In this document: positions 1 to 38,625 of the stretch, one piece after another | How the letters are laid out: each line of letters begins with the position of its first letter | How positions within the stretch are numbered: the stretch's first letter is position 1 | Origin: a virus | UHGV virus genome: UHGV-1545242 | Length of the DNA stretch: 38,625 nucleotides | Direction: 5' to 3' (one strand) | The notes under the pieces: generated by a model | Told to the model about the DNA's origin: nothing | What the model saw: only the letters and a program-made list of their open reading frames with translations | The model's database searches: none | Position numbers and translations under genes: made by a program

Positions 1-46
1 TTAACAGCTAACTCATAGCAACTCATTCCTATTCAGATACTAATTT

Positions 47-74
47 AACCCTCTGTTTTTACAGAGGGTTTTTG
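47..74 (+). repeat. Left copy of boundary direct repeat (attL candidate); forms hairpin CCCTCTGT-tttt-ACAGAGGG followed by T-run
   Basis: aaccctctgtttttacagagggtttttg; matches 38328-38355 except 2 loop positions. Confidence 0.65.
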
Positions 75-125
75 TTTTTATGTATTCATTTCTATTCACT
101 CTACACCATATTTTTCGTCGGTACA

Positions 126-136
126 GGTGACGGTAT
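126..136. promoter_or_regulatory. GGTGACGGTAT 11-mer, candidate integrase arm-type site (left)
   Basis: Identical 11-mer recurs at 38201-38211 near the other prophage end. Confidence 0.35.
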
Positions 137-150
137 TACCTTAAAGGTAT
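136..150. promoter_or_regulatory. TTACC-N5-GGTAT near-palindrome upstream of integrase
   Basis: ttaccttaaaggtat; one mismatch from the TTACC-N5-GGTAA motif. Confidence 0.4.
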
Positions 151-192
151 ACTCTCATACCGTCATGAAAATGGTTTCTATACGGGTGAATT

Positions 193-1449
193 GTGCTTAC
201 CGATACAAAATTAAAAAACCTCAAGCCGCAGGACAAACTGTACAAGGTCTCCGATCGTGACGGGCTGTATGTAGCTGTGCTTACGTCAGGCACGGTCTCG
301 TTTCGCTATGACTACCGTATCAACGGTCGCCGCGAAACACTGGTAATCGGGCAGTATGGGCGTGACGGTATCAGCCTGGCAGAAGCGCGAGAAGAACTGA
401 TTGCTGCAAAGAAGCTGCTTAAAGCAGGCCAGTCACCGGCTGCGGCTAAACGTGACGGTATCAAAAAGATTCGTGGTGCCGAGACGTTTGCGGTACATAC
501 CGACAGTTATATGAAACACGTCATCCTGGCTGACAGTACCCGCGCAATGAAGCAGGCGGTGATCGACCGTGACATACTTCCTGTTCTTGGTAACAAAATG
601 ATGGCTGAAATTACCACATCGATGGTTCGTGATTTGTGTGACCGGATTGTCGAACGCGGTGGTCGGGCAACAGCAGTACAGGCCAGGGAGATCATCAGCA
701 GCGTATACCGTCACGCCAATGACCGTGGTCATGGTTTGTTTAATCCTGCGGCTGACATTAAACCTTCGTCTATCGCCATATTTAAACCACGAGAGCGAAC
801 ACTGACACCAGAAGAAATTGGCCTGTTCTTCCGCACGCTGGATGCCATTGGTGCTATGGGCACTATGAAAATGGCTTTAAAACTGGTGCTTATCACTATG
901 GTTCGTAAGGGCGAATTCACCAATGCAACGTGGGATGAAATAGATTTTAAAAAATGGACATGGACAATTCCTTCAGACCGCATGAAGGGAAGCCGGGCGC
1001 ATGTTATTTACCTGCCTAAACAGGCTCAGGATATATTGGTCGGGTTGCAGATGTGCGCTGGTGGAAGTGAATATCTGGTTCCTGGTCGTTACAATTTCCG
1101 GAAGCCATTATCTAATGCCGCGCTGAACTCTCTGATCGACAGAACGGTGAAAATAATAAATGAAGATGGTGAGCATATTCAGGGCTTCACCGTACACGAT
1201 ATGCGCCGTACAGCCAGTACGTTGTTGCATGAGGCTGGTTATCCTTCAGACTGGATTGAAAAGGCTCTGGCACATGAGCAGAAAGGTGTGCGCGCCGTAT
1301 ATAACAAAGCGGAATACGCCAGACAGCGCGCCTACATGTTGCAGCAGTGGGCCGATATGATTGATTCCTGGATTAACGGGGAGCATACAGATCTGATTCC
1401 GTTCTCCCCGTCGAAGTTTGAGAGGTGGATGGAAGACAGTAATAAATAA
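193..1449 (+). CDS. int: Tyrosine recombinase, P4-type phage integrase
   Basis: 418-aa ORF; N-terminus LTDTKLKNLKPQDKLYKVSDRDGLYVAV typical of P4-family integrases; C-terminal HxxR..Y region (HDMRRTASTLL...VYNKAEY); GTG start at 193. Confidence 0.9.
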   Translation: MLTDTKLKNLKPQDKLYKVSDRDGLYVAVLTSGTVSFRYDYRINGRRETLVIGQYGRDGISLAEAREELIAAKKLLKAGQSPAAAKRDGIKKIRGAETFAVHTDSYMKHVILADSTRAMKQAVIDRDILPVLGNKMMAEITTSMVRDLCDRIVERGGRATAVQAREIISSVYRHANDRGHGLFNPAADIKPSSIAIFKPRERTLTPEEIGLFFRTLDAIGAMGTMKMALKLVLITMVRKGEFTNATWDEIDFKKWTWTIPSDRMKGSRAHVIYLPKQAQDILVGLQMCAGGSEYLVPGRYNFRKPLSNAALNSLIDRTVKIINEDGEHIQGFTVHDMRRTASTLLHEAGYPSDWIEKALAHEQKGVRAVYNKAEYARQRAYMLQQWADMIDSWINGEHTDLIPFSPSKFERWMEDSNK

Positions 1450-1451
1450 TT

Positions 1452-2111
1452 CTATCCTTCCTGGACTTTGGTAAGCGTCAGATTTCCGCAGAACACTGCG
1501 CCGGTGTCGATGTACATTTGGTTTGCATACACCAGTGGGTGATGTGCTGGCGTATGACCGAAGATGAACAAATCGGCACCGGTTATCTCCGAGACAATAC
1601 CGTCCTGCGCGTCGCTAACCCGCTCACGATTCCATATCACCATTTCTTCCGGTACTGGCTTATCGAATGCGTATTCGTTGTGCGGGTAGTCTGCGTGGCA
1701 GATGACGACCTTCTTATTGCCGGTAACCAGTTCGATAATCATCGGGAGGTTGGTAACCTTTGGCAGAAGGTATTTGAGTTGCACATCCTGCTCAGAATCA
1801 AGTTGGTGCCACCATCCACCGCCGTTTGACATCCAATGTCCGAAACTTCCGCCGTTGACCAGTGCATCCAGCATCATCTGCTCATGGTTGCCACGAACAG
1901 CTCGGAACCACGGCATAGTAATCAAATCCAGGCATTCGACGTTTTCAGCGCCGCGGTCAACAAGGTCACCAACGGAAATAAGCAAATCGCGCGCCGGGTC
2001 GAATGAAACTTTGTCGAGTTCGTTCATCAGCAGTGTGTAGCACCCATGCAGATCGCCGACGACGAAGATATTGCACCAGTCAGCGCCATTGATGCGTTGA
2101 TATAGGTTCAT
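1452..2111 (-). CDS. Ser/Thr protein phosphatase, lambda PPase-like metallophosphoesterase
   Basis: Motifs GDLHG, GDLVDRG, GNHE in translated ORF; start taken at MNLYQ, 4-bp overlap with upstream gene stop. Confidence 0.85.
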
Positions 2112-2758
2112 GCTGCACGCTCCCGCCCCTGGTTGTCTGTTGGTGACAGCGGAGCATTGCTGAATGCATTTGTTAATCCGCCAATATCCAACGCGTATCC
2201 AGGATGTAGTTGCACTGCCGGGTCTTCGCACTGATTACCCCAAACATCGAAACCATGAGACGTCTGGCGGGCGAACAGTTCAATGCGAGAAACATCGCCT
2301 AATAATTGCACAAGTTTTTCACGAACGATATCTGGCTTTCTTGAATGCTCAAGCCGCGGTGCGGTAAATGACTGAACGATCCCTGCATTAATGCGCGTAG
2401 GTAGTTTTCCCTTTACCGCAAACAGGCAATCTTCACTATTGGCGCGAGTCATGTGTCCCATACCCATAACCAGTTTATCTGGTTGTCGACTACCACATTT
2501 TATCCACGTGAAGCCCTTCATCGTCATCAGACGGAATCCCCAGGCTTCAACAACTTTTAGTGCTTCGAGTGGTTGTGTTGGCACCCACCACATGGCCAAC
2601 AGACAGTTTTCATCGGCCAAATCCCACACAGGAAGGCGGTAGATATCCAGCACACTCATAACCGGATATTTAAAACCGGCACCGCGATTACCACCTGCGG
2701 CTTTGTCCCGGTATACCCAGGGTGGATCTGCATAGATTAGTGTGTATTTCTTAGTCAT
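2108..2758 (-). CDS. MT-A70 family DNA N6-adenine methyltransferase
   Basis: Catalytic DPPW motif ([10 protein letters not shown]) near N-terminus; start taken at MTKKYT. Confidence 0.75.
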
Positions 2759-3050
2759 AAACCACCCCACAACATCCTATGCCGCTATAGTCGCCACGGC
2801 GAAGGCCGTTAACTTTTGTGATACATTGGTCCCTGCGAACCGCGATCCTTGCACGTTCAACATCACCAGAAGCAACATCCATACACTGAAGCCAAAGGTG
2901 AGCGGCAATGCGGAATTGCCCTTTTTTCTCTCTTTCAATCGCGCGTTTTTCGATCTCTATCGCCGCAGGAGTAACGGCGACAATCTTTGACGGACTGCGC
3001 ATTGAAACCTTATTCATGTGATATTTTTCAAGTCGGCTTAACTTTCTCAC
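2751..3050 (-). CDS. Hypothetical protein, first gene of the hypothetical-methyltransferase-phosphatase operon
   Basis: 99-aa ORF whose stop overlaps the methyltransferase start; no recognisable motif; start uncertain. Confidence 0.4.
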   Translation of the reverse strand: MRKLSRLEKYHMNKVSMRSPSKIVAVTPAAIEIEKRAIEREKKGQFRIAAHLWLQCMDVASGDVERARIAVRRDQCITKVNGLRRGDYSGIGCCGVVYD

Positions 3051-3159
3051 TTAATCCAACCCTCTCTGAAAATTAATGCCAGCAGATAAAGCCATGCTGA
3101 AACAGAGGCCAGGAATAAGTACCATCCTGACCATTTGCTCCAGTGCCTTAGCAGCGCAC

Positions 3160-3408
3160 TCATGCAGCGTTGCTCACGGGACGATATACACGTTGCTGAA
3201 CAGGAGGCTTTTTACCCTGGAACTCTGCCGGGCTTGCTGCCTGACGTTCATCAAGCCAACGCTCAACTTCATCACGGTTCCATGCGCAGCGTTTATCGGT
3301 GATATACCAGCGTTTAGGAAATTCCCCTGCGCGCTCCATACGGTCGATAGTGCTCCATGACAGTGGCACCACCGCCAGGAGTTCTTTCTTACCTAATGCA
3401 CCTTTCAT
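3160..3408 (-). CDS. AlpA-family DNA-binding protein, probable excisionase/regulator
   Basis: Pattern LLAVVPLSWSTIDRMERAGEFPK...WNRDEVERWL matches AlpA/Xis-type winged helix proteins; position between int side and recombination genes. Confidence 0.7.
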   Translation of the reverse strand: MKGALGKKELLAVVPLSWSTIDRMERAGEFPKRWYITDKRCAWNRDEVERWLDERQAASPAEFQGKKPPVQQRVYRPVSNAA

Positions 3409-3457
3409 GAATACCTCTCTTGGTTGCAGTGCGGCGCACGTGGCGCCGCGGTGGTGG

Positions 3458-4480
3458 TTACTCGAATTCTGGACGCATATCGTTAAGCGTCATCATGAAT
3501 TTTTGGTGATATTCATCACCGAGCTTTTCAGCCATGGTGTTAATTTCATTTTCAGCGCGCTTGAACATCGTTTTTGCATCTTCAGCAGATGGATCCAGGC
3601 TATTAAGTATCGCGATGATATATTCTCGAGCTTCTTCTCGTTCTGAATCTGAAATTGGCGACAGGTGTTGACGCTCATCGTCAACTACGGAATATTCACC
3701 AGTGATAACAGCTGCGTTATCTTGGCTAAGTCCAGCTTCAGCGCGCTCATCCATAACAACAGCCTTCTGCATTTCAATAGAAACAGGAAGATATTTGAAC
3801 AGTCGGCGAATTACTGTTTTTTTAGCCATCTCATCGAAGTGATCAACCCATGGGCCACTGCTACCGGCTTTGCTCAGTGCACGAACTTTCTCAACGTCTG
3901 CCCGGCTCATAACTTCAAATTGGACTCCGCCATCTTTCAGTCGTGCAACGGCGTAAACGTGCGTTAATTCTCCGCGGTCACCTGTTTCGCAAGGTAAATG
4001 CTCGAGCGTTTCTTCCAGGCCGTATGAGTAGCTGAATTTGTCGTTTGTATGTACGGTACGAGCCGAGATACTCAGGATCTGCCCAGAGCGGCGGGCAAGG
4101 TCAATCATTCCGCGATAGCCGATAATCAGCTGTGCTTCTGTAGATACGGTTTCCCATCTTCCATTTACTTTCTGGCGTTTGTCGAACGGTATCAGGTAAG
4201 CGTGTCCAAGAGCTCCGCCTGGTTCAAGACCCAATTGGGCACATTGCATAATTGCCCCCAGGAAGCTGGCTTGGTCGCATGATGCAAGTTTTGGAACCTT
4301 TCTGATCTCTGTGGTTGCTATGCGCGCCAGACGGTCTGCTGTCATGTGCTTTGGAAGTGCCAAAGCCATCTGAGCTTTAATTTTTGGGTCTGCCAGAAGT
4401 CCGGCCAGAGTTGTTGGTTTCTCATTATGATGTGCAACTTGGTTACCGGTAGCCGCTGCCTTAAGTGCATTGATAGACAT
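3458..4480 (-). CDS. recT: RecT-family single-strand annealing recombinase
   Basis: LIIGYRGMIDLARRSGQI and VYAVARLKDGG blocks characteristic of RecT (Rac prophage type). Confidence 0.9.
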   Translation of the reverse strand: MSINALKAAATGNQVAHHNEKPTTLAGLLADPKIKAQMALALPKHMTADRLARIATTEIRKVPKLASCDQASFLGAIMQCAQLGLEPGGALGHAYLIPFDKRQKVNGRWETVSTEAQLIIGYRGMIDLARRSGQILSISARTVHTNDKFSYSYGLEETLEHLPCETGDRGELTHVYAVARLKDGGVQFEVMSRADVEKVRALSKAGSSGPWVDHFDEMAKKTVIRRLFKYLPVSIEMQKAVVMDERAEAGLSQDNAAVITGEYSVVDDERQHLSPISDSEREEAREYIIAILNSLDPSAEDAKTMFKRAENEINTMAEKLGDEYHQKFMMTLNDMRPEFE

Positions 4481-4489
4481 TTTTTCTCC

Positions 4490-5368
4490 TTACTTCATTC
4501 TGAAGACGCGTTGTGTCGTTGTTGTTTTGAATTTTTCGAATAACTCAGGGTGTACTGACTGGAATAGCTTCTGGTCGAATCTGTTGCTGATCTGAGATTT
4601 CCATGTGCAGAGCGGCTTTCCGTCCAGGGTCAGGACTGAGTGCTCTTGCATGTACATCTTCAGCTTCTCTTCTGATATAGCTATTTCTTCTTCCAGTGAT
4701 TTTCTGCGTGATTTCATGTCTCGTAGATCGTTGAATAGTGCGAGTGCCTTTCCGTCAGCCTCGATACTTGTCCCGGCATCTTTCTCAAACATCAGCGATA
4801 CATCGCTTACGCTGGTAGCTTCCGGCGGGTTAAGATTTTTCACTCGGTCCCAGAAAGCGATTTCTTTTTCTAAGATCGCCTGGATAGTTTCTTCATCACG
4901 CTCAACCCGATAGATTCGGAAGTCGTCGCCACCGATAAGCACACCGAAAACGCATACCTGTTTGTTTGTAACCATCAACCCGTGCATGGCCTGGGCCGTG
5001 TAATGCACAGGAATTGCATCTGTCTGGATTTCTCCCCATTCTTTGGCTTTGAACGGACTAACTGTTTTGATCTCAATATTCTCGCCTGACGCTGCTTCTG
5101 CATCGATCTCAGCTGCAATAAAATCGTAATCACGGTGGATATAGCGGTTTCCGCGATGAACGATTTCCATCCCTGTTTCCTCAGAAAGCAGGTCTATTAC
5201 GTATGGCTCCATACGCTGGCCACGCGTGAAAACTTTCTGCTTGCTTGGGTCTACTGGTTTGACACGTGGCTGGACCTTATCCAGATAAACCTCAAGCGGG
5301 GTGCGCCATGGGCTAATTCCAAGAATCCCTGCAACATCGCTTCCTCCGATGTATTTTGTTCTATCCAT
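4490..5368 (-). CDS. YqaJ-type (lambda Exo-like) recombination exonuclease
   Basis: N-terminal GGSDVAGILGISPWRTPLEVY motif of YqaJ viral recombinase domain; immediately upstream of recT; start taken at MDRTKY (ORF extends to 5389). Confidence 0.85.
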   Translation of the reverse strand: MDRTKYIGGSDVAGILGISPWRTPLEVYLDKVQPRVKPVDPSKQKVFTRGQRMEPYVIDLLSEETGMEIVHRGNRYIHRDYDFIAAEIDAEAASGENIEIKTVSPFKAKEWGEIQTDAIPVHYTAQAMHGLMVTNKQVCVFGVLIGGDDFRIYRVERDEETIQAILEKEIAFWDRVKNLNPPEATSVSDVSLMFEKDAGTSIEADGKALALFNDLRDMKSRRKSLEEEIAISEEKLKMYMQEHSVLTLDGKPLCTWKSQISNRFDQKLFQSVHPELFEKFKTTTTQRVFRMK

Positions 5369-5385
5369 GATTCCAGCGTTCCGCA

Positions 5386-5685
5386 TCATGCCGCGTCCCT
5401 CTGCCCATCAAGCTGATCCGCCAGATCCCAGCGCGCTATAATTGCCATTGCCTCGCGCCGGTAGGCATCCATCAGTTCTTCGAACTCAGGGCTGTCTTTA
5501 GCAGCCTCCAGCACTTCCTGACGAACGCCTTTGCCTGTTACAACGTCGAAAGTTGAGGACAGTTGATGAAGTCGGATGCTCTCAATCAGTTCAACTTGTC
5601 GGTCATATAGCTGTTCTGACAGGCGGTAGTCCTTGTCGAATGCCAGCATGATTTTTTGAAGATTTTTCTGCTGATTAACGTTCAT
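5386..5685 (-). CDS. Hypothetical early protein
   Basis: ORF with GGGAGGG Shine-Dalgarno 7 nt upstream of MNVNQQ start; no recognised motif. Confidence 0.55.
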   Translation of the reverse strand: MNVNQQKNLQKIMLAFDKDYRLSEQLYDRQVELIESIRLHQLSSTFDVVTGKGVRQEVLEAAKDSPEFEELMDAYRREAMAIIARWDLADQLDGQRDAA

Positions 5686-5687
5686 TA

Positions 5688-5840
5688 TCAGCCCTCCCAT
5701 ATCTCGTTATCGTTGGCTACATCGCGAGCTTCTTTGCTGACGAAAGCCCACTTAATGCCTTCCTGTAAGGTGCGGAACTTCCAGCTCATGAATCCGCATG
5801 CAGTAACGCAGTACCAACCGTTGATGATTTTCCACTGCAT
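5688..5840 (-). CDS. Small Trp-rich protein (49 aa), first gene of leftward early operon
   Basis: Manual translation MQWKIINGWYCVTACGFMSWKFRTLQEGIKWAFVSKEARDVANDNEIWEG; GAGGT SD 8 nt upstream; below 60-aa track cutoff. Confidence 0.45.
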   Translation of the reverse strand: MQWKIINGWYCVTACGFMSWKFRTLQEGIKWAFVSKEARDVANDNEIWEG

Positions 5841-5921
5841 AACTTGTTACCTCGGTCTGTTACTGTTGGGGTAATAATTATGCTTATTTGGTTTGGTGTC
5901 AATAGATATGAGTTAAAAAAA

Positions 5922-5936
5922 TTACCCGTAAGGTAA
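5922..5936. promoter_or_regulatory. Operator-like palindrome TTACC-N5-GGTAA (leftward early promoter region)
   Basis: ttacccgtaaggtaa between repressor terminator and first leftward gene. Confidence 0.6.
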
Positions 5937-5946
5937 TCTATCTGGC

Positions 5947-5971
5947 AATAAAAAAGCCGCCATGAGGCGGC
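5947..5971 (-). terminator. Rho-independent terminator downstream of repressor gene
   Basis: GCCGCC-tcat-GGCGGC followed by T-run on minus strand. Confidence 0.6.
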
Positions 5972-5993
5972 TTACTTACTGAAAACTATAGTT

Positions 5994-6578
5994 TTATTGT
6001 TTGCTTTTTTCGTTCTGGTTGATGACAAATTCAATGTAACTTTCGATCTTTGCTTTCTCGGTTTCGGGTAACAATGCGTAGCGTGAGCGGTCATAGTTGA
6101 TAGTCGCAGGGTCGTGCGGGTGAATCAGTAGTTCATATCCGTGACGCCCGAATGCGGATGCAACATTCTCCAGGGTGGAAATGGAAACGCTGACCTCATT
6201 GTTTAACAGGCGGCTGATTGTCACCTGGGCGACGCCGGATGCGCGGTGAAGTTTTCCCTGCGTTGAAAGGTCGCGGCTTTCGCTCATCCAGCGTTCCAGG
6301 TTGTGAGCCGCCAGCTGACCAATGTCGCTTGGGCCGACAGGCTGAAAACCTTCCTGAGAAAGCGAGCGATCGATATCAAGCCAGTTACGGGGTTTATTGG
6401 CGGCAGCTTCAATTTTTCGCGCAACCTGGTCGCCGATAACCTTCTTGCCAAGAGCCCAGCGGTTTACCAGATTTGCCTGAGTTCCAAGTTTTTCTGCCAT
6501 CCGCGTCTGAACACCATTGAATTCACGGTCGATCAAGTCGTTGAGATTTTGCCTGCGGACGTCCTGGATACTTTTCAT
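5994..6578 (-). CDS. Prophage repressor (CI-like position), HTH DNA-binding protein without S24 peptidase domain
   Basis: Divergent from Cro-like gene; two HTH-like segments (MAEKLGTQANLVNRW; GVAQVTISRLLNNE); no Ala-Gly/Ser-Lys LexA-like autocleavage motifs seen. Confidence 0.7.
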   Translation of the reverse strand: MKSIQDVRRQNLNDLIDREFNGVQTRMAEKLGTQANLVNRWALGKKVIGDQVARKIEAAANKPRNWLDIDRSLSQEGFQPVGPSDIGQLAAHNLERWMSESRDLSTQGKLHRASGVAQVTISRLLNNEVSVSISTLENVASAFGRHGYELLIHPHDPATINYDRSRYALLPETEKAKIESYIEFVINQNEKSKQ

Positions 6579-6633
6579 TTTCTGGAAAATCGCCTCATAT
6601 ATGAATCAGTAGATGATTCAATTTAAAGCAATA

Positions 6634-6648
6634 TTACCCAACAGGTAA
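6634..6648. promoter_or_regulatory. Operator-like palindrome TTACC-N5-GGTAA (repressor/cro intergenic)
   Basis: ttacccaacaggtaa. Confidence 0.6.
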
Positions 6649-6681
6649 ATGCACCTCATAGGTAACCATCCTTGATTTTTG

Positions 6682-6696
6682 TTACCTTATGGGTGA
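6682..6696. promoter_or_regulatory. Operator-like near-palindrome TTACC-N5-GGTGA (repressor/cro intergenic)
   Basis: ttaccttatgggtga, 48 bp from previous site. Confidence 0.5.
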
Positions 6697-6732
6697 ATAT
6701 TTATTATCTGAAATAAATATCAGGCAATAGCT

Positions 6733-6963
6733 ATGAGCGATAACGGACATTTCGATTTCAAAAAGCACTGGCTTGCACTTACTCCGGATGAGCGTGAAGC
6801 CTTCGCACAGGAAGCCGGAACGACGAGTCACTATATCCAGACTCACTTAACAGGTAAGCGCAAAATGCCAGGTAAAGTATTGATGAATGGGCTTTTTAAA
6901 GCCTGTAAAACAAGACAATGGCTGCGCTCAAAAGCAGAACTGGCATACTTCTTCTACTCATGA
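6733..6963 (+). CDS. Cro-like small DNA-binding regulator
   Basis: 76-aa ORF divergent from repressor across operator-containing intergenic region. Confidence 0.6.
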   Translation: MSDNGHFDFKKHWLALTPDEREAFAQEAGTTSHYIQTHLTGKRKMPGKVLMNGLFKACKTRQWLRSKAELAYFFYS

Positions 6964-6985
6964 TATCCAGCTACAACCCTCTGTA

Positions 6986-7010
6986 GACCGCCACCCGGCG
7001 GTCTTTTCAT
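6986..7010 (+). terminator. Rho-independent terminator after cro-like gene (tR1-like)
   Basis: GACCGCC-accc-GGCGGTC followed by TTTTC. Confidence 0.6.
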
Positions 7011-7018
7011 ATCTATTC

Positions 7019-7033
7019 GTACCTCAAAGGTAA
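7019..7033. promoter_or_regulatory. Operator-like near-palindrome GTACC-N5-GGTAA after cro terminator
   Basis: gtacctcaaaggtaa, preceded by atctattcgt. Confidence 0.45.
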
Positions 7034-7113
7034 TAAATAACCAAATCTGGTTGATCTTTTTTTTGTGTCAGCACAAAATGACCGTAATCCCAATACTAAT
7101 AACAGGGCTTACC

Positions 7114-7314
7114 ATGGAAATCATTACACGTATTGATGCCGCAAAGCGCGGACTTAAACGCTACTACACCGGAAAACCATGTAAGCACGGACATGACAGT
7201 GAACGCTGGGTTTACAACGGACACTGTGTTGAGTGCACCATGGAATCAAACCGTCGCATCAGGGCAGAGATTAAGCAGATCATGATTAATTCCTCCCCAC
7301 AACACTCAAGCTGA
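7114..7314 (+). CDS. Small Cys/His-rich protein (possible zinc-binding regulator)
   Basis: CKHGH...HCVEC spacing; start uncertain (ORF opens at 7051). Confidence 0.45.
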   Translation: MEIITRIDAAKRGLKRYYTGKPCKHGHDSERWVYNGHCVECTMESNRRIRAEIKQIMINSSPQHSS

Positions 7315-7329
7315 TAGCGGAGATTAATC

Positions 7330-8163
7330 ATGAGCAGACATGCAACAGATTGGGCCTGGGAGACAGATCCAGGTAGCTCATCATTAAAGCTCATACTGCT
7401 CTCGATGGCTGACAGAGCCGATGAATATAACCTCTGCTACCCCAGCATAGAACGCCTCGTTAAAGACACTTGCCTGAATAAAAAAACCGTGCAGGCCGGG
7501 CTTATATCGCTCATGAAAATGGGGCTTATTTCAGATACCGGAGAGAGAAAGGGAGCGACAAAAAGAGTGCGGGTTTTCTCTCTTAATATAACCAAAAACG
7601 GGAACATTAAAGGCAACCGGGAGGGGGGCAATGAACCCGAAAACGGTAATGTTACCGAAAACGGGAATATACCCAAAAACGGGATGTTGAATGATCCCAA
7701 AAACGGGATGTTGAATGATCCCAAAAACGGGATCCAGAACCAGTCATATAACCAGTCATTTAACCAAGAGAGGGAGAGCAGGACAAAAACCGGGGATTCT
7801 GTGCCTCATGACCCCGGCGCAAACAACGCCGTGATGAATAACTTTGTTCCTCCTGGTGGGCCAGGGCAATTAGGTAAATTTGTCATGCATGAACAATGGC
7901 AGCCATCAGATGACTTTCTTCGGAAAAGCTCATTGCAGGGAATCTACCTGGACAGTCTGCCAACGGCACAGGAACTTGCAGAGTTCAGAATTTACTGGAT
8001 GGCTGAGGGTAAGGCATACCATCAGGCACAGTGGGAGCAGAAGCTGGCAAGGCGCATCCAGTTCTGTAGACAGAAATCAGGTGAAGTCAGAAAGAGCCTT
8101 GACTGGCATAACACTGACTGGATAGATGAGGTGTGGGATGAAATCAACTCCAGAACTTCTTAA
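7330..8163 (+). CDS. Replication initiator (lambda O-like / replisome organiser) with internal origin iterons
   Basis: N-terminal HTH region (WETDPGSSSLKLILLSMADRADEYNLCYPSIERL), followed by iteron-encoded repeats and a C-terminal domain preceding the P-like gene. Confidence 0.75.
   Translation: MSRHATDWAWETDPGSSSLKLILLSMADRADEYNLCYPSIERLVKDTCLNKKTVQAGLISLMKMGLISDTGERKGATKRVRVFSLNITKNGNIKGNREGGNEPENGNVTENGNIPKNGMLNDPKNGMLNDPKNGIQNQSYNQSFNQERESRTKTGDSVPHDPGANNAVMNNFVPPGGPGQLGKFVMHEQWQPSDDFLRKSSLQGIYLDSLPTAQELAEFRIYWMAEGKAYHQAQWEQKLARRIQFCRQKSGEVRKSLDWHNTDWIDEVWDEINSRTS
7592..7732. repeat. Iteron array, candidate replication origin inside the initiator gene
   Basis: Six copies of CC(C/G)AAAACGGGA at 7592, 7636, 7655, 7672, 7696, 7720 including a perfect 24-bp tandem CCCAAAAACGGGATGTTGAATGAT; followed by AT-richer direct repeat cagtcatataacc/cagtcatttaacc. 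Confidence 0.65.
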
Positions 8164-8920
8164 TGAGTACGATCGCTTTCGTGGTGGGCATGACCACTCG
8201 ACGGCGGTTGCTTCTGCTGACGATGAAAGGGCAAAGAAGGAGCAGGTTGCAAGAATTTTCAACGAAATGTTTGTCCAGTTACAGGCTGCATTTCCAGGCA
8301 GCATCGCTGCTATCAGCGAGCAAGGAAAGCTAAACGAATTTCGAAAACAATGGATGCTTGCGTTTCTGGAGAATGGGATCACAACAATGGAACAGGTTAA
8401 CGCTGGTATGCGCCACGCCCGCGCCAGTGAATCTCCGTTCTGGCCGTCGCCAGGGCAATTTATCAAGTGGTGTAAAGACAGCAAGATGGTTCTTGGCGTC
8501 ACCATTGACGATGTGATGGCGGAGTTTCACCGGTACAGCAAGGAAAAAAGTTTATATCCTGGTGGTCCCGAAAGATTCCCGTGGCGACATCCGGTTATGT
8601 ACTGGGTCGTATGTGATACCCGCCGTGCAATGTATCAGCGCCAGCTTAGCGAGATTGAGGTTGAGAAACACGCGCGCAGGCTGCTCGATGATTGGGCGAA
8701 AAAGGTGGCTTCCGGACAGCAGATACCCGATCCGGTGATCAGCATACAGGCAAAGCCAGAACCCATGAGTACACCTCCGGACACAGGGAGAGACGTTTAC
8801 CATCCACCAGGGCGAAGTTTCGGGTGCATGCCTAACGCCGCCACCCTTGGGGGAATAACACCGGCGCAGTGGCTGATGGAGGAATACAGGCGGGGAAAGG
8901 CGGCAGGATTTATCAAGTAA
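8138..8920 (+). CDS. Replication protein P-like (DnaB helicase loader)
   Basis: Block EFRKQWMLAFLENGITTMEQVNAGMRHAR...PFWPSPGQFIKWC closely parallels lambda P central region as I recall it. Confidence 0.85.
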   Translation: MKSTPELLNEYDRFRGGHDHSTAVASADDERAKKEQVARIFNEMFVQLQAAFPGSIAAISEQGKLNEFRKQWMLAFLENGITTMEQVNAGMRHARASESPFWPSPGQFIKWCKDSKMVLGVTIDDVMAEFHRYSKEKSLYPGGPERFPWRHPVMYWVVCDTRRAMYQRQLSEIEVEKHARRLLDDWAKKVASGQQIPDPVISIQAKPEPMSTPPDTGRDVYHPPGRSFGCMPNAATLGGITPAQWLMEEYRRGKAAGFIK

Positions 8921-8957
8921 TACCAGCGCGATAGCGCATTTTTTTACGTCTCGATGA

Positions 8958-8972
8958 TTACCTGCTGGGTAA
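8958..8972. promoter_or_regulatory. Operator-like palindrome TTACC-N5-GGTAA downstream of P-like gene
   Basis: ttacctgctgggtaa. Confidence 0.55.
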
Positions 8973-9019
8973 TAAAATATTCTAAAATCTATTGATTTAG
9001 TGTCTTATGTGGTTTTTAA

Positions 9020-9034
9020 TTACCTCAGGGGTAA
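9020..9034. promoter_or_regulatory. Operator-like palindrome TTACC-N5-GGTAA overlapping RBS of frameshifted gene
   Basis: ttacctcaggggtaa, 62 bp from previous site, AT-rich promoter-like DNA between. Confidence 0.55.
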
Positions 9035-9037
9035 ATC

Positions 9038-9381
9038 ATGAGAAAACAGATACAGGCTCTTGGTCGACTCAAAACAGGCCAGATGAACAAAACAGAATCT
9101 GCGTATTGCCAGCACCTTGAGCAGCGTAAACGTGCAGGGGAAACGCCTGGTATCGGTTCGAGGGTATCAAGCTGCGGTTAGCTGATAACACGTTTTATAC
9201 GCCAGATTTCGCTGTGATGCTCGCCACCGGCGAGATGGAACTGCACGAAGTGAAAGGTTTCTGGACCGACGACGCCAGGGTGAAAACCAAAGTCGCCGCA
9301 GATCAGTATCCGTTCCGAATCATCGGGGTAACGGTTAAGCCAAAGAAAGCAGGTGGTGGCTGGAACATCGAAGAGTTCTGA
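9038..9381 (+). pseudogene. Frameshifted gene (recalled as DUF1064 family); reading frame broken near 9150-9180
   Basis: ATG at 9038 reads 47 codons to TAG at 9179; a second frame is open from ~9146 to TGA 9379 (WYRFEGIKLRLADNTFYTPDF...); total 344 nt, not a multiple of 3. Confidence 0.5.
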
Positions 9382-9442
9382 ATCGACGATCTTTTTAGTT
9401 ATCAATGTAATCAATAAGTTATGTGGATAAGCGAGGGTAAAG

Positions 9443-9880
9443 ATGGAAAGTAATATCAAAGGGTTAGTTTCCGCCGGGCATGAGATGGCTTCGGAACTGA
9501 AAGCAGAATGTGGTGCCGTTGATATGCGCAGTGTGGCAAAGCTGATCAGCGATTTGGCAACGCAACTGGAAGTGCAACTGGTGCGTGCTAATGCGCTGGC
9601 GGCGGAGAATGCGCTGGCTCGTAAAGCAGTTCAGGCATTTTGCGATGTTGTTGGCGACAGCACCGAGGTTATCTGCGAGGAGATTGGGCGAGATGGCGTT
9701 CTGGTTATTTTGGAGGCAATGAAGGCAACAGGAAATATGCCAGCCACCGATGCTTTCCTGTCTGAAGTGCGGGCGCAGGGGGTAGAGATGATGCGCGAAC
9801 ATCCAGCAATCAAACTTTGTTGTTTGACGCACATATGTGATGAGTTAGCCGCCCAGCTTCGCAAAGGAGGCAACCAGTGA
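9443..9880 (+). CDS. Hypothetical nin-region protein
   Basis: 145-aa ORF, stop overlaps next start. Confidence 0.55.
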   Translation: MESNIKGLVSAGHEMASELKAECGAVDMRSVAKLISDLATQLEVQLVRANALAAENALARKAVQAFCDVVGDSTEVICEEIGRDGVLVILEAMKATGNMPATDAFLSEVRAQGVEMMREHPAIKLCCLTHICDELAAQLRKGGNQ

Positions 9881-10563
9881 GCGAAATTAACTATCAGGCA
9901 CTGCGCGAGGTGGCGGAACGTGCAATTCCAGCAATGGAACGCCTGTTAATGTTGCCAGCTGATGATGATTTGTTAAGTGAACAGGAACTTAAAGATTACG
10001 GTGTGGATATTGATGCGCTCAATGCCTTCAAATTTCTGACCGGACCAGAAACCGTGCTGGCACTACTGGATGAACGGGAAAGAAACCAGCAATACATCAA
10101 ACTCCGCGATCAGGAGAATGAGGATATTGCTCTTACGGTAGGGAAGCTGCGCGTTGAGCTGGAAGGCAAAGACAGCAAAATAGCCAATCTTACCGCCGAA
10201 CGCGATGCTCTTCGTGAAGGTGAGATGGGCGACGCTAGGCATAGCAACACACGGGCCGCAGCTGATATCTACTTCCAACTGGTCGAGGAGTGCGAAATTC
10301 CTGCTGGCGGATCTCTGGTCGAGTACGTTGACGATATGCGCGAGAAGCTGGAAGCCGCAGAGAAGCGCATAGCAGAGTTAGAAAGTGATTCTCAGGCACA
10401 AAAGTTAGTTGAAGCAATCATTGTTGCGATAGAAAACGAACAGGAACGTCTTTTTGATGAAGATTACCTAATGGATTCGAAAGAATGCATTGACGTAATT
10501 CGTGAAGAAGTAAAGCGATGGAATGATTCCCGCACCGCTGGCATTCGCATCAAAGGAGAGTGA
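9877..10563 (+). CDS. ead/Ea22-like acidic coiled-coil protein
   Basis: N-terminus MSEINYQALREVAERAI and acidic coiled-coil character resemble ead/Ea22-like prophage proteins. Confidence 0.6.
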   Translation: MSEINYQALREVAERAIPAMERLLMLPADDDLLSEQELKDYGVDIDALNAFKFLTGPETVLALLDERERNQQYIKLRDQENEDIALTVGKLRVELEGKDSKIANLTAERDALREGEMGDARHSNTRAAADIYFQLVEECEIPAGGSLVEYVDDMREKLEAAEKRIAELESDSQAQKLVEAIIVAIENEQERLFDEDYLMDSKECIDVIREEVKRWNDSRTAGIRIKGE

Positions 10564-10564
10564 G

Positions 10565-10933
10565 ATGAACGCTATAACCAAAGAACGTATCAAATTATTC
10601 ATTAAAAATCCGCTTGATAACGGACTTACTCGTGGCGAACAAATGGAACTGGCACGAATTGCACTGGCCTCGCTTGAGGCAGAGCCAGTTGGTGCATTCC
10701 ACATTGCAGAACAGCAAGTTGACGGCACAAGTGACTACCTCAAGGATGGAGAATGGCCTATTGATAATGGAATTATTGAGGTCTACGCCGCTCCACCCGT
10801 TCCAGTAGTACCGGAAGAAAAACCAATGCCTAATCCTCTTAGCATGTACGCGGTTGATGCTGTTGCCGCTATTGCAGAGGTGAGAGGCTGGAATGCCTGC
10901 CGCGCTGCTATGCTTCAGGGAAAAGGAGAGTGA
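10565..10933 (+). CDS. Hypothetical protein
   Basis: AAAGGAGAG SD then ATG (MNAITKE); ORF track start at 10523 is an upstream extension. Confidence 0.55.
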   Translation: MNAITKERIKLFIKNPLDNGLTRGEQMELARIALASLEAEPVGAFHIAEQQVDGTSDYLKDGEWPIDNGIIEVYAAPPVPVVPEEKPMPNPLSMYAVDAVAAIAEVRGWNACRAAMLQGKGE

Positions 10934-10934
10934 T

Positions 10935-11498
10935 ATGACCACTATAACCGATAAGAAACAGTATCCCAGCGAGCAATATCTTAATGAGCTGATCACCAAC
11001 ATAGAGTTTGCTGCAAGGGCACCAGTTGAAGTCGTGAGAGCGATGGCAGCAGAGCTACAGAAGCGGCGCGAAGCTGATAGTGCAGAACCTGCAAGTAATC
11101 ATGAAGAGTTGCCGCTTGATTATCTCCAAGGTCAAAAAGATGGTCTTGAATGGGCTGCGCAGCTTGCAGAAGCAAATCACCCACAAACTGGCGACTGGCT
11201 TTACGATGACCCGCTGGATCTGGCTAAAGCTATCAGAAAAGGTCCTGACATTCCCGAGTTCGCTGGACCCCATCCGGTAACTCCGGATGGTTGGATAAGC
11301 TGTAGTGATCGAATGCCGGAAGACACCAAAATGTTACTGGCATTTAGTCAAGGTGAAATCGTGGCCGCATATTGGAACTGGGTTGTAAATCCAATTGATT
11401 ACAAAAAATATAGAGCTTTCACGTATTTATCAGGATATATCTTGGATGACGTAACCCACTGGATGCCGCTGCCAGAACCGCCGAAGGGGGCGAAATGA
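10935..11498 (+). CDS. Hypothetical protein with DUF551-like C-terminus
   Basis: AAAAGGAGAG SD then ATG (MTTITDKK); C-terminal W..MPLPEPP motif typical of DUF551. Confidence 0.55.
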   Translation: MTTITDKKQYPSEQYLNELITNIEFAARAPVEVVRAMAAELQKRREADSAEPASNHEELPLDYLQGQKDGLEWAAQLAEANHPQTGDWLYDDPLDLAKAIRKGPDIPEFAGPHPVTPDGWISCSDRMPEDTKMLLAFSQGEIVAAYWNWVVNPIDYKKYRAFTYLSGYILDDVTHWMPLPEPPKGAK

Positions 11499-11755
11499 TG
11501 GATGTAAAAGAGAAGGTTTTGCAGGTGATGCGTTCCCGGGCTGCCCTGCAAGATAAAGCTCTCGGCGGGGAATATCCATTCAGGATGGCAACCTGGAATC
11601 TGCGGTTGGCAATGGAGAAGGAATTTCCTGATGAAGAATGGCGTTCGGCAGATTTGCGCAAAATTCTTATGGAGCTGGCTAAAGACGGAGCAGTATCCAA
11701 AGATACCTATGCCAGCCGGATTGGTCAGGCGGTATGGAGACTGGAGGTGCGGTAA
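11495..11755 (+). CDS. Hypothetical protein
   Basis: 86-aa ORF overlapping previous stop. Confidence 0.5.
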   Translation: MMDVKEKVLQVMRSRAALQDKALGGEYPFRMATWNLRLAMEKEFPDEEWRSADLRKILMELAKDGAVSKDTYASRIGQAVWRLEVR

Positions 11756-11792
11756 TGGCTAACCTGCAACTTGCCGTCAAAGGTGAAAAGAT

Positions 11793-11981
11793 TTGAGGAT
11801 TCGCATCATTAATAACACCGACAAGCATCCGGAAGATTATTTGGATTGCTCGTTAGCAGAGTGCGGTATTTCCGTATGGGATGAGTTCGATGTGATGCGT
11901 AAAACCGCTTACGGCTATGTCGTAATTCATAACGGAGAAGAATTATTTGTTCGTCGGTCAGAATGCGTGGAATTGATATAA
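11793..11981 (+). CDS. Hypothetical small protein (TTG start)
   Basis: 62-aa ORF with AGGTGA SD 6 nt upstream of TTG. Confidence 0.35.
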   Translation: MRIRIINNTDKHPEDYLDCSLAECGISVWDEFDVMRKTAYGYVVIHNGEELFVRRSECVELI

Positions 11982-12038
11982 GAGAATCTCCGCACATCGG
12001 CAACACACAGCTAAATATGTTCGCGATAAAGGTAAATA

Positions 12039-12380
12039 TTGATGGCTAAATCAGCAGCAGAGCGCAAAGCCGCTCAGAGAGCCAGACAAGCTGCATCTGG
12101 TGTGCGTAAGCTGGAAATTGTGCTTGATGCTCAGGAAATTGAAATGCTGGAGCGTAGCTGTGCCACGCGTCGCCCCGGGCGTGCGCCTTACGAATTTGGT
12201 GAGTATATAGCGTTACTGATCCGCCAGGATGATGCACGCGTGCGCGGGCGTATAAAATCGATCAGCAGAAAACGTTGCGGTAAGTGCGGAGAGAGAGTTC
12301 CTGTGAATTCATGCCCGTGTAATGGTGACTCGCAATGCTGGGTGACCAAAGGTTGGCATGAAACGAAATTAATAGTGTGA
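12039..12380 (+). CDS. Hypothetical protein with basic N-terminus and C-terminal Cys cluster (candidate late regulator)
   Basis: KAAQRARQAASGVRKLEIVLDAQEIEMLER then CGKCG...CPC; sits where Q-type regulators lie, just before terminase. Confidence 0.5.
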   Translation: MMAKSAAERKAAQRARQAASGVRKLEIVLDAQEIEMLERSCATRRPGRAPYEFGEYIALLIRQDDARVRGRIKSISRKRCGKCGERVPVNSCPCNGDSQCWVTKGWHETKLIV

Positions 12381-12610
12381 CATGTTACGAAGGTGTTATG
12401 CCAAAAATACGCTACGACCTTGAAGATATGAGAGATAACTCAGCAAATTTTCCGAAAGAGGTTAAATTTCTCATGCATAAGTATGGTTGCGCCAGGAGGG
12501 ATATAGTTATCGACAGTCAGCACCCTTGCGGCGAGGATGTAATTTTCATTCGCGGTAAATGGGAAGGGTATCTTGACGAGAGTTTTTACGATGAATTTGA
12601 TGGACTTTGA
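12377..12610 (+). CDS. Hypothetical protein
   Basis: 77-aa ORF, overlapping stop/start with neighbours. Confidence 0.45.
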   Translation: MTCYEGVMPKIRYDLEDMRDNSANFPKEVKFLMHKYGCARRDIVIDSQHPCGEDVIFIRGKWEGYLDESFYDEFDGL

Positions 12611-13281
12611 ATACTGCCGCCAACTATGGTGGCTTTATTTTGCATGGTACTATTACCACAACGGTAACTATTACCACGGTGGTTATGATGCCTGCTGAAC
12701 CTAAAACCTATAAACGCAAATCAACGCAATTTAAGCCACTAACAGCAATGCAGGAGGCTTATTGCCAGTCATACATCAAAACGCCTGAAAACCAGACTCA
12801 GGCAGCGATTAACGCAGGATTCTCCCCAAATACAGCGGCAGTTAAAGCCAGTGTCATGATGCGCGACGAACGCATTCAAAAACGGATTGCCGAGTTGATG
12901 GAGGAGCGCAACAAACGAATGCGCGTCAGTGCTGATTACGTTCTCATGCGCCTGGTGGAGATCGACCAGATGGACGTGATTGATATCCTCAACGACGATG
13001 GGAGCCTTAAGCCAATCCGCGAGTGGCCGAAAATCTGGCGCACTACGCTTAGCGGCTTTGATCTGTCATCGACCATCATGAACATGAACGAGGATTCGAT
13101 AGAGACAATCCTCAAAAAAATTAAATGGCCTGACAAGGTGAAGAACCTCGAACTGATTGGTAAGCACGTCGACGTCAACGCATTCAAAGAACGCCTGGAT
13201 GTTAATGTGAATGTGACAATTGCTGATCGCATAGCAGCAGCCAGGAAGCGACTCAAAGAACGTCAGGATGGTAATCAGTGA
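12607..13281 (+). CDS. Terminase small subunit
   Basis: Segment AMQEAYCQSYIKTPENQTQAAINAGFSPNTAAVKASVMMRDERIQKRIAEL matches the Terminase_2 small-subunit pattern; start may be internal (MMPAEP at ~12685). Confidence 0.75.
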   Translation: MNTAANYGGFILHGTITTTVTITTVVMMPAEPKTYKRKSTQFKPLTAMQEAYCQSYIKTPENQTQAAINAGFSPNTAAVKASVMMRDERIQKRIAELMEERNKRMRVSADYVLMRLVEIDQMDVIDILNDDGSLKPIREWPKIWRTTLSGFDLSSTIMNMNEDSIETILKKIKWPDKVKNLELIGKHVDVNAFKERLDVNVNVTIADRIAAARKRLKERQDGNQ

Positions 13282-14753
13282 CAGATGCAGCGTTATCTCC
13301 TGAAGAGCAGTTAATCGAAGATATTGCAGGGTTCACTCACGATCCGCTTGGCTATGCCCTCTATGCGTTCCCTTGGGGGGAAGAGGGGACTGAACTGGCA
13401 CATGCTACCGGTCCACGTCAGTGGCAGGCCGATGCGTTCCGAGAGATACGTGATCACCTGCAGAATCCAGAGACGCGTTATCAGCCGCTTATGCTGGGAC
13501 GTGCTTCTGGTCACGGTATTGGTAAATCCGCATTCATCTCAATGCTCATCAACTGGGGCATGTCCACTTGCGAGGATTGTAAGGTCGTGGTGACCGCCAA
13601 CACCGACAACCAGCTACGAACGAAGACCTGGCCGGAAATTATCAAGTGGTCGAACCTTGCTATCACGAAAGACTGGTTTACCTGTACCGCTACCGCGATG
13701 TACAGCAATGACCCTGGGCACGACAAGCGGTGGCGGGCTGACGCAATACCCTGGTCTGAGCACAACACTGAGGCATTCGCCGGACTACACAACGAGCGCA
13801 AACGCATCATCGTGGTATTCGATGAAGCGTCGAACATTGCGGATCTGGTGTGGGAAGTTGCTGAGGGTGCGCTTACGGACGAAGACACCGAAATCATCTG
13901 GGTGGCGTTCGGGAACCCGACGCGTAATACCGGGCGTTTCCGCGAATGTTTCCGCAAATATAAACACCGCTGGAAAACTGCGCAGATTGACAGCCGGACG
14001 GTGGAAGGCACTAACAAACAGCAGTTGCAGAAATGGGTTGATGATTACGGGGAAGACAGCGACTTCGTTAAAATCCGTGTGCGTGGCATATTCCCTGATG
14101 CATCTGAATTGCAGTTTATCCCTACCGGTCTTACTGACGAGGCAATGAAACGGGTGGTAACCGCTGCGCAGGTGGCACATGCTCCGGTGATAATCGGCGT
14201 TGACCCGGCATACTCCGGCGTTGATGACGCGGTGATATACCTGCGGCAGGGGCTACACAGTAAGGTGCTGTGGACTGGCAACAAGACTACCGACGATCTG
14301 ATTATGGCGAAGCGTATCGCTGACTTTGAAGACCAGTATCAGGCTGACGCGGTGTTCATCGACTTCGGTTACGGAACCGGTTTGAAGTCAATCGGTGACG
14401 GCTGGGGTCGTACATGGCAACTTGTTCCGTTCGGTGGCGCGTCTACTGACCCGCAGATGCTCAACAAGCGTGGGGAGATGTTCAATTCATGCAAGACATG
14501 GCTGAGGCTGGGCGGCATGCTGGATGACCAGGAAACAGCAGACGACCTGTCGGCGGCAGAGTACAAAGTTCGAGTGGACGGTAAAATCGTTATCGAACCG
14601 AAGGAAGATATCAAGGAGCGGCTTGGGCGTTCACCGGGTAAAGGCGATGCGCTACTGCTGACGTTTGCGTTCCCTGTGTCTAAGCGTCTGCGAATTCCCG
14701 GTCAGCAGAACCAGCAAGGCAAGGCCATCACAGATTACGATCCCTATGCTTAA
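13278..14753 (+). CDS. Terminase large subunit
   Basis: Walker A-like GRASGHGIGKS, Walker B-like IIVVFDEAS, C-terminal nuclease region; GTG start overlapping small-subunit stop. Confidence 0.9.
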   Translation: MTDAALSPEEQLIEDIAGFTHDPLGYALYAFPWGEEGTELAHATGPRQWQADAFREIRDHLQNPETRYQPLMLGRASGHGIGKSAFISMLINWGMSTCEDCKVVVTANTDNQLRTKTWPEIIKWSNLAITKDWFTCTATAMYSNDPGHDKRWRADAIPWSEHNTEAFAGLHNERKRIIVVFDEASNIADLVWEVAEGALTDEDTEIIWVAFGNPTRNTGRFRECFRKYKHRWKTAQIDSRTVEGTNKQQLQKWVDDYGEDSDFVKIRVRGIFPDASELQFIPTGLTDEAMKRVVTAAQVAHAPVIIGVDPAYSGVDDAVIYLRQGLHSKVLWTGNKTTDDLIMAKRIADFEDQYQADAVFIDFGYGTGLKSIGDGWGRTWQLVPFGGASTDPQMLNKRGEMFNSCKTWLRLGGMLDDQETADDLSAAEYKVRVDGKIVIEPKEDIKERLGRSPGKGDALLLTFAFPVSKRLRIPGQQNQQGKAITDYDPYA

Positions 14754-14803
14754 TCCGCTGGTGGGGATAATGTCGTTGATATCCTCTGGTGAGGATAAAA
14801 CAA

Positions 14804-14830
14804 AGCCAGCTCATAGGCTGGCTGTTTGTG
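14804..14830 (+). terminator. Rho-independent terminator after terminase genes
   Basis: AGCCAGC-tcata-GCTGGCT followed by GTTTGTG. Confidence 0.55.
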
Positions 14831-14843
14831 ACATGTCACGGTG

Positions 14844-15176
14844 TTATTTCGGTAGATTGTGTTTGGCATTCGACTCGTCTATCACGTAACGCATTGCAGT
14901 TCGACCGAGATTACCAGGATCTTCATGCAGACTCACTCGTGCCTTTAGGAGCACACATTCAGCCTTGACATAGTTTGCTGGAATTATTCCTACCTCGGCA
15001 TTTTTAAATGCCTCCTTCACCGCCTCACCGTTGTACTGACCGCCAAGCAACTCTGTACATGTCAGGTTGTTATGGATAATTGCAAGGAGATCTTTAATCT
15101 CTTCACGCAGGTTTACAATCGCCATCGCGGCATTGATAGCTGCGGCATAGCGCTCAGCTGCAGTCTTCTCTTTCAT
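14844..15176 (-). CDS. Hypothetical protein, inverted moron between terminase and portal
   Basis: Minus-strand ORF inside an otherwise plus-strand late region; ATG at 15176 preceded by AAGGTGA. Confidence 0.55.
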   Translation of the reverse strand: MKEKTAAERYAAAINAAMAIVNLREEIKDLLAIIHNNLTCTELLGGQYNGEAVKEAFKNAEVGIIPANYVKAECVLLKARVSLHEDPGNLGRTAMRYVIDESNAKHNLPK

Positions 15177-15187
15177 GATTTTCACCT

Positions 15188-15213
15188 TAAAAAAATGCCC
15201 GGCGAACCGGGCG
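15188..15213 (-). terminator. Hairpin plus T-run on minus strand, downstream of tRNA and immediately upstream of the moron RBS
   Basis: GCCCGG-ttcg-CCGGGC followed by TTTTTTT (minus-strand reading). Confidence 0.5.
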
Positions 15214-15375
15214 AACTGGAAGCAATGAGTTATGCCTTCCGTGGCTGTACTGGTTTACAGCATGAAGCCATCGCAATGGCGCCCTGCTGTAAAAAGGGCG
15301 GTGATAGTCCTTCAAGGGAAACCATCACTGCCAAGCCCCTGGAACTTCTGGCATCACGGTCCTTAGGCGTGATTC

Positions 15376-15452
15376 TGGCGTGGCATGCAGGATTCGAACC
15401 TGCGACCAACCGCTTAGAAGGCGGTTGCTCTGTCCAACTGAGCTAATGCCAC
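15376..15452 (-). tRNA. tRNA-Arg (anticodon UCU)
   Basis: Manual fold of minus-strand sequence: 7-bp acceptor stem GTGGCAT/ATGCCAC, D arm GCTC/GAGC, anticodon stem ACCGC/GCGGT with loop CTTCTAA, T arm GCAGG-TTCGAAT-CCTGC, encoded CCA. Confidence 0.85.
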
Positions 15453-15774
15453 AACGCTGAGAGCACTTAGCCTGTTAAGGCGCCACACTTTGTCGCGGCT
15501 CCATAAATGCTCTCATCGTTGTACCCTCGTCTCTTCCGAGGCGTCACACCGAATCGCCGGGATGGTGAATCCCCGTGCGCGGAATAAAACCGCTCGACTT
15601 GCACATTCCGGCTACCTGGTTCGTTTGCCACAGCCAGGGAGGGTGCCCCTTAAACGCATCCAGACCGCTATCGGCGCATGTGCCATACGCCGTACTGCTC
15701 AAAATAAAAGCTCACTCCACCTGTTCAATTTAACGACAAGCCAGTCAGGTTAGTAACCGGAATGAACTCTTTGG

Positions 15775-15789
15775 TTACCTGAAAGGTAA
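15775..15789. promoter_or_regulatory. Operator-like palindrome TTACC-N5-GGTAA upstream of portal/late operon
   Basis: ttacctgaaaggtaa, identical to site at 32822. Confidence 0.55.
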
Positions 15790-15879
15790 TAATTCGCGCG
15801 TTAAATGTCAACTGTCTACGATAAATAAATCATATGTGGTTAAATTGGTAATAATTTAATTGCGTACGGAGTCATTGAT

Positions 15880-16086
15880 ATGTGCATGGGTAGCTCACCA
15901 TCAGTGCCTGCAACACCAGAAGTTCAGGCAGCACCACAGGAGCAGGATGCCGCCGTTGTTGATGCCCGCGACGAAGAAACTCGTCGCCGTCGCGCTGCTG
16001 CTGGTCGTAGTTCTACGCTGCTTACCGGTTCTCAGGGCGACACATCAACTGCTAATACCAGCGGTAAAACGCTGCTTGGTCAGTAA
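15880..16086 (+). CDS. Possible small low-complexity protein upstream of portal
   Basis: 68-aa ORF with GGAG upstream; Ala/Thr/Gln-rich; could be non-coding. Confidence 0.3.
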   Translation: MCMGSSPSVPATPEVQAAPQEQDAAVVDARDEETRRRRAAAGRSSTLLTGSQGDTSTANTSGKTLLGQ

Positions 16087-16100
16087 CCGGAGTCATTGAA

Positions 16101-17780
16101 ATGGCGGAAACAACTAAAGAGCGATTGAACAAACAGTTCGCACAACTTGAAAGCGAGCGTCAGTCGTTCGAGCCGCACTGGCGCGAGTTGAGTGATTACA
16201 TCAACCCGCGTGGTTCCCGCTTTCTGACTTCTGAGGTCAACCGTAACGATCGACGCAATACACGCATTATTGATTCGACCGGGACTATGGCAGCGCGCAC
16301 TCTCGCCAGCGGCATGATGTCAGGCATCACAAGCCCCGCGCGTCCGTGGTTTCGCCTGGCTACGCCAGATCCTGAAATGATGGATTATGGCCCTGTTAAG
16401 TTGTGGCTTGAGGCGGTGCAGAACCGCATGAACGATATGTTCAATAAGTCGAATCTCTACCAGTCTCTTCCGCAGTTATACGGAAGCCTCGGCACATACA
16501 GCACTGGTGCAATGGCGGTGCTGGAGGATGACGAGGACATCATTCGCACAATGCCATTCCCGATAGGCAGTTACTACCTGGCTAACTCACCTCGTGGCAG
16601 TGTGGACACCTGTTTTCGCAAGTTCTCTATGACTGTTCGTCAGCTTGTTCAGGAGTTCGGGCTAAATAACGTCAGCGAATCCGTAAAAAGCATGTGGGAA
16701 AGCGGCACCTACGAGAAGTGGATTGAAGTGATGCATTCGGTTTACCCGAACATTGACCGCGATACATCGAAGCTGGATAGCAAGAACAAGCCATTCAAAT
16801 CGGTTTATTACGAGGTTGGCGGTGATAACGACAAGTTGTTGCGTGAGTCCGGATTCGATGAGTTTCCAATTATGGCTCCGCGCTGGGAAGTTAACGGCGA
16901 AGATGTTTATGGATCATCATGCCCGGGTATGCTGGCGCTTGGACCTGTTAAGGCATTGCAGCTTCTCCAGAAGCGCAAGTCGCAGTTGATTGATAAAGCC
17001 ACCAATCCGCCGATGGTTGCTCCGACTTCCCTCAAGAATCAGCGCGCCTCCCTTCTTCCTGGCGACATCACGTATATCGATCAGATTACTGGTCAGGATG
17101 GTTTCAGGCCTGCTTATCTGGTTAACCCCAGTACAGCAGATCTGGTAGCAGACATTCAGGACACTCGTCAAATCATTAACAGCGCCTACTTTGTCGATCT
17201 GTTCATGATGTTGCAGAACATCAATACCCGCTCGATGCCTGTTGAAGCGGTGATCGAAATGAAAGAAGAAAAACTTCTGATGTTGGGTCCGGTTCTGGAG
17301 CGTCTGAACGACGAATGTCTTAATCCTCTCATTGACCGCGCTTTCTCGATGATGGTGCGTAAAAACATGCTGCCGCCACCGCCAGACGTGATGGAAGGTA
17401 TGCCCCTGAAGGTCGAATACATTTCCGTCATGGCTCAGGCGCAGAAGTCTATCGGCCTGTCCAGTCTGGCGTCCACGGTTAACTTCATTGGTCAACTTGC
17501 GCAAGCGAAACCAGAAGCTCTCGACAAACTCAACGTTGATCAGGCGATCGATGCATTCGCTGATATGTCCGGAGTGTCTCCAACCGTCATTGTTCCGCAG
17601 GAACAGGTTGAGCAGGCTCGCCAGCAACGGGCACAGCAACAACAGCAGCAACAAATGATGGCGATGGGGATGGCGGCGGCACAGGGTGCCAAGACGCTAA
17701 GCGAAGCTAAAACTTCGGATCCGAGTGTTTTGTCAGCTATGGCGAATGCAGTTAGTGGTCAGGGTGGGCAATCACAATGA
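16101..17780 (+). CDS. Portal protein, T7-like head-to-tail connector family
   Basis: 559 aa; position after terminase; poly-Gln C-terminal tail; overall resemblance to podovirus connector proteins. Confidence 0.85.
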   Translation: MAETTKERLNKQFAQLESERQSFEPHWRELSDYINPRGSRFLTSEVNRNDRRNTRIIDSTGTMAARTLASGMMSGITSPARPWFRLATPDPEMMDYGPVKLWLEAVQNRMNDMFNKSNLYQSLPQLYGSLGTYSTGAMAVLEDDEDIIRTMPFPIGSYYLANSPRGSVDTCFRKFSMTVRQLVQEFGLNNVSESVKSMWESGTYEKWIEVMHSVYPNIDRDTSKLDSKNKPFKSVYYEVGGDNDKLLRESGFDEFPIMAPRWEVNGEDVYGSSCPGMLALGPVKALQLLQKRKSQLIDKATNPPMVAPTSLKNQRASLLPGDITYIDQITGQDGFRPAYLVNPSTADLVADIQDTRQIINSAYFVDLFMMLQNINTRSMPVEAVIEMKEEKLLMLGPVLERLNDECLNPLIDRAFSMMVRKNMLPPPPDVMEGMPLKVEYISVMAQAQKSIGLSSLASTVNFIGQLAQAKPEALDKLNVDQAIDAFADMSGVSPTVIVPQEQVEQARQQRAQQQQQQQMMAMGMAAAQGAKTLSEAKTSDPSVLSAMANAVSGQGGQSQ

Positions 17781-18073
17781 CAGATTACGAAGACGATCAA
17801 CTGAAAGAAGAAAACGCCCGTAAGCAACGTGACATGGCGCAGCGTGAAATTGATGACATTCGCTTTGTCATGAGCAGTGAACAGGGGCGTCGCGTTGTCT
17901 GGTCGGTGCTGGAGAAAGGCCGTGTGTTTTCCGCTATCTCACCGATGGACGCTATGGCAATGGCATTTAATGAGGGGCAACGCAATCTGGCGCTGGAACT
18001 GTTTCAGCGCGTTATGGCGCATTGCCCTGAACAGTATTTGAAGATGGCCAAAGAGGCCAGTGAACAGGAGTGA
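17777..18073 (+). CDS. Hypothetical head-assembly protein
   Basis: 98-aa ORF translationally coupled to portal. Confidence 0.5.
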   Translation: MTDYEDDQLKEENARKQRDMAQREIDDIRFVMSSEQGRRVVWSVLEKGRVFSAISPMDAMAMAFNEGQRNLALELFQRVMAHCPEQYLKMAKEASEQE

Positions 18074-18075
18074 TC

Positions 18076-18771
18076 ATGAATTTATTTGAGCGTTTGCTGT
18101 ATCGCCGTCTTTGCAATGAGCAACCAGTCGATGGTGGAGCAGCTCCGGCTGCGTCAGAACCGTCAGCGCCTGCAGGTGATAACCCTGCTCCAGTTGGTGA
18201 TCCATCACAACCGGAAGGTGATAAGCCACAACCTGTTGCTGATGGCGATAAACCTGCTGATGACAAAAAGCCTGAAAACGATAAGCAGGGTGAAAAAAAG
18301 GACGGCGATAAACCAGAGGGTGCGCCTGAGAAGTACGAGTTTCAGGCTGCCGAAGGCGTAGAGCTGGATACAGAAGCGTTGAAGGAATTCGAGCCGGTGG
18401 CGCGAGAACTTAACCTGACCAACGAGCAAGCGCAAAAGCTGGTTGATGCTTATCCGAAGATTCTGGCAGGTGTTCAGCAGCGCCAGGCAGAAGCCTGGCA
18501 GAAAACAACCGAGCAGTGGGCTGCGGATGTAAAAGCTGACAAAGAAATCGGTGGCGACAAGTTGATTTCTAACCTTAGCGCCGCACAGCGTGCGCTTGAC
18601 CAGTTCGGGACACCTGAACTCAAAGAATATCTGAACACCACCGGGCTGGGTAATCACCCTGATCTGGTCAAAACGTTCGTGAAAATCGGAAAGGCGATGT
18701 CTGAAGATGGCATGGTCACCGGTGGTAATGAAGGCCAGCGTAGTGCGGCCGAAGTGCTCTATGGAAAATAA
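18076..18771 (+). CDS. Scaffolding protein (probable)
   Basis: Acidic, Pro/Ala/Asp/Lys-rich low-complexity N-half, located between portal and major capsid. Confidence 0.6.
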   Translation: MNLFERLLYRRLCNEQPVDGGAAPAASEPSAPAGDNPAPVGDPSQPEGDKPQPVADGDKPADDKKPENDKQGEKKDGDKPEGAPEKYEFQAAEGVELDTEALKEFEPVARELNLTNEQAQKLVDAYPKILAGVQQRQAEAWQKTTEQWAADVKADKEIGGDKLISNLSAAQRALDQFGTPELKEYLNTTGLGNHPDLVKTFVKIGKAMSEDGMVTGGNEGQRSAAEVLYGK

Positions 18772-18779
18772 GAGAGGAA

Positions 18780-19772
18780 ATGACAATGGCTGTTAAAGGC
18801 TTAACTGCGCTAACGCTGGCTGACTGGGGTAAGCGCGTCGATCCAAACGGGAAAGTCGATAAGATTATCGAGCTTCTCAGTCAAACTAACCCAATCCTTC
18901 AGGATATGCCTTTTGTTGAAGGAAACCTTCCTACCGGACACCGAACCACCATTCGTTCTGGTTTGCCTTCCGCTACTTGGCGTTTGCTGAACTATGGCGT
19001 ACAACCGAGCAAATCAACAACGGTGCAGGTCACTGATTCCATTGGCATGCTGGAAACCTATGCTGAAGTCGATAAGTCTCTGGCTGATCTGAACGGTAAT
19101 ACTGCCGAATTCCGCCTGTCTGAAGACCGAGCATTTATTGAAGCGATGAATCAGGCGATGGCGCAGACGCTGTTTTACGGTGATTCCAGCGTTAACCCTC
19201 AGCAGTTTATGGGACTGTCCTCCCGCTATTCCAGCCTGTCTGCGGGTAATGCTCAGAACATCATTGATGCTGGTGGCACGGGTACAGATAACACTTCAAT
19301 CTGGTTAGTGGTGTGGGGCGAAAACACCGTGCATGGCATCTTCCCGAAAGGGCAGAAGGCTGGCATCCAGATGGAAGATAAAGGCCAGGTGACACTGGAA
19401 GATGCTAATGGCGGCAAGTACGAAGGTTATCGTACCCATTATAAGTGGGACAACGGGCTGACATTGCGTGACTGGCGCTATGTTGTTCGCATTGCAAACA
19501 TCGATGTCAGCAATCTTGACGCTCCTTCTACTGCTGCGAATATCGCAAAACTGATGATTCGTGCCCTTCATCGAATCCCAAATCGTGGGATGGGACGTCC
19601 TATTTTCTACATGAACAGAACCATTAACGAAGTGCTTGACCTGCAATCTCTGGAGAAGAGTTCTCTGGCGATCAGCGTGAAAGAGACAGAAGGCGAATGG
19701 TGGACAGAAATTCGTGGTGTGCCGATTCGCGAAACTGACGCACTTCTGGAAACAGAAGCCCGCGTGGTGTAA
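18780..19772 (+). CDS. Major capsid protein
   Basis: 330-aa ORF after scaffold, strong SD (AGAGGAAATGACAATG), followed by terminator at 20624. Confidence 0.8.
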   Translation: MTMAVKGLTALTLADWGKRVDPNGKVDKIIELLSQTNPILQDMPFVEGNLPTGHRTTIRSGLPSATWRLLNYGVQPSKSTTVQVTDSIGMLETYAEVDKSLADLNGNTAEFRLSEDRAFIEAMNQAMAQTLFYGDSSVNPQQFMGLSSRYSSLSAGNAQNIIDAGGTGTDNTSIWLVVWGENTVHGIFPKGQKAGIQMEDKGQVTLEDANGGKYEGYRTHYKWDNGLTLRDWRYVVRIANIDVSNLDAPSTAANIAKLMIRALHRIPNRGMGRPIFYMNRTINEVLDLQSLEKSSLAISVKETEGEWWTEIRGVPIRETDALLETEARVV

Positions 19773-19823
19773 CGCCTGTTATTAACCTGTGGGCCGCAAC
19801 AGGCCCACTAATGGAGAAAGAAG

Positions 19824-20261
19824 ATGATCACCGACAAACTGTTGATGTTCTCCGAAGCTCAGGCGGTTACGAATACCGCGGCTTCTACTGACGTAATCGA
19901 TCTCGGTCCAATTGATGGAAACCGTCGCGATATCGGCGTGGGTTATCCGCTTGAGTTTTGGGGGCTGGTTAACGAAGCCGCCACGGCAAGTGGTGAGGCA
20001 ACTGTAAACATCCAGTTGCAGACGAGTGAGAATAACAGCTCATGGTCCACTATTTATGATAGTGGCGCACTGGCAAAGGCCACCCTGACAGCAGGTAAGC
20101 GAGTTGTTTCTGCAAAGGTGCCAGCCGGTGTTCAGCGATATCTGCGTGTTAACTACTCCGTCGCAACTGGCCCACTAACGGCTGGCAAATTCACTGCGGG
20201 TATCAATCTTGATGTTGATGCCAATACGCCGTATCCGATCCGCTCAAAAGTAACTGGTTAA
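19824..20261 (+). CDS. Virion structural protein (possible capsid decoration)
   Basis: 145-aa ORF immediately after capsid gene. Confidence 0.5.
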   Translation: MITDKLLMFSEAQAVTNTAASTDVIDLGPIDGNRRDIGVGYPLEFWGLVNEAATASGEATVNIQLQTSENNSSWSTIYDSGALAKATLTAGKRVVSAKVPAGVQRYLRVNYSVATGPLTAGKFTAGINLDVDANTPYPIRSKVTG

Positions 20262-20262
20262 G

Positions 20263-20607
20263 GTGATATTGATGTCAGGTGAGAAACCAAGATACCGCGT
20301 TCTGCGCCTCTCTCATATCCATAACACTCTGTGGCCGGAGGGGGCAGAAATCGAATACGAAGGTGAGCCTGGTAGCGCACTGGAACCTGTTAACGATGCA
20401 GCCAGACAGGCAAAAGCAAAAGTTGCAGGAAAGGTGTCAATGGCAGCAACCAGCACCAAAATCATCAACGATGTGTCAGATGATGGTGAACTGGATAAGC
20501 TCCGTGAAGAGTACGAATTGCTCTTTAACGAGAAGCCACACCATAACGCCAAAGCCGAAACGCTCCGCGAGAAGATCGCAGATAAGCGTAAAGAACTGGG
20601 CGTGTAA
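20263..20607 (+). CDS. Hypothetical structural-module protein
   Basis: 114-aa ORF, charged C-terminus. Confidence 0.5.
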   Translation: MILMSGEKPRYRVLRLSHIHNTLWPEGAEIEYEGEPGSALEPVNDAARQAKAKVAGKVSMAATSTKIINDVSDDGELDKLREEYELLFNEKPHHNAKAETLREKIADKRKELGV

Positions 20608-20623
20608 GCCTCGCGGATCAGAC

Positions 20624-20646
20624 AAGGGGCTTCGGCCCCTTTATTG
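20624..20646 (+). terminator. Rho-independent terminator after capsid module
   Basis: AAGGGGC-ttcg-GCCCCTT followed by TATT. Confidence 0.65.
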
Positions 20647-20657
20647 CAGGAGTGTAT

Positions 20658-20981
20658 ATGGAACTCGTAAACCTCAAAACCGGCACTGACAGCTACCAGG
20701 ATGAGAGCGGAGAAACCAGAACTCGCGATGAATACCCGTGGGGGCTGTGCATCACGCTGAATAACGACACATTGAATAAGCTGAAGGCGCAACCTAAGGG
20801 CGTCGGAACGGAAGTGATGATAACTGCAAAGGCTGTTATTCGAGGCCTGTCTGCCAGAGAAACTGACGATGGCGTTAATCGCAGCGCCGATCTGCAGATC
20901 ACTGATATGGCGATCGCTCCTGTTTCCGGGGATGTAGAAAAATCAGCGGCTGAAACTCTGTACGGTAACGGAGGTGAGTGA
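20658..20981 (+). CDS. Hypothetical virion protein
   Basis: AGGAG SD then ATG at 20658. Confidence 0.5.
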   Translation: MELVNLKTGTDSYQDESGETRTRDEYPWGLCITLNNDTLNKLKAQPKGVGTEVMITAKAVIRGLSARETDDGVNRSADLQITDMAIAPVSGDVEKSAAETLYGNGGE

Positions 20982-21586
20982 TGGCCTCTGTAGTAGAGAT
21001 CTGTAATCGTGCGCTGTCCAATATTGGCAACAGCCGCAGCATTAACAGCCTGACGGAAGCCAGCAAGGAAGCGGGGGAATGTTCGCTGCACTTTGAGGCC
21101 TGCCGTGATACTGTGCTTTCTGATTTTGACTGGAACTTTGCTACCAAACGCGTGGCGCTTGCAGATACGAGCAATCCACCGCCTGACTGGGAATATGCGT
21201 ACCAGTACCCGTCAGATTGTCTGCGCATTACTGAAATTATGCTTCCTGGTGTACGCAATCCAACAGCAGCAATGCGCGTTCAGTACGAAGTTGGTGCAGA
21301 CACCAACGGAACAGGAAAGTTGATCTACACAGACCAGCCTCAGGCATGGCTCAAGTATGTCTCTCGCGTTACAGATGTGAACATGTTTGATGCCATTTTT
21401 ATGGAGGCGTTGGCCTGGCGTCTTGCGGCAGCTATTAACATGGCGCTGACTGGGAATGCAGACCTCGGTACGTTTGCCCTCAATATGTACAATCGCGTGA
21501 TTCTTAGTGCTGGCTCGCATAGCCAGAATGAATCACAGGAACCACAGCCACCGGTTGACGAGTTTACCATTGCGAGGTTGTCCTGA
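20978..21586 (+). CDS. Virion protein, possible head-tail adaptor
   Basis: 202-aa ORF coupled to the following large tail gene. Confidence 0.5.
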   Translation: MMASVVEICNRALSNIGNSRSINSLTEASKEAGECSLHFEACRDTVLSDFDWNFATKRVALADTSNPPPDWEYAYQYPSDCLRITEIMLPGVRNPTAAMRVQYEVGADTNGTGKLIYTDQPQAWLKYVSRVTDVNMFDAIFMEALAWRLAAAINMALTGNADLGTFALNMYNRVILSAGSHSQNESQEPQPPVDEFTIARLS

Positions 21587-24057
21587 TGGCTATCAGTTGG
21601 ATCCAGCCCAGCTTTGCTGGTGGTGAGATTGGACCGTCGTTGTACGGACGTATCGACATGGCGAAGTACCAGGTGGCATTGCGCAAGTGCGATAACTTTA
21701 TCGTGCGGCAGTATGGCGGCGTTGAGAATCGACCTGGTACGCGTTTTGTCGGTGCCGCCAAATATCCAAATCGGAAATGCCGCCTGATCCCGTTCCAGTT
21801 CTCGACGGTTCAGACTTATGCTCTGGAGTTCGGACACCAGTACATGCGCGTTATCAAAGATGGTGCGTTGGTGCTGAACAGCAGCAATGTTATTTATGAA
21901 ATTTCCACGCCATATACTGAAGCCGATCTGTTCCGAATTAAATTCACGCAAAGCGCAGACGTGCTTACGCTGGTTCATCCGGCATACCCGCCGAAAGAGT
22001 TGCGCCGCTATGCGCATGACAACTGGCAACTGGTTGATGTGGTAACGAAGAACGGGCCATTTGAAGATATCAATATTGACGAGTCAGTGACGGTTTATGC
22101 CAGCGCCAGCACCGGGACAATTACGCTAACGGCAAGCGCCTCTATTTTTGGCGCGGAGCAGGTAGGCAAATTGTTCTATCTGGAACAGCCTGCAGTGGAT
22201 TCTGTGCCGGTATGGGAAACCAGTAAGAGTACGTCGATTGGCGATATTCGCCGAGCAGACAGTAACTACTATCGCGCCGTTAAAGCAGGCAAAACAGGTA
22301 CTTTGCGCCCTTCGCATACAGAAGGCACATCATGGGATGGCTGGGGCGGATCCGGTGATGATGATACTGGCATTGAGTGGGAATATCTGCACAGTGGTTT
22401 TGGCATTGCCCGTATCACTGCTGCAAATGGAACTACTGCAACTGCCGAGGTGATTTCCTATATCCCTTCGCAGGTAGTTGGCGAGGATAATGCCAGCTAT
22501 AAATGGGCTAAATATGCCTGGAACAGTGTTAATGGTTATCCTGGCACTGTTGTTTATTATCAACAACGTCTTTACTTCGCCGCATCGACTGCGTTTCCTC
22601 AGACTATCTGGGCCAGCCGTACCGGGGATTATAAGGATTTTGGCAAAAGCAATCCTACGCAGGATGACGACAGAATTATCTACACCTATGCCGGGCGTCA
22701 GGTTAATGAGATCCGTCACCTGATTGATGTTGGTTCGCTGGTGGCGCTGACTTCCGGAGGTGAGTACGTCATCACTGGCGACCAGAACAAAGTGCTTACC
22801 CCATCATCATTTGCATTCAGCTCTCAGGGATCAAATGGCTCGAGCAATGTCCCACCAATTGCCGTGGCGAATATTGCTCTGTTCGTCCAGGAGAAAGGCA
22901 GTGTTGTCCGTGATCTGGCCTACTCATTCGATGTTGACGGCTATCAGGGGAACGACCTGACCATCCTTGCCAATCATCTTTTTCAGAAGCACAGTATTGT
23001 TGACTGGTGCTTCTCTATTGTCCCTTACTCCAGCGCCTTCTGCATTCGTGATGACGGTAAATTACTGGTGATGACCTATTTGCGTGATCAGCAGGTTTTT
23101 GCATGGGCACCACAATCCAGTACCGGAAAATATGAAAGCACATGCAGTATCAGCGAAGGAAATGAAGATGCGGTGTATTTCGTCGTTAACCGAACCGTTA
23201 ACGGGCAAACAGTGAGATACATCGAGCGACTGTCCAGCCGTTTATTTACCAGCGATGAAGATGCTTTCTTTGTTGATTCTGGCCTTAGCTATGATGGAAG
23301 AAATACGTCTGACAGAACGATGACCATCACTGGTGGTTCTGGTGAATGGGATTACCGCGCGGAATATACAATCAGTATTTCTGGTGGTGCGTACTTCACC
23401 AGTAGTGATGTCGGTGCGCAACTACAATTCCCTTATACCGGAACTGATCCTGATACTGGCGATGAAGTGTCAAAAGAATTACGTTGCGACATTATTTCTG
23501 TAACCAGCAATACCGCTGTAGTGGTTCGTCCTAACAGGAACGTCCCATCATCCCTCAGGAATGTGGCCACCACGAACTGGCAGATGGCGCGCCGGACATT
23601 TGGAGGCCTGTCTCATCTTGAAGGCCAGACCGTAAACATTCTCTCTGATGCGAACGTGGAACCACAGAAAGTTGTTTCCGGAGGTGCCGTCACGCTGGAA
23701 TCTCCGGGGGCTGTAGTGCACATCGGCCTGCCAATAACTGCTGAATTCGAAACACTGGATATCAACATTAGCGGACAGGAAACGCTGCTGGACAAAAAAC
23801 AGGTGATCCCGTCCGTTACTCTGGTTGTGAATGCCAGTCGCGGCATCTGGGCGACTACGCCCGGCGGTAAATGGTACGAATATCCACAGCGTGAATTCGA
23901 GTTCTACGATGATCCTGTTGATGATGCTACCGGAAAAGTAGAAGTGAAACTGGACAGTAACTGGGGCAAAAACGGACGTGTAAAAATCCGTCAGCTTGAC
24001 CCGTTGCCGCTGTCTGTTCTTGCCGTTATTCCTCGCCTTACTGTTGGGGGATTCTGA
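21586..24057 (+). CDS. Large tail protein, probable tail tube/nozzle (T7 gp12-like position)
   Basis: 823 aa, beta-rich composition, located after adaptor-like gene. Confidence 0.55.
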   Translation: MAISWIQPSFAGGEIGPSLYGRIDMAKYQVALRKCDNFIVRQYGGVENRPGTRFVGAAKYPNRKCRLIPFQFSTVQTYALEFGHQYMRVIKDGALVLNSSNVIYEISTPYTEADLFRIKFTQSADVLTLVHPAYPPKELRRYAHDNWQLVDVVTKNGPFEDINIDESVTVYASASTGTITLTASASIFGAEQVGKLFYLEQPAVDSVPVWETSKSTSIGDIRRADSNYYRAVKAGKTGTLRPSHTEGTSWDGWGGSGDDDTGIEWEYLHSGFGIARITAANGTTATAEVISYIPSQVVGEDNASYKWAKYAWNSVNGYPGTVVYYQQRLYFAASTAFPQTIWASRTGDYKDFGKSNPTQDDDRIIYTYAGRQVNEIRHLIDVGSLVALTSGGEYVITGDQNKVLTPSSFAFSSQGSNGSSNVPPIAVANIALFVQEKGSVVRDLAYSFDVDGYQGNDLTILANHLFQKHSIVDWCFSIVPYSSAFCIRDDGKLLVMTYLRDQQVFAWAPQSSTGKYESTCSISEGNEDAVYFVVNRTVNGQTVRYIERLSSRLFTSDEDAFFVDSGLSYDGRNTSDRTMTITGGSGEWDYRAEYTISISGGAYFTSSDVGAQLQFPYTGTDPDTGDEVSKELRCDIISVTSNTAVVVRPNRNVPSSLRNVATTNWQMARRTFGGLSHLEGQTVNILSDANVEPQKVVSGGAVTLESPGAVVHIGLPITAEFETLDINISGQETLLDKKQVIPSVTLVVNASRGIWATTPGGKWYEYPQREFEFYDDPVDDATGKVEVKLDSNWGKNGRVKIRQLDPLPLSVLAVIPRLTVGGF

Positions 24058-24521
24058 TGATCGATGTTCAAATTATTCCCGCTACCGAAGAGCATCTTCA
24101 GATGATTTTGCCGGATGTTCGTCAGGCTGATATTGACGAACTGTATGCGGTATCGCTGATGACTACCGAAGATGCGCTGCGTGTTGGTCTTCGCACTGCG
24201 ACTATGGCCTGGTCAGGATTTGCGAACGGAGAACTGGTAACCATGTTTGGCGTATCTCCGGCGTCAATGATCGGTGGCAATGGTACGCCCTGGCTGGTAG
24301 GAACCAGCCGTATTGAAAAATATCAGAAGACATTTCTTCGCCACTGCCGCCCTGTATTGCAGCAGATGCTGGCAGTTTATCCGCGCCTGGAAAACTACGT
24401 CGACGAGCGAAACCATGTTGCCAAAGCATGGCTGCACTGGCTTGGATTCAGGCTTGAAGAAGCCGCGCCTTATGGTGCTCTTGGTCTTAATTTCCACAGA
24501 TTTCACATGGAGAGAAAATAA
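24057..24521 (+). CDS. Virion-associated protein
   Basis: 154-aa ORF translationally coupled in tail/ejection module. Confidence 0.5.
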   Translation: MIDVQIIPATEEHLQMILPDVRQADIDELYAVSLMTTEDALRVGLRTATMAWSGFANGELVTMFGVSPASMIGGNGTPWLVGTSRIEKYQKTFLRHCRPVLQQMLAVYPRLENYVDERNHVAKAWLHWLGFRLEEAAPYGALGLNFHRFHMERK

Positions 24522-25060
24522 TGTGTAACCCAGCCATCGCTTTGGTTGCCGTCACAGTGGCATCCACAGCCGCGTCAATGTACAGCCAGAGCAAGCAGGC
24601 AAAATACCAGTCAGCCATAGCTGATCGGAATGCTGAAATTGCTGAAGCTCAGGCACAGGATTCAATCAATCGTGGGAATATTGAAGCGGATCAGCGTCGT
24701 CGTGAAATGCGTCAACGCTCAGGCACTGCGGCGGCCACTATGGGGGCTACCGGTGCGGAATTAAGTAGCGGAACAGCTCTTGACGTTTTTGCGGATAATG
24801 CTCAGTTCGGCACTCTTGATGCGTTAACGACAGTGAATAATGCTCAGCGTGAGGCATATGGGTATCAGGTTCAGGGAATGAATGCTCAGGCACAGGGGGC
24901 TGCTGCTCAGTCGGCTGCTAAATCATCGATGACCAGCACTTTGTTAACGGCACCACTAAAAGCATACGGTGCATACCAGATGGGCGGCGGAACGTGGAGC
25001 CCGTTCTCTCAGAAGGCTGCGCCGATTTCTGCTGCTGTTGGCACTCCAACCGGTCGATAA
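24521..25060 (+). CDS. Internal virion/ejection protein (small, N-terminal hydrophobic segment)
   Basis: N-terminal PAIALVAVTVASTAASM hydrophobic stretch; Ala/Gln-rich. Confidence 0.5.
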   Translation: MCNPAIALVAVTVASTAASMYSQSKQAKYQSAIADRNAEIAEAQAQDSINRGNIEADQRRREMRQRSGTAAATMGATGAELSSGTALDVFADNAQFGTLDALTTVNNAQREAYGYQVQGMNAQAQGAAAQSAAKSSMTSTLLTAPLKAYGAYQMGGGTWSPFSQKAAPISAAVGTPTGR

Positions 25061-25072
25061 GGGGATAATAAG

Positions 25073-27586
25073 ATGCCAGTTGTACCAACAACATCGGGCC
25101 GTCAGGTTCAGAGCAGAGGGATTTCGACGCAGGGATTCTCATCGTTTCAGACACCAAATGTCGGTGATGTACTTGGCGATGTTGCAGAGCAATATGCAGG
25201 TATTATTGCGCAGGCAAAACAGCGTGCGAATGTTGCTATGGCTCAGGATGCTTCTCTTAGCTTAAGCCAGATAAGCAGCGATCTGCTGAATAACCCTGAA
25301 ACAGGTTTGTTTAACCTGAAAGGGAAAAATGCTATTGGAAAGGGTCAGGAGTATACGCAGCAGTTTGATGCTCAGGTCGAACAACTGGCTATGTCGCTGC
25401 CGGATGAACAGGCTCGTAATGCTTTCATGCAGCAGGCGCAGCAGCAGCGCATTCAGTTCACTACGCAGGCCGGGCGGCACGAGATAGGGCAAATAAATGC
25501 CTACGAAGAAGGCCAGTTTCAGGCTACGCTGCTGAACAATGGTAAAAATGCCGCAGCATTGTATGGCGACAACGCCGCATACGTATTGGCTAATAAGCAA
25601 ACTTTCCAGCAAATTGAGGATTACGGCATTGCACATGGCTGGAGTGACGAGCAAATCCAGGCCAAGAAAATCGAGTTTAAAGAAGCAACAGCAAAAGCAA
25701 CTGCTCAAAATGCTATTGGAGCAAACTATCTTCAGGTAAGACAGCAAAATGGCGAGTTAAGCGATACTGCTGCTGGATCTCGCCGTGCTGTAGCAGATAG
25801 TGGCTCTTCCGATCGTACCCGCGGTATACGCAACAATAACCCCGGCAATCTTGAATACAGCAAAACTAATCCGTGGGTTGGGCAGACTGGTGATGATGGT
25901 CGCTTTGCCAAATTCGAAACCCCTGAACACGGTATTCGTGCATTAGGGCGGAACCTGATGTCGTATCAGCGGCAGGGTATTGATACCGTCAGCGAGATAA
26001 TTAATCGCTGGGCACCGCCTACTGATAAAAATGACACTATGTCGTATATCAAAGCAGTGTGCGAACAACTTGGCGTTTCTGCTGATGAGCCTCTCGATGC
26101 ATCAAATCCTGATACCCTGAAGGCGCTTTGTGCAGCCATTATCCATCATGAAAACGGTAGCCAGCCATACAGTGATCAGCAGTTAACTGCAGGTATTAGT
26201 GCTGCGCTGGGGCTTTCTCAGCTACCGACAAAAAATAAACGTTATACCGGTGTAGCTTGGTTCGATGCTTTAAGTGAATCAGATCAGGCCAGCGTGTTGC
26301 GACAGACTGATGCACTAGCCAGACAACAGCAGGCTGAATATAAAACGATGCTCGACAGCCGGGTTCGCGATGCGACGGCTGCGTATATGCGTGGCATTGA
26401 ATTTCCTAACCCACCTGGTGAGGATGATTTTATTGCAGCTTATGGAGTCAGAGAAGGAAACCTGCGATATACCGAGTTTAAGAATACGCAGATCGCTGGA
26501 CAGTATATAGGCTCTTTCCGCAACATGCCGACAAGCAGCATTACAGCATATGTTGAGCAATTACGCCCGGATACTGGTGATACAGGGGAGGGGTATGCGG
26601 CACGCGCAGCTCTTTATGACAACGTTGTTTCGGCTGCAAATCAGGTGATAAAGCAGCGGCAGTCGGATCCTGTGCAGTTCTCTCTTTCCTCCGGACAGGC
26701 AAAGCCTATCGACATGAGCAATAAGGATAACTTTGGACAGAGCGTTGCCTTGCGTGCCGCTCAGGTCAGTGACCTTGCTAAGTCATATGGCACTCCACTG
26801 ACGTTCTTTTCCAAAGACGAGGCCAATCAGATCGGTGTTTTCTTTCGTGATGCTCCAGTTTCCCAACAGGCAGCATATCTCGATACCATCAGGCAGAGCA
26901 CTGGTGGTGGGCAGGTGTATATGTCAGCACTACAGCAGATCAGTGCCAACGCTCCATCTGCTGCCGTTGCCGGGATACTGATGGATAAGCCTGGTGGTAT
27001 TTTGGCAGAAAAAAACTGGTTTAATCCGGATGTTTCCGTGTCTCCTGAAACTGCTGCGCAGACAATTCTTGCTGGCGCGGCGGCTCGTAAAGGTACTGAT
27101 GATGCGAAAGGTATTCCGATGCCTAAAGATGCTGATCTTCGCCTTGAGTTTTCTGACATGGTGAAGGATGCATTTGCTGGTGACGCTCAGGGGGCATCAA
27201 TGGCATACGAGATCGCAAAGGATTATTACGCTGGTGTGATGGCGAAAAAAGGCGTGGTATCAGGCGAAATTGACAATGATGTCTGGAAACAGGCTGTTAA
27301 CGTAGCTACAGGTGGCGTGCATGACTATAACGGAATGGGGAATGTCCTTTTGCCGTGGGGAATGTCTGCAGAGCAATTCGATAAGCAGGTTAATCAGGCT
27401 TGGAATGAACAAGTTGTCGGCTCCGGGATAAAAACACCGCCTGGTCAGTATGGTTTGCAAAGTTACGGCGATAGTCAGTACCTGGTGAAACTTGGTACTG
27501 GTTATCTGCTGAAAGATGATGGTTCTCCCGTTGTTCTTAATCTGACACAGAAACGTCAGAGATTCTCCGGAGATATTCCGCAATGA
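25073..27586 (+). CDS. Internal virion/ejection protein with conserved central domain
   Basis: 837 aa; central block GIRNNNPGNLEYS...WVGQ...RFAKFETPEHGIRALGRNLMSYQRQGIDTVSEIINRWAP. Confidence 0.6.
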   Translation: MPVVPTTSGRQVQSRGISTQGFSSFQTPNVGDVLGDVAEQYAGIIAQAKQRANVAMAQDASLSLSQISSDLLNNPETGLFNLKGKNAIGKGQEYTQQFDAQVEQLAMSLPDEQARNAFMQQAQQQRIQFTTQAGRHEIGQINAYEEGQFQATLLNNGKNAAALYGDNAAYVLANKQTFQQIEDYGIAHGWSDEQIQAKKIEFKEATAKATAQNAIGANYLQVRQQNGELSDTAAGSRRAVADSGSSDRTRGIRNNNPGNLEYSKTNPWVGQTGDDGRFAKFETPEHGIRALGRNLMSYQRQGIDTVSEIINRWAPPTDKNDTMSYIKAVCEQLGVSADEPLDASNPDTLKALCAAIIHHENGSQPYSDQQLTAGISAALGLSQLPTKNKRYTGVAWFDALSESDQASVLRQTDALARQQQAEYKTMLDSRVRDATAAYMRGIEFPNPPGEDDFIAAYGVREGNLRYTEFKNTQIAGQYIGSFRNMPTSSITAYVEQLRPDTGDTGEGYAARAALYDNVVSAANQVIKQRQSDPVQFSLSSGQAKPIDMSNKDNFGQSVALRAAQVSDLAKSYGTPLTFFSKDEANQIGVFFRDAPVSQQAAYLDTIRQSTGGGQVYMSALQQISANAPSAAVAGILMDKPGGILAEKNWFNPDVSVSPETAAQTILAGAAARKGTDDAKGIPMPKDADLRLEFSDMVKDAFAGDAQGASMAYEIAKDYYAGVMAKKGVVSGEIDNDVWKQAVNVATGGVHDYNGMGNVLLPWGMSAEQFDKQVNQAWNEQVVGSGIKTPPGQYGLQSYGDSQYLVKLGTGYLLKDDGSPVVLNLTQKRQRFSGDIPQ

Positions 27587-29385
27587 GTTACTTTGGCCTT
27601 AATCCAGTAAACCAGAATCAGCAGCTTGACGAAGCAGCATCAAATCCAGCTGGCTTTAACAGCGATGTTGGTTTTTTCGACAATGCTGTAGGAGTGGCAT
27701 TGTCTGGTTTGTACTCCGGGCTGGTGGCAAAGCCAGATCAGTTGCTATGGGCAGGGATGGATAAAATCGTATCCCCGATTGCTCAGTTTGTTAACGAAAA
27801 CACCTCGCTCAATGACACTTCAGTTTCATACATTGCTGAGCAGAGAAAACTAGCAGAGCAGCAGGTTAAGCGGCTGACGCCTGATGCCGCGACAACCGGA
27901 ACCGCCGGGCAGGTTCTTTATGGGTTGTTCGATATGGGCGGGCAGGCTGTTGTCGGTACAACGCTCGGTGGTCCTGTCGGAGGTGCAGCGGCGGTAACTT
28001 CGCTACAGGGTTTTTCTGAGTTTGAACGGCTGATAGCACAGGGTGTTGATTTCAGGACGGCGCAGGAAGCGGGATTAGTGCAGGGCATTACTGCTGGTGC
28101 CGGAACACTGATCCCTATGAGCCTCGGGTTACGTGCTGGTGGTGCGCTGGCGGAAGGTGTGGCGGCTCAGCTTGCGCGGACGGGTGAGAGTTCAGTGCGA
28201 CGCGCCGCAGCAACAGCAGTACGTGCAACGCCAGATATTGCCTATGCCGCAGGTACAAATATTGCGTTCGGTATGGCACAGCGTGGGCTTACTGCAAAAA
28301 CGCTTCGTGATGGTGGCTATAGCGAAATGGCTAACCAGTATGATGTGTTGGATCGACAGGCAATTGCTATTGATGCTGTTCTTGGGGTGGCGTTTGGTGG
28401 TGTCGGCAGATTTATTAACTCTCGCGGCGAGTCTACAAGCGCACCAAATTTTTCACCAGTTGATATCGATGCTGCACTGGCGGCGAATGCCGCTCATCAT
28501 GCTGAAATTGATATTGCTCCTGGCGTGCCGATCAACGTGCTTTCGCGTAATTCTCACATTCAGGCTCTGCGAAAAGCCATGTCTGATGTTAGCCAGGGGA
28601 GACCTGTAGACGTTGCCAGCATTGTTGAGTCTGCATCTTTCAGTGAAATCCCTGGGCACAAGAGTCTGCTTTCTCAGGCAGTTAATGAGGCTCTGTCATC
28701 TGTAGATGATGGAAAAACGGCGCGCGCTATAGAAAATCGGTTGCTTGAAGAACAGGCCGCGCAGCTTTTGTCGCGTGGCGATAGACAGGTTTACCAGTCT
28801 GAAATCGCTAATAGCCAACGAATTATCGACAATCTCACTGAACAGCGCGCACAAATTCTTGCAGAAGAGCCAACTGGTAGCGGTAAAGCTTTGTCTCGTG
28901 CTCGATCAGATAAACAGGCCAGAATTCGCGATATTGACCAACGAATCCGGCAGGCACAAGAACGCCTGGAATTTTCCCGTAACGCGTTGGCGCCGCACGA
29001 GCCTGGAGGTCAGTTTTTTGAAGCTCGAGCAGAACTGGCACGACGACAGCAGGCAGAAAGTGAACTTAATGCTCAGGCTGTTTCATTCTATAAAACAGCA
29101 GAGGTCAGGACGCCAGACGAAGTAGCTCCTTTTGAGCCCGGTAAGATATTGCAACAGACAGAACAAAAAATGATGGCAGATCCGGCAGGAGATATTGATC
29201 TGCGTATAGCTGAAGACTCGCTGCTTGAATCTCCGGACATGATAATCACCGTGCTGGATGATGATGGTAATCCACAATCGCGCAGTGCGCGTGAAGTACT
29301 GGATGAAGCGAACAGGGAAAGTGAGCAGGCAATACAGGATTCCAGCCTGTTTGATGTTGCTGTGGCGTGTTTCTTGAGAGGTTAA
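27583..29385 (+). CDS. Internal virion/ejection protein
   Basis: 600-aa ORF, Gly/Ala-rich N-half, coiled-coil C-half. Confidence 0.55.
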   Translation: MSYFGLNPVNQNQQLDEAASNPAGFNSDVGFFDNAVGVALSGLYSGLVAKPDQLLWAGMDKIVSPIAQFVNENTSLNDTSVSYIAEQRKLAEQQVKRLTPDAATTGTAGQVLYGLFDMGGQAVVGTTLGGPVGGAAAVTSLQGFSEFERLIAQGVDFRTAQEAGLVQGITAGAGTLIPMSLGLRAGGALAEGVAAQLARTGESSVRRAAATAVRATPDIAYAAGTNIAFGMAQRGLTAKTLRDGGYSEMANQYDVLDRQAIAIDAVLGVAFGGVGRFINSRGESTSAPNFSPVDIDAALAANAAHHAEIDIAPGVPINVLSRNSHIQALRKAMSDVSQGRPVDVASIVESASFSEIPGHKSLLSQAVNEALSSVDDGKTARAIENRLLEEQAAQLLSRGDRQVYQSEIANSQRIIDNLTEQRAQILAEEPTGSGKALSRARSDKQARIRDIDQRIRQAQERLEFSRNALAPHEPGGQFFEARAELARRQQAESELNAQAVSFYKTAEVRTPDEVAPFEPGKILQQTEQKMMADPAGDIDLRIAEDSLLESPDMIITVLDDDGNPQSRSAREVLDEANRESEQAIQDSSLFDVAVACFLRG

Positions 29386-29390
29386 ATTAA

Positions 29391-31865
29391 ATGAGACAGG
29401 AATGTATACAAGCGGTCCAGCAGGCGGCGCAGCGCACGTTAACGGCGCGAGAAATACAGAACATTGAAGACCGCATTTATCGAAATATGCGCTCCATTGC
29501 TCGTGATGACCCGATGTCGTGGCGACAACTTTCCGAATCAGAACGGTTGTATCGTGCAGCACAATTGGCATCTGAAGAATTACAGCGAGAAGCGACATTA
29601 AAGAAACGTCGTGTGGCTCTCACTATAGCCGCACGTCAGAGATTGGATAAATTTATCAATAGCTATCAAGGGGCTGATGGGAAACTTGGCGCTCTTAACC
29701 GTACTATTGCTTTTAATGCAGACGGTAAATCGAATTTCCTCTCTGTTGAATCCAGAACAAAAGCCACTCGTGATTATGCATTGAGTCAATTGCAGGAGGC
29801 ATTTGAAGCAGTTGATCCTCGCTTTTTTGGCCTGTTTGAAGATGAAGCGGGCGTGCGTGATCTGGTATATGAAATGCGAGGGCAAAATACTGGCAATGCT
29901 AAAGCAAGAAAAGGTGCTAAGGCGTGGAGAGAAGTGACAGAGCTACTGCGCCGCCGGTTTAATGATGCTGGTGGTGACATTGGCTATCTCGAAAACTGGG
30001 GGATCCCTCAACATCATTCTATGGAAAAGGTTGGGGCGGTATCAAAGGATAAGTGGGTTAGCGATATTATAGGTAAGCTGGATCGCAAATATTATACTCG
30101 AGCCGATGGACAACTGATGAACGATGCCGAGTTGTCTGCATTTCTTGGAGAATCTTATAACACAATCGCCACTGGTGGGCTGAATAAGCTTACTGATACC
30201 GGCATGCGAATTTCCGGCGCACGTGCTAATCGTGGTAATGCATCACGACAGATACATTTCAAAGATGCAGATTCCTATCTGCAATATCAGCAACTTTATG
30301 GCGATCGCTCTCTATGGGAAGTCATGGTCGGTCACCTGGAAGGTATCAGTAAAGATATTGCACTGGTGGAAACATATGGCCCAAACCCCGATCATGTTTT
30401 CCGCTCCCTTCTTGATCAGGTGAAGGCAGAAACGGCAACAGCTAACCCGAGTAAAACCGGTAGCGTCGAGCGCCTGGCGAACAACACAGAGAATCTGTAC
30501 AACTTTATTTCAGGAAAGACACAGCCTGTAGCGAATCCGCACATCGCGCGCTGGTCTGACAATATCCGCAATTGGCTGGTTGCCAGCCGACTCGGATCCG
30601 CGTTGCTGTCATCGTTCTCTGATCTTGGAACCATGTATCTGTCTGCGAAGGTGACCAACCTTCCAATGAACCAGTTATTCCGCAACCAGCTTGAAGCTAT
30701 GGACCCAACGAACCGGACTGAGCTTGCGCGGGCGCGCCGCGCTGGTCTGGCGATGGAATCTCTACTTGGCAGCGTTAACCGCTGGGCGATGGATAATATG
30801 GGGCCGTCAGTGTCTCGTTGGGCGGCAACGGCGGTAATGCGTGCCAGTGGGCTTACAGCATGGTCAGATGCGCACAAGCGCGCCTATGGCGTAACCATGA
30901 TGGGAAGCCTGGGAGAAGTAGTGTCACGGACACCAGACCTTCGTAGCCTCGATGACTCTGATTTTCGTATCCTGAAAAGCAAAGGGATTACTGACACAGA
31001 CTGGAGCGTATGGAAGCTGGCGCAACAGGAGGACTGGGGGAACGGTAATAATACGATGCTGACACCGGAAAGCATTATGCGTATCCCTGATTCAGCAGTT
31101 AAACATCTTGGTGAGCCTGAACGCGTGAAATTTGAGGCAATGCGTAAACTGCTCGGTGCCGTAACTGAAGAAGTTGATATGGCTGTTATTACACCGGGAG
31201 CACGTGAGCAACTGATAACCGGTTCTGGTATTCAGCGTGGAACATGGAAAGGTGAATTAACGAGAAGTGTTTTCCTGTTTAAATCGTTCCCTATCTCGGT
31301 TGTTATGCGTCACTGGTCACGCGCTATGGGTATGCCGTCTGCTGGTGGGCGTGCGGCATATATTGCGACGTTTATTGCCAGTACGACCATTCTTGGCGCT
31401 TTGTCGCAGCAACTTAACGACCTTGCGTCTGGTCGTAATCCTCGAGAGATGACAGGAGAAGATGCCGCAAAATTCTGGCTTGGTGCTCTACTGAAAGGTG
31501 GTGGTCTTGGCCTTTACGGTGACTTTTTATTGTCAGATCACACTAGGTACGGAAGCGGCGCGCTGGCGTCGATGCTTGGCCCGGTAGCTGGTCTGGTTGA
31601 TGACGTAGTGAAGATTGCTCAGGGCATACCGTTAAATGCTGTGGAAGGGAAGAGTGAGCAGACTGGTGGTGATCTGGTGAAGCTGGGGAAAGGTTTGATG
31701 CCAGGTGCGAATCTCTGGTACTTGAAGGCGGCTCTCGATCACATGATCTTTAACCAGATGCAGGAGTATTTTTCACCTGGCTATTTGCGTAAAATGGAGC
31801 AACGTTCGAAGAAAGAGTTTAACCAGACATACTGGTGGCGACCACAGGATGTCACTCCGCAATAA
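29391..31865 (+). CDS. Internal virion/ejection protein (largest)
   Basis: 824-aa ORF, last of three consecutive large genes before tailspike. Confidence 0.55.
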   Translation: MRQECIQAVQQAAQRTLTAREIQNIEDRIYRNMRSIARDDPMSWRQLSESERLYRAAQLASEELQREATLKKRRVALTIAARQRLDKFINSYQGADGKLGALNRTIAFNADGKSNFLSVESRTKATRDYALSQLQEAFEAVDPRFFGLFEDEAGVRDLVYEMRGQNTGNAKARKGAKAWREVTELLRRRFNDAGGDIGYLENWGIPQHHSMEKVGAVSKDKWVSDIIGKLDRKYYTRADGQLMNDAELSAFLGESYNTIATGGLNKLTDTGMRISGARANRGNASRQIHFKDADSYLQYQQLYGDRSLWEVMVGHLEGISKDIALVETYGPNPDHVFRSLLDQVKAETATANPSKTGSVERLANNTENLYNFISGKTQPVANPHIARWSDNIRNWLVASRLGSALLSSFSDLGTMYLSAKVTNLPMNQLFRNQLEAMDPTNRTELARARRAGLAMESLLGSVNRWAMDNMGPSVSRWAATAVMRASGLTAWSDAHKRAYGVTMMGSLGEVVSRTPDLRSLDDSDFRILKSKGITDTDWSVWKLAQQEDWGNGNNTMLTPESIMRIPDSAVKHLGEPERVKFEAMRKLLGAVTEEVDMAVITPGAREQLITGSGIQRGTWKGELTRSVFLFKSFPISVVMRHWSRAMGMPSAGGRAAYIATFIASTTILGALSQQLNDLASGRNPREMTGEDAAKFWLGALLKGGGLGLYGDFLLSDHTRYGSGALASMLGPVAGLVDDVVKIAQGIPLNAVEGKSEQTGGDLVKLGKGLMPGANLWYLKAALDHMIFNQMQEYFSPGYLRKMEQRSKKEFNQTYWWRPQDVTPQ

Positions 31866-31873
31866 AAGGAGAT

Positions 31874-31999
31874 ATGATGGTTCAAATAACTTTTATTGTA
31901 CTAATATGTGCAGCGTTTTTATGCTATTCATACATTTTGATAAAAATGGGTTTCAATTGGAACCTCTGTTGCGTGCAGCGGCATGGTTCGGCTTTGTAG
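31874..31999 (+). CDS. Small hydrophobic membrane peptide (41 aa), moron
   Basis: AAGGAG SD then ATGATG; manual translation MMVQITFIVLICAAFLCYSYILIKMGFNWNLCCVQRHGSAL; AT-rich context. Confidence 0.35.
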   Translation: MMVQITFIVLICAAFLCYSYILIKMGFNWNLCCVQRHGSAL

Positions 32000-32084
32000 T
32001 ATTCGGAATTGTATTGTTCGGAAGAATAATAAAATAACTAGTTAATTTGTGGATTGGTGCTGTTTTTCCATGATAGGGGTAATT

Positions 32085-32465
32085 ATGAGAAAAGTATTTT
32101 TGATTTTTGGATTTATGCTTCTCGTTGGATGCCAGTCAGCTGCACAGTTTGAAAGAAATATGCTTACGTGGCGCGGGCAGAGTATAGACGCAATGGTTCA
32201 GCAGTGGGGGTATCCTCAGGGAGAGCTTACATCTCCAGATGGAAACAGAGTGTATGTTTACTCAAGCTCTGGTAGTTATAACGTACCACAAACCACAACG
32301 TATAATACTACGTCTAATCTAATTGGTAATACTATATATTCAAACACATACGCAACAACTGATGGCGGTTATACACTCCATTTCAGTTGCTCTGTTTACG
32401 TTGAGTTTGGTGCTGATAAGATTATTAAAAATGTTACATGGCGCGGTAATAATTGCGTTGCGTGA
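32085..32465 (+). CDS. Outer-membrane lipoprotein (moron), candidate superinfection-exclusion factor
   Basis: Signal peptide with lipobox MRKVFLIFGFMLLVGC, +2 residue Gln; Thr/Ser/Tyr/Asn-rich mature part with two C-terminal Cys; AT-rich. Confidence 0.65.
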   Translation: MRKVFLIFGFMLLVGCQSAAQFERNMLTWRGQSIDAMVQQWGYPQGELTSPDGNRVYVYSSSGSYNVPQTTTYNTTSNLIGNTIYSNTYATTDGGYTLHFSCSVYVEFGADKIIKNVTWRGNNCVA

Positions 32466-32473
32466 CATGTCAC

Positions 32474-32496
32474 AGGCCGCTTTCGCGGCCTTTAAA
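32474..32496 (+). terminator. Terminator hairpin between convergent moron genes
   Basis: AGGCCGC-tttc-GCGGCCT followed by TTTAAATTT. Confidence 0.55.
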
Positions 32497-32497
32497 T

Positions 32498-32755
32498 TTA
32501 CCGGGTTTGTTTTCGTAATTGTTCGGCACAATAGTCGAGATGTGTTTGCAGATCCTGCATAGACATCTGTGAGCTGGTGACGTAGTTAATCAATGCAGTC
32601 AGTTCGGCAAGTGGGCCATCGACATTAAATCCATCCTTATCGAGATCCCGGAGTAATTTCATCAAGTGCGATCCCTCCACCAGTGACCTGACGCCTCCCG
32701 GCGTGTGAATCCTTTCGGTAAATCCGTCTTCCAGTGGATAGTGATACTGCTGCAT
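32498..32755 (-). CDS. Hypothetical 85-aa protein, convergent to lipoprotein and divergent from tailspike
   Basis: Minus-strand ORF open in AT-rich DNA; ATG at 32755 preceded by GGAGAAG; ORF track shows a longer 126-aa extension. Confidence 0.5.
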   Translation of the reverse strand: MQQYHYPLEDGFTERIHTPGGVRSLVEGSHLMKLLRDLDKDGFNVDGPLAELTALINYVTSSQMSMQDLQTHLDYCAEQLRKQTR

Positions 32756-32821
32756 CTTATCTTCTCCATGCAATAACTGTATATTTATACAGTAGCAAAT
32801 AATTTGTTTGCTATCCAGCAC

Positions 32822-32836
32822 GTTTTGCAAATTACC
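32822..32836. promoter_or_regulatory. Operator-like palindrome TTACC-N5-GGTAA in divergent region upstream of tailspike
   Basis: ttacctgaaaggtaa; followed by atctattcgta, also seen at 7011-7021. Confidence 0.55.
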
Positions 32837-32950
32837 TGAAAGGTAATATCTATTCGTATTTACAGTCTTTCTATCCATATGTGGTTTTCCAGGTAATAGA
32901 ATAACCAGATATGCGGCGCAACGGGTGCTGCGACTATCTGGAGATTTAAC

Positions 32951-35900
32951 ATGACGGTCTCAACCGAAGTTGACCACAACGAATACACCGGTAACGGCGT
33001 TACGACATCGTTTCCGTATACTTTTCGAATTTTCAGAAAATCAGACCTGGTTGTTCAGGTGTCTGACCTGAACGGAAACGTAACAGAATTGGTTCTGGAT
33101 ACCGGTTATACGGTAACTGGGGCGGGCACTTATAGTGGCGGTTCTGTGGTTCTTCCGTCTCCGCTTGCTACTGGATGGCGAATTACGATAGATCGTGTGC
33201 TTGATGTAGTGCAGGAGACAGACCTTCGCAATCAGGGAAAATTTTTCCCCGAAGTGCATGAAGATGCCTTTGACTACCTGACGATGCTGATCCAGCAATG
33301 TTTTGGGTGGTTCAGACGTGCATTGATGAAACCATCTTTGCTTGCAAAATATTACGATGCAAAGCAAAACAAAATTTCTAACCTTGCAGATCCATCATTT
33401 GAGCAGGACGCTGTAAATAATCGCTCAATGCGTAATTATGTCGATGCTGCAATCGCCGGGGTTGTTGGTGGTTTTGGTTGGTTTATTCAGTATGGTTCTG
33501 GGGCTGTGTACCGAACGTTCCAGGATAAAATGCGTGATGCTATTAGCCCCAAAGATTTTGGAGCTGTTGGTGATGGTATAAATGACGATTCCACTGCAAT
33601 AAGCGCGTGCCTTGAAGCCTCATCTCCAGGTTATAAAATTGACGGATTAGGGCTTACTTTTAAAGTATCAACTCTTCCGGATGTCAGTCGATTTAAAAAT
33701 GCTCGTTTTTTATTTGAGAGAATACCGGGCCAGCCTCTTTTTTATGCTTCTGAAGATTTTATCCAGGGAGAGTTATTTAAAATTACAGATACACCGTGGT
33801 ACAACGCCTGGACGCAGGATAAAACGTTTGTATATGACAATGTCATCTATGCGCCTTTTATGGCTGGAGACCGCCATGGTGTAAATAACCTCCATGTTGC
33901 ATGGGTTCGCTCAGGAGATGACGGGAAGACCTGGACAACGCCGGAATGGCTTACAGATTTACATGAAAACTATCCCACAGTTAACTATCACTGCATGAGT
34001 ATGGGGGTTGTCAGAAATCGCCTTTTTGCTGTAATTGAGACGCGGACCGTGAGAGGAAATAAACTGCAGGTTGCAGAGTTGTGGGATCGCCCAATGAGTC
34101 GCAGCCTTCGCGTTTATGGTGGTATAACGAAAGCAGCAAATCAGCAAGTCGCTTATATTCGCATTACTGATCACGGATTATTTGCTGGTGATTTTGTCAA
34201 CTTCTCAAACTCTGGTGTTACAGGTGTTACCGGGAATATGACGGTGACTACTGTTATTGATAAAAATACCTTTACAGTTACGACGCAAAATACCCAGGAT
34301 GTGGATCAGAATAACGAGGGTAGATACTGGAGTTTTGGCACATCATTTCACTCGTCACCATGGAGAAAAACCAGTCTTGGAACTATTCCTTCTTTTGTTG
34401 ACGGAAGCACTCCTGTTACTGAGATTCACAGTTTTGCGACGATTAGCGATAACAGTTTTGCTGTTGGCTACCATAATGGTGATATTGGTCCACGCGAGCT
34501 TGGGATACTCTATTTCTCTGATGCTTTCGGTTCTCCTGGTAGCTTTGTTCGCAGACGCATACCTGTAGAATATGAGGCGAATGCATCTGAGCCATGTGTA
34601 AAATATTATGATGGCATTCTGTATCTGACGACCAGGGGGACATTAAGTACTCAACCCGGTAGTTCATTGCACAGAAGCTCTGATTTAGGTACATCATGGA
34701 ATTCTCTTCGCTTCCCAAATAATGTTCATCACTCAAACCTTCCTTTTGCCAAAGTTGGCGATGAGCTGATTATTTTTGGCAGTGAGCGCGCATTTGGTGA
34801 GTGGGAAGGAGGAGAACCTGATAACCGTTATGCAGGAAATTATCCAAGAACATTTATGACCAGAGTTAACGTCAATGAGTGGAGTCTGGATAATGTAGAG
34901 TGGGTTAATGTTACTGATCAGATTTATCAGGGCGGAATAGTTAACTCTGCGGTTGGTGTTGGTTCAGTTTGTATCAAAGACAACTGGCTGTACTACATTT
35001 TCGGTGGGGAAGACTTTCTAAACCCATGGAGCATAGGGGATAACAACAGAAAATATCCTTATGTTCACGATGGTCACCCGGCTGATTTGTATTGTTTCAG
35101 GGTGAAAATTAAACAGGAAGAATTTGTTTCAAGGGATTTTGTCTACGGAGCCACTCCTAACAGAACGCTTCCTACTTTTATGTCGACGTCAGGCGTGAGG
35201 ACGGTTCCTGTACCCGTTGATTTCACAGATGATGTTGCCGTCCAGTCACTGACTGTCCATGCAGGTACATCAGGACAAGTTCGCGCGGAAGTCAAACTTG
35301 AGGGTAATTACGCCATTATTGCGAAGAAAGTACCGTCTGATGATGTTACCGCTCAGAGATTAATCGTTAGCGGCGGTGAAACAACGTCTTCAGCAGATGG
35401 TGCAATGATAACGTTGCATGGTTCCGGAAGCAGTACTCCACGTCGCGCGGTATATAACGCACTCGAACATCTTTTTGAGAACGGAGATGTTAAACCTTAT
35501 CTTGATAATGTAAATGCTCTTGGTGGTCCGGGAAACAGGTTCTCGACAGTTTATCTTGGCTCCAATCCTGTGGTTACCAGTGACGGAACATTAAAGACAG
35601 AGCCGGTCTCTCCTGACGAAGCATTGCTGGATGCCTGGGGTGACGTCAGGTATATCGCTTATAAATGGCTGAACGCTGTCGCTATAAAGGGGGAAGAAGG
35701 GGCGAGGATACATCATGGTGTAATCGCGCAGCAACTTCGTGATGTTCTTATTTCTCACGGACTCATGGAAGAAGAAAGCACAACATGCCGCTATGCCTTT
35801 CTTTGCTATGACGATTATCCCGCAGTATATGATGACGTCATTACTGGCCAAAGGGAAATGCCGCTGACTGATAATGACGGGAGCATCATTGTTGATGAGG

Positions 35901-36070
35901 ATGATAATCCAGTGATGGTAATAGAAGACATCATTGAGCGCGTTGAAATAACGCCAGCAGGATCTAGATGGGGGGTCAGACCTGATCTCTTATTCTATAT
36001 CGAGGCAGCATGGCAGCGCAGAGAAATGGATAAGATAAAAGAGCGGGTTCAGTCTCTGGAAGAACGTTAA
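32951..36070 (+). CDS. Tailspike/depolymerase with C-terminal intramolecular chaperone (S74-type) domain
   Basis: 1039 aa; conserved N-terminal virion-attachment region; central DFGAVGDGINDDSTAI beta-helix start motif; C-terminal TSDGTLK...YIAYKW...RIHHGVIAQQL pattern. Confidence 0.85.
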   Translation: MTVSTEVDHNEYTGNGVTTSFPYTFRIFRKSDLVVQVSDLNGNVTELVLDTGYTVTGAGTYSGGSVVLPSPLATGWRITIDRVLDVVQETDLRNQGKFFPEVHEDAFDYLTMLIQQCFGWFRRALMKPSLLAKYYDAKQNKISNLADPSFEQDAVNNRSMRNYVDAAIAGVVGGFGWFIQYGSGAVYRTFQDKMRDAISPKDFGAVGDGINDDSTAISACLEASSPGYKIDGLGLTFKVSTLPDVSRFKNARFLFERIPGQPLFYASEDFIQGELFKITDTPWYNAWTQDKTFVYDNVIYAPFMAGDRHGVNNLHVAWVRSGDDGKTWTTPEWLTDLHENYPTVNYHCMSMGVVRNRLFAVIETRTVRGNKLQVAELWDRPMSRSLRVYGGITKAANQQVAYIRITDHGLFAGDFVNFSNSGVTGVTGNMTVTTVIDKNTFTVTTQNTQDVDQNNEGRYWSFGTSFHSSPWRKTSLGTIPSFVDGSTPVTEIHSFATISDNSFAVGYHNGDIGPRELGILYFSDAFGSPGSFVRRRIPVEYEANASEPCVKYYDGILYLTTRGTLSTQPGSSLHRSSDLGTSWNSLRFPNNVHHSNLPFAKVGDELIIFGSERAFGEWEGGEPDNRYAGNYPRTFMTRVNVNEWSLDNVEWVNVTDQIYQGGIVNSAVGVGSVCIKDNWLYYIFGGEDFLNPWSIGDNNRKYPYVHDGHPADLYCFRVKIKQEEFVSRDFVYGATPNRTLPTFMSTSGVRTVPVPVDFTDDVAVQSLTVHAGTSGQVRAEVKLEGNYAIIAKKVPSDDVTAQRLIVSGGETTSSADGAMITLHGSGSSTPRRAVYNALEHLFENGDVKPYLDNVNALGGPGNRFSTVYLGSNPVVTSDGTLKTEPVSPDEALLDAWGDVRYIAYKWLNAVAIKGEEGARIHHGVIAQQLRDVLISHGLMEEESTTCRYAFLCYDDYPAVYDDVITGQREMPLTDNDGSIIVDEDDNPVMVIEDIIERVEITPAGSRWGVRPDLLFYIEAAWQRREMDKIKERVQSLEER

Positions 36071-36075
36071 AAAAA

Positions 36076-36096
36076 AGCCCGCAAAATATTGCGGGT
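36076..36096. terminator. Hairpin after tailspike (possible terminator)
   Basis: AGCCCGC-aaaatatt-GCGGGT flanked by A-run upstream; lacks strong downstream T-run on plus strand. Confidence 0.35.
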
Positions 36097-36376
36097 ATCA
36101 AAAACGGAGTTGGTGAAAAGTTATCTTTGAATTCTATCATGAATCAGTACGTATTTTAAATACATGTTCAGGTTTATTACACCATAGCATTATTAAATAC
36201 AAAATTAAGTCTATGGTTCCTGTACAACTGCCCCCACTCTGCTGGCTCGTTCTGTAAAATCATTAGTACTTTTATTGAGATATATGATATGGAACAATAA
36301 TGATTCATATATGGTTTACTATGCGGGTTTAGTCATCAATAATTGACTGGCTTATAGATAGTAAACAGGAGAAAGT

Positions 36377-36781
36377 ATGTCTGCTCAAGTAACAAGTGAG
36401 CAATTAAATCAGTTGCTTAGTTTTGGTTCTCTTGCTGCAGTTATTGCAGGTGTCCCTCCGGAGGTTGCTTTAGGGGCTTTGGCTGGGGCGGTAATTTTTG
36501 TTACCTCTGCAGTAGAGTACCCCATCCGTCGCCGGGTGCTCCTGTCGATGCTCAGCTTTCTTTGCGGCCTTCTCTTTTACAAACCAGCAGCATCAATTCT
36601 TATCGGCATAGCCAGCCTGATCCCTACCATCACGCAGGACTCTTTTGAAAAAGGGATTGTTTTCTCTGCAGGCGCATTCGTGTCAGCAATTGTCGCTGTG
36701 CGTATTGGTATATGGCTCTATCACCGTTCCGATAATCCACGCGAGTTAATTCCGGGGAGAAAAGACGATGGTAACGCATGA
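36377..36781 (+). CDS. Holin (multi-TMD)
   Basis: Hydrophobic segments separated by short charged loops, charged C-terminus; SD AACAGGAGAAAGT then ATG; precedes endolysin. Confidence 0.7.
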   Translation: MSAQVTSEQLNQLLSFGSLAAVIAGVPPEVALGALAGAVIFVTSAVEYPIRRRVLLSMLSFLCGLLFYKPAASILIGIASLIPTITQDSFEKGIVFSAGAFVSAIVAVRIGIWLYHRSDNPRELIPGRKDDGNA

Positions 36782-37076
36782 GTTTTTTTTGCTTATCACT
36801 AATGCAGTTATTTGCACTGGCATAGCAATTCGCGTTGTCACATTCCGGCGTAACGGCTCTCAACATCGAAGGTGGGGAGGATGGCTTGCTTATTTCCTGA
36901 TTGTTGCTGCGGCCAGTATTCCTGTTCGAGTCGCCTATGCAATCTGGTTACGTACGCCAATGGCTGTGGATTTATCTGAGGTCATTATCAACGCTGTCAT
37001 GCTGGCTGCGGTTATTAAAACGCGCGGTAACGTCGTTCAAATTTTTAAAGTATCGAGGTCTAAACATGGAGATTAA
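36768..37076 (+). CDS. Second small membrane protein of lysis cassette (holin/antiholin-like)
   Basis: Three hydrophobic stretches; overlaps holin stop and endolysin start. Confidence 0.5.
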
Positions 37077-37695
37077 ACAATTCCAGCGAGCTGCTGGTAT
37101 CAGCGAGGCACTGGCCGCACGCTGGTTCTCGCATATAACTTCTGCGATGAAAGAGTTTGGTATCAGCAAAGCAGAAGATCAGGCAATGTTTATTGCTCAA
37201 GTCGGGCATGAGTCTGGGGGCTTCACCAGGTTGCAGGAGAATTTCAACTACAGTGTCAGCGGACTGGCTAACTTCGTTCGGGCTGGGCGTCTCACTCAGG
37301 GGCAGGCTAATGCACTGGGGCGCCGTGCTGGTGAACCACCATTGCCACTTGAGCGCCAGCGCGCGATCGCAAATCTGGTATACAGCAAACGCATGGGGAA
37401 CAATGCCCCTGGTGATGGCTGGAATTACCGAGGGCGCGGACTTATCCAGATTACCGGTTTGAATAACTATCGTGATTGCGGAAACGGTCTGAAGGTTGAC
37501 CTGCTGGAGAGCCCTGAACTGCTGGCGCAGGACGGATATGCGGCTCGTAGCGCGGCGTGGTTCTTCGCCAGCAAAGGATGCATGAAGTATACCGGCGATA
37601 TTGCACGTGTAACTCTGATTATCAATGGTGGCCGGAACGGCATCGACGACCGGCGAGCGCGGTACATCACTGCCAGTAAGGTGCTGGCGGTATGA
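37066..37695 (+). CDS. Endolysin, glycoside hydrolase family 19 (chitinase-like lysozyme)
   Basis: GH19-type motifs [12 protein letters not shown] and [12 protein letters not shown]; start at MEIKQF (ORF track begins further upstream). Confidence 0.85.
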
Positions 37696-38174
37696 TCTGG
37701 GCATTCGTAAAAGCATACTGGAAACAGTTTCTTATCGTGGCAGTGCTTGCTGTTCTGGTCATATCAGGAGTGGTTGCCTGGAATATACACGGCAGTCGCC
37801 AGTACGATGCCGGGTATGCTCAGGCGGAAGAAGACCGCAAAGCCGAAGAAGACAAAGTTCGTCAGTACTACGAACAGGAGAAAGTGACCAATGAACGTGA
37901 AGCTCAGCAGAGGATCGACCAGGCGCGCAATGATGCTCTTGATGCTGCCGCTAGCGCTGGCCGGTTGCAGCAACAACTCTTTGCCATCCGTGAGCAGCTC
38001 AGGCAGTATAACGCCATTGTCGGCGCTGGGTCGTCAGCCGCAGACACCGGAGTTTTGCTTGCCGACGTGCTCAGCAAATCTCTCGAGAGAAACAGACAAC
38101 TGGCAGAGTATGCTGACCGGGCAGCCGAAGCCGGAAGAGTCTGCGAAAAACAGTACGACACTTTGACCAGATAG
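37692..38174 (+). CDS. Rz: i-spanin (Rz-like)
   Basis: N-terminal TMD ([18 protein letters not shown]) then charged coiled-coil periplasmic domain; follows endolysin. Confidence 0.75.
37891..38166 (+). CDS. Rz1: o-spanin (Rz1-like) embedded in the Rz gene in an alternate frame
   Basis: Lipoprotein signal [13 protein letters not shown] and Pro/Ser-rich mature region, wholly inside Rz coordinates. Confidence 0.6.
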   Translation: MNVKLSRGSTRRAMMLLMLPLALAGCSNNSLPSVSSSGSITPLSALGRQPQTPEFCLPTCSANLSRETDNWQSMLTGQPKPEESAKNSTTL

Positions 38175-38200
38175 CATGGCATTTTTCATGGTACTGATTT

Positions 38201-38211
38201 CCGGTGACGGT
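38201..38211. promoter_or_regulatory. GGTGACGGTAT 11-mer, candidate integrase arm-type site (right)
   Basis: Identical to 126-136; followed by related ACGGTAC. Confidence 0.35.
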
Positions 38212-38327
38212 ATATAAAACGGTACGGGAAAAATTGAGATTTGGAAAAATGTTATCACTCAATTGGTTATGGTTATCGTAAATAATTGAGTGGGAATGAT
38301 TTTGATCCCTGCACTATGAATGAACAA

Positions 38328-38355
38328 AACCCTCTGTTACTACAGAGGGTTTTTT
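38328..38355 (+). repeat. Right copy of boundary direct repeat (attR candidate); hairpin plus T-run, rho-independent terminator-like
   Basis: aaccctctgttactacagagggtttttt; near-identical to 47-74. Confidence 0.65.
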
Positions 38356-38393
38356 ATCTTCAAGAATTATAGGCTTGAAGTTACTTACATCGA

Positions 38394-38625
38394 TTAATTA
38401 AACCAGCTGTCCGATTTGTTCTCTTCTGCTTTGCCCACGCTTTTCATCAGATCGCGACCGCCTTCAGTCATATTTCTGTTTGCGTCAGCTTCAGATTGCA
38501 CCACATCGGTTTGCGCAGCTTTGTGCTTCAGTTCCTGATCGATAAATTCGTTTTCTCGCTTAACGCGGGCTGAACCGCCCCGGGTTTCCTGGAGAGTGTT
38601 TTATCTGTGAACTCAGGCTGCCAGA
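38394..38625 (-). CDS. 3' end of flanking host gene (partial, convergent to prophage end)
   Basis: Minus-strand frame open to window edge, ending ...MTEGGRDLMKSVGKAEENKSDSWFN; lies outside the right boundary repeat. Confidence 0.4.

Follow-up and report, generated by a model that had tools for sequence, protein, structure and literature searches.

A composite noncoding-RNA unit with a pseudoknotted leader RNA between the terminase and portal genes of a prophage

Gene content and predicted regulatory sites of the locus

The analysed window is a 38,625-nucleotide stretch of the virus genome UHGV-1545242, in which a minus-strand unit interrupts the region between the terminase and portal genes (Table 1). 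The earlier note on this DNA described the unit as an inverted moron with a tRNA-Arg gene, a protein gene and ~300 bp of GC-rich non-coding DNA. The interruption itself stands, but the unit contains more than a tRNA and a protein, and the tRNA is an interchangeable occupant of its slot. The locus is a composite noncoding-RNA unit, in which a leader RNA, a tRNA-Arg and two sRNA-like modules are followed by a small swappable gene. The tRNA-Arg(UCU) is recovered by both ARAGORN and Rfam, where its score lies well above the gathering score of 29 bits. The ORF, previously given as 111 aa, encodes 110 aa (333 nt including the stop codon), and its conservation as a coding sequence holds, with 15 clusters of homologues at 61–98% identity and mostly of equal length. 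The hairpin and T-run abutting its ribosome-binding site (RBS) are found as described, whereas the supposed 165-nt spacer is in fact filled by a trailer hairpin, terminator 1 and sRNA-like module 2. The terminator thought to be common to the terminase operon is the hairpin between the convergent terminase gene and the ORF, and its equivalent in the phiV10 record is annotated as a rho-independent terminator on the plus strand. The segment 15453–15760 has no credible ORF, as proposed; the suggestion that it might hold a structured RNA led to the main result, since it carries a covarying RNA structure far above chance. An 87-aa plus-strand ORF at 15490–15753, among others, was rejected as coding because the homologues have indels in the variable stems and compensatory changes in the helices.

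Table 1. Positions of the genes, RNA elements and predicted regulatory sites of the locus, numbered along the window
Feature	Position	Strand	Description and basis
Predicted sigma-70 promoter	15775–15811	−	TTGACA 15806–15811, 17-nt spacer, TACCTT 15783–15788; sequence reading
Operator-like site	15775–15793		ATTATTACCtttcaGGTAA, perfect copy; overlaps the predicted sigma-70 promoter
Weaker alternative promoter-like site	15701–15728	−	TTGAAC, 16 nt, TATTTT; sequence reading
Pseudoknotted leader RNA (core)	15517–15695	−	~180 nt; MAFFT, RNAalifold, pair-count test, covariance model R1
Core helix P1	15672–15692	−	
Invariant 19-mer in core	15598–15616	−	GGUAGCCGGAAUGUGCAAG
Core P3, variable hairpin	15579–15593	−	
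Core P4	15559–15573	−	Loop CACC pairs with GGUG at 15547–15550 (second pseudoknot)
Core P5	15525–15541	−	Loop GAAGAGA
P6 stem	15451–15522	−	~20 bp, ACAACGAUGAGAGCAUUUAU / CUAAGUGCUCUCAGCGUUGU; base overlaps the first two tRNA nucleotides
P6 hypervariable tip	15471–15502	−	32 nt
tRNA-Arg, anticodon UCU	15376–15452	−	Encoded CCA end; ARAGORN; Rfam RF00005, 73.3 bits, full model 1–71
Trailer hairpin	15353–15373	−	AUCACG-CCUAAGGAC-CGUGAU; in dozens of loci it follows either the tRNA or the P7 hairpin; its loop varies
sRNA-like module 1	15291–15352	−	Single-stranded stretch GCCAGAAGUUCCAGGGGCUU 15333–15352, then terminator 1; terminator scan
Intrinsic terminator 1	15291–15332	−	Terminator scan
sRNA-like module 2	15189–15290	−	5′ stem 15257–15290, CAUUGCUUCCAGUU 15214–15227, then terminator 2
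Intrinsic terminator 2	15189–15213	−	GC hairpin and seven T, directly abutting the RBS; terminator scan
110-aa ORF with RBS	14844–15188	−	RBS AAGGTG 15183–15188, ATG 15176, stop 14844–14846; ORF list
Hairpin, likely bidirectional terminator	14804–14823		Terminator scan on the minus strand
Terminase large-subunit gene	13278–14753		Convergent with the 110-aa ORF

The main predicted promoter is covered over its −10/+1 region by the operator-like site. With 14 copies in the window, where 0.13 would be expected, the motif is enriched, and it clusters around a helix-turn-helix (HTH) repressor-like gene (5994–6578). In the epsilon15 record, the corresponding intergenic region carries annotated repressor and IHF sites. 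From this enrichment and the annotation of that other record, we read the site as a putative operator. A repeat, GGTAATAATT, is present at 15785–15794 and 15847–15856. The placement of the operator-like site over the promoter argues for repressor-controlled expression in the lysogen and not for that of an autonomous moron. The weaker promoter-like site is unshielded; an RNA starting from it would begin at about 15693, the 5′ edge of the core, and the site is not conserved in Tyrion or PAT1. As in a moron, the unit is equipped with a promoter-like site and terminators of its own, and its content differs between relatives: phiV10, epsilon15, Tyrion, PAT1 and E. coli prophages have different ORFs in this place. 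We conclude that the composite unit is probably under repressor control, as opposed to being a simple moron. Judged jointly with the whole explanation developed below, it is an even call that 14804–15811(−) forms a single leftward transcription unit of an epsilon15/phiV10-like (Uetakevirus) prophage with noncoding RNA as its main product.

Structure and distribution of the leader RNA

The core comprises 163 model positions (about 160–185 nt), with five helices and two pseudoknots. The loop of helix P1 (GCACAU) pairs with AUGUGC within the invariant 19-mer, and P2 encloses a variable hairpin. To assess the pairing, 30 pairs were tested in a MAFFT alignment (A1) of 32 diverse homologues. In these pairs, 98.7% of the cells are paired compared with 90.4% in shuffles; none of 500 shuffles reaches the observed value, and the slid controls give 27–46%. 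Compensatory changes occur in ten pairs, including the pseudoknot pair 152:172 (CG 29, AU 3), and the G–U pairs are consistent with the minus strand only. The covariance model R1 scores 149 bits at the core, its sole match in the window. A search of Rfam 15 with E up to 10 gave no match to the core or P6 over 15453–15760, and none over the core in nine other loci; side matches in the region and nine related loci were RyhB-like, RprA-like, int-alpA and a sub-threshold hammerhead. No description of the core RNA was found in the literature, searched by exact motif and by topic.

The exact 19-mer is present in at least 120 viral contigs, and 86 phage records match, including those of phages P1 and P7, Stx2a/2c, mEp460 and cdtI. 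The 19-mer is also found in 24 species-representative genome contigs, nearly all from Enterobacterales, 23 of which give R1 matches of 110–160 bits. Among complete E. coli genomes, 1840 of 5426 contain the core, with annotation under none of the matches listed. The element is single-copy per genome, and its orientation relative to flanking transcription is constant across loci. In lambdoid phages, a consensus promoter is predicted after the terminator of the repressor gene, 0–110 nt upstream of the core. Because this promoter lies between the cI terminator and the element, the idea of a rex-like position, with the element expressed together with cI, was abandoned. In phages P1 and P7, the element lies between trnI and ban, in a C1-controlled operon.

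The sequences that follow the core are varied and include noncoding RNA modules, boxA, ORFs and, preceded by a small ORF, the ban gene. At one locus (L073), an ORF starts ~35 nt after P5, and in phage P1 the stretch that follows P5 can pair over the RBS and start region of ban. The epsilon15 core is degenerate (39 bits), and sRNA-like module 2 and the ORF are kept; ST64B has no core, and its P6, P7, seed stretch and terminator stand behind another 5′ domain. The element is situated at mosaic junctions, where the flanks recombine.

Modules downstream of the leader RNA

The P6 stem is formed in minimum free energy (MFE) folds. RNAduplex comparison of all loci shows many covarying variants of its arms, which carry tips of 6 to about 170 nt. 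The window's P6 tip recurs, at about 91%, in the mEp460 and Stx2c lambdoid phages, and the near-identical Uetakevirus-like locus L038 bears a different tip. A spacer or guide role of the tip found no support: when the window's P6 region was compared by BLAST with 50,697 phage records, only other copies of the element were returned. Many P6 3′ arms contain a boxA-like UGCUCU(U/C), in the forms UGCUCUC and UGCUCUUU; there it takes part in base pairing, and some variants, such as L011 and L157, lack it.

The slot after P6 is occupied by tRNA-Arg(UCU) in the window and by a long hairpin in relatives. The junction GUUGUGG followed by CAUUAGCUCAG is also found in six other loci (L016, L029, L033, L038, L084 and L104). 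The larger modular noncoding RNA to which the slot belongs occurs without any tRNA in Klebsiella, lambdoid and other phages. For the relatives, a "tRNA-like domain" was considered, but a long hairpin, GUUGUGGUG/CACCACAAC with GCUGAU/AUCAGC, which covaries in L088, is the better description; ARAGORN calls a tRNA at this domain in Phytobacter loci only. The supply of a rare-codon tRNA by the phage, as the earlier note suggested, is plausible, since AGA and AGG are raised in part of the prophage ORFs. Counted over greedily chosen ORFs of at least 60 aa within the window, AGA and AGG reach 7.7 and 5.0 per 1000 codons, and in E. coli they stand at about 2 and 1.2. The enrichment is thus roughly three- to four-fold, but it is concentrated in a few genes (e.g. 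32951–36070 and 7330–8163) and absent from the terminase, portal and capsid genes.

Both modules 3′ of the trailer hairpin end in an intrinsic terminator and share short stretches with host sRNAs, module 1 only in relatives. Module 1 is conserved, and in 28 of 164 sequences (163 loci and the window) its single-stranded stretch is GCUGUGUGUAGUC, from the 3′ region of RprA. At L007, the whole RprA model (RF00034) aligns with 50.2 bits (E = 1.7e-5), below the gathering score of 70. The window's own module 1 lacks GCUGUGUGUAGUC and differs in its single-stranded sequence. Module 2 carries a RyhB-like 13-mer, AUUGCUUCCAGU, which is identical to the RyhB consensus and lies just upstream of the terminator. 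The match to the RyhB model (RF00057) at 15189–15243(−) is weak (18.1 bits, E = 2.6, against a gathering score of 55), and only AUUGCUUCCAGU and the terminator align well. Module 2 is conserved across genera, and its terminator stem covaries (GCCCGG/CCGGGC, GCCCAC/GUGGGC and GCCCGC/GCGGGC). That a terminator directly precedes the ORF agrees with the attenuated read-through proposed earlier, except that two intrinsic terminators, not one, lie between the tRNA and the ORF. With a terminator in this position, translation of the ORF would need read-through.

The 110-aa protein belongs to the PHROG family phrog_27507, of unknown function (E = 3.5e-75), and has no Pfam or PADLOC match. Its gene is syntenic in a Klebsiella oxytoca prophage, and its AlphaFold model has a mean pLDDT of 50.4. 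Most relatives have a different gene in this place. The protein gene is a swappable cassette, which is joined just 3′ of a conserved RBS.

Comparison with known systems and possible function

To place the unit among known RNAs, we compared it with the put and nut sites of lambdoid phages, large prophage RNAs, rRNA operons and host sRNAs. The put RNAs promote terminator read-through in cis without phage proteins, dependent on the zinc-binding domain of beta-prime. Each is ~70 nt long and folds into two stem-loops; in HK022, one lies behind PL and another behind PR (PMC9378689). Put-like antitermination has been suggested for N-less phages with a yfdP/yfdQ/yfdR-type early-left operon (PMC12315714), and many core copies lie in this operon context. 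The core resembles put in being a structured RNA of lambdoids without an obvious N gene, where it may likewise lie just 3′ of a repressor-controlled early promoter, and in having terminators between the element and the downstream genes. However, the core is larger, with its five helices and two pseudoknots, and single-copy, and R1 finds no match in the HK022 genome. Going by the published size of put, the core family is probably distinct from put-like RNAs. The lambda nut site has a single-stranded boxA (CGCUCUUA / UGCUCUUUAACA) and a boxB hairpin, with the N gene downstream. The boxA-like sequence in the P6 3′ arm is base-paired and missing in some variants, no arginine-rich N-like ORF was seen downstream of the core in the loci inspected, and in L092 the core is followed by a canonical boxA.

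Further parallels are an organization of the rRNA-operon style and sRNAs derived from tRNA spacers, such as the 3′ETS of leuZ. By analogy only, the unit would likewise be a long untranslated transcript in which a putative processing stem surrounds cargo, a tRNA is embedded and a putatively functional trailer RNA runs to a terminator, although the boxA-like sequence is base-paired in P6. GOLLD and ROOL are structured noncoding RNAs of unknown function, often found in prophages beside tRNA genes and possibly co-transcribed with them (PMC5737381). The prophage and tRNA setting is similar here, where the tRNA is demonstrably embedded in the unit. The differences are the lack of a match to the Rfam models of GOLLD and ROOL, the Enterobacterales hosts, the smaller core and the modular build with sRNA-like 3′ ends. 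Module 2 in the window shares AUUGCUUCCAGU with RyhB, and module 1 in a minority of the sequences shares GCUGUGUGUAGUC with RprA, but the scores are below gathering, the 5′ parts are unrelated and an sRNA role is putative. As an accessory insertion of variable content between terminase and portal genes, with a tRNA that fits the raised AGA/AGG, the unit is like morons carrying rare-codon tRNAs. It differs from them in that its promoter is apparently operator-controlled and its bulk is a conserved noncoding RNA common to unrelated phages.

In the mechanism that we propose, transcription would start from the sigma-70 promoter overlapped by the operator-like site, and the unit would be made once the repressor is lifted, as comparison with the lambdoid copies by the repressor gene and the phage P1 copy in the C1-controlled ban operon suggests. 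RNase III may cut the precursor at P6, and RNase P together with 3′ trimming may act at the tRNA. The products would be the leader RNA, an RNA from the tip, tRNA-Arg and small RNAs that end at the terminators. The tRNA-Arg would supplement decoding of phage AGA/AGG codons, and the ORF would be translated only from transcripts passing both terminators. For the leader RNA itself we tentatively favour, at well under even confidence, an action in cis directed at the elongation complex or at the nascent RNA, by put-like or rrn-like anti-termination or an anti-Rho effect. Such an activity would let polymerase pass the terminators as well as a structured, untranslated stretch several hundred nucleotides long.

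Some observations do not fit cis anti-termination easily. Some lambdoid copies (L036 and L092) precede a canonical boxA, UGCUCUUUAACAA, and these phages probably use N/nut anyway; a genome has one copy of the core, compared with putL and putR in HK022; epsilon15 keeps module 2 and the ORF behind its degenerate core; and in ST64B a different 5′ domain precedes P6, P7, the seed stretch and the terminator. An alternative, possible if somewhat doubtful, is that the leader RNA is excised as a stable RNA and acts in trans on a host factor (RNA polymerase, the ribosome, an RNase or an Hfq/CsrA-type protein) early after derepression, with the downstream modules as cargo. Long invariant single-stranded and pseudoknot stretches are kept across genera and unrelated phage types, as might be expected if a conserved partner recognizes them. 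Processing at P6 and at the tRNA could free the leader, and the core stands before very different downstream elements. Set against this action in trans, the core in every case lacks a terminator of its own and forms the 5′ portion of a longer unit.

The other explanations are considerably less probable. The aptamer-like architecture, with conserved junctions and pseudoknots and variable peripheral stems, would suit a riboswitch or similar ligand sensor gating early transcription or translation, as would the pairing across the ban start in phage P1 and the closely following ORF in L073. We consider such a sensor improbable, since the downstream elements are heterogeneous and mostly noncoding RNA, and neither a consistent class of downstream genes nor a recurrent expression platform over the 3′ part of the core was found. 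The size, pseudoknots and invariant nucleotides of the core are also compatible with a ribozyme, self-cleaving or otherwise catalytic, that would process the precursor, and it adjoins RNAs needing processing. This is more improbable still: no Rfam ribozyme family matches, no conserved cleavage-site context was identified, and processing of the tRNA and the stem needs no more than the known host RNases. That the locus is a simple moron of a tRNA gene and a protein gene, with the upstream GC-rich DNA as mere promoter or spacer, we regard as very unlikely. Both genes are real and gene content varies among relatives as in morons, but the "spacer" shows extensive compensatory pair changes and is conserved in phages having neither the tRNA nor the ORF, and an operator-like site overlaps the promoter. 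Conservation at the DNA level, as a recombination boundary, a binding site or a single-stranded DNA element, is the least probable explanation. It would agree with the location at mosaic junctions with recombining flanks, but not with the covarying pairs, with the many G–U pairs that would be A–C mismatches on the other strand or with the invariable orientation towards flanking transcription.

Returning to action in cis, a broader and more doubtful proposal is that the ~180-nt RNA is a new class of phage leader that reprograms RNA polymerase without a phage protein, analogous to put and structurally unrelated to it. It would be used by phage P1 and by Stx-converting, other N-less lambdoid and epsilon15-like phages. 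With its help, early transcription would run on through the built-in noncoding-RNA cassette, made up of a processing stem, tRNA and host-sRNA mimics, and through the terminators.

A strongly covarying RNA has thus gone unannotated in heavily studied phages, namely P1, Stx-converting and epsilon15/phiV10-like phages, and in about one third of complete E. coli genomes; both genome annotations and RNA family libraries miss the core element. If it modifies transcription, it would represent a second, far more widespread class of protein-independent antiterminator, and could explain early-left gene expression in N-less lambdoid phages. If it acts in trans, phages would have in it a new effector RNA of the early phase. 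Judging by the attached modules, phages would seem to ship tRNAs, together with mimics of core host sRNAs (RyhB-like and RprA-like), in a single processed transcript.

A structured RNA in the gap between terminase and portal genes

Judged from megablast matches of 96–98% to phiV10, TL-2011b and O157 typing phages, the window is an E. coli prophage of the epsilon15/phiV10-like (Uetakevirus) type, and its tRNA and noncoding unit occupies the gap between the terminase genes and the portal module. The earlier note read this gap as a simple moron of a tRNA and a protein gene. That picture has to be replaced, as the adjoining GC-rich DNA is a conserved covarying RNA heading a modular unit; a structured RNA somewhere in 15453-15760 had been suggested, and it was found at 15517-15695(-). 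A first alignment of homologues of this core shows invariant blocks with variable hairpins between them. We tested a structure of five helices (P1–P5) and two pseudoknots, 30 pairs in total, on a MAFFT alignment (A1) of the window copy and 31 diverse homologues. Standard pairs occupy 98.7% of the 959 cells, compared with 90.4% in column shuffles, where the observed value was reached in 0 of 500, and with 27–46% when the partners are slid by 1–3 columns. Changes on both sides occur in 10 of the 30 pairs. Compensatory pairs are found in P1 (8:20, GC 18/AU 13), in P2 (34:92, CG 21/UA 11), three times each in P4 and P5, and in the pseudoknot joining the P4 loop CACC to a downstream GGUG (152:172, CG 29/AU 3). 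The second pseudoknot, between the P1 loop GCACAU and AUGUGC of an invariant 19-mer, does not vary, so covariation speaks neither for nor against it. G-U pairs are frequent (for example 6:22, 32:94 and 146:160), and read from the opposite strand they would become A-C mismatches; the core RNA is thus assigned to the minus strand, co-oriented with the tRNA. The covariance model of the core (R1) gives one match in the window, of 149 bits, and permissive Rfam scans of the core in the window and nine other loci return no family.

The canonical tRNA-Arg(UCU) claimed earlier is upheld by two methods: ARAGORN places a single tRNA, tRNA-Arg(tct), in the entire window, and the Rfam tRNA model scores 73.3 bits there (gathering score 29). 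Counted over ORFs of 60 aa or more, chosen greedily in the window, AGA and AGG occur at 7.7 and 5.0 per 1000 codons (12 and 8% of Arg codons), several-fold over the E. coli host average. Most of the excess falls to accessory, tail and tailspike-like genes, not to those for terminase, portal or capsid. The proposal that the phage supplies a rare-codon tRNA is plausible, though the rationale is modest. The core structural genes are almost free of AGA/AGG, and such codons are concentrated in a few genes, including the 1039-aa tailspike-like gene (32951-36070; 17 AGA and 8 AGG) and a 276-codon ORF (7330-8163; 8 AGA and 3 AGG).

Features of the unit and its surroundings (window coordinates)
Feature	Position	Strand	Basis or remark
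Operator-like copies	5860-5936, 6630-6648, 7015-7037, 8954-9034, 12649-12689, 15775-15793, 32832-32850		
Small and large terminase genes	12607-14753		ORF layout
Terminator-like site between convergent terminase gene and ORF	14804-14823	-	consensus scan
110-aa ORF	stop 14844-14846, ATG at 15176, RBS AAGGTG 15183-15188	-	
Second module: 5′ stem, CAUUGCUUCCAGUU, terminator 2	15189-15290	-	
Terminator 2	15197-15212 + seven T	-	consensus scan; abuts RBS of ORF
First module: single-stranded stretch, then intrinsic terminator 1	15291-15352	-	
Terminator 1	15301-15328 + T-run	-	consensus scan
Conserved hairpin AUCACG...CGUGAU	15353-15373	-	
tRNA-Arg(UCU)	15376-15452	-	ARAGORN, Rfam
P6, ~20-bp stem	15451-15522	-	arm covariation
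Weaker promoter-like site	15701-15728		start would fall exactly at core 5′ edge
Weak terminator-like site	15741-15760	-	consensus scan
Operator-like site ATTATTACCtttcaGGTAA	15775-15793		overlaps predicted promoter
Predicted promoter	TTGACA 15806-15811, 17 nt, TACCTT 15783-15788	-	sequence reading
68-aa gene	15880-16086		ORF layout
559-aa portal or head-tail connector	16101-17780		scaffold and capsid genes follow

Modules that follow the core

The sequence 3′ of the core is modular, with the stem P6, a slot, a hairpin, two terminator-ended modules and an RBS junction. The arms of P6 covary extensively, for example CAACGAUGAGAGCA/UGCUCUCAGCGUUG, CAACGGGUAGCUCAC/GUGAGCUACUCGUUG and CAACAGAUAAGAGUA/UGCUCUUAUCGUUG, and its tip is hypervariable (6 to ~170 nt). 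The tip of the window is common to mEp460 and Stx2c lambdoid phages (~91%), and that of locus L038, a nearly identical Uetakevirus-like contig, is unrelated to it. Many P6 3′ arms carry a boxA-like UGCUCU(U/C). In the lambdoid IMG/VR loci L092 and L036, a hairpin and after it a canonical boxA (UGCUCUUUAACAA in L092) come just 3′ of the core, which therefore lies between early promoter and nut-like site there. The slot opens at a conserved GUUGUGG and is filled by tRNA-Arg(UCU) in the window and in L016, L029, L033, L038, L084 and L104; most other loci have a long hairpin closed by GUUGUGGUG/CACCACAAC. Since relatives do without the tRNA, it is not needed by the noncoding unit as a whole; Klebsiella oxytoca prophages with the same 110-aa gene have the core and no tRNA. 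For two Phytobacter ursingii loci (L136 2210-2288, L156 1186-1264) the ARAGORN call in the slot is an odd 79-nt 'tRNA-Ile(aat)', and within their ~740-nt unit the P5-like GAAGAGA hairpin occurs twice.

The ~165 nt after the tRNA, previously taken as spacer, are structured and hold an additional terminator that had been missed; the terminator claimed directly before the ORF is present and touches its RBS. For the minus strand, the consensus scan returns four terminator-like sites where 1.2 would be expected. In 28 of the 164 sequences (163 loci and the window) the first-module stretch reads GCUGUGUGUAGUC, the very sequence of the RprA 3′ part; that of the window differs. L007 1355-1474(-) aligns to the whole Rfam RprA model with 50.2 bits, under the gathering score of 70. 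In many lambdoid loci, GCUGUGUGUAGUC and then a terminator are found downstream of the core, which suggests that these phages carry mimics of RprA and make them from the early-left promoter. The second module is conserved across genera and its terminator stem covaries; from Rfam it draws no more than a weak RyhB match (18.1 bits), within which AUUGCUUCCAGU agrees fully with the consensus. Directly after the U-run of terminator 2, a conserved AAGGUGA precedes the ATG of a gene that differs between relatives. BLAST agrees: at the position of the window's ORF, most relatives have a 'Gp49 family', DUF2829 or other gene.

Regarding that ORF, it exists as the earlier note claimed, with a length of 110 rather than 111 aa, and its coding conservation was confirmed. 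It is judged a real gene because the length is mostly kept across its 15 homologue clusters (61–98% identity) and 13 of these sequences, when aligned, share 37 invariant columns. The product matches PHROG 27507 (E = 3.5e-75), a family of unknown function, and has no match in Pfam or PADLOC; its AlphaFold model is poor (mean pLDDT 50.4). In Klebsiella oxytoca the gene is syntenic, with the portal module on one side and terminase on the other.

Several loci show further elements. ST64B (L161 27240-27990(-)) has an unannotated 815-bp gap from cI (sb38) to sb37 with P6-like stems, a GUUGUGGUG...CACCACAAC hairpin, an RprA-like stretch and a terminator, and a different ~300-nt 5′ domain where the core would be. 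In Enterobacter phage Tyrion (L005 450-514(-)), Rfam int-alpA RNA matches the equivalent terminase–portal accessory region (44 bits, gathering score 35.8), and a sub-threshold type I hammerhead match lies near the core of an IMG/VR locus (L065 384-430(+); 28.7 bits, gathering score 34).

Spread of the core and its early promoters

By BLAST, 15453-15800 alone matches 86 phage records, almost none with any annotation there. Among them are Uetakevirus-like phages (phiV10, Tyrion, PAT1, SPN1S and Klebsiella phages), lambdoid phages (cdtI, mEp460, mEp390, Stx2c and Stx2a phages), P1, P7 and other P1-like phages, and one phage labelled Stenotrophomonas. At least 120 IMG/VR contigs carry the 19-mer GGTAGCCGGAATGTGCAAG without a change. 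So do 24 contigs of species-representative genomes, nearly all from Enterobacterales (Escherichia, Klebsiella, Citrobacter, Kosakonia, Enterobacter, Phytobacter, Kluyvera, Buttiauxella, Erwinia and others), and R1 matches 23 of these 24 with 110–160 bits. Two MAG contigs labelled Oscillospiraceae and Bacillota (Firmicutes) contain the exact 19-mer: L142, without an R1 match, and L154, with a full core of 158 bits; these are probably mis-binned enterobacterial phage DNA. R1 has no match in ST64B and a degenerate one of 39 bits in epsilon15. Of the 5426 complete E. coli genomes in RefSeq, 1840 contain similar DNA, at 1918 chromosomal and 554 plasmid places; among the matches listed, 11 of 12 have no annotation beneath.

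The core is always oriented with the flanking early transcription. In lambdoid loci it follows the repressor gene on the same strand, and sequence reading gives the order repressor gene's terminator, near-consensus sigma-70 promoter (TTGACA-17-ATAATG in cdtI, TTGACA-18-TACATT in L040 and L120), core. Because this promoter follows the terminator and the core begins 0–110 nt downstream, the core would, by position, be made first from the early-left (pL-type) transcript. The same promoter led us to reject a rex-like lysogeny gene. The genes after the lambdoid core are yfdP-like, YfdQ (DUF2303) and YfdR-like, and no N-like gene was seen downstream of the core in the inspected loci. P1 and P7 have the core in the operon under the C1 operator Op(ban), with trnI and ban as its neighbours on either side. 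There (L010/L002) a possible 24-codon upstream ORF, AUGACUCAUAUC...UGCUAA, follows the core, its stop overlapping the ban start (UAAUG), and between core and ban there is a stem able to pair across the RBS and start region of ban.

In the window, the operator-like motif ATTATTACC-N5-GGTAA has 14 copies against 0.13 expected (up to two mismatches), clustered around the gene of an HTH (Cro/C1-type) protein at 5994-6578. Further copies are found within the region of the small terminase and ahead of the gene for the 1039-aa tailspike-like protein. In the record of epsilon15, the corresponding intergenic region is annotated with repressor and IHF sites. From this annotation and the enrichment near the HTH gene, repressor control of the unit is a reasonable inference.

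Possible roles of the core

With the RNA structure of the core, its family, fixed orientation, modular anatomy, two terminators and RBS junction established, a working order can be proposed. Derepression would allow transcription from the operator-overlapped promoter; P6 would be processed, presumably by RNase III (a 20-bp duplex is a typical substrate), and the tRNA freed by RNase P and 3′ trimming. The terminator-ended fragments may serve as Hfq-type sRNAs, and the ORF would be translated from read-through transcripts only.

The core itself might act in cis, keeping polymerase going in a put-like or rrn-like manner and so helping its passage over several hundred nt of untranslated structured RNA and at least two terminators. 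We hold this reading tentatively. It is favoured since the core, which never carries a terminator itself, is in every case the first part of a longer unit, has early promoters ahead of it in three phage groups that are unrelated and is common in N-less lambdoid phages, and since the downstream genes have no visible promoters; however, a canonical boxA follows some copies (L092), each genome has a single core, and epsilon15 and ST64B do without a proper one. Almost as likely, the core is a processed trans-acting RNA aimed at a conserved host component, and a riboswitch, ribozyme or DNA-level element is less likely than either.

Known systems differ from the core. The put family, ~70 nt with two stem-loops and present as both putL and putR (PMC9378689), does not include it as described, and R1 finds no match in HK022. 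With GOLLD/ROOL (PMC5737381) it shares only the prophage setting and adjoining tRNAs, and it has no Rfam match. Exact-motif and topic searches of the literature found no description of the core, and an earlier mention is possible. The whole would be a phage early leader RNA with its noncoding-RNA unit, and there is a real chance that its core represents a functionally new class of RNA.

Follow-up and report, generated by a model that had tools for sequence, protein, structure and literature searches.

The question raised by this locus is to which family the compact conserved block inside a large protein of the virion gene cluster belongs, and what such a domain does there. The window, i.e., the whole stretch of 38,625 nucleotides of viral DNA that was analysed, contains an open reading frame (25073..27586, plus strand) for an 837-aa protein. 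It had been described beforehand as the gene of an internal virion protein, and the open reading frame listing returned it exactly as given, with an ATG start. A Shine-Dalgarno-like motif (GGGG) lies 5' of the start, and the stop codon overlaps the ATG of the next open reading frame (27583). At the nucleotide level the open reading frame is 99.5% identical to Escherichia phage Phi05_1387 B and 92-98% identical to the phages HEMP4, ZX5, phiv142-3, and phiV10; Salmonella phage epsilon15 matches with 73% identity across the 5' 60%. The genus of the matching phages is Uetakevirus, and the window appears to originate from a Uetakevirus-like (epsilon15/phiV10-like) E. coli phage or prophage. Over its full length the 837-aa protein shares 56% of its amino acids with epsilon15 gp15 (AAO06078.1), and it is the ortholog of this protein, as well as of the 'structural/head protein' of phiV10. 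Conservation between the 837-aa protein and epsilon15 gp15 is good over the first ~540 residues, whereas the C-terminal ~300 residues have diverged far more; the enzyme domain described below is 84% identical and the gene neighbourhood is the same. Among complete E. coli genomes the gene is present in 411 of 5,426, nearly always on the chromosome, and is a common prophage gene.

The genes around the open reading frame follow the order of a podovirus virion module. The portal gene (PF12236) is situated 5' of the capsid genes, whose products (PF20911, Bbp16, Gp10-like) are encoded between the portal and the tail tubular genes. The genes for a tail tubular A-like protein (20978..21586) and a tail tubular B-like protein (21586..24057) are followed by those for two small proteins, both on the plus strand. 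The first (154 aa, 24057..24521) is an internal virion protein in the slot of T7 gp13 (phrog_308, E=9e-63; synteny with epsilon15 gp13). The second (179 aa, 24521..25060) is an internal virion protein of the T7 gp14 family, matched by PF24072 T7_gp14 (32.8 bits, above the cut-off of 27; E=8e-8) and by phrog_418 'internal virion protein' (E=4e-68). The 837-aa open reading frame is located directly 3' of this gp14-family gene within the tail/internal-virion operon. Further downstream on the plus strand a 600-aa protein (27583..29385; phrog_1145, unknown function) occupies the epsilon15 gp16 slot by synteny and is probably another ejection or virion protein. It is followed by an 824-aa virion structural protein in the epsilon15 gp17 slot (29391..31865; phrog_684 'virion structural protein', synteny), and the tailspike gene lies 3' of the latter. 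The order corresponds to gp11-gp12-gp13-gp14-gp15-gp16 of T7, with the 837-aa open reading frame in the gp15 slot. The parts of the protein flanking the enzyme module have no homology to T7 gp15 or gp16 in Pfam and NCBIfam; gp15-like proteins are usually paired by size and synteny only (PMC8954989). In the corresponding module of the related phages AF and Ab31 a 'structural lysozyme' is listed.

A Pfam search had been proposed in the preliminary description as a check of the conserved block. A scan of the full 837-aa protein against Pfam-A and NCBIfam found nothing, and the same scan of 54 family members yielded no family, only a sub-threshold signal of PF01832. Taken at face value this outcome would look like a refutation, yet it reflects a gap in the libraries: neither Pfam nor NCBIfam contains a model for the Enc34-type domain, so that a check confined to Pfam returns nothing. 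Searching the PDB sequences with the 837-aa protein gave two matches, both within residues ~248-403. One is 7q47_A 'Endolysin', whose residues 6-140 align with residues 248-368 of the query (E=2e-17, phmmer); the other is 9vvp_L 'Gp29', a protein of 1295 aa present as four chains in its entry, whose residues 3-151 align with the enzyme domain (E=1.2e-38). 7q47 is the catalytic domain of the ORF39 endolysin of Hafnia phage Enc34 and represents the CDD family PHA02564; this domain degrades the cell wall of outer-membrane-permeabilised E. coli, P. aeruginosa, and H. alvei, and its all-helical fold resembles the lysozyme alpha-lobe, with a circular permutation when compared with GH73 and GH23 (PMC8943055). 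An identification of 7q47 as the Pae87/PF11860 'Muramidase' lysin was dropped; Pae87 corresponds to 7q4s/7q4t and to another family (PMC8972805).

For the structural comparison residues 235-400 were aligned with 53 diverse homologs and modelled with AlphaFold2, which gave a confident domain model (pLDDT 88.7, pTM 0.81). In a Foldseek search of this model against the PDB, 7q47 was the sole match at E<=0.001 (E=1.7e-10, TM 0.70-0.73), and the distinctive helical fold of 7q47 is thus predicted for residues ~249-378. The PHROGs families matching residues ~243-390 are labelled endolysin, tape measure protein, and 'tail injection transglycosylase', and phrog_992 ('head protein') covers the whole protein. 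From sequence, fold match, and signature residues, the ~130 residues ~249-378 (25817..26206, plus strand) are an Enc34-type (PHA02564, 'structural protein P5'-type) peptidoglycan hydrolase domain. The earlier description of the block as a compact enzymatic or binding domain of an ejection protein is supported.

For Enc34 a catalytic signature of Trp79, Tyr95, and Glu131 has been proposed, with Glu131 as the proposed catalytic residue (PMC8943055). When aligned to the 7q47 sequence, the 837-aa protein has this signature intact, as W313, Y325, and E360. We followed the three positions through an alignment of 123 sequences, the 7q47 and 9vvp segments included. Trp313 (codon 26009..26011, plus strand, as are the following two) corresponds to Trp79, the substrate-positioning aromatic residue, and its column holds 117 tryptophans and 6 tyrosines. 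Tyr325 (26045..26047), the counterpart of Tyr95, is a tyrosine in 123 of 123 sequences, and Glu360 (26150..26152), which lies in a HENG motif and corresponds to Glu131, is a glutamate in all 120 ungapped sequences. The stretches RGIRNNNPGN, GIRA, RWAP, N.T..Y, and HENG vary hardly or not at all across the 123 members. The block that had been pointed out at the outset, GIRNNNPGNLEYS...INRWAP, comprises residues 251-315 (25823..26017). It is indeed conserved far above chance, but its extent was drawn too short: being only the first, N-terminal half of the domain, it stops short of Y325 and of E360, the proposed catalytic residue.

Within the family, muralytic activity has been shown for Enc34 ORF39deltaC and M4LysdeltaTMD only (PMC8943055, PMC7143992), and the domain of the 837-aa protein is expected to be catalytically active as well. 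M4Lys of phage BSPM4, whose domain is described as 'provisional virion protein domain, PHA02564', breaks down peptidoglycan, and its digestion products point to a glycosidase and perhaps to an endopeptidase as well (PMC7143992). The authors of the Enc34 study predicted a beta-N-acetylglucosaminidase (PMC8943055). By analogy with M4Lys and Enc34 the domain studied here is probably an N-acetylglucosaminidase.

We considered the alternative that the domain is a lytic transglycosylase of the GH23/SLT type, which like T7 gp16 would cleave between MurNAc and GlcNAc leaving 1,6-anhydro ends. The GenBank record of epsilon15 (AY150271.2) carries for the orthologous gp15 the note 'putative lytic transglycosylase; HHpred 4anr SltB', the domain goes by the name 'peptidoglycan lytic exotransglycosylase' in many database records, and the authors of the Enc34 study argued that it shares a remote ancestor with GH23 and GH73 (PMC8943055). 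The profile and fold searches give this alternative no support: neither an SLT profile match nor a GH23 fold match was obtained, and the SLT/GH23 assignment of the epsilon15 record was not adopted. We consider a transglycosylase of this type unlikely. As for GH73, the query is unmatched by PF01832, and 8 of the 54 relatives give a sub-threshold signal (best E=0.015), which is compatible with the very distant kinship proposed (PMC8943055). Assignment to the Enc34-type family is retained.

The preliminary description had further regarded the remainder of the protein as of low complexity. This did not hold in an entropy scan, where only 0.1% of the 20-residue windows fell below 2.6 bits; the flanks of the enzyme domain are rich in A, Q, and G and are predicted to be mostly alpha-helical. 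A full-length AlphaFold2 model, built on a shallow alignment, has low confidence (pLDDT 56, pTM 0.33) and was used for secondary-structure tendencies only, not for the way in which the enzyme domain is displayed. The A/Q-rich N-terminal module (residues 1-240, 25073..25792, plus strand) is predicted to form long alpha-helices between residues 31 and 226 (pLDDT 70-87 for residues 40-215) and is matched by phrog_19141 (residues 1-249) and phrog_36437 (residues 1-225). Residues ~217-251, with a pLDDT below 50, are probably a flexible linker ahead of the enzyme domain. The C-terminal two thirds (residues 379-837, 26207..27583, plus strand) are helical up to residue ~530, with helices predicted at residues 400-530, and contain no recognisable domain. 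The pLDDT is below 50 for residues 604-837, and phrog_35810 matches the last ~200 residues (637-837). Outside the enzyme domain there was not a single Pfam, NCBIfam, or PDB sequence match. A membrane anchor is not predicted anywhere in the 837-aa protein, in which no 19-residue hydropathy window reaches 1.6.

The enzyme domain is widespread. At E<=1e-3 its profile retrieved 19,325 of 1.84 billion representatives of 50%-identity clusters, of which 13,805 also passed E<=1e-10. Among the best 150 representatives 68 (~45%) are stand-alone proteins of at most 300 aa and 64 have at least 500 aa; in 45 of these 64 the start of the domain falls between residues 200 and 400, as in the 837-aa protein. 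The N-terminal module was found in just 13 of the 64 long representatives. Since most long members lack any of the modules that flank the domain in the 837-aa protein, the domain is a shuffled module. GenBank phage records contain it in 816 of 50,697 cases, under labels as different as 'internal virion protein with endolysin domain', 'DNA ejectosome component', 'peptidoglycan lytic exotransglycosylase', 'endolysin', 'beta-N-acetylglucosaminidase', and 'capsid and scaffold'. The gene of the 837-aa protein itself is called 'head protein', 'capsid and scaffold', 'lytic transglycosylase', or 'endolysin' in phage records. The label 'structural protein P5' on some matches goes back to the virion protein P5 of corticovirus PM2 (PMC9502842).

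Many E. coli prophage variants of 935 aa carry an insert of ~98 residues (GNINLFNRPSVKNEDGTISTVRTISIG...) exactly ahead of the enzyme domain; this insert has neither a significant Pfam match nor a PDB sequence match. The junction near residue 249 could be a site at which module-swapping cassettes are exchanged in E. coli prophages. If so, the Enc34-type domain of the ejection protein perhaps has a dual glycosidase/endopeptidase or an accessory-regulated activity, hinted at for the dual activity by the M4Lys digestion products, and would represent a distinct class of entry enzyme and not a plain lysozyme analogue. We give this idea little credence.

What the domain does for the phage is suggested by its surroundings. 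Most likely it is a peptidoglycan glycosidase domain of a virion protein and cuts the cell wall locally when the DNA is injected. In the predicted helical, lysozyme-alpha-lobe-like fold a substrate groove would hold Trp313 and Tyr325 along with Glu360, the proposed catalytic residue, and the probably flexible linker would connect the hydrolase domain to the helical flanking modules. The 837-aa protein would be packaged in the virion and at infection would leave it through portal and tail, alongside the gp14-like protein and the two large downstream proteins. The hydrolase domain would then cleave glycan strands locally, opening a passage in the murein for the conduit through which the DNA crosses the periplasm. 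A virion-borne, entry-associated wall hydrolase is most likely since the gene follows the gp13-like and gp14-like genes and since the window encodes lysis functions elsewhere. Guichard et al. in 2013 reportedly placed epsilon15 gp15 in the tail tube, not in the internal core, so that the attribute 'internal' is a tentative one for the 837-aa protein. In a secondary citation epsilon15 gp15 is assigned to the injection device.

The second possible role would be one late in infection, with the domain acting as a second endolysin or other lysis component and not at entry. The best characterised relatives, Enc34 ORF39 and M4Lys, are endolysins, nearly half of the best 150 representatives are, as stated above, stand-alone proteins of at most 300 aa, and related PHROGs families carry the endolysin label. 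Here, however, the domain is embedded in an 837-aa protein without a predicted transmembrane segment that is encoded within the tail/internal-virion operon, and the same window contains a complete and separate lysis cassette consisting of two holins (36377..36781 and 36768..37076), a GH19 endolysin (within 36901..37695), and a DUF2514 Rz-like protein, i.e., a spanin (37692..38174). Moreover, Enc34-type domains also occur in virion proteins (Kayfunavirus gp16-like proteins, PM2 P5, and NO16 GP11), and we regard a role in lysis as very unlikely. Equally improbable is a mainly murein-binding or structural domain that anchors or organises the ejection conduit, its catalysis irrelevant or lost: the transglycosylase activity of T7 gp16 is required under certain conditions only (PMC8954989), but W313, Y325, and Glu360 are all intact and essentially invariant family-wide, the pattern expected from selection on catalysis. 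For the preferred reading, hydrolysis of the wall at entry, the conditional need for the equivalent T7 activity means that the enzyme domain may be dispensable.

The arrangement of a hydrolase domain within a virion protein is an ordinary one, already known in kind and in the epsilon15/phiV10 lineage. Murein hydrolase modules are a familiar feature of podovirus ejection proteins. The scientific stakes are small, as a crystal structure exists for the domain family and a wall-degrading function is already given in the annotation of the epsilon15 ortholog. The main value lies in annotation: the domain is of the Enc34 type (PHA02564) rather than SLT, and a very large family lacks a Pfam or NCBIfam model, which is why the gene is called 'hypothetical protein' in the E. 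coli RefSeq records listed. A better label for the gp15-like proteins of Uetakevirus would be 'virion protein with Enc34-type (PHA02564) peptidoglycan hydrolase domain'. As with Enc34, the isolated 130-residue domain is a conceivable enzybiotic module.

Compared with known systems, the 837-aa protein differs from its best characterised relatives in architecture. Enc34 ORF39 and M4Lys are lysis-cassette proteins of ~26 kDa that begin with the domain and carry a two-helix membrane anchor at the C-terminus, whereas here the domain is internal to a large protein, devoid of a predicted membrane segment, that is encoded among structural genes. Carriage in the virion, as proposed for the 837-aa protein, is known for other Enc34-like domains with a conserved triad: PM2 P5 is predicted to be Enc34-like with a matching triad and is carried in virions (PMC9502842), NO16 GP11 is Enc34-like and has been detected in virions (bioRxiv 10.1101/2025.11.28.690173), and homologs are present in Vinavirales. 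These proteins are small and come from tailless membrane-containing phages; they are not modules of podovirus ejection proteins. The N-terminal SLT domain of T7 gp16 and the lysozyme domains that K1E, K1-5, and SP6 carry in their gp15-like proteins and phiKMV in gp36 follow the same logic, in which murein cleavage borne by an ejection protein opens the wall for the DNA conduit, and in K1E and K1-5 the murein-cleaving module shows that it can swap between gp15-like and gp16-like proteins (PMC8954989). These modules have GH23 SLT or other lysozyme folds and belong to a different family; profile and fold searches gave no sequence or fold match between them and the domain of the 837-aa protein.

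The closest solved relative of the enzyme domain is Gp29 of entry 9vvp, for which no paper mentioning the entry was found in the literature. Its aligned segment is 98-99% identical (tblastn) to 'internal virion protein D', the counterpart of gp16 in Kayfunavirus phages (T7-like), and the large virion protein that it matches there is annotated as an ejectosome component. In Gp29, a gp16-like protein, the domain stands at the very beginning (residues 3-151 of 1295), whereas in the 837-aa protein it begins at residue ~249, the protein occupies the gp15 slot, and the flanks are unrelated. Common to both is the same enzyme module within a large ejection-type protein.

The Enc34-type peptidoglycan hydrolase domain, encoded in the window within 25775..26272, belongs to a family comprising 19,325 representatives of 50%-identity clusters. 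Neither Pfam-A (2025 copy) nor NCBIfam (release 20) holds a model for this family, and consequently RefSeq calls the window gene a 'hypothetical protein' in those E. coli genomes whose records were listed.

In many E. coli prophage variants the counterpart of the 837-aa window protein is 935 aa long. Compared with the window protein, these variants are 87% identical in the A/Q-rich N-module (residues 1-240) and 97% identical in the remainder, and their extra ~98 residues are placed exactly at the junction preceding the enzyme domain. In P0126, one such variant, the insert occupies residues ~250-347; it is absent from the window, where the insertion point corresponds to residue ~249 (nt ~25817). 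The inserted sequence includes GNINLFNRPSVKNEDGTISTVRTISIG. Searches with the insert gave no significant match in Pfam and no match among PDB sequences.

Some metagenomic proteins among the library matches carry the Enc34-type domain in two to four copies, namely P0241 (762 aa), P0242 (1259 aa), and P0351 (1337 aa). The exact HENG motif, with the proposed catalytic Glu, occurs just once among the four copies of P0241, suggesting that some of these copies may be degenerate.

The lysis genes form a cassette of their own on the plus strand (36377..38174), separate from the 837-aa ORF. It consists of Phage_holin_8 (36377..36781), Phage_holin_3_7 (36768..37076), a GH19 chitinase-like endolysin inside the ORF 36901..37695 (the bounds given are those of the ORF), and a DUF2514 Rz-like protein (37692..38174). 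The tailspike (32951..36070, plus strand, 1039 aa) is an endosialidase with PF12217, PF12219, PF12195, and PF12218 as well as a Peptidase_S74 chaperone domain. Therefore the predicted target of this epsilon15/phiV10-like phage is the K1 polysialic-acid capsule rather than the O-antigen.

For epsilon15 itself, Table 1 of a review (PMC8954989) names gp11, gp12, and gp13 as the ejection proteins, with 229, 499, and 708 aa. These lengths disagree with the spans of the three genes in AY150271.2 (~200, ~825, and ~155 aa, respectively). Judged by synteny and the PF24072 match, epsilon15 gp14 is the gp14-like gene, and the large genes after it are gp15-gp17.

Follow-up and report, generated by a model that had tools for sequence, protein, structure and literature searches.

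Phage P22 carries, in this order, gene 16, sieA, mnt, arc, ant and gene 9. Kim and Ryu reportedly placed the ant gene of another phage, SPC32H, under LexA control in 2013. Production of the SPC32H antirepressor Ant follows LexA self-cleavage (PMC7380047), and the Ant tetramer binds two dimers of the repressor Rep and breaks up the Rep tetramer (PMC9638917). The antirepressors of 186 (Tum), Gifsy and Fels-2 belong to systems in which a RecA-uncleavable repressor is inactivated by a small LexA-repressed protein (PMC7380047). Small phage lipoproteins form a further group of comparison and include Cor of phi80 and N15 as well as Llp of T5, the latter a small lipoprotein of the outer membrane inner leaflet that binds FhuA.

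The window analysed here, the whole stretch of 38,625 nucleotides of viral genome UHGV-1545242, belongs to an epsilon15/phiV10-like podophage (Uetakevirus) with a K1 endosialidase as tailspike. In this epsilon15-like temperate phage, positions 31866-32950 form the junction at which the late structural operon gives way to the tailspike gene. At a probability of about 0.7, we read this junction as holding three unrelated things, namely a prophage induction switch, a decayed resident gene and a horizontally mobile AT-rich lipoprotein gene (Table 1). The G+C content is 0.34 at 31866-32084 and 0.40 in the lipoprotein gene, whereas the window as a whole has 0.49 and the 824-aa gene upstream has 0.50; ant, at 0.48, has the same composition as the phage average. 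The product of the 824-aa gene is 93.6% identical to its homologue in a Salmonella prophage, and this gene forms the upstream edge of a variable slot. An earlier sequence-only reading had described the composition, open reading frames, Shine-Dalgarno (SD) sequence, hairpin and palindromes of the junction, and rechecking recovered each of them at its reported position. The layout resembles the P22 immI/sieA region in that a membrane protein gene and an antirepressor gene lie between the last ejection-protein gene and the tailspike gene. In contrast to P22, however, the proteins are not homologous, P22 ant is under Mnt and Arc rather than LexA, and the envelope protein of the window is an outer-membrane-type lipoprotein, its inner-membrane hairpin gene being broken.

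Table 1. Features at the junction between the late operon and the tailspike gene, with the distant repressor gene.
Feature	Position	Strand	Basis and details
rep, 194-aa repressor, predicted target of Ant	5994-6578	-	PDB 5D50_A match; HTH domain
Last large internal/ejection-type virion protein gene, 824 aa	29391-31865	+	Homologue of epsilon15 gp17 and phiV10p20
Frameshifted remnant of a 54-aa two-transmembrane-helix hairpin gene	31874-32037	+	Homologues, DNA alignment
126-aa lipoprotein gene	32085-32465	+	Signal peptide, lipobox LVG-C16, Gln at +2; phrog_3716 (unknown function)
Palindrome and terminator module	32462-32491		Common to converging + strand genes and ant
ant, 85-aa antirepressor	32498-32755	-	PDB 5D50_E match; syntenic 'ant' in SPC32H and SPC32N; phrog_450
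LexA SOS box (predicted)	32775-32794		TACTGTATAAATATACAGTT on ant strand; core CTGT-N8-ACAG at 32777-32792
Candidate ant promoter	32789-32817	-	-35 TGGATA (32817-32812), variable 17-nt spacer, -10 TACTGT (32794-32789)
TAGCAAA-N7-TTTGCTA palindrome	32793-32813		TAGCAAATAATTTGTTTGCTA; in spacer of candidate ant promoter
ATTACC-N5-GGTAAT palindrome	32831-32847		Between divergent ant and tailspike promoters; putative Rep operator
Candidate tailspike promoter	32874-32902	+	TCCATA-17-TAGAAT; conserved block in relatives' alignment
Stable leader hairpin pairing with tailspike SD	32899-32947	+	Fold -22.4 kcal/mol, z -5.1
Tailspike, K1 endosialidase catalytic module with conserved Uetakevirus N-terminal adaptor	32951-36070	+	End_beta_propel E 1.7e-232

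Homology and synteny identify the 85-aa gene as the genus-wide antirepressor gene ant, a core gene of the lysis-lysogeny switch. Its product aligns with the crystal structure of SPC32H Ant (PDB 5D50_E, 'Anti-repressor protein'), with 73 of 83 residues identical (88%, E 4.1e-47), and the earlier statement that none of the junction proteins could be assigned is therefore wrong for this one. A tblastn search likewise gave 88% identity to SPC32H 'ant', and Pfam, NCBIfam and PADLOC scans of Ant found no family and PHROGs only its unnamed group. Homologues of ant occur in all 35 related phage records found, with or without the lipoprotein gene. In the window, ant is on the minus strand, with the tailspike gene on one side and, on the other, the terminator behind the gp17/gp18-like genes, and this layout is identical in SPC32H, epsilon15, phiV10, BUCT554 and prophages of Salmonella, Klebsiella and Raoultella. 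The ant SD sequence is GGAG at 32764-32767. The repressor encoded elsewhere in the window aligns over its full length with PDB 5D50_A, 'Repressor' (E 3.5e-42), and is 43% identical to the epsilon15 repressor; a Pfam scan detected HTH_3 only, with no Peptidase_S24 autocleavage domain.

The correspondence with the SPC32H Ant/Rep system (Kim and Ryu 2013, J Virol 87:11775; Kim et al. 2016, PNAS 113:E2480) extends beyond Ant itself. In both phages ant has the same position and orientation, between a small membrane-protein gene with a terminator and the tailspike gene, the same LexA box is found at the promoter, and the genome has, at another locus, the gene of a homologous HTH repressor that lacks an S24 domain. 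The two phages differ in that the window's Rep is only roughly 45% identical by alignment count, far more diverged than Ant at 88%, and in that a lipoprotein gene separates the small membrane-protein gene from the terminator. The host is also E. coli K1 rather than Salmonella. The antirepressors of 186, Gifsy and Fels-2 follow the same regulatory logic as the window's Ant but have no detectable sequence relationship to it and a different genome position.

Upstream of ant, a near-consensus LexA box, CTGTATATTTATACAG, lies at 32777-32792, 22-37 nt from the ATG. The full box matches the E. coli consensus TACTGTATATATATACAGTA at 18 of 20 positions and is conserved in eight aligned Uetakevirus ant upstream regions, Klebsiella BUCT711 having a variant ATGT left arm. 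SPC32N differs from SPC32H by a single C>A change in the homologous box, at the C of the ACAG arm. We therefore designate 32777-32792 as the predicted LexA operator of ant; for SPC32H, LexA control is taken from a review (PMC7380047) and this sequence difference between SPC32H and SPC32N. The sequence-only reading had given the 85-aa gene an operator of its own, which proves to be the LexA SOS box, overlooked at the time, together with one copy of a phage-wide palindrome. The box is flanked by the 21-bp palindrome on one side and by the start codon of ant on the other. Alignment of the Uetakevirus upstream regions revealed a conserved GCTGGATAG, 17-18 variable nt and then a conserved TACTGTAT, and this pattern of conservation is the basis for the candidate ant promoter, whose -10 element is the left arm of the LexA box. 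A consensus promoter scan missed this promoter. Two other candidates, TTGCAA-17-ACAAAT and TTGCTA-17-TATTGC, were rejected for -10 elements that are unconserved in the relatives' alignment.

By analogy with SPC32H, both Ant-Rep binding and DNA-damage induction are predicted for the window's phage. In the lysogen, host LexA would sit on the SOS box that overlaps the ant promoter and keep ant off. DNA damage would lead to self-cleavage of LexA and production of Ant, which would then bind the non-cleavable Rep and dismantle its DNA-binding tetramer, so that the prophage would go lytic.

The palindrome farther from ant, TTACCTGAAAGGTAA (TTACC-N5-GGTAA, 32832-32846), is present in 12 copies in the window with at most 1 mismatch against 0.58 expected. 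Among relatives, the arms of the extended form ATTACC-N5-GGTAAT are nearly invariant and the spacer is variable. The identical motif is annotated eight times as 'protein_bind: repressor' in the epsilon15 record NC_004775.2, including 19895-19911 upstream of gp19, and on this annotation, perhaps itself a prediction, it is a putative Rep operator. The two presumptive transcription starts are about 57 and 70 bp away, each downstream of the site, which covers no core promoter. The 21-bp palindrome is unique in the window, chance alone accounting for its matches with up to 3 mismatches (mean 2.0). It occurs only in the E. coli-phage lineage, its left arm being unconserved in Salmonella, Enterobacter and Klebsiella relatives. 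With this arm unconserved outside the lineage and no similar site in the window, it was rejected as an operator and is probably not one, although the earlier reading had listed it in the region that drives the 85-aa gene.

The 3' ends of the converging genes meet in a module that begins with the perfect palindrome GTGACATGTCAC (32462-32473), which includes the lipoprotein stop codon. It continues with the hairpin AGGCCGC-TTTC-GCGGCCT at 32474-32491 and a T-rich TTTAAATTT tail on the + strand, confirming the terminator proposed after the lipoprotein gene. The same module is found 3' of phiV10p21, and both epsilon15 and phiV10 have an annotated terminator at the corresponding position. Because it is also present in relatives without the lipoprotein, this terminator belongs to the slot and not to a cassette. 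On the tailspike side, alignment of the leader gave no consensus structure, and an Rfam scan of 31500-33300 returned one sub-threshold chance match only.

In contrast to ant, the lipoprotein gene is patchily distributed. It is present in 4 of 50,697 phage records and in only 3 of the 35 related ones; ZX5, Phi05_1387B and APEC O1 carry it, and phiV10, PAS61, SPC32H and epsilon15 do not. The gene recurs in the same slot of Salmonella, Klebsiella, Raoultella and Proteus prophages and of unassigned contigs, and a distant homologue occupies this slot in Burkholderia phage vB_E332. The E. coli copies are in K1 extraintestinal strains such as APEC O1, CE10 and IAI39. YDC107_2 was discarded as a carrier; in its record, which contains many frameshifts, the slot is taken by another membrane protein, of 98 aa. 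The gene has a G+C content of 0.39-0.41 in every host, in loci of 0.46-0.54. Its similarity is also decoupled from that of its neighbours: the Klebsiella lipoprotein is 78% identical with flanking proteins at 28-31%, and the Salmonella one 68% identical with the flank at 93.6%. Being AT-rich everywhere, patchy and decoupled in similarity from its neighbours, the gene is moron-like. This part of the earlier proposal of an AT-rich moron cassette stands, and the presence/absence comparison that it called for supports an accessory gene; the idea of three genes as one unit fails, with ant being genus-wide and the peptide gene broken. The domain family is large, with 3,726 representatives, and includes relatives outside phages, in cassette-like gene arrays of Vibrio and Marinobacter beside integrase or transposase genes, so the role of the lipoprotein need not concern phages.

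The signal peptide of the lipoprotein, MRKVFLIFGFMLLVGC followed by QS, and its non-Asp +2 residue agree with the outer-membrane prediction made earlier; by the +2 rule, the protein would be localised to the outer membrane. Cysteines C16, C102 and C124 are invariant (C16 in 18 of 18 aligned homologues), and a C102-C124 disulfide is probable. The AlphaFold2 model (mean pLDDT 84) has a predicted BamE/OmlA-like fold. Its best matches are BamE, OsmE and BLIP-like proteins, with weak Foldseek E-values of 0.2-1 against the PDB, and the lipoprotein also matches phage SmpA/OmlA lipoproteins. Unlike the BamE, OsmE, SmpA/OmlA and BLIP-like proteins, it has no Pfam match (neither SmpA_OmlA nor another family at E up to 1, with a weak LPAM_1 only), a longer six-strand sheet and the conserved C102-C124 pair, and a link to the BAM complex is without support. 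The disulfide-stabilised domain would face the periplasm. NCBIfam and the PADLOC defence library gave no match, and the SHOCT, MORN and SH3 fusions in distant relatives offered no functional clue. A Pfam match to adenylate cyclase was taken as noise, and a resemblance to an archaeal surface-layer protein (1l0q, E 5e-10) was set aside as short repeated 'SPDGxxVYV' matches, similar to beta-propeller blades and each insignificant.

A simple consensus scan of the window and two related loci found no convincing sigma-70-like promoter upstream of the lipoprotein gene. In several prophages little or nothing separates it from the last ejection-protein gene, its start codon adjoining or overlapping the preceding stop codon (6000/6001 in locus L024, ATGA overlaps in L027, L010 and L012, and a distance of +10 in L005). 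Given these abutting starts and the lack of a detected promoter of its own, the gene most likely shares a transcript with the late operon that ends at the 32474-32491 terminator. In the Burkholderia phage the homologue and the late genes are on opposite strands, so late co-transcription is not universal.

Superinfection exclusion by the lipoprotein is plausible. Our preferred form of this reading, held tentatively and given about one chance in three, is a protein-binding envelope factor against superinfection that would act on a conserved host periplasmic or outer-membrane component and not on the polysaccharide receptor. According to the report on the near-identical phage ZX5 (PMC9782041), lysogeny produced no growth, stress, biofilm, antibiotic, adhesion, virulence or serum-sensitivity phenotype, and exclusion lies outside the phenotypes listed there. 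In a more specific version, which we regard as unlikely, the protein would represent a new class among phage-carried exclusion or immunity factors, anchored in the outer membrane and with a disulfide-locked BamE-like domain. It would bind a conserved host component of the periplasm or outer membrane on which the trans-envelope ejection conduit of epsilon15-like podophages depends, or would inhibit the lytic transglycosylase of the ejection proteins. If true, this would explain why the gene has repeatedly been captured in the one slot beside the ejection-protein genes, in phages of hosts from Burkholderia to E. coli, and why its non-phage relatives move as orphan cassettes.

Two other roles each have a low probability. 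The lipoprotein could be a late lytic-cycle factor rather than one expressed by the prophage. Made with the virion proteins, it would act at the envelope while virions are assembled or the cell is lysed, perhaps by stopping progeny from ejecting DNA into debris or infected cells or by modulating the outer membrane before lysis. The abutting start codons, the lack of a sigma-70-like promoter and, within the phenotypes that the ZX5 report lists, the absence of an envelope-related one are consistent with such a factor. However, most Uetakeviruses do without the protein, which is thus not needed for lysis or assembly, and the family has members outside phages as well as a Burkholderia homologue that runs counter to the late genes; as evidence, the consensus promoter scan is itself weak. 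The protein could instead be cargo that benefits the host and has no connection with phage exclusion, as an immunity protein or inhibitor against a periplasm-acting enzyme or toxin, or as a fitness or virulence factor like lambda Bor. BLIP-like inhibitors and the T6SS immunity protein BtiO share its fold class, and the size of the domain family, the Vibrio and Marinobacter arrays and the occurrence of the E. coli copies in K1 extraintestinal strains all suit such a role. Against this stand the serum sensitivity, virulence, adhesion and stress tolerance recorded as unchanged in the ZX5 report, and the recurrence of the gene in a single slot of a single phage type, in Burkholderia as in Enterobacteriaceae, which suggests a link to the biology of that phage.

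Receptor masking of the kind attributed to T5 Llp or phi80 Cor, proposed earlier, appears improbable. On this reading, the lipoprotein would attach, from within the periplasm, to an outer-membrane protein that serves as receptor, and so keep the same phage from adsorbing or ejecting its DNA. The parallel lies in a small phage lipoprotein predicted at the inner leaflet of the outer membrane and encoded near the receptor-binding protein gene, here adjoining the tailspike gene. The binding of FhuA by Llp is the precedent, and the conserved extra cysteine pair is a further point in favour. However, neither in sequence nor in fold does the protein resemble Llp, Cor or any solved exclusion lipoprotein, its mature form is about 110 residues against roughly 60 for Llp and Cor, and the primary receptor of the phage is a polysaccharide cut by the tailspike. 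The same lipoprotein, in copies that are 53-79% identical, accompanies endosialidase, GDSL-esterase, P22-tail, Phage_tail_beta, Tail_spike_N and other tailspikes. This association with at least five tailspike types, and not with one type of receptor-binding protein, argues against masking of a specific receptor, and the lipoprotein is far better conserved than the adjacent ejection proteins.

The remaining open reading frame, a 41-aa hydrophobic peptide formerly taken as an intact gene, is identified by DNA alignment and intact homologues as a damaged copy of the small membrane-protein gene that this slot usually holds. Frame A (31874-31999) encodes the 41-aa peptide with helix 1, and helix 2 is carried by the -1 frame, which runs to 32037. 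The frameshift is a 1-nt deletion in a T run at about 31934/31935, seen in the DNA alignment as a single 1-nt gap. Two intact homologues, P0038 (54 aa) and P0039, are 67% identical over 96% of the conceptually repaired protein, and P0038 occupies the same slot after an 824-aa gene. In relatives, the slot holds comparable genes for small membrane proteins, some of them unrelated in sequence. After repair of the frameshift, the window's protein resembles epsilon15 gp18, phiV10p21 and SPC32H_019 in size, two-helix hairpin and location directly after the gp17-like gene, but it has no obvious sequence similarity to them, and the window's copy is frameshifted. PGAP called no gene at the remnant, and Pfam, NCBIfam, PHROGs and PADLOC scans of the 41-aa peptide found nothing. 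The frameshifted allele is also present in ZX5 and Phi05_1387B, and the stretch that contains it is 99.9% identical in APEC O1.

Slippage of the ribosome or RNA polymerase at the T/A runs near 31934-31945 could in principle still yield a full 54-aa hairpin protein, and the strong SD (AAGGAG, 31867-31872), a downstream frame that remains open and encodes a clean second helix, and 99.9% conservation of the widespread allele in many E. coli genomes fit with this. We consider it very improbable. The region lacks a canonical in-frame X XXY YYZ slippery heptamer, and the carriers are highly identical through recent common descent, so that the second frame may not have decayed yet. In addition, an internal deletion in the 44-aa variant P0041 appears to have fused the beginning of frame A with frame B, which again points to decay in progress.

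Homology and distribution already refute, for the 85-aa gene, the idea that peptide, lipoprotein and 85-aa protein form one lysogenic-conversion or superinfection-exclusion unit with the 85-aa protein as its dedicated regulator or effector under a private operator: the three open reading frames are adjacent within AT-richer DNA in a position like that of the P22 sieA/immI region, but the 85-aa protein is an SPC32H-type Ant found in 35 of 35 related records against 3 for the lipoprotein, its gene has phage-average composition, and its control region contains a host LexA box and the phage-wide palindrome instead of a private operator.

The 1.1-kb junction thus consists mostly of known biology, the SPC32H-type Ant switch being already described, and one uncharacterised lipoprotein family, whose AT-rich gene is the only real accessory gene in it. 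For annotation, the 85-aa 'hypothetical protein' beside the tailspike in prophages of E. coli K1 and other Uetakevirus hosts can be named Ant, and 32777-32792 the predicted LexA operator of ant. Together, these predict that induction of such prophages, which are common in extraintestinal E. coli such as APEC O1, CE10 and IAI39, would proceed via LexA and not via repressor cleavage. The Pfam-less lipoprotein family, comprising several thousand sequence clusters, has a sub-branch fixed in one podophage slot across several genera, and the lipoprotein is a well-defined candidate for an exclusion or envelope-protection factor.

The AT-rich stretch at 31866-32950 had been taken by the sequence-only reading for one moron of three genes, encoding a 41-aa peptide, a lipoprotein and an 85-aa protein. 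All the features it described were found at their positions, and the composition was as stated, with a GC content of 0.34 at 31866-32084 and 0.40 in the lipoprotein gene compared with 0.50 in the 824-aa gene and 0.49 in the whole window. Instead of forming one new arrangement, the three genes are a juxtaposition of a known switch, a decayed gene and an accessory lipoprotein gene. The moron reading fits the lipoprotein gene, which is mobile, AT-rich and patchy in phages, but not ant, which belongs to the known switch, or the peptide gene, which reflects ordinary decay. DNA around the region is 75-99% identical to Uetakeviruses (temperate podophages of the epsilon15/phiV10 group), and the gene on its 3' side encodes a tailspike whose K1 endosialidase module is complete. 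Phage vB_EcoP_ZX5 and prophages in extraintestinal K1 E. coli, for example APEC O1, CE10 and IAI39, are the closest relatives.

Features of the lipoprotein-ant-tailspike region, with rep and the palindromic sites (window positions)
Feature	Position	Strand	Detail
TTACC-N5-GGTAA, 15-bp sites	136, 5860, 5922, 6634, 6682, 7019, 8958, 9020, 12653, 12671, 15775, 32832		window motif scan
rep	5994-6578		
Small membrane-protein gene split by 1-nt deletion	31874-32037	+	deletion near 31934/31935
41-aa ORF	31874-31999		SD AAGGAG
Lipoprotein ORF	32085-32465		start MRKVFLIFGFMLLVGC-QS
Perfect palindrome	32462-32473		GTGACATGTCAC; contains lipoprotein stop codon, abuts terminator
Terminator	32474-32491		GC-rich hairpin, then TTTAAATTT
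85-aa ORF (ant)	32755 to 32498	-	
LexA box	32777-32792		near-consensus, CTGTATATTTATACAG
Tailspike leader hairpin	32899-32947		-22.4 kcal/mol, z -5.1; pairs with tailspike SD
Tailspike, first 150 residues	32951-33400		

The 85-aa protein, for which no assignment had been offered, is Ant. Searching the sequences of solved structures returned a single match, chain E of 5D50 ('Anti-repressor protein', E 4e-47), with 73 of 83 residues identical, and the syntenic gene is annotated ant in the GenBank records of both SPC32H, the Salmonella phage from which 5D50 derives, and SPC32N. Homologues occur in 35 phage records; these phages all infect Enterobacteriaceae and are mostly Uetakeviruses. In every inspected locus the gene lies just 5' of the tailspike and is encoded on the other strand from the structural genes. 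Rep, the partner of Ant in the 5D50 complex, is also encoded in the window (full-length alignment, E 3.5e-42). It has an HTH domain, and a search of Rep for an S24 autocleavage domain found none. According to published descriptions, the Ant tetramer associates with two Rep dimers and takes apart the Rep tetramer that binds DNA (PMC9638917), and antirepressors of this kind are produced once LexA has cleaved itself (PMC7380047, which cites Kim and Ryu 2013).

The ant gene had also been credited with an operator of its own. A near-consensus LexA box that had been overlooked sits immediately between the 21-bp palindrome and the ribosome-binding site of ant. The SPC32H and SPC32N loci (L013 and L029) show only two base differences in 3.2 kb around ant (locus positions 1284 and 1471), one within the tailspike gene and the other a C>A substitution within the ACAG arm of the homologous box upstream of ant. 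Kim and Ryu are said to have traced the constitutive Ant of SPC32N, relative to SPC32H, to a point mutation altering the LexA site at the ant promoter. Since the two phages differ at the C of this ACAG arm, the window box can be tied to the experimentally relevant LexA site.

The DNA between ant and the tailspike gene was aligned for eleven phages and prophages (E. coli, Salmonella, Enterobacter, Klebsiella, Raoultella and one unassigned genome). Eight of the sequences extended to the LexA box and aligned there, and in these it is conserved, a count that leaves out L012 (the most divergent prophage locus, unaligned there) and two slices ending before the right arm; the Klebsiella BUCT711 box has a variant ATGT left arm. 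Upstream of TACTGT, at a distance of 17 nt, is a conserved block, GCTGGATAG, and we infer an ant promoter with TGGATA as -35 and TACTGT as -10, in which LexA would cover the -10 element. Both palindromes pointed out earlier exist. In ATTACC-N5-GGTAAT the arms are nearly invariant and the spacer is free. The left arm of TAGCAAA-N7-TTTGCTA is unconserved beyond the E. coli-phage lineage; since this palindrome lies within the variable spacer of the putative promoter, it was not taken for an operator.

TTACC-N5-GGTAA occurs 12 times in the window with at most one mismatch, against 0.58 copies expected. The sites flank rep on both sides, lie 3' of a cro-like gene and precede the terminase, portal-region and tailspike operons; several operons, late ones included, are headed by one. 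The epsilon15 RefSeq record carries eight 'protein_bind: repressor' annotations on the same palindrome at corresponding positions, including one upstream of gp19, which is the homologue of Ant; on this basis Rep is the putative binder. Binding ahead of the latter three operons is unusual for an immunity repressor. Given the box, the palindrome copies and the epsilon15 annotation, the supposed private operator is better described as a LexA site of the host together with a single copy of a phage-wide putative Rep site. We propose with high confidence that LexA would repress ant, that the SOS response would lift this repression, and that Ant would then disassemble Rep and induce the prophage. The ant/LexA/Rep part is already known biology, found here in an E. 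coli K1 relative.

Two side observations concern the tailspike itself. Its leader can fold into a stable hairpin whose GC-rich core (GCGCCCGGCGCGC-like) is kept in relatives; a consensus structure for the leader was sought among relatives and none was obtained. The N-terminus of the endosialidase tailspike is 59-77% identical to that of other tailspikes in Salmonella, Klebsiella, Raoultella and L012 prophages, and the catalytic modules of those proteins are quite different from the endosialidase. These first 150 residues are a conserved adaptor on which enzymatic heads are swapped.

In relatives, a gene for a small two-helix membrane protein lies directly 3' of the gp17-like gene (46 aa in phiV10p21 and SPC32H_019, 64 aa in epsilon15 gp18). 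The 41-aa ORF of the window encodes one helix, and a second clean helix follows in the -1 frame. When the conceptually joined 54-aa protein was used as the query, intact 54- and 52-aa homologues were recovered at 67% identity over 96% of the length; the one whose context was looked up, P0038, occupies the same slot after an 824-aa gene. DNA alignment located a single base absent from the window. The broken allele is common to ZX5 and Phi05_1387B, APEC O1-type prophages of many K1 E. coli are 99.9% identical over this stretch, and the PGAP annotation calls no gene at the 41-aa ORF. Translational slippage across the frameshift would rescue the small gene, a reading for which there is no positive support; we conclude that the 41-aa ORF most probably marks a gene in ordinary decay.

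The only truly uncharacterised protein of the region is the lipoprotein. Close homologues found by single-sequence search are about 126 aa long and come from Enterobacteriaceae or unassigned metagenomic contigs; the lipobox cysteine, C102 and C124 are invariant in 18 aligned sequences. Every close homologue looked up (at least 47% identity) occupies this slot in a prophage of the epsilon15 type, in Salmonella, Klebsiella, Raoultella, Proteus or unassigned contigs, beside at least five kinds of tailspike and often with its start abutting or overlapping the stop of the preceding gene. The Klebsiella copy is 78% identical while the adjacent ejection-type proteins share only 28-31%; conversely, the Salmonella copy is 68% identical and its neighbour 93.6%. 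Because similarity is thus decoupled from that of the neighbours and GC is 0.39-0.41 in every host, the gene bears the signature of a mobile cassette, probably captured repeatedly at one site.

Among 50,697 phage records only four carry the lipoprotein, one of them a distant homologue in Burkholderia phage vB_E332 (L030 4950-5399; 27.7% identity) that retains a lipobox (ALIGC), the LGYPxGE motif (as LGYPAGE) and two later cysteines. It occupies the same slot on the opposite strand, with the final ejection-type protein gene on one side and the tail fibre gene on the other; in enterobacterial relatives ant holds this place. Profile searches revealed a very large family, with 3,726 cluster representatives at E <=1e-3 and no Pfam model. 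Members also occur in non-phage, cassette-like arrays (Vibrio, Marinobacter) and, in a further bacterium, beside a transposase. Distant members outside prophages (L034 and L035 in Vibrio, L036 in Marinobacter, and L026; 36-46% identity) lie in small-gene arrays beside IS605-type, rve-type or integrase genes, neighbours which suggest that the family moves as a cassette.

The palindrome-plus-terminator module behind the lipoprotein gene is found 3' of phiV10p21 too, and a Klebsiella prophage has another copy of the palindrome; the module looks like the fixed 3' junction of a variable slot. Extra minus-strand genes separate the lipoprotein gene from ant in APEC O1 (L022 5167-7247) and ZX5 (L018), those of APEC O1 encoding a 53-aa protein, a 210-aa protein and a BRO-N antirepressor-like protein. 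Of these three genes, which normally stand between the two, none is present in the window (32466-32497), and none of the complete E. coli genomes of the collection has its direct lipoprotein-ant junction in one piece.

Because its position is fixed in this phage lineage, the lipoprotein is expected to be useful to this kind of phage. Our leading, tentative reading is superinfection exclusion (probability about 0.35). With low confidence, we envisage an outer-membrane lipoprotein sorted by the Lol system, whose periplasmic domain would bind protein; it is probably transcribed together with the late operon and probably acts on an envelope component that is conserved. A search upstream of the gene, in the window and two related loci, gave no consensus promoter. 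The suggested likeness to Llp was not borne out, as the protein resembles neither Llp nor other solved exclusion lipoproteins, and PADLOC defence models gave no match to it. A purely late lytic role, to which late co-transcription would also be suited, appears unlikely. Non-phage cargo serving immunity or fitness is just as improbable; a ZX5 study, which concerned the Bro-N antirepressor and not the small Ant, reports that ZX5 lysogens showed no phenotype in growth, stress, biofilm, antibiotic, adhesion or virulence assays (PMC9782041). Receptor masking or an ejection-protein-specific mechanism is argued against by independence from tailspike type and ejection-protein sequence and by occurrence of the family outside phages. 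The lipoprotein, while not a surprise in kind, represents an uncharacterised family of unusual slot fidelity that merits an experiment.

Follow-up and report, generated by a model that had tools for sequence, protein, structure and literature searches.

An endosialidase-type tailspike gene of mosaic structure, with predicted K1 specificity, in a phiV10/epsilon15-like (Uetakevirus) prophage

The enzyme family considered here, its self-cleaving chaperone and the ORF7 protein of phage vB_EcoP_ZX5 have already been published, and the finding itself is already known. The structural reference is endoNF, the gp17 of coliphage K1F (PDB 1v0e, 3gvl, 3gw6), whose catalytic residues have been listed as H350, R549, E581, R596 and R647 (PMC12632334). 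The Ser-Lys dyad of the S74 chaperone domain has also been described (PMC3742443). For ZX5, an N-terminal tail-fibre domain, an endosialidase and a C-terminal intramolecular chaperone were listed by its authors (Li et al., 2022; PMC9782041). The P22-like Lederbergvirus CUS-3 of Escherichia coli K1 RS218 carries siaK1 (ABQ88383.1), annotated with direct-assay evidence. Other tailspikes of the phiV10/epsilon15 type (PhiV10p25, epsilon15 gp20) bear receptor-binding parts that are unrelated to endosialidase (O157, O146 and other specificities). Finally, Dpo31 of the marine podovirus Carin-1 (PDB 28lx/8ck1) is attached to the virion by a beta-sandwich, D1 (residues 8-87), followed by a coiled coil, D2, and it releases by itself a C-terminal domain of ~18 kDa (PMC13317679).

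We analyzed a stretch of 38,625 nucleotides (UHGV virus genome UHGV-1545242, hereafter the window), which holds a complete and collinear Uetakevirus genome. The features discussed below are collected in Table 1. Judging from the sequence, the tailspike gene is a real gene for a predicted GH58 endosialidase (endo-N-acetylneuraminidase) of a phiV10/epsilon15-like (Uetakevirus) prophage. A ribosome-binding site, GGAG, stands 7 nt ahead of its ATG. Five Pfam families were found in the protein, each far over its cut-off (End_N_terminal, End_beta_propel, End_beta_barrel, End_tail_spike and Peptidase_S74), and a search of the same protein against NCBIfam matched zero models. The initial annotation had described a modular tailspike, and Pfam, the PDB matches and the homology map indeed separated an adaptor, a specificity part and an S74 chaperone. 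The motifs quoted there are also all in place (DFGAVGDGINDDSTAI at aa 202-217, i.e. 33554-33601, TSDGTLK at aa 876-882, YIAYKW at aa 901-906 and RIHHGVIAQQL at aa 919-929). To the whole reading, in which a K1 prophage would carry a mosaic gene made of an adaptor, a GH58 endosialidase and a self-cleaving chaperone, we give a probability of about 95%.

Table 1. Positions of the tailspike gene, its predicted domains, its junctions and the associated upstream elements in the window.
Feature	Position	Strand	Basis
Conserved divergent regulatory region	32759-32950	.	comparison with Uetakeviruses
LexA-box-like CTGTATATTTATACAG	32777-32792		sequence
Palindrome TTACCTGAAAGGTAAT; adjoins ATCTATTCGTA at 32848-32858	32832-32847		
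Second ATCTATTCGTA copy with overlapping palindrome TACCTCAAAGGTA	7011-7032	+	sequence search
Tailspike gene, endosialidase type, 1039 aa, 115.7 kDa precursor	32951-36070	+	ORF list, Pfam architecture, DNA identity
Virion-binding adaptor, Uetakevirus type, aa 1-196	32951-33538	+	DNA identity to relatives, PHROG, Dpo31
Left junction patch, aa 194-233, holds DFGAVGDGINDD; unlike backbone, unlike CUS-3	33529-33648	+	identity breakpoints
Endosialidase N-terminal extension, aa 205-271	33563-33763	+	PF12218 E=5.9e-32; endoNF alignment from residue 246
Cassette core in common with CUS-3 siaK1, 99.3% identity	33649-36027	+	DNA comparison
Catalytic six-bladed beta-propeller, aa 272-721	33764-35113	+	PF12217 E=1.7e-232
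Inserted beta-barrel, aa 383-465	34097-34345	+	PF12195 E=3.2e-46
Trimeric stalk, aa 722-876, C-terminal end of predicted mature protein	35114-35578	+	PF12219 E=8.4e-78
Intramolecular chaperone/autoprotease domain, aa 877-1039, 18.6 kDa	35579-36067	+	PF13884, 3gw6
Right junction: last 14 codons, hairpin 36078-36095, lineage-specific spacer	36028-36351	+	homology map

The endosialidase core was recognized at 771 bits for PF12217 (cut-off 24), 156 for PF12195 (35), 260 for PF12219 (25) and 110 for PF12218 (26.3). In the PDB search, endoNF (1v0e/3gvl) matched across aa 205-876 with E=0, and the phi92 endosialidase (4hiz) with 9e-271. The domains follow each other in the same order as in endoNF, beginning at its residue 246 and up to the C-terminus; the identity is 70% for the propeller, 56% for the stalk and 54% for the chaperone domain, and 66% over the catalytic part, whereas the N-terminus of endoNF is a T7-type adaptor and that of the present tailspike a Uetakevirus adaptor. 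We consider the fold as settled, because the identity to solved structures is ~66%. All five catalytic residues are conserved in the alignment (H309, R515, E547, R562 and R613, in the order of the endoNF residues given above), and Asp-boxes are found in the propeller at aa 321 and 576. Two differences from endoNF were observed, i.e. an insertion of seven residues (FVDGSTP, aa 482-488) and a methionine, Met819, at the position of Q853, which we take to be one of the polySia-binding residues of the endoNF stalk together with R837 and S848. The methionine is also present in the active CUS-3 enzyme.

The last 163 residues had been attributed to an endosialidase-type S74 chaperone with a cleavage serine near 35579, and both attributions are borne out by the matches. 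PF13884 (Peptidase_S74) reached 41.4 bits (cut-off 22) on aa 877-937, directly after the stalk, and the chaperone domain of endoNF (3gw6) matched with 2e-93 when the whole protein was searched and with 3e-69 for the C-terminal fragment, covering aa 839-1038. The endoNF alignment of the mature part stops at SNPVVT876, equivalent to endoNF T910; Ser877 (codon 35579-35581) and Lys882, five residues past the serine, align with endoNF S911 and K916. We infer that the domain would drive folding of the trimer and would then be cut off by autoproteolysis at the Thr876-Ser877 bond, a reaction dependent on Ser877/Lys882, giving a mature subunit and a fragment of 97.1 and 18.6 kDa, respectively, as calculated from the sequence.

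The N-terminal ~196 residues were expected to be a conserved adaptor, and they are common to Uetakeviruses with unrelated receptor modules. At the DNA level, the adaptor is 97-98% identical to those of phiv142-3 and EC.W1-9 and 83-88% identical to those of phiV10 and PAS61, each of which bears a receptor module other than endosialidase; in protein, EC.W1-9 and phiv142-3 have an identical or near-identical stretch for aa 1-196, and in phiV10 and PAS61 the conservation covers aa 1-~155. Many tail-fiber/spike families of PHROG have N-termini that match the adaptor as well. It aligns with Dpo31 residues 1-215 (E=2e-34), D1 and then D2 being homologous to aa 1-209 here, but past these 215 residues no similarity was found, and the catalytic domain D3 of Dpo31 is not an endosialidase (PMC13317679). 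A beta-sandwich and coiled-coil adaptor would thus dock the trimer to the tail. The adaptor, the genomic position and the flanking genes are all in common with other Uetakevirus tailspikes: the phiV10/epsilon15-type genes lie at the same position, after a small divergent gene and before the holin/endolysin genes, and share the promoter region. An O-antigen acetyltransferase stands beside the tailspike in phiV10 and PAS61, unlike in the present prophage.

The closest relative is ORF7 of ZX5 (QTH80017.1; PMC9782041), whose DNA is 99.8% identical along the entire gene. Both phages have the same Uetakevirus backbone, and the interval 32498-38301 is 99.7% identical; upstream of 32498, ZX5 contains ash and anti-repressor genes, whereas a lipoprotein-like ORF is found in the window. 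Prophage genes in K1 E. coli are also 99.8-99.9% identical to the present gene in DNA. The siaK1 gene of CUS-3 shares the catalytic part, the stalk and most of the chaperone, with only 7 amino-acid differences over aa 234-1025 (99% identity in protein). It differs by its P22-type head-binding N-terminus, by its last 14-15 residues and, further downstream, by a neuO O-acetyltransferase region that the present prophage lacks.

The initial annotation had left the target open between O-antigen and capsule. From the endosialidase homology, the predicted substrate is alpha-2,8 polysialic acid, the K1 capsule of E. coli, and we infer that the protein is the receptor-destroying tailspike of a temperate podovirus lysogenising K1-encapsulated strains. 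The GH58 part (aa 205-876) would bind and cut the polymer, allowing the virion to tunnel through the capsule. The gene was present in 72 out of 5426 complete E. coli genomes, and the carriers include CE10 (O7:K1) and cerebrospinal-fluid isolates. The carrier strains IHE3034, APEC O18 and IAI39 are K1 strains as well. Genes of the CUS-3 type numbered 181. The value of these data is mainly that of a correct annotation, by which the prophage is marked as putatively K1-capsule-specific. Such a specificity is of interest for strains of the neonatal-meningitis, ExPEC and APEC kinds and for K1-directed phage or enzyme tools.

A different fold had been proposed for the core, namely a right-handed parallel beta-helix (pectate-lyase fold) depolymerase acting on O-antigen or capsule. 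The segment DFGAVGDGINDD at aa 202-213 does look like the start of a beta-helix glycanase, and weak local matches were obtained around aa ~185-227 (beta-1,3-glucanase 5m5z, E=1.3e-4; Sf6 tailspike 2vbe, 0.011; the pectate-lyase-like model PF12708, E=0.036). These matches span just ~20-40 residues, however, and PF12708 remained sub-threshold (14.3 bits for a cut-off of 27, aa 201-221); across the catalytic region, no beta-helix domain was detected by Pfam beyond this 21-residue DFGAxGDG motif, the region of which belongs to End_N_terminal. As the endoNF crystal structure aligns end to end with aa 205-876, and its propeller, barrel and stalk account for the entire catalytic region, the beta-helix core was rejected, its probability being practically negligible. 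The gene could also be the relic of a decaying prophage that has lost a functional tailspike, since damaged copies do occur elsewhere (an IS3 insertion in strain 23CRST038, a frameshift in the CUS-3-type copy of CE10). We consider this very unlikely, as the present ORF is intact, with every catalytic and cleavage residue, in a window that carries a whole phage genome, and as its near-identical ZX5 counterpart belongs to a plaque-forming phage.

The likeness that had been noticed between the upstream region and 7011-7033 is real, both short elements being present at both sites, and it had been suggested as a possible recombination seam for tailspike exchange. There are exactly two copies of ATCTATTCGTA in the window (7011-7021 and 32848-32858), a pair that is weak taken alone because 8 of 100 shuffles yielded at least 2 matches. 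It is adjoined at both sites by TACCT-N-AAAGGTA (7020-7032 and 32833-32845), the order of the two elements being reversed between the sites. The early-region copy of ATCTATTCGTA lies directly past a hairpin (~6988-7006, T-run to 7010), and the orthologous site of phiV10 directly after the annotated terminator of that phage. The gene for the prophage repressor lies at 5994-6578 (minus strand). Past these short motifs, no extended homology was found between 6965-7115 and 32760-32950, the best local score being 18 when unrelated tiles reach 17, and the gapped motif AGGTAATA-N-AATAACCA had a single occurrence at up to 3 mismatches. Also, six Uetakeviruses with five different receptor-binding modules share a conserved 32759-32950 region (near-identical in ZX5, EC.W1-9, phiv142-3, phiV10 and PAS61), and homology with them extends into the tailspike gene to nt ~580-596; the real breakpoints thus lie elsewhere, in the two junctions of Table 1. 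A seam at the promoter element is therefore highly improbable. The palindrome is a multi-copy element: four exact copies stand at 137, 7020, 15776 and 32833 of the window, and when degenerate copies with no more than 2 mismatches are included the number rises to 18, for an expectation of 1.6. As it is multi-copy and is also found at orthologous positions in relatives, its pattern fits a regulatory element, putatively the binding site of a phage regulator. A sigma-70 consensus scan of the + strand of 32759-32950 returned zero promoter-like sites.

In the preferred reading, the gene is a mosaic, in which the conserved DFGAxGDG motif marks the fusion of a Uetakevirus adaptor with an endosialidase cassette, and the central 2.4 kb of this cassette is of one allele pool with siaK1 of CUS-3. 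The central part had been suggested to be a swappable specificity cassette, the breakpoints of which could be located by comparative alignment, and the near-identity to siaK1 behind an adaptor shared with other Uetakeviruses agrees with this. The alignment placed the left seam in a 120-nt patch, backbone identity stopping at ~33528 and CUS-3 identity beginning at 33649; relatives part from this tailspike at the DFGAxGDG motif too. On the right side, backbone homology restarts at ~36352. A search of the phage collection for donors of the patch and of the right flank retrieved, in both cases, the ZX5 lineage alone. This locus is a clean case of one receptor-destroying cassette on two different virion adaptors, and the exact seam coordinates could help to engineer chimeric tailspikes on the Uetakevirus adaptor.

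Tentatively, at somewhat less than even odds, the cassette may be maintained as a single allele pool by two unrelated prophage platforms of K1 E. coli, P22-like CUS-3 and the present phiV10-like phage, which are often co-resident; repeated homologous exchange would be confined to the core (33649-36027), and an older endosialidase allele, distinct from the pool, would have left its relics in the diverged 120-nt patch on the 5' side and in the 3' tail. In five genomes with co-resident Uetakevirus- and CUS-3-type copies, the within-genome distances were 5, 6, 11, 11 and 13, against 5-15 between genomes. Recent within-genome conversion thus left no sign in these five genomes, as the distances fall inside the between-genome range. 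A common allele pool is supported by the comparison of 13 copies, in which the Uetakevirus-type (n=7) and CUS-3-type (n=6) genes showed just 2 fixed differences for ~20 shared polymorphisms.

The open reading frame 32951..36070 (+) was present, with a product of 1039 aa and a ribosome-binding site, GGAG, 7 nt 5' of the ATG, and every motif quoted in the initial annotation was found in the protein where it had been placed. This tailspike belongs to the K1 endosialidase family, in which it is unexceptional, and has been published before. ORF7 of the Uetakevirus vB_EcoP_ZX5 (ZX5) presents 99.8% DNA identity to the gene, and its authors described three parts: a tail-fibre domain at the N-terminus, an endosialidase in the middle and, at the C-terminus, the intramolecular chaperone of endosialidase (PMC9782041). 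A full-length copy was detected in 72 of 5426 complete E. coli genomes, the carriers including IHE3034, CE10 (O7:K1), IAI39, APEC O18 and cerebrospinal-fluid isolates. The earlier call of a modular, self-processing tailspike was correct, but the fold given to its core and the place given to the seam were wrong.

Features of the tailspike and of the surrounding prophage (aa, tailspike residues; other positions, nucleotides of the window)
Feature	Position	Remark
Motif DFGAVGDGINDDSTAI	aa 202-217	
Motif TSDGTLK	aa 876-882	
Motif YIAYKW	aa 901-906	
Motif RIHHGVIAQQL	aa 919-929	
End_N_terminal	aa 205-271	Pfam E=5.9e-32
End_beta_propel	aa 272-721	Pfam E=1.7e-232
End_beta_barrel, inserted	aa 383-465	Pfam E=3.2e-46
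End_tail_spike	aa 722-876	Pfam E=8.4e-78
Peptidase_S74	aa 877-937	Pfam 41.4 bits, cut-off 22
Uetakevirus backbone (small divergent gene, promoter, adaptor codons 1-~193)	32498 to ~33528	
Left patch, aa 194-233, including DFGAxGDG motif	33529-33648	~60% to backbone and to CUS-3
CUS-3 siaK1-like block (P22-like Lederbergvirus)	33649-36027	99.3%
Last 14 codons, hairpin and spacer	36028-36351	lineage-specific
Backbone resumes	from ~36352	
TACCT-N-AAAGGTA, exact, intergenic	137-149	before int
TACCT-N-AAAGGTA, exact, intergenic	7020-7032	just past early terminator
TACCT-N-AAAGGTA, exact, intergenic	15776-15788	
TACCT-N-AAAGGTA, exact, intergenic	32833-32845	
Integrase	193-1449	

Pfam revealed a full endosialidase architecture, and the domain names agree with the established fold of endoNF (gp17 of coliphage K1F), in which a propeller of six blades is combined with a beta-barrel and with a stalk of triple-beta-helix/beta-prism type (Stummeyer et al. 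2005). Among solved structures, endoNF (1v0e, 3gvl) matched aa 205-876 end to end (E=0), the phi92 endosialidase 4hiz also aligned end to end over these residues, and the endoNF C-terminal chaperone domain (3gw6) matched aa 757-1038. Because of this architecture and these structure matches, the right-handed beta-helix proposed for the core is unsupported. The DFGAxGDG motif does resemble the beginning of beta-helix glycanases, with local matches including 5m5z and the Sf6 tailspike, and PF12708 reached 14.3 bits, its cut-off being 27; in the tailspike, however, this motif is part of the N-terminal extension of the endosialidase, from which the chain runs into the beta-propeller.

In a full-length alignment of the tailspike with K1F gp17 and siaK1, the endosialidase tailspike of the P22-like prophage CUS-3, all five catalytic residues of the K1F enzyme (H350, R549, E581, R596, R647; PMC12632334) were kept, as H309, R515, E547, R562 and R613. 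The protein also has two Asp-boxes, SGDDGKTW and SSDLGTSW. Mature endoNF as crystallised ends in ...SNPIVT910, the tailspike counterpart being ...SNPVVT876 followed by S877, and S877 and K882 correspond in endoNF to the cleavage residue S911 and its partner K916, a Ser-Lys dyad described previously (PMC3742443). The Ser877 codon, 35579-35581, agrees exactly with the cleavage Ser predicted near 35579, and the predicted products are a mature chain of 97.1 kDa and a released domain of 18.6 kDa. Compared with K1F endoNF, the tailspike presents a 7-residue insertion, FVDGSTP (aa 482-488, window 34394-34414), and a Met at aa 819 in place of Q853, a residue of the polySia-binding site in the stalk; CUS-3 has the insertion and the Met as well.

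The N-terminal adaptor is shared with Uetakevirus relatives carrying other receptor modules: EC.W1-9 ("eliminase") and phiv142-3 ("tail fiber") match aa 1-196 exactly or almost exactly, and in phiV10 (O157) and PAS61 (O146) conservation covers aa 1-~155. This segment matches the N-termini of >20 PHROG tail-fibre/spike families, and aligns (E=2e-34) with residues 1-215 of Dpo31, the tailspike of a marine podovirus. [quoted passage not shown]

The seams were mapped by BLAST against six relatives and by base-level alignments. Other Uetakevirus receptor proteins part from the tailspike at the same DFGA/GDGxxDD motif, which is the module junction; no other donor for the left patch was found in the phage collection. 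Both ends of the CUS-3-like block lie inside endosialidase-homologous sequence, and we infer that homologous exchange, acting on two endosialidase genes that already existed, homogenised this block, the exchange being overlaid on an older adaptor-cassette fusion. Among 13 copies of the 2379-nt core (7 of the Uetakevirus type, on phiV10-like prophages, and 6 of the CUS-3 type, on P22-like prophages), 22 sites were variable, only two of them (gene nt 729 and 780) fixed between types and the rest being shared polymorphisms. Both types are co-resident in IHE3034, CE10, APEC O18, F11, AF14 and EC69; within-genome pairs of the core were no closer than between-genome pairs and thus do not demonstrate recent conversion in situ. 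Some copies are disrupted: an IS3-family element interrupts the Uetakevirus-type gene of strain 23CRST038 and the CUS-3-type gene of 2022E04-002, and CE10 has a frameshift in its CUS-3-type copy (genomes NZ_AP045810.1, of strain 23CRST038, NZ_CM132301.1 and NC_017646.1). Downstream, 36071-36376 contains only a hairpin (36078-36095) and the lineage-specific spacer, with no receptor-modifying acetyltransferase, whereas CUS-3 has a neuO region downstream of its tailspike and phiV10 and PAS61 carry O-antigen acetyltransferases beside theirs.

The promoter element and palindrome shared with the early region had been proposed as a seam for tailspike exchange. The sharing was confirmed, as ATCTATTCGTA occurs exactly twice in the window (7011-7021 and 32848-32858) and adjoins the palindrome TACCT-N-AAAGGTA at both sites, but the seam was not. 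Intergenic region 32759-32950 hardly varies among ZX5, EC.W1-9, phiv142-3, phiV10 and PAS61 despite their differing receptor modules; it is backbone and not a seam. The 11-mer and the palindrome, in reversed order, are all that the two sites share, and no extended homology was found between them (best local alignment score 18, vs 17 for unrelated tiles). Besides its exact copies, the palindrome has degenerate copies at 5923, 6635, 6652 and 9021, some beside an HTH repressor gene; at <=2 mismatches, 18 matches were observed vs 1.6 expected, and copies occupy orthologous places in ZX5, EC.W1-9, phiv142-3 and phiV10. It is probably an operator, the binding site of a phage regulator. In the same intergenic region, a strong LexA-box-like palindrome, CTGTATATTTATACAG, lies at 32777-32792, 19-34 nt upstream of the divergent minus-strand gene 32498-32758, and its CTGT-N8-ACAG frame is kept in six Uetakeviruses. 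The 86-aa product matches phrog_450 and presents weak similarity to the C-terminus of the anti-repressor family phrog_1760, which suggests an SOS-controlled small anti-repressor-like module adjoining the tailspike.

The window holds a complete phiV10/epsilon15-like (Uetakevirus) prophage, in which the integrase is followed by early genes, structural genes, the tailspike, two holin-like genes, a GH19 endolysin and Rz. Relative to the ZX5 genome it is circularly permuted, with the opening at ZX5 position 7891/7892, where the homology passes from window 38301 back to 1; therefore 1-38301 is the whole prophage and the final ~320 nt (38301-38625) are probably host flank DNA. In strain N25, yfgI adjoins the same prophage end, and ZX5 is reported to insert at the guaA 3' end. 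A lipoprotein-like ORF, 32049-32465 (+), matching phrog_3716 (unknown function), with a probable start, MRKVFLIFGFMLLVGC, at about 32085, sits after the last large virion gene and ahead of a terminator (32474-32491). Its slot is variable, being occupied by anti-repressor, ash or toxin-antitoxin genes in ZX5, phiV10, phiv142-3 and strain N25, and the ORF looks like a moron.

Follow-up and report, generated by a model that had tools for sequence, protein, structure and literature searches.

Lysis genes of epsilon15-like phages

The nesting of Rz1 inside Rz is already known in phages of the epsilon15 type; public records have shown it since the epsilon15 and phiV10 genomes were published, and a 2018 survey of spanins tabulates it. 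Such nested genes are annotated in the records of epsilon15, phiV10, SPN9TCW, IME207, Bcep176, and Magia. In the survey, epsilon15, phiV10, TL-2011b, and SPN1S belong to embedded 'Bcep176' i- and o-spanin families, named after the phage Bcep176, and Table S4 lists the o-spanins of epsilon15, phiV10, and TL-2011b as embedded, in the +1 frame, with an offset of 199 and a span of 0.412008-0.983437 L (Kongari et al. 2018, PMC6139136). In epsilon15 (gp26/Rz1, NP_848234.1 / YP_850992.1) and phiV10 (p30/p30a, YP_512284.1 / YP_512285.1), the gene order is membrane protein, holin, GH19 endolysin, Rz with embedded Rz1, attP, and int.

The same order is found in the DNA analysed here, the 38,625-nt virus genome UHGV-1545242 (the window), and its spanin values are identical to those in Table S4. 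As in epsilon15 and phiV10, the spanin genes are 483 and 276 nt long, with the inner one in the +1 frame at an offset of 199 nt and ending 8 nt from the end of the outer one. The cassette differs from those of the two phages only allelically, and its i-spanin is 86% identical to epsilon15 gp26 and 88% to the phiV10 type (tblastn). At the DNA level, identity is 99.8% to phage ZX5 over 36101-38301, and 89.7% to phiV10 and 82.0% to epsilon15 from about 36377 to 38301.

Gene content and order of the cassette

Five tightly packed plus-strand genes, all with intact reading frames in the ORF listing, span positions 36377-38174. Neighbouring genes overlap by 14, 11, and 4 nt in order, the last overlap being an ATGA in which the start of the i-spanin gene meets the endolysin stop. 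The Rz/Rz1 pair adjoins the endolysin gene, and the two holin-family genes lie upstream. The features of the cassette and its surroundings, with the evidence for each, are as follows.

36071..36376, no strand: AT-rich intergenic stretch from the tailspike stop to the first lysis gene (GC content)
36377..36781, plus strand: 134-aa multi-pass membrane protein, holin family 8, candidate holin or holin partner (PF16931, phrog_198)
36768..37076, plus strand: 102-aa protein with three transmembrane domains (TMDs), holin 3_7 family, candidate holin (PF05449, phrog_217)
37066..37695, plus strand: soluble GH19 endolysin, 209 aa (PF00182, 4OK7, phrog_181)
37692..38174, plus strand: i-spanin, Rz-like, DUF2514, 160 aa, ATG start (PF10721, phrog_312)
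37877..37884, plus strand: Shine-Dalgarno GGAGAAAG for the embedded o-spanin, within the Rz coding sequence (read from the sequence)
37891..38166, plus strand: o-spanin, Rz1-like outer-membrane lipoprotein precursor, 91 aa, ATG start, wholly inside the i-spanin gene (phrog_11621, lipobox, conservation)
38286..38301, no strand: attR core TTGAGTGGGAATGATT, 3' end of host guaA, right prophage boundary (comparison with ZX5 and K-12)
38326..38353, plus strand: host-derived intrinsic terminator, guaA/yfgI intergenic (12-bp stem and T run)

An earlier note on this DNA had described a holin, a second membrane protein, a GH19 endolysin, and an Rz gene with an embedded Rz1, located after the tailspike. 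Each of these was found and belongs to the family expected for it (Pfam, PHROGs, and PDB 4OK7), and the tailspike gene (32951-36070) does precede the first lysis gene, which begins at 36377. No NCBIfam model matches any of the five proteins. The note is thus correct, and what it describes is ordinary, being the standard and published arrangement of Uetakevirus phages. What the analysis shows directly is the structure of the genes, the families they belong to, their sorting signals, their conservation, and the constraint on both frames. We are highly confident that the locus is the canonical lysis operon, with holin, endolysin, and spanin genes, of an epsilon15/phiV10-like (Uetakevirus) prophage that sits at the guaA 3' end in a strain of E. 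coli O7:K1.

The 134-aa protein matches PF16931 (Phage_holin_8) above the cut-off (E = 1.4e-11, 45 bits) and phrog_198 'holin' (E = 5.6e-41). It has three hydrophobic blocks in the hydropathy window, at about residues 18-50, 54-83, and 90-115, and its orthologue is the epsilon15 gp23 'membrane protein'. An AGGAGA upstream of its gene is the strongest ribosome-binding site in the cassette. The 102-aa protein matches PF05449 (Phage_holin_3_7), also above the cut-off (E = 5.1e-27, 94.2 bits), and phrog_217 'holin' (E = 1.5e-35). Its hydrophobic segments (residues 5-26, 38-61, and 64-84 by the same method) are followed by a charged C-terminus. The label 'second membrane protein' needs correcting: both proteins belong to holin-named families, and the epsilon15 and phiV10 records give the name holin to the second.

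The endolysin gene starts with the ATG at 37066. Its product matches PF00182 (E = 7.6e-9, 36.1 bits against a cut-off of 25.5) and phrog_181, and residues 1-208 align with the SPN1S endolysin in PDB 4OK7 (phmmer E = 8e-115). The two enzymes differ only by scattered substitutions, and an 11-residue stretch with two glutamates eight residues apart is identical in both. We take E49 and E58 to be the GH19 catalytic pair, following the GH19 literature. Hydropathy peaks at a 19-residue Kyte-Doolittle mean of only 0.57, so the protein lacks a hydrophobic segment and with it a SAR or signal anchor; it is predicted to be soluble, cytoplasmic, and dependent on a holin.

The i-spanin and the embedded o-spanin

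The i-spanin matches DUF2514 (PF10721, E = 1.7e-43) and phrog_312 'Rz-like spanin' (E = 6.8e-60). Transmembrane and lipoprotein calls were made with a hydropathy window and a lipobox pattern, not with a trained predictor. The only hydrophobic segment of the i-spanin is N-terminal, within residues 4-35 (maximum 19-residue Kyte-Doolittle mean 2.63). From this hydropathy a type II topology with one N-terminal transmembrane helix is predicted. The AF2 model (mean pLDDT 83.9) has a helix over residues 2-110, a break at 111-115 (GAGSS), and a second helix over 116-159; as a single-sequence model, it is silent on oligomeric coiled coils.

The o-spanin ORF (37891-38166) lies entirely inside the i-spanin gene (37692-38174), as the earlier note had stated. 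Its offset of 199 nt places it in the +1 frame, and it covers 0.412-0.983 of the Rz length. The N-terminus of the protein carries four basic residues, a hydrophobic core, and the lipobox L-A-G-C with Cys26. The residue at +2 is Ser; the Asp that would signal inner-membrane retention is absent. The signal-peptide and transmembrane predictions that the note had proposed thus come out as a single N-terminal hydrophobic segment in Rz and a signal peptide with LAGC in Rz1. The o-spanin also matches phrog_11621 'Rz-like spanin' (E = 1.6e-40).

Periplasmic disulfides are required in spanins. The periplasmic cysteines available here for homotypic disulfide bonds are C151 of Rz and C56 and C60 of Rz1 (C31 and C35 of the mature protein). 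Among 16 diverse homologues, C151 of the i-spanin is invariant, and so are L23, C26, L43, C56, and C60 of the o-spanin, which include the Leu and Cys of the lipobox and the cysteines of a C-x-P-T-C motif. Judged from the alignments, the invariant C151, C56, and C60 would fit the disulfide rule.

Conservation and dual-frame constraint

The earlier note had named a lack of conservation in relatives as one point that would count against the Rz1 frame. The frame is conserved: it is open, with its ATG and lipobox, in all 80 IMG/VR loci (57 of 57 alleles), and GGAGAAA is retained in each of the 57 distinct 483-nt alleles. Among more distant phages, from seven host genera and with i-spanin identity down to 31%, 15 of 16 carry a +1 lipoprotein ORF. 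In Edwardsiella phage eiAU, a strict lipobox scan found no embedded lipoprotein. The 2018 survey lists an 88-aa o-spanin for eiAU-183 (PMC6139136), and the miss is probably a limit of the lipobox pattern or of the start-codon rule. Because it is conserved across relatives, the embedded frame is more than a product of chance; it is real.

Substitutions carry the mark of both frames. Diversity at the three Rz codon positions is 0.102/0.073/0.136 outside the overlap and 0.035/0.006/0.049 inside, about a threefold drop. Changes that are nonsynonymous in both frames make up 25% of the 68 observed in the overlap, compared with 54% of those possible (p = 1.5e-6). Rz-nonsynonymous changes are enriched for Rz1-synonymous ones (17/34 versus 29%, p = 0.009), and none of the 68 changes creates a stop. 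As to the level of diversity itself, part of the drop may have another source, either that the C-terminal domain of Rz is conserved in general or the history of recombination.

Upstream region and prophage boundary

The stretch between tailspike and cassette had been called AT-rich and promoter-like (36101-36376). It is AT-rich, with 31.9% GC (32-33% over 36071..36376) compared with 48.8% in the whole window. The promoter part of the claim is not borne out. A scan for sigma-70-like promoters gave six matches in the whole scanned region versus 3.6 +/- 1.8 in shuffles, which is no enrichment, and the three plus-strand matches in the AT-rich stretch each fit only 9 of 12 positions, not above shuffle expectation. 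An Rfam search of 35900-38625 (E <= 1) gave no match in 36071..36376. RNA folding of 36071-36380 (z-score -1.86) gave no convincing structure except the hairpin of a minus-strand terminator (36095->36078) after the tailspike. The stretch is a variable slot. While it is empty in the prophage, epsilon15 and phiV10 hold minus-strand serotype-conversion genes there (gp21/gp22 or oac, for O-antigen conversion), and DNA identity to these two phages begins only at 36352.

The note had also placed the cassette at the far right end. This holds for the window but not for the phage: the position is a product of prophage integration, since the window is a prophage and attP comes directly after Rz/Rz1. The attR core starts 112 bp past the Rz stop. 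The match between the window and ZX5 phage DNA ends at 38301, and the continuation in ZX5 is positions 1-192 of the window. In K-12, the same 16-mer ends guaA, beside the yfgI-side sequence that follows it in the window. With int at 193-1449, the window ends join exactly as in the ZX5 attP region, and the order in the free phage is Rz/Rz1, attP, int. Going by these sequence comparisons, the window is a Uetakevirus prophage integrated at the guaA 3' end of an E. coli O7:K1 strain. It lies in the CE10 chromosome, and an IS3 element is located 270 bp beyond attR, in yfgI.

Two candidates in this region were set aside. A 14-nt repeat in terminator hairpins (window 60 and 38341) was ruled out as the att core by ZX5 and the empty K-12 site. 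An Rfam match to His_leader across attR is sub-threshold (23.7 versus 49 bits) and is treated as chance.

The terminator at 38326..38353 is present at the empty K-12 site and is the first to follow the lysis operon in the prophage. The phage has a look-alike hairpin of its own, read at window 46-78. Hairpins downstream of Rz/Rz1 in four records of free phages or phage contigs (phiV10, PAT1, Phi05_2388 B, and ZX5) share 92.6% identity with window 38328-38354 over 27 nt, and a terminator is annotated at the corresponding position in the epsilon15 and phiV10 records.

Alternative explanations

The +1 frame might be a by-product of Rz composition that is never translated, with Rz (DUF2514) acting alone or with an unlinked partner. 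Rz is rich in Ala, Glu, Gln, and Arg, which leaves few stops in the +1 frame. When its synonymous codons were shuffled 20,000 times, a +1 ORF of at least 91 codons appeared in 11% of cases; ORF length was rejected as insufficient evidence for Rz1 on this account. The ORF is also unannotated in RefSeq (CE10) and GenBank (ZX5), and a Pfam search, like that of NCBIfam, returned no model for its product. Against these points, only 0.4% of the same shuffles gave an ORF of at least 50 codons with an N-terminal lipobox. The invariant start, ribosome-binding site, and lipobox, the persistence of the ORF in distant phages, the invariant cysteines, the pattern of substitutions, and the PHROG match to an o-spanin family all argue for a translated gene, and a compositional by-product is so improbable as to be nearly negligible. 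That the cassette is a relic of a defective prophage, its intact-looking genes no longer expressed or needed, is also very unlikely. The window is indeed a prophage in a chromosome, with an IS3 element close by and no excess of promoter matches upstream of the cassette. However, the IS3 element lies outside the prophage, the five cassette frames are intact, and the near-identical ZX5 was isolated as a phage on E. coli from faeces. In addition, int to attR has the full Uetakevirus length (38.3 kb, compared with 39.1-39.7 kb in phiV10 and epsilon15).

The roles of the two holin-family proteins are a closer matter. Public records disagree: those of epsilon15, phiV10, and ZX5 label the 134-aa protein 'membrane protein' and the 102-aa protein 'holin', whereas in RefSeq CE10 the first is a 'putative holin' and the second a 'phage holin family protein'. 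It is possible that the 134-aa PF16931 protein forms the holes, as in the earlier note, and that the 102-aa PF05449 protein is an antiholin or accessory, the reverse of the phage records. Both match holin-named families, the CE10 label 'putative holin' is on the 134-aa protein, and the strongest ribosome-binding site of the cassette belongs to its gene. On the other side stand the labels in the three phage records, the higher family score of the 102-aa protein (94 versus 45 bits), and its classic holin shape, small with three TMDs and a charged C-terminus. A literature search found no experiment deciding the holin role between the two, and on this evidence we consider the reversed assignment rather doubtful.

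Proposed working and significance

A literature search found no experiment on spanins or holins of the epsilon15-type phage group; the functions proposed for this operon would rest on homology and the paradigms of lambda and T4. How lysis is timed, how the spanin complex forms, and how the membranes fuse are as expected from homology with lambda and from the spanin literature. Late in infection, the 134-aa protein, the 102-aa protein, or both would build up in the inner membrane and trigger holes. The soluble GH19 endolysin would exit through these and cut the peptidoglycan. The N-terminal helix of the i-spanin would hold the protein in the inner membrane, with two long helices in the periplasm. 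Signal peptidase II would cleave the o-spanin, which would receive its lipid on Cys26 and be sorted to the outer membrane. Joined beforehand through their C-terminal parts, the two spanins would bridge the periplasm. With the wall meshwork removed, this bridge could collapse and fuse or disrupt the outer membrane, completing lysis. The o-spanin would be translated in the +1 frame within the i-spanin gene, with GGAGA as its own ribosome-binding site and the ATG at 37891 as its start, and one 276-nt stretch would thus encode both interacting partners.

Outside annotation the locus has little importance, and no new question is opened by it. It is of practical use in that the o-spanin CDS is absent from the RefSeq annotation of the host genome (CE10) and from the record of the near-identical ZX5. 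This is a common gap: 196 of 528 o-spanins were unannotated in the 2018 survey (PMC6139136). The measured dual-frame constraint also makes the pair a clean teaching example of overlapping coding.

Comparison with known systems

The closest relative is vB_EcoP_ZX5 (MW722083.1), a free, circularly permuted phage record in which the o-spanin is unannotated. It has the same tailspike-lysis-int layout and the same AT-rich slot. Its Rz is 99.4% identical to that of the prophage, and its Rz1 differs by one substitution (P80Q). The tailspike of the prophage is an endosialidase, unlike that of epsilon15 and phiV10.

The lysis cassette of lambda precedes the terminase genes, unlike the cassette described here, which follows the tailspike. 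Like lambda Rz/Rz1, the pair here consists of a type II inner-membrane protein with two periplasmic helices and a linker, and of an o-spanin lipoprotein whose gene is embedded in the +1 frame in the distal part (0.4-1.0 L), and it is the last pair of the lysis cassette. A cysteine lies near the C-terminus of both i-spanins (C151 here and C152 in lambda). The o-spanins differ more. The mature protein has 66 aa here compared with 40 in lambda, is rich in Ser, Thr, and Pro, and has two periplasmic cysteines in C-x-P-T-C where lambda has one. In sequence, the pair belongs to the 'Bcep176' family of Kongari et al. and not to that of lambda.

In Burkholderia phage Bcep176 (gp56/gp57), Rz1 is likewise embedded in the +1 frame, at 0.38-0.94 L. 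The spanins of Bcep176 and Magia align with the same motifs as the prophage pair, and Bcep176 shares the o-spanin motif ARQP...C-L-P-T-C-S and the 11-residue C-terminal block of the i-spanin. Identity to Bcep176 is only about 33% for the i-spanin and 44% for the o-spanin. While the Bcep176 pair accompanies a SAR endolysin and a type II holin, the pair here goes with a soluble GH19 enzyme.

According to the 2018 survey, no spanin family mixes embedded with overlapped members (PMC6139136). In Pectobacterium phage Possum (N4-like) and Klebsiella phage GADU21, a homologous o-spanin extends 22-25 nt past the i-spanin stop and is thus 'overlapped'; the homology is based on BLASTP (E = 1e-11) and the shared motif C-L-P-T-C-S-x-N-L-S-x-E-x-D-S-W. 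In Phi05_2388 B, a block of the Rz periplasmic domain and all of Rz1 have been exchanged as a unit, and the rest of the cassette is 97.7% identical. From these sequences it is suggested tentatively, as something a little short of an even case, that embedding may not hold throughout the epsilon15/Bcep176-type spanin family and that its members, together with the Phi05_2388 B swap, may form a series for the origin of embedding and the joint exchange of partners.

Gene organization of the lysis cassette

In the ORF listing and the raw sequence, the tailspike gene (32951-36070, 1039 aa) is followed by five genes on the + strand.

36377-36781, + strand, holin-family gene 1, 134 aa
36768-37076, + strand, holin-family gene 2, 102 aa
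37066-37695, + strand, endolysin gene, 209 aa
37692-38174, + strand, i-spanin gene Rz, 160 aa
37877-37884, + strand, ribosome-binding site of Rz1, GGAGAAAG, within the Rz coding sequence, read from the sequence
37891-38166, + strand, o-spanin gene Rz1, 91 aa, in the +1 frame of Rz

The endolysin ORF as listed begins at TTG 36901; the true start is ATG 37066, which matches every annotated relative. Neighbouring genes share 14, 11, and 4 nt (the 4-nt overlap, between endolysin and Rz, is ATGA), the usual mark of a single translationally coupled operon. Rz1 starts 199 nt into Rz and ends 8 nt short of the Rz stop, covering 0.412-0.983 of the Rz length. The earlier note's coordinates and its description of a nested lysis cassette are thus correct. 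Long ORFs on the minus strand (218 aa at 37060-37716, facing the endolysin, and 92 aa at 37904-38182, facing the Rz/Rz1 overlap) are taken as by-products of composition.

Proteins of the cassette

The note had described a holin and a second membrane protein. Both are present, and both belong to holin families: the 134-aa protein matches PF16931 (Phage_holin_8, E = 1.4e-11) in Pfam and phrog_198 in PHROGs, and the 102-aa protein matches PF05449 (Phage_holin_3_7, E = 5.1e-27) and phrog_217. Either is therefore a candidate holin. The 209-aa protein is a GH19 endolysin as claimed, matching PF00182 (E = 7.6e-9) and phrog_181; it is almost the same protein as the SPN1S endolysin of solved structure (4OK7; E = 8e-115, full length). 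No hydrophobic segment was found in it by hydropathy scan, so the enzyme is soluble and depends on a holin for access to the wall.

The 160-aa Rz matches PF10721 (DUF2514, E = 1.7e-43) and phrog_312 'Rz-like spanin', and hydropathy gives a single N-terminal membrane segment. The AlphaFold2 model from the single sequence (mean pLDDT 83.9) consists of a helix at 2-110, a break at 111-115 (GAGSS), and a helix at 116-159; this predicted layout of transmembrane domain, helix, linker, and helix is the same as that of lambda Rz. C151 is invariant in the i-spanin alignment, in keeping with the published rule that two-component spanins require periplasmic cysteines for homotypic disulfides.

Pfam and NCBIfam have no model for the 91-aa embedded protein, which matches phrog_11621 'Rz-like spanin' (E = 1.6e-40). 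Its N-terminus has a basic n-region, a hydrophobic core, and the lipobox LAGC. The protein then reads ...|CSNN, with Ser at +2, and hence lacks the Asp that holds lipoproteins in the inner membrane. Mature Rz1 has 66 residues, is rich in Ser, Thr, and Pro, and contains two additional cysteines. Each testable defining feature of an embedded two-component spanin is found here, and spanin function is predicted for the pair. No experimental work on spanins of this Rz/Rz1 family was found in the literature searched.

Conservation of the Rz1 frame

An open frame inside Rz could arise by chance. When Rz was shuffled among synonymous codons, 11% of trials gave a +1 ORF that was 91 codons or longer, because Rz, being rich in Ala, Glu, Gln, and Arg, seldom makes +1 stops. 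The length of the Rz1 ORF is not convincing by itself. An ORF together with an N-terminal lipobox appeared in only 0.4% of the shuffles.

Comparison with relatives is decisive, and argues for an Rz1 frame beyond chance. The earlier note had named lack of conservation in relatives as an outcome against Rz1. The +1 lipoprotein ORF is kept in 80 of 80 close IMG/VR loci (encoded Rz at least 88% identical), and it occurs at the equivalent relative place in 15 of 16 distant GenBank phages, whose hosts are Escherichia, Shigella, Salmonella, Klebsiella, Enterobacter, Pectobacterium, and Burkholderia and whose i-spanin identity goes down to 31%. All 57 distinct 483-nt alleles, including those of epsilon15, phiV10, and SPN9TCW, keep the open frame, the ATG, a LAGC or LVGC lipobox, and GGAGAAA. 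In the o-spanin alignment L23, C26 (lipobox), L43, C56, and C60 are invariant and Q49, P50, P58, and T59 nearly so, giving the motif RQP...C-x-P-T-C. With the signal features, LAGC, and the phrog_11621 match, this conservation bears out the claim of an embedded lipoprotein frame.

Pairwise diversity among the 57 alleles at Rz codon positions 1, 2, and 3 is 0.102, 0.073, and 0.136 before the overlap and 0.035, 0.006, and 0.049 inside it. The overlap holds 68 distinct substitutions: Rz alone is left unaltered by 30, Rz1 alone by 17, and both by 4, while 17 change both proteins. The last class makes up 25% versus 54% of possible non-stop changes (p = 1.5e-6), none of the 68 creates a stop versus 8% expected (p = 0.003), and half of the Rz-altering substitutions are Rz1-silent versus 29% expected (p = 0.009), all p-values being rough since transition bias and phylogenetic non-independence are ignored. 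The direction of the pattern is what would be predicted for two overlapping selected reading frames.

Position in the prophage and flanking DNA

Among Uetakevirus phages, the cassette is at the DNA level 99.8% identical to that of vB_EcoP_ZX5, 89.7% to that of phiV10, and 82.0% to that of epsilon15. Lysis genes after the tailspike, as the note had it, are the normal Uetakevirus order, which differs from lambda. The position at the far right end is also correct, but it reflects prophage integration.

38286-38301, attR core TTGAGTGGGAATGATT, guaA 3' end, 112 bp past the Rz stop
38326-38353, host guaA/yfgI terminator hairpin, the first terminator past the cassette in the prophage
46-78, phage copy of the terminator hairpin in the prophage

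Identity between the window and ZX5 reaches 38301; ZX5 then continues as window 1-192, into int (193-1449). At the K-12 empty site the 16-mer TTGAGTGGGAATGATT, the guaA 3' end, is followed by the sequence found from window 38302 on. This makes the window a complete prophage, which opens with the final 2 nt of the attL core. In annotated free-phage records attP and int follow the lysis genes, so integration between them places the cassette at one prophage end and int at the other. Free-phage records also carry, downstream of Rz/Rz1, a look-alike hairpin 92.6% identical to the host terminator. This phage hairpin would terminate the lysis operon in the phage state and guaA in the lysogen; guaA and the lysis operon would thus each keep a terminator, integrated or free.

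Over its final 476 nt the window matches the chromosomes of the E. coli O7:K1 strains CE10 and IAI39 with 100% identity. In both strains yfgI (DUF5384), the host gene adjoining attR (window ~38397-38625, minus strand), has an IS3-family insertion (3245-4677 in L004, the CE10 locus). The last ~50 nt of the window are an IS end, which accounts for the thousands of E. coli genome positions that they match. RefSeq labels the tailspike an 'endosialidase catalytic beta-propeller domain-containing protein', and CE10 and IAI39 are both O7:K1. The combination suggests a Uetakevirus with specificity for the K1 capsule that has lysogenized a K1 strain.

Upstream of the cassette (36071-36376, ~32% GC), epsilon15 encodes serotype conversion on the minus strand, with genes for an O-antigen ligase-family protein and a polymerase inhibitor, and phiV10 has there the minus-strand serotype-conversion gene oac, for an O-acetyltransferase. 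In the window this slot contains, just past the tailspike stop, a strong terminator on the minus strand (36095->36078) and is otherwise empty; this version is common to 17 of 85 related loci, and identity to phiV10 and epsilon15 starts only at 36352. The note had called 36101-36376 AT-rich and promoter-like. It is AT-rich (31.9% GC), but the promoter scan gave only 9-of-12 matches, with no excess over shuffles. The lysis genes may use a promoter of their own or be transcribed by readthrough from the late operon. Promoter-like hexamers lie on its minus strand at 36160->36131.

Comparison with known spanin systems

The earlier observation is confirmed and its interpretation supported, with small corrections to holin identity, end position, and promoter. 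The nested Rz/Rz1 feature is already known. Records of epsilon15 (26139-26621 / 26338-26613), phiV10, SPN9TCW, IME207, Bcep176, and Magia annotate the same pair, and the supplementary table of Kongari et al. 2018 (PMC6139136) lists epsilon15, phiV10, and TL-2011b as 'emb', +1, offset 199, 8 nt from the end, L = 483, 0.412008-0.983437, values identical to those of the window. That survey puts the start of ~70% of embedded o-spanins at 0.4-0.5 L and the end at 0.9-1 L, which makes this Rz1 typical. The o-spanin CDS is unlisted in RefSeq CE10 (NC_017646.1) and in GenBank ZX5 (MW722083.1), the 99.8%-identical phage, so the practical use of the finding is annotation repair.

Phi05_2388 B (KM389252.1) is 97.7% identical to window 36000-37834 and 93% again at 38186-38301. 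Between them, window 37835-38185 faces a divergent, PAT1-like allele (2644-2986; Rz 52% aa identity). This block encodes the Rz periplasmic domain and the whole of Rz1, and it looks as if recombination swapped the two interacting spanin parts as one unit.

Two N4-like phages have related pairs.

Pectobacterium phage Possum, Rz 613-1113 / Rz1 809-1135
Klebsiella phage GADU21, Rz 616-1125 / +1 lipoprotein ORF 821-1150

The o-spanins of both share homology with Rz1 of the window (BLASTP E = 1e-11, shared motif CLPTCS.NLS.E.DSW) and run 22-25 nt past the i-spanin stop, so that they count as 'overlapped', not 'embedded'. They would put both classes in one family, against the statement of the 2018 survey (PMC6139136) that no family has embedded and overlapped members together.
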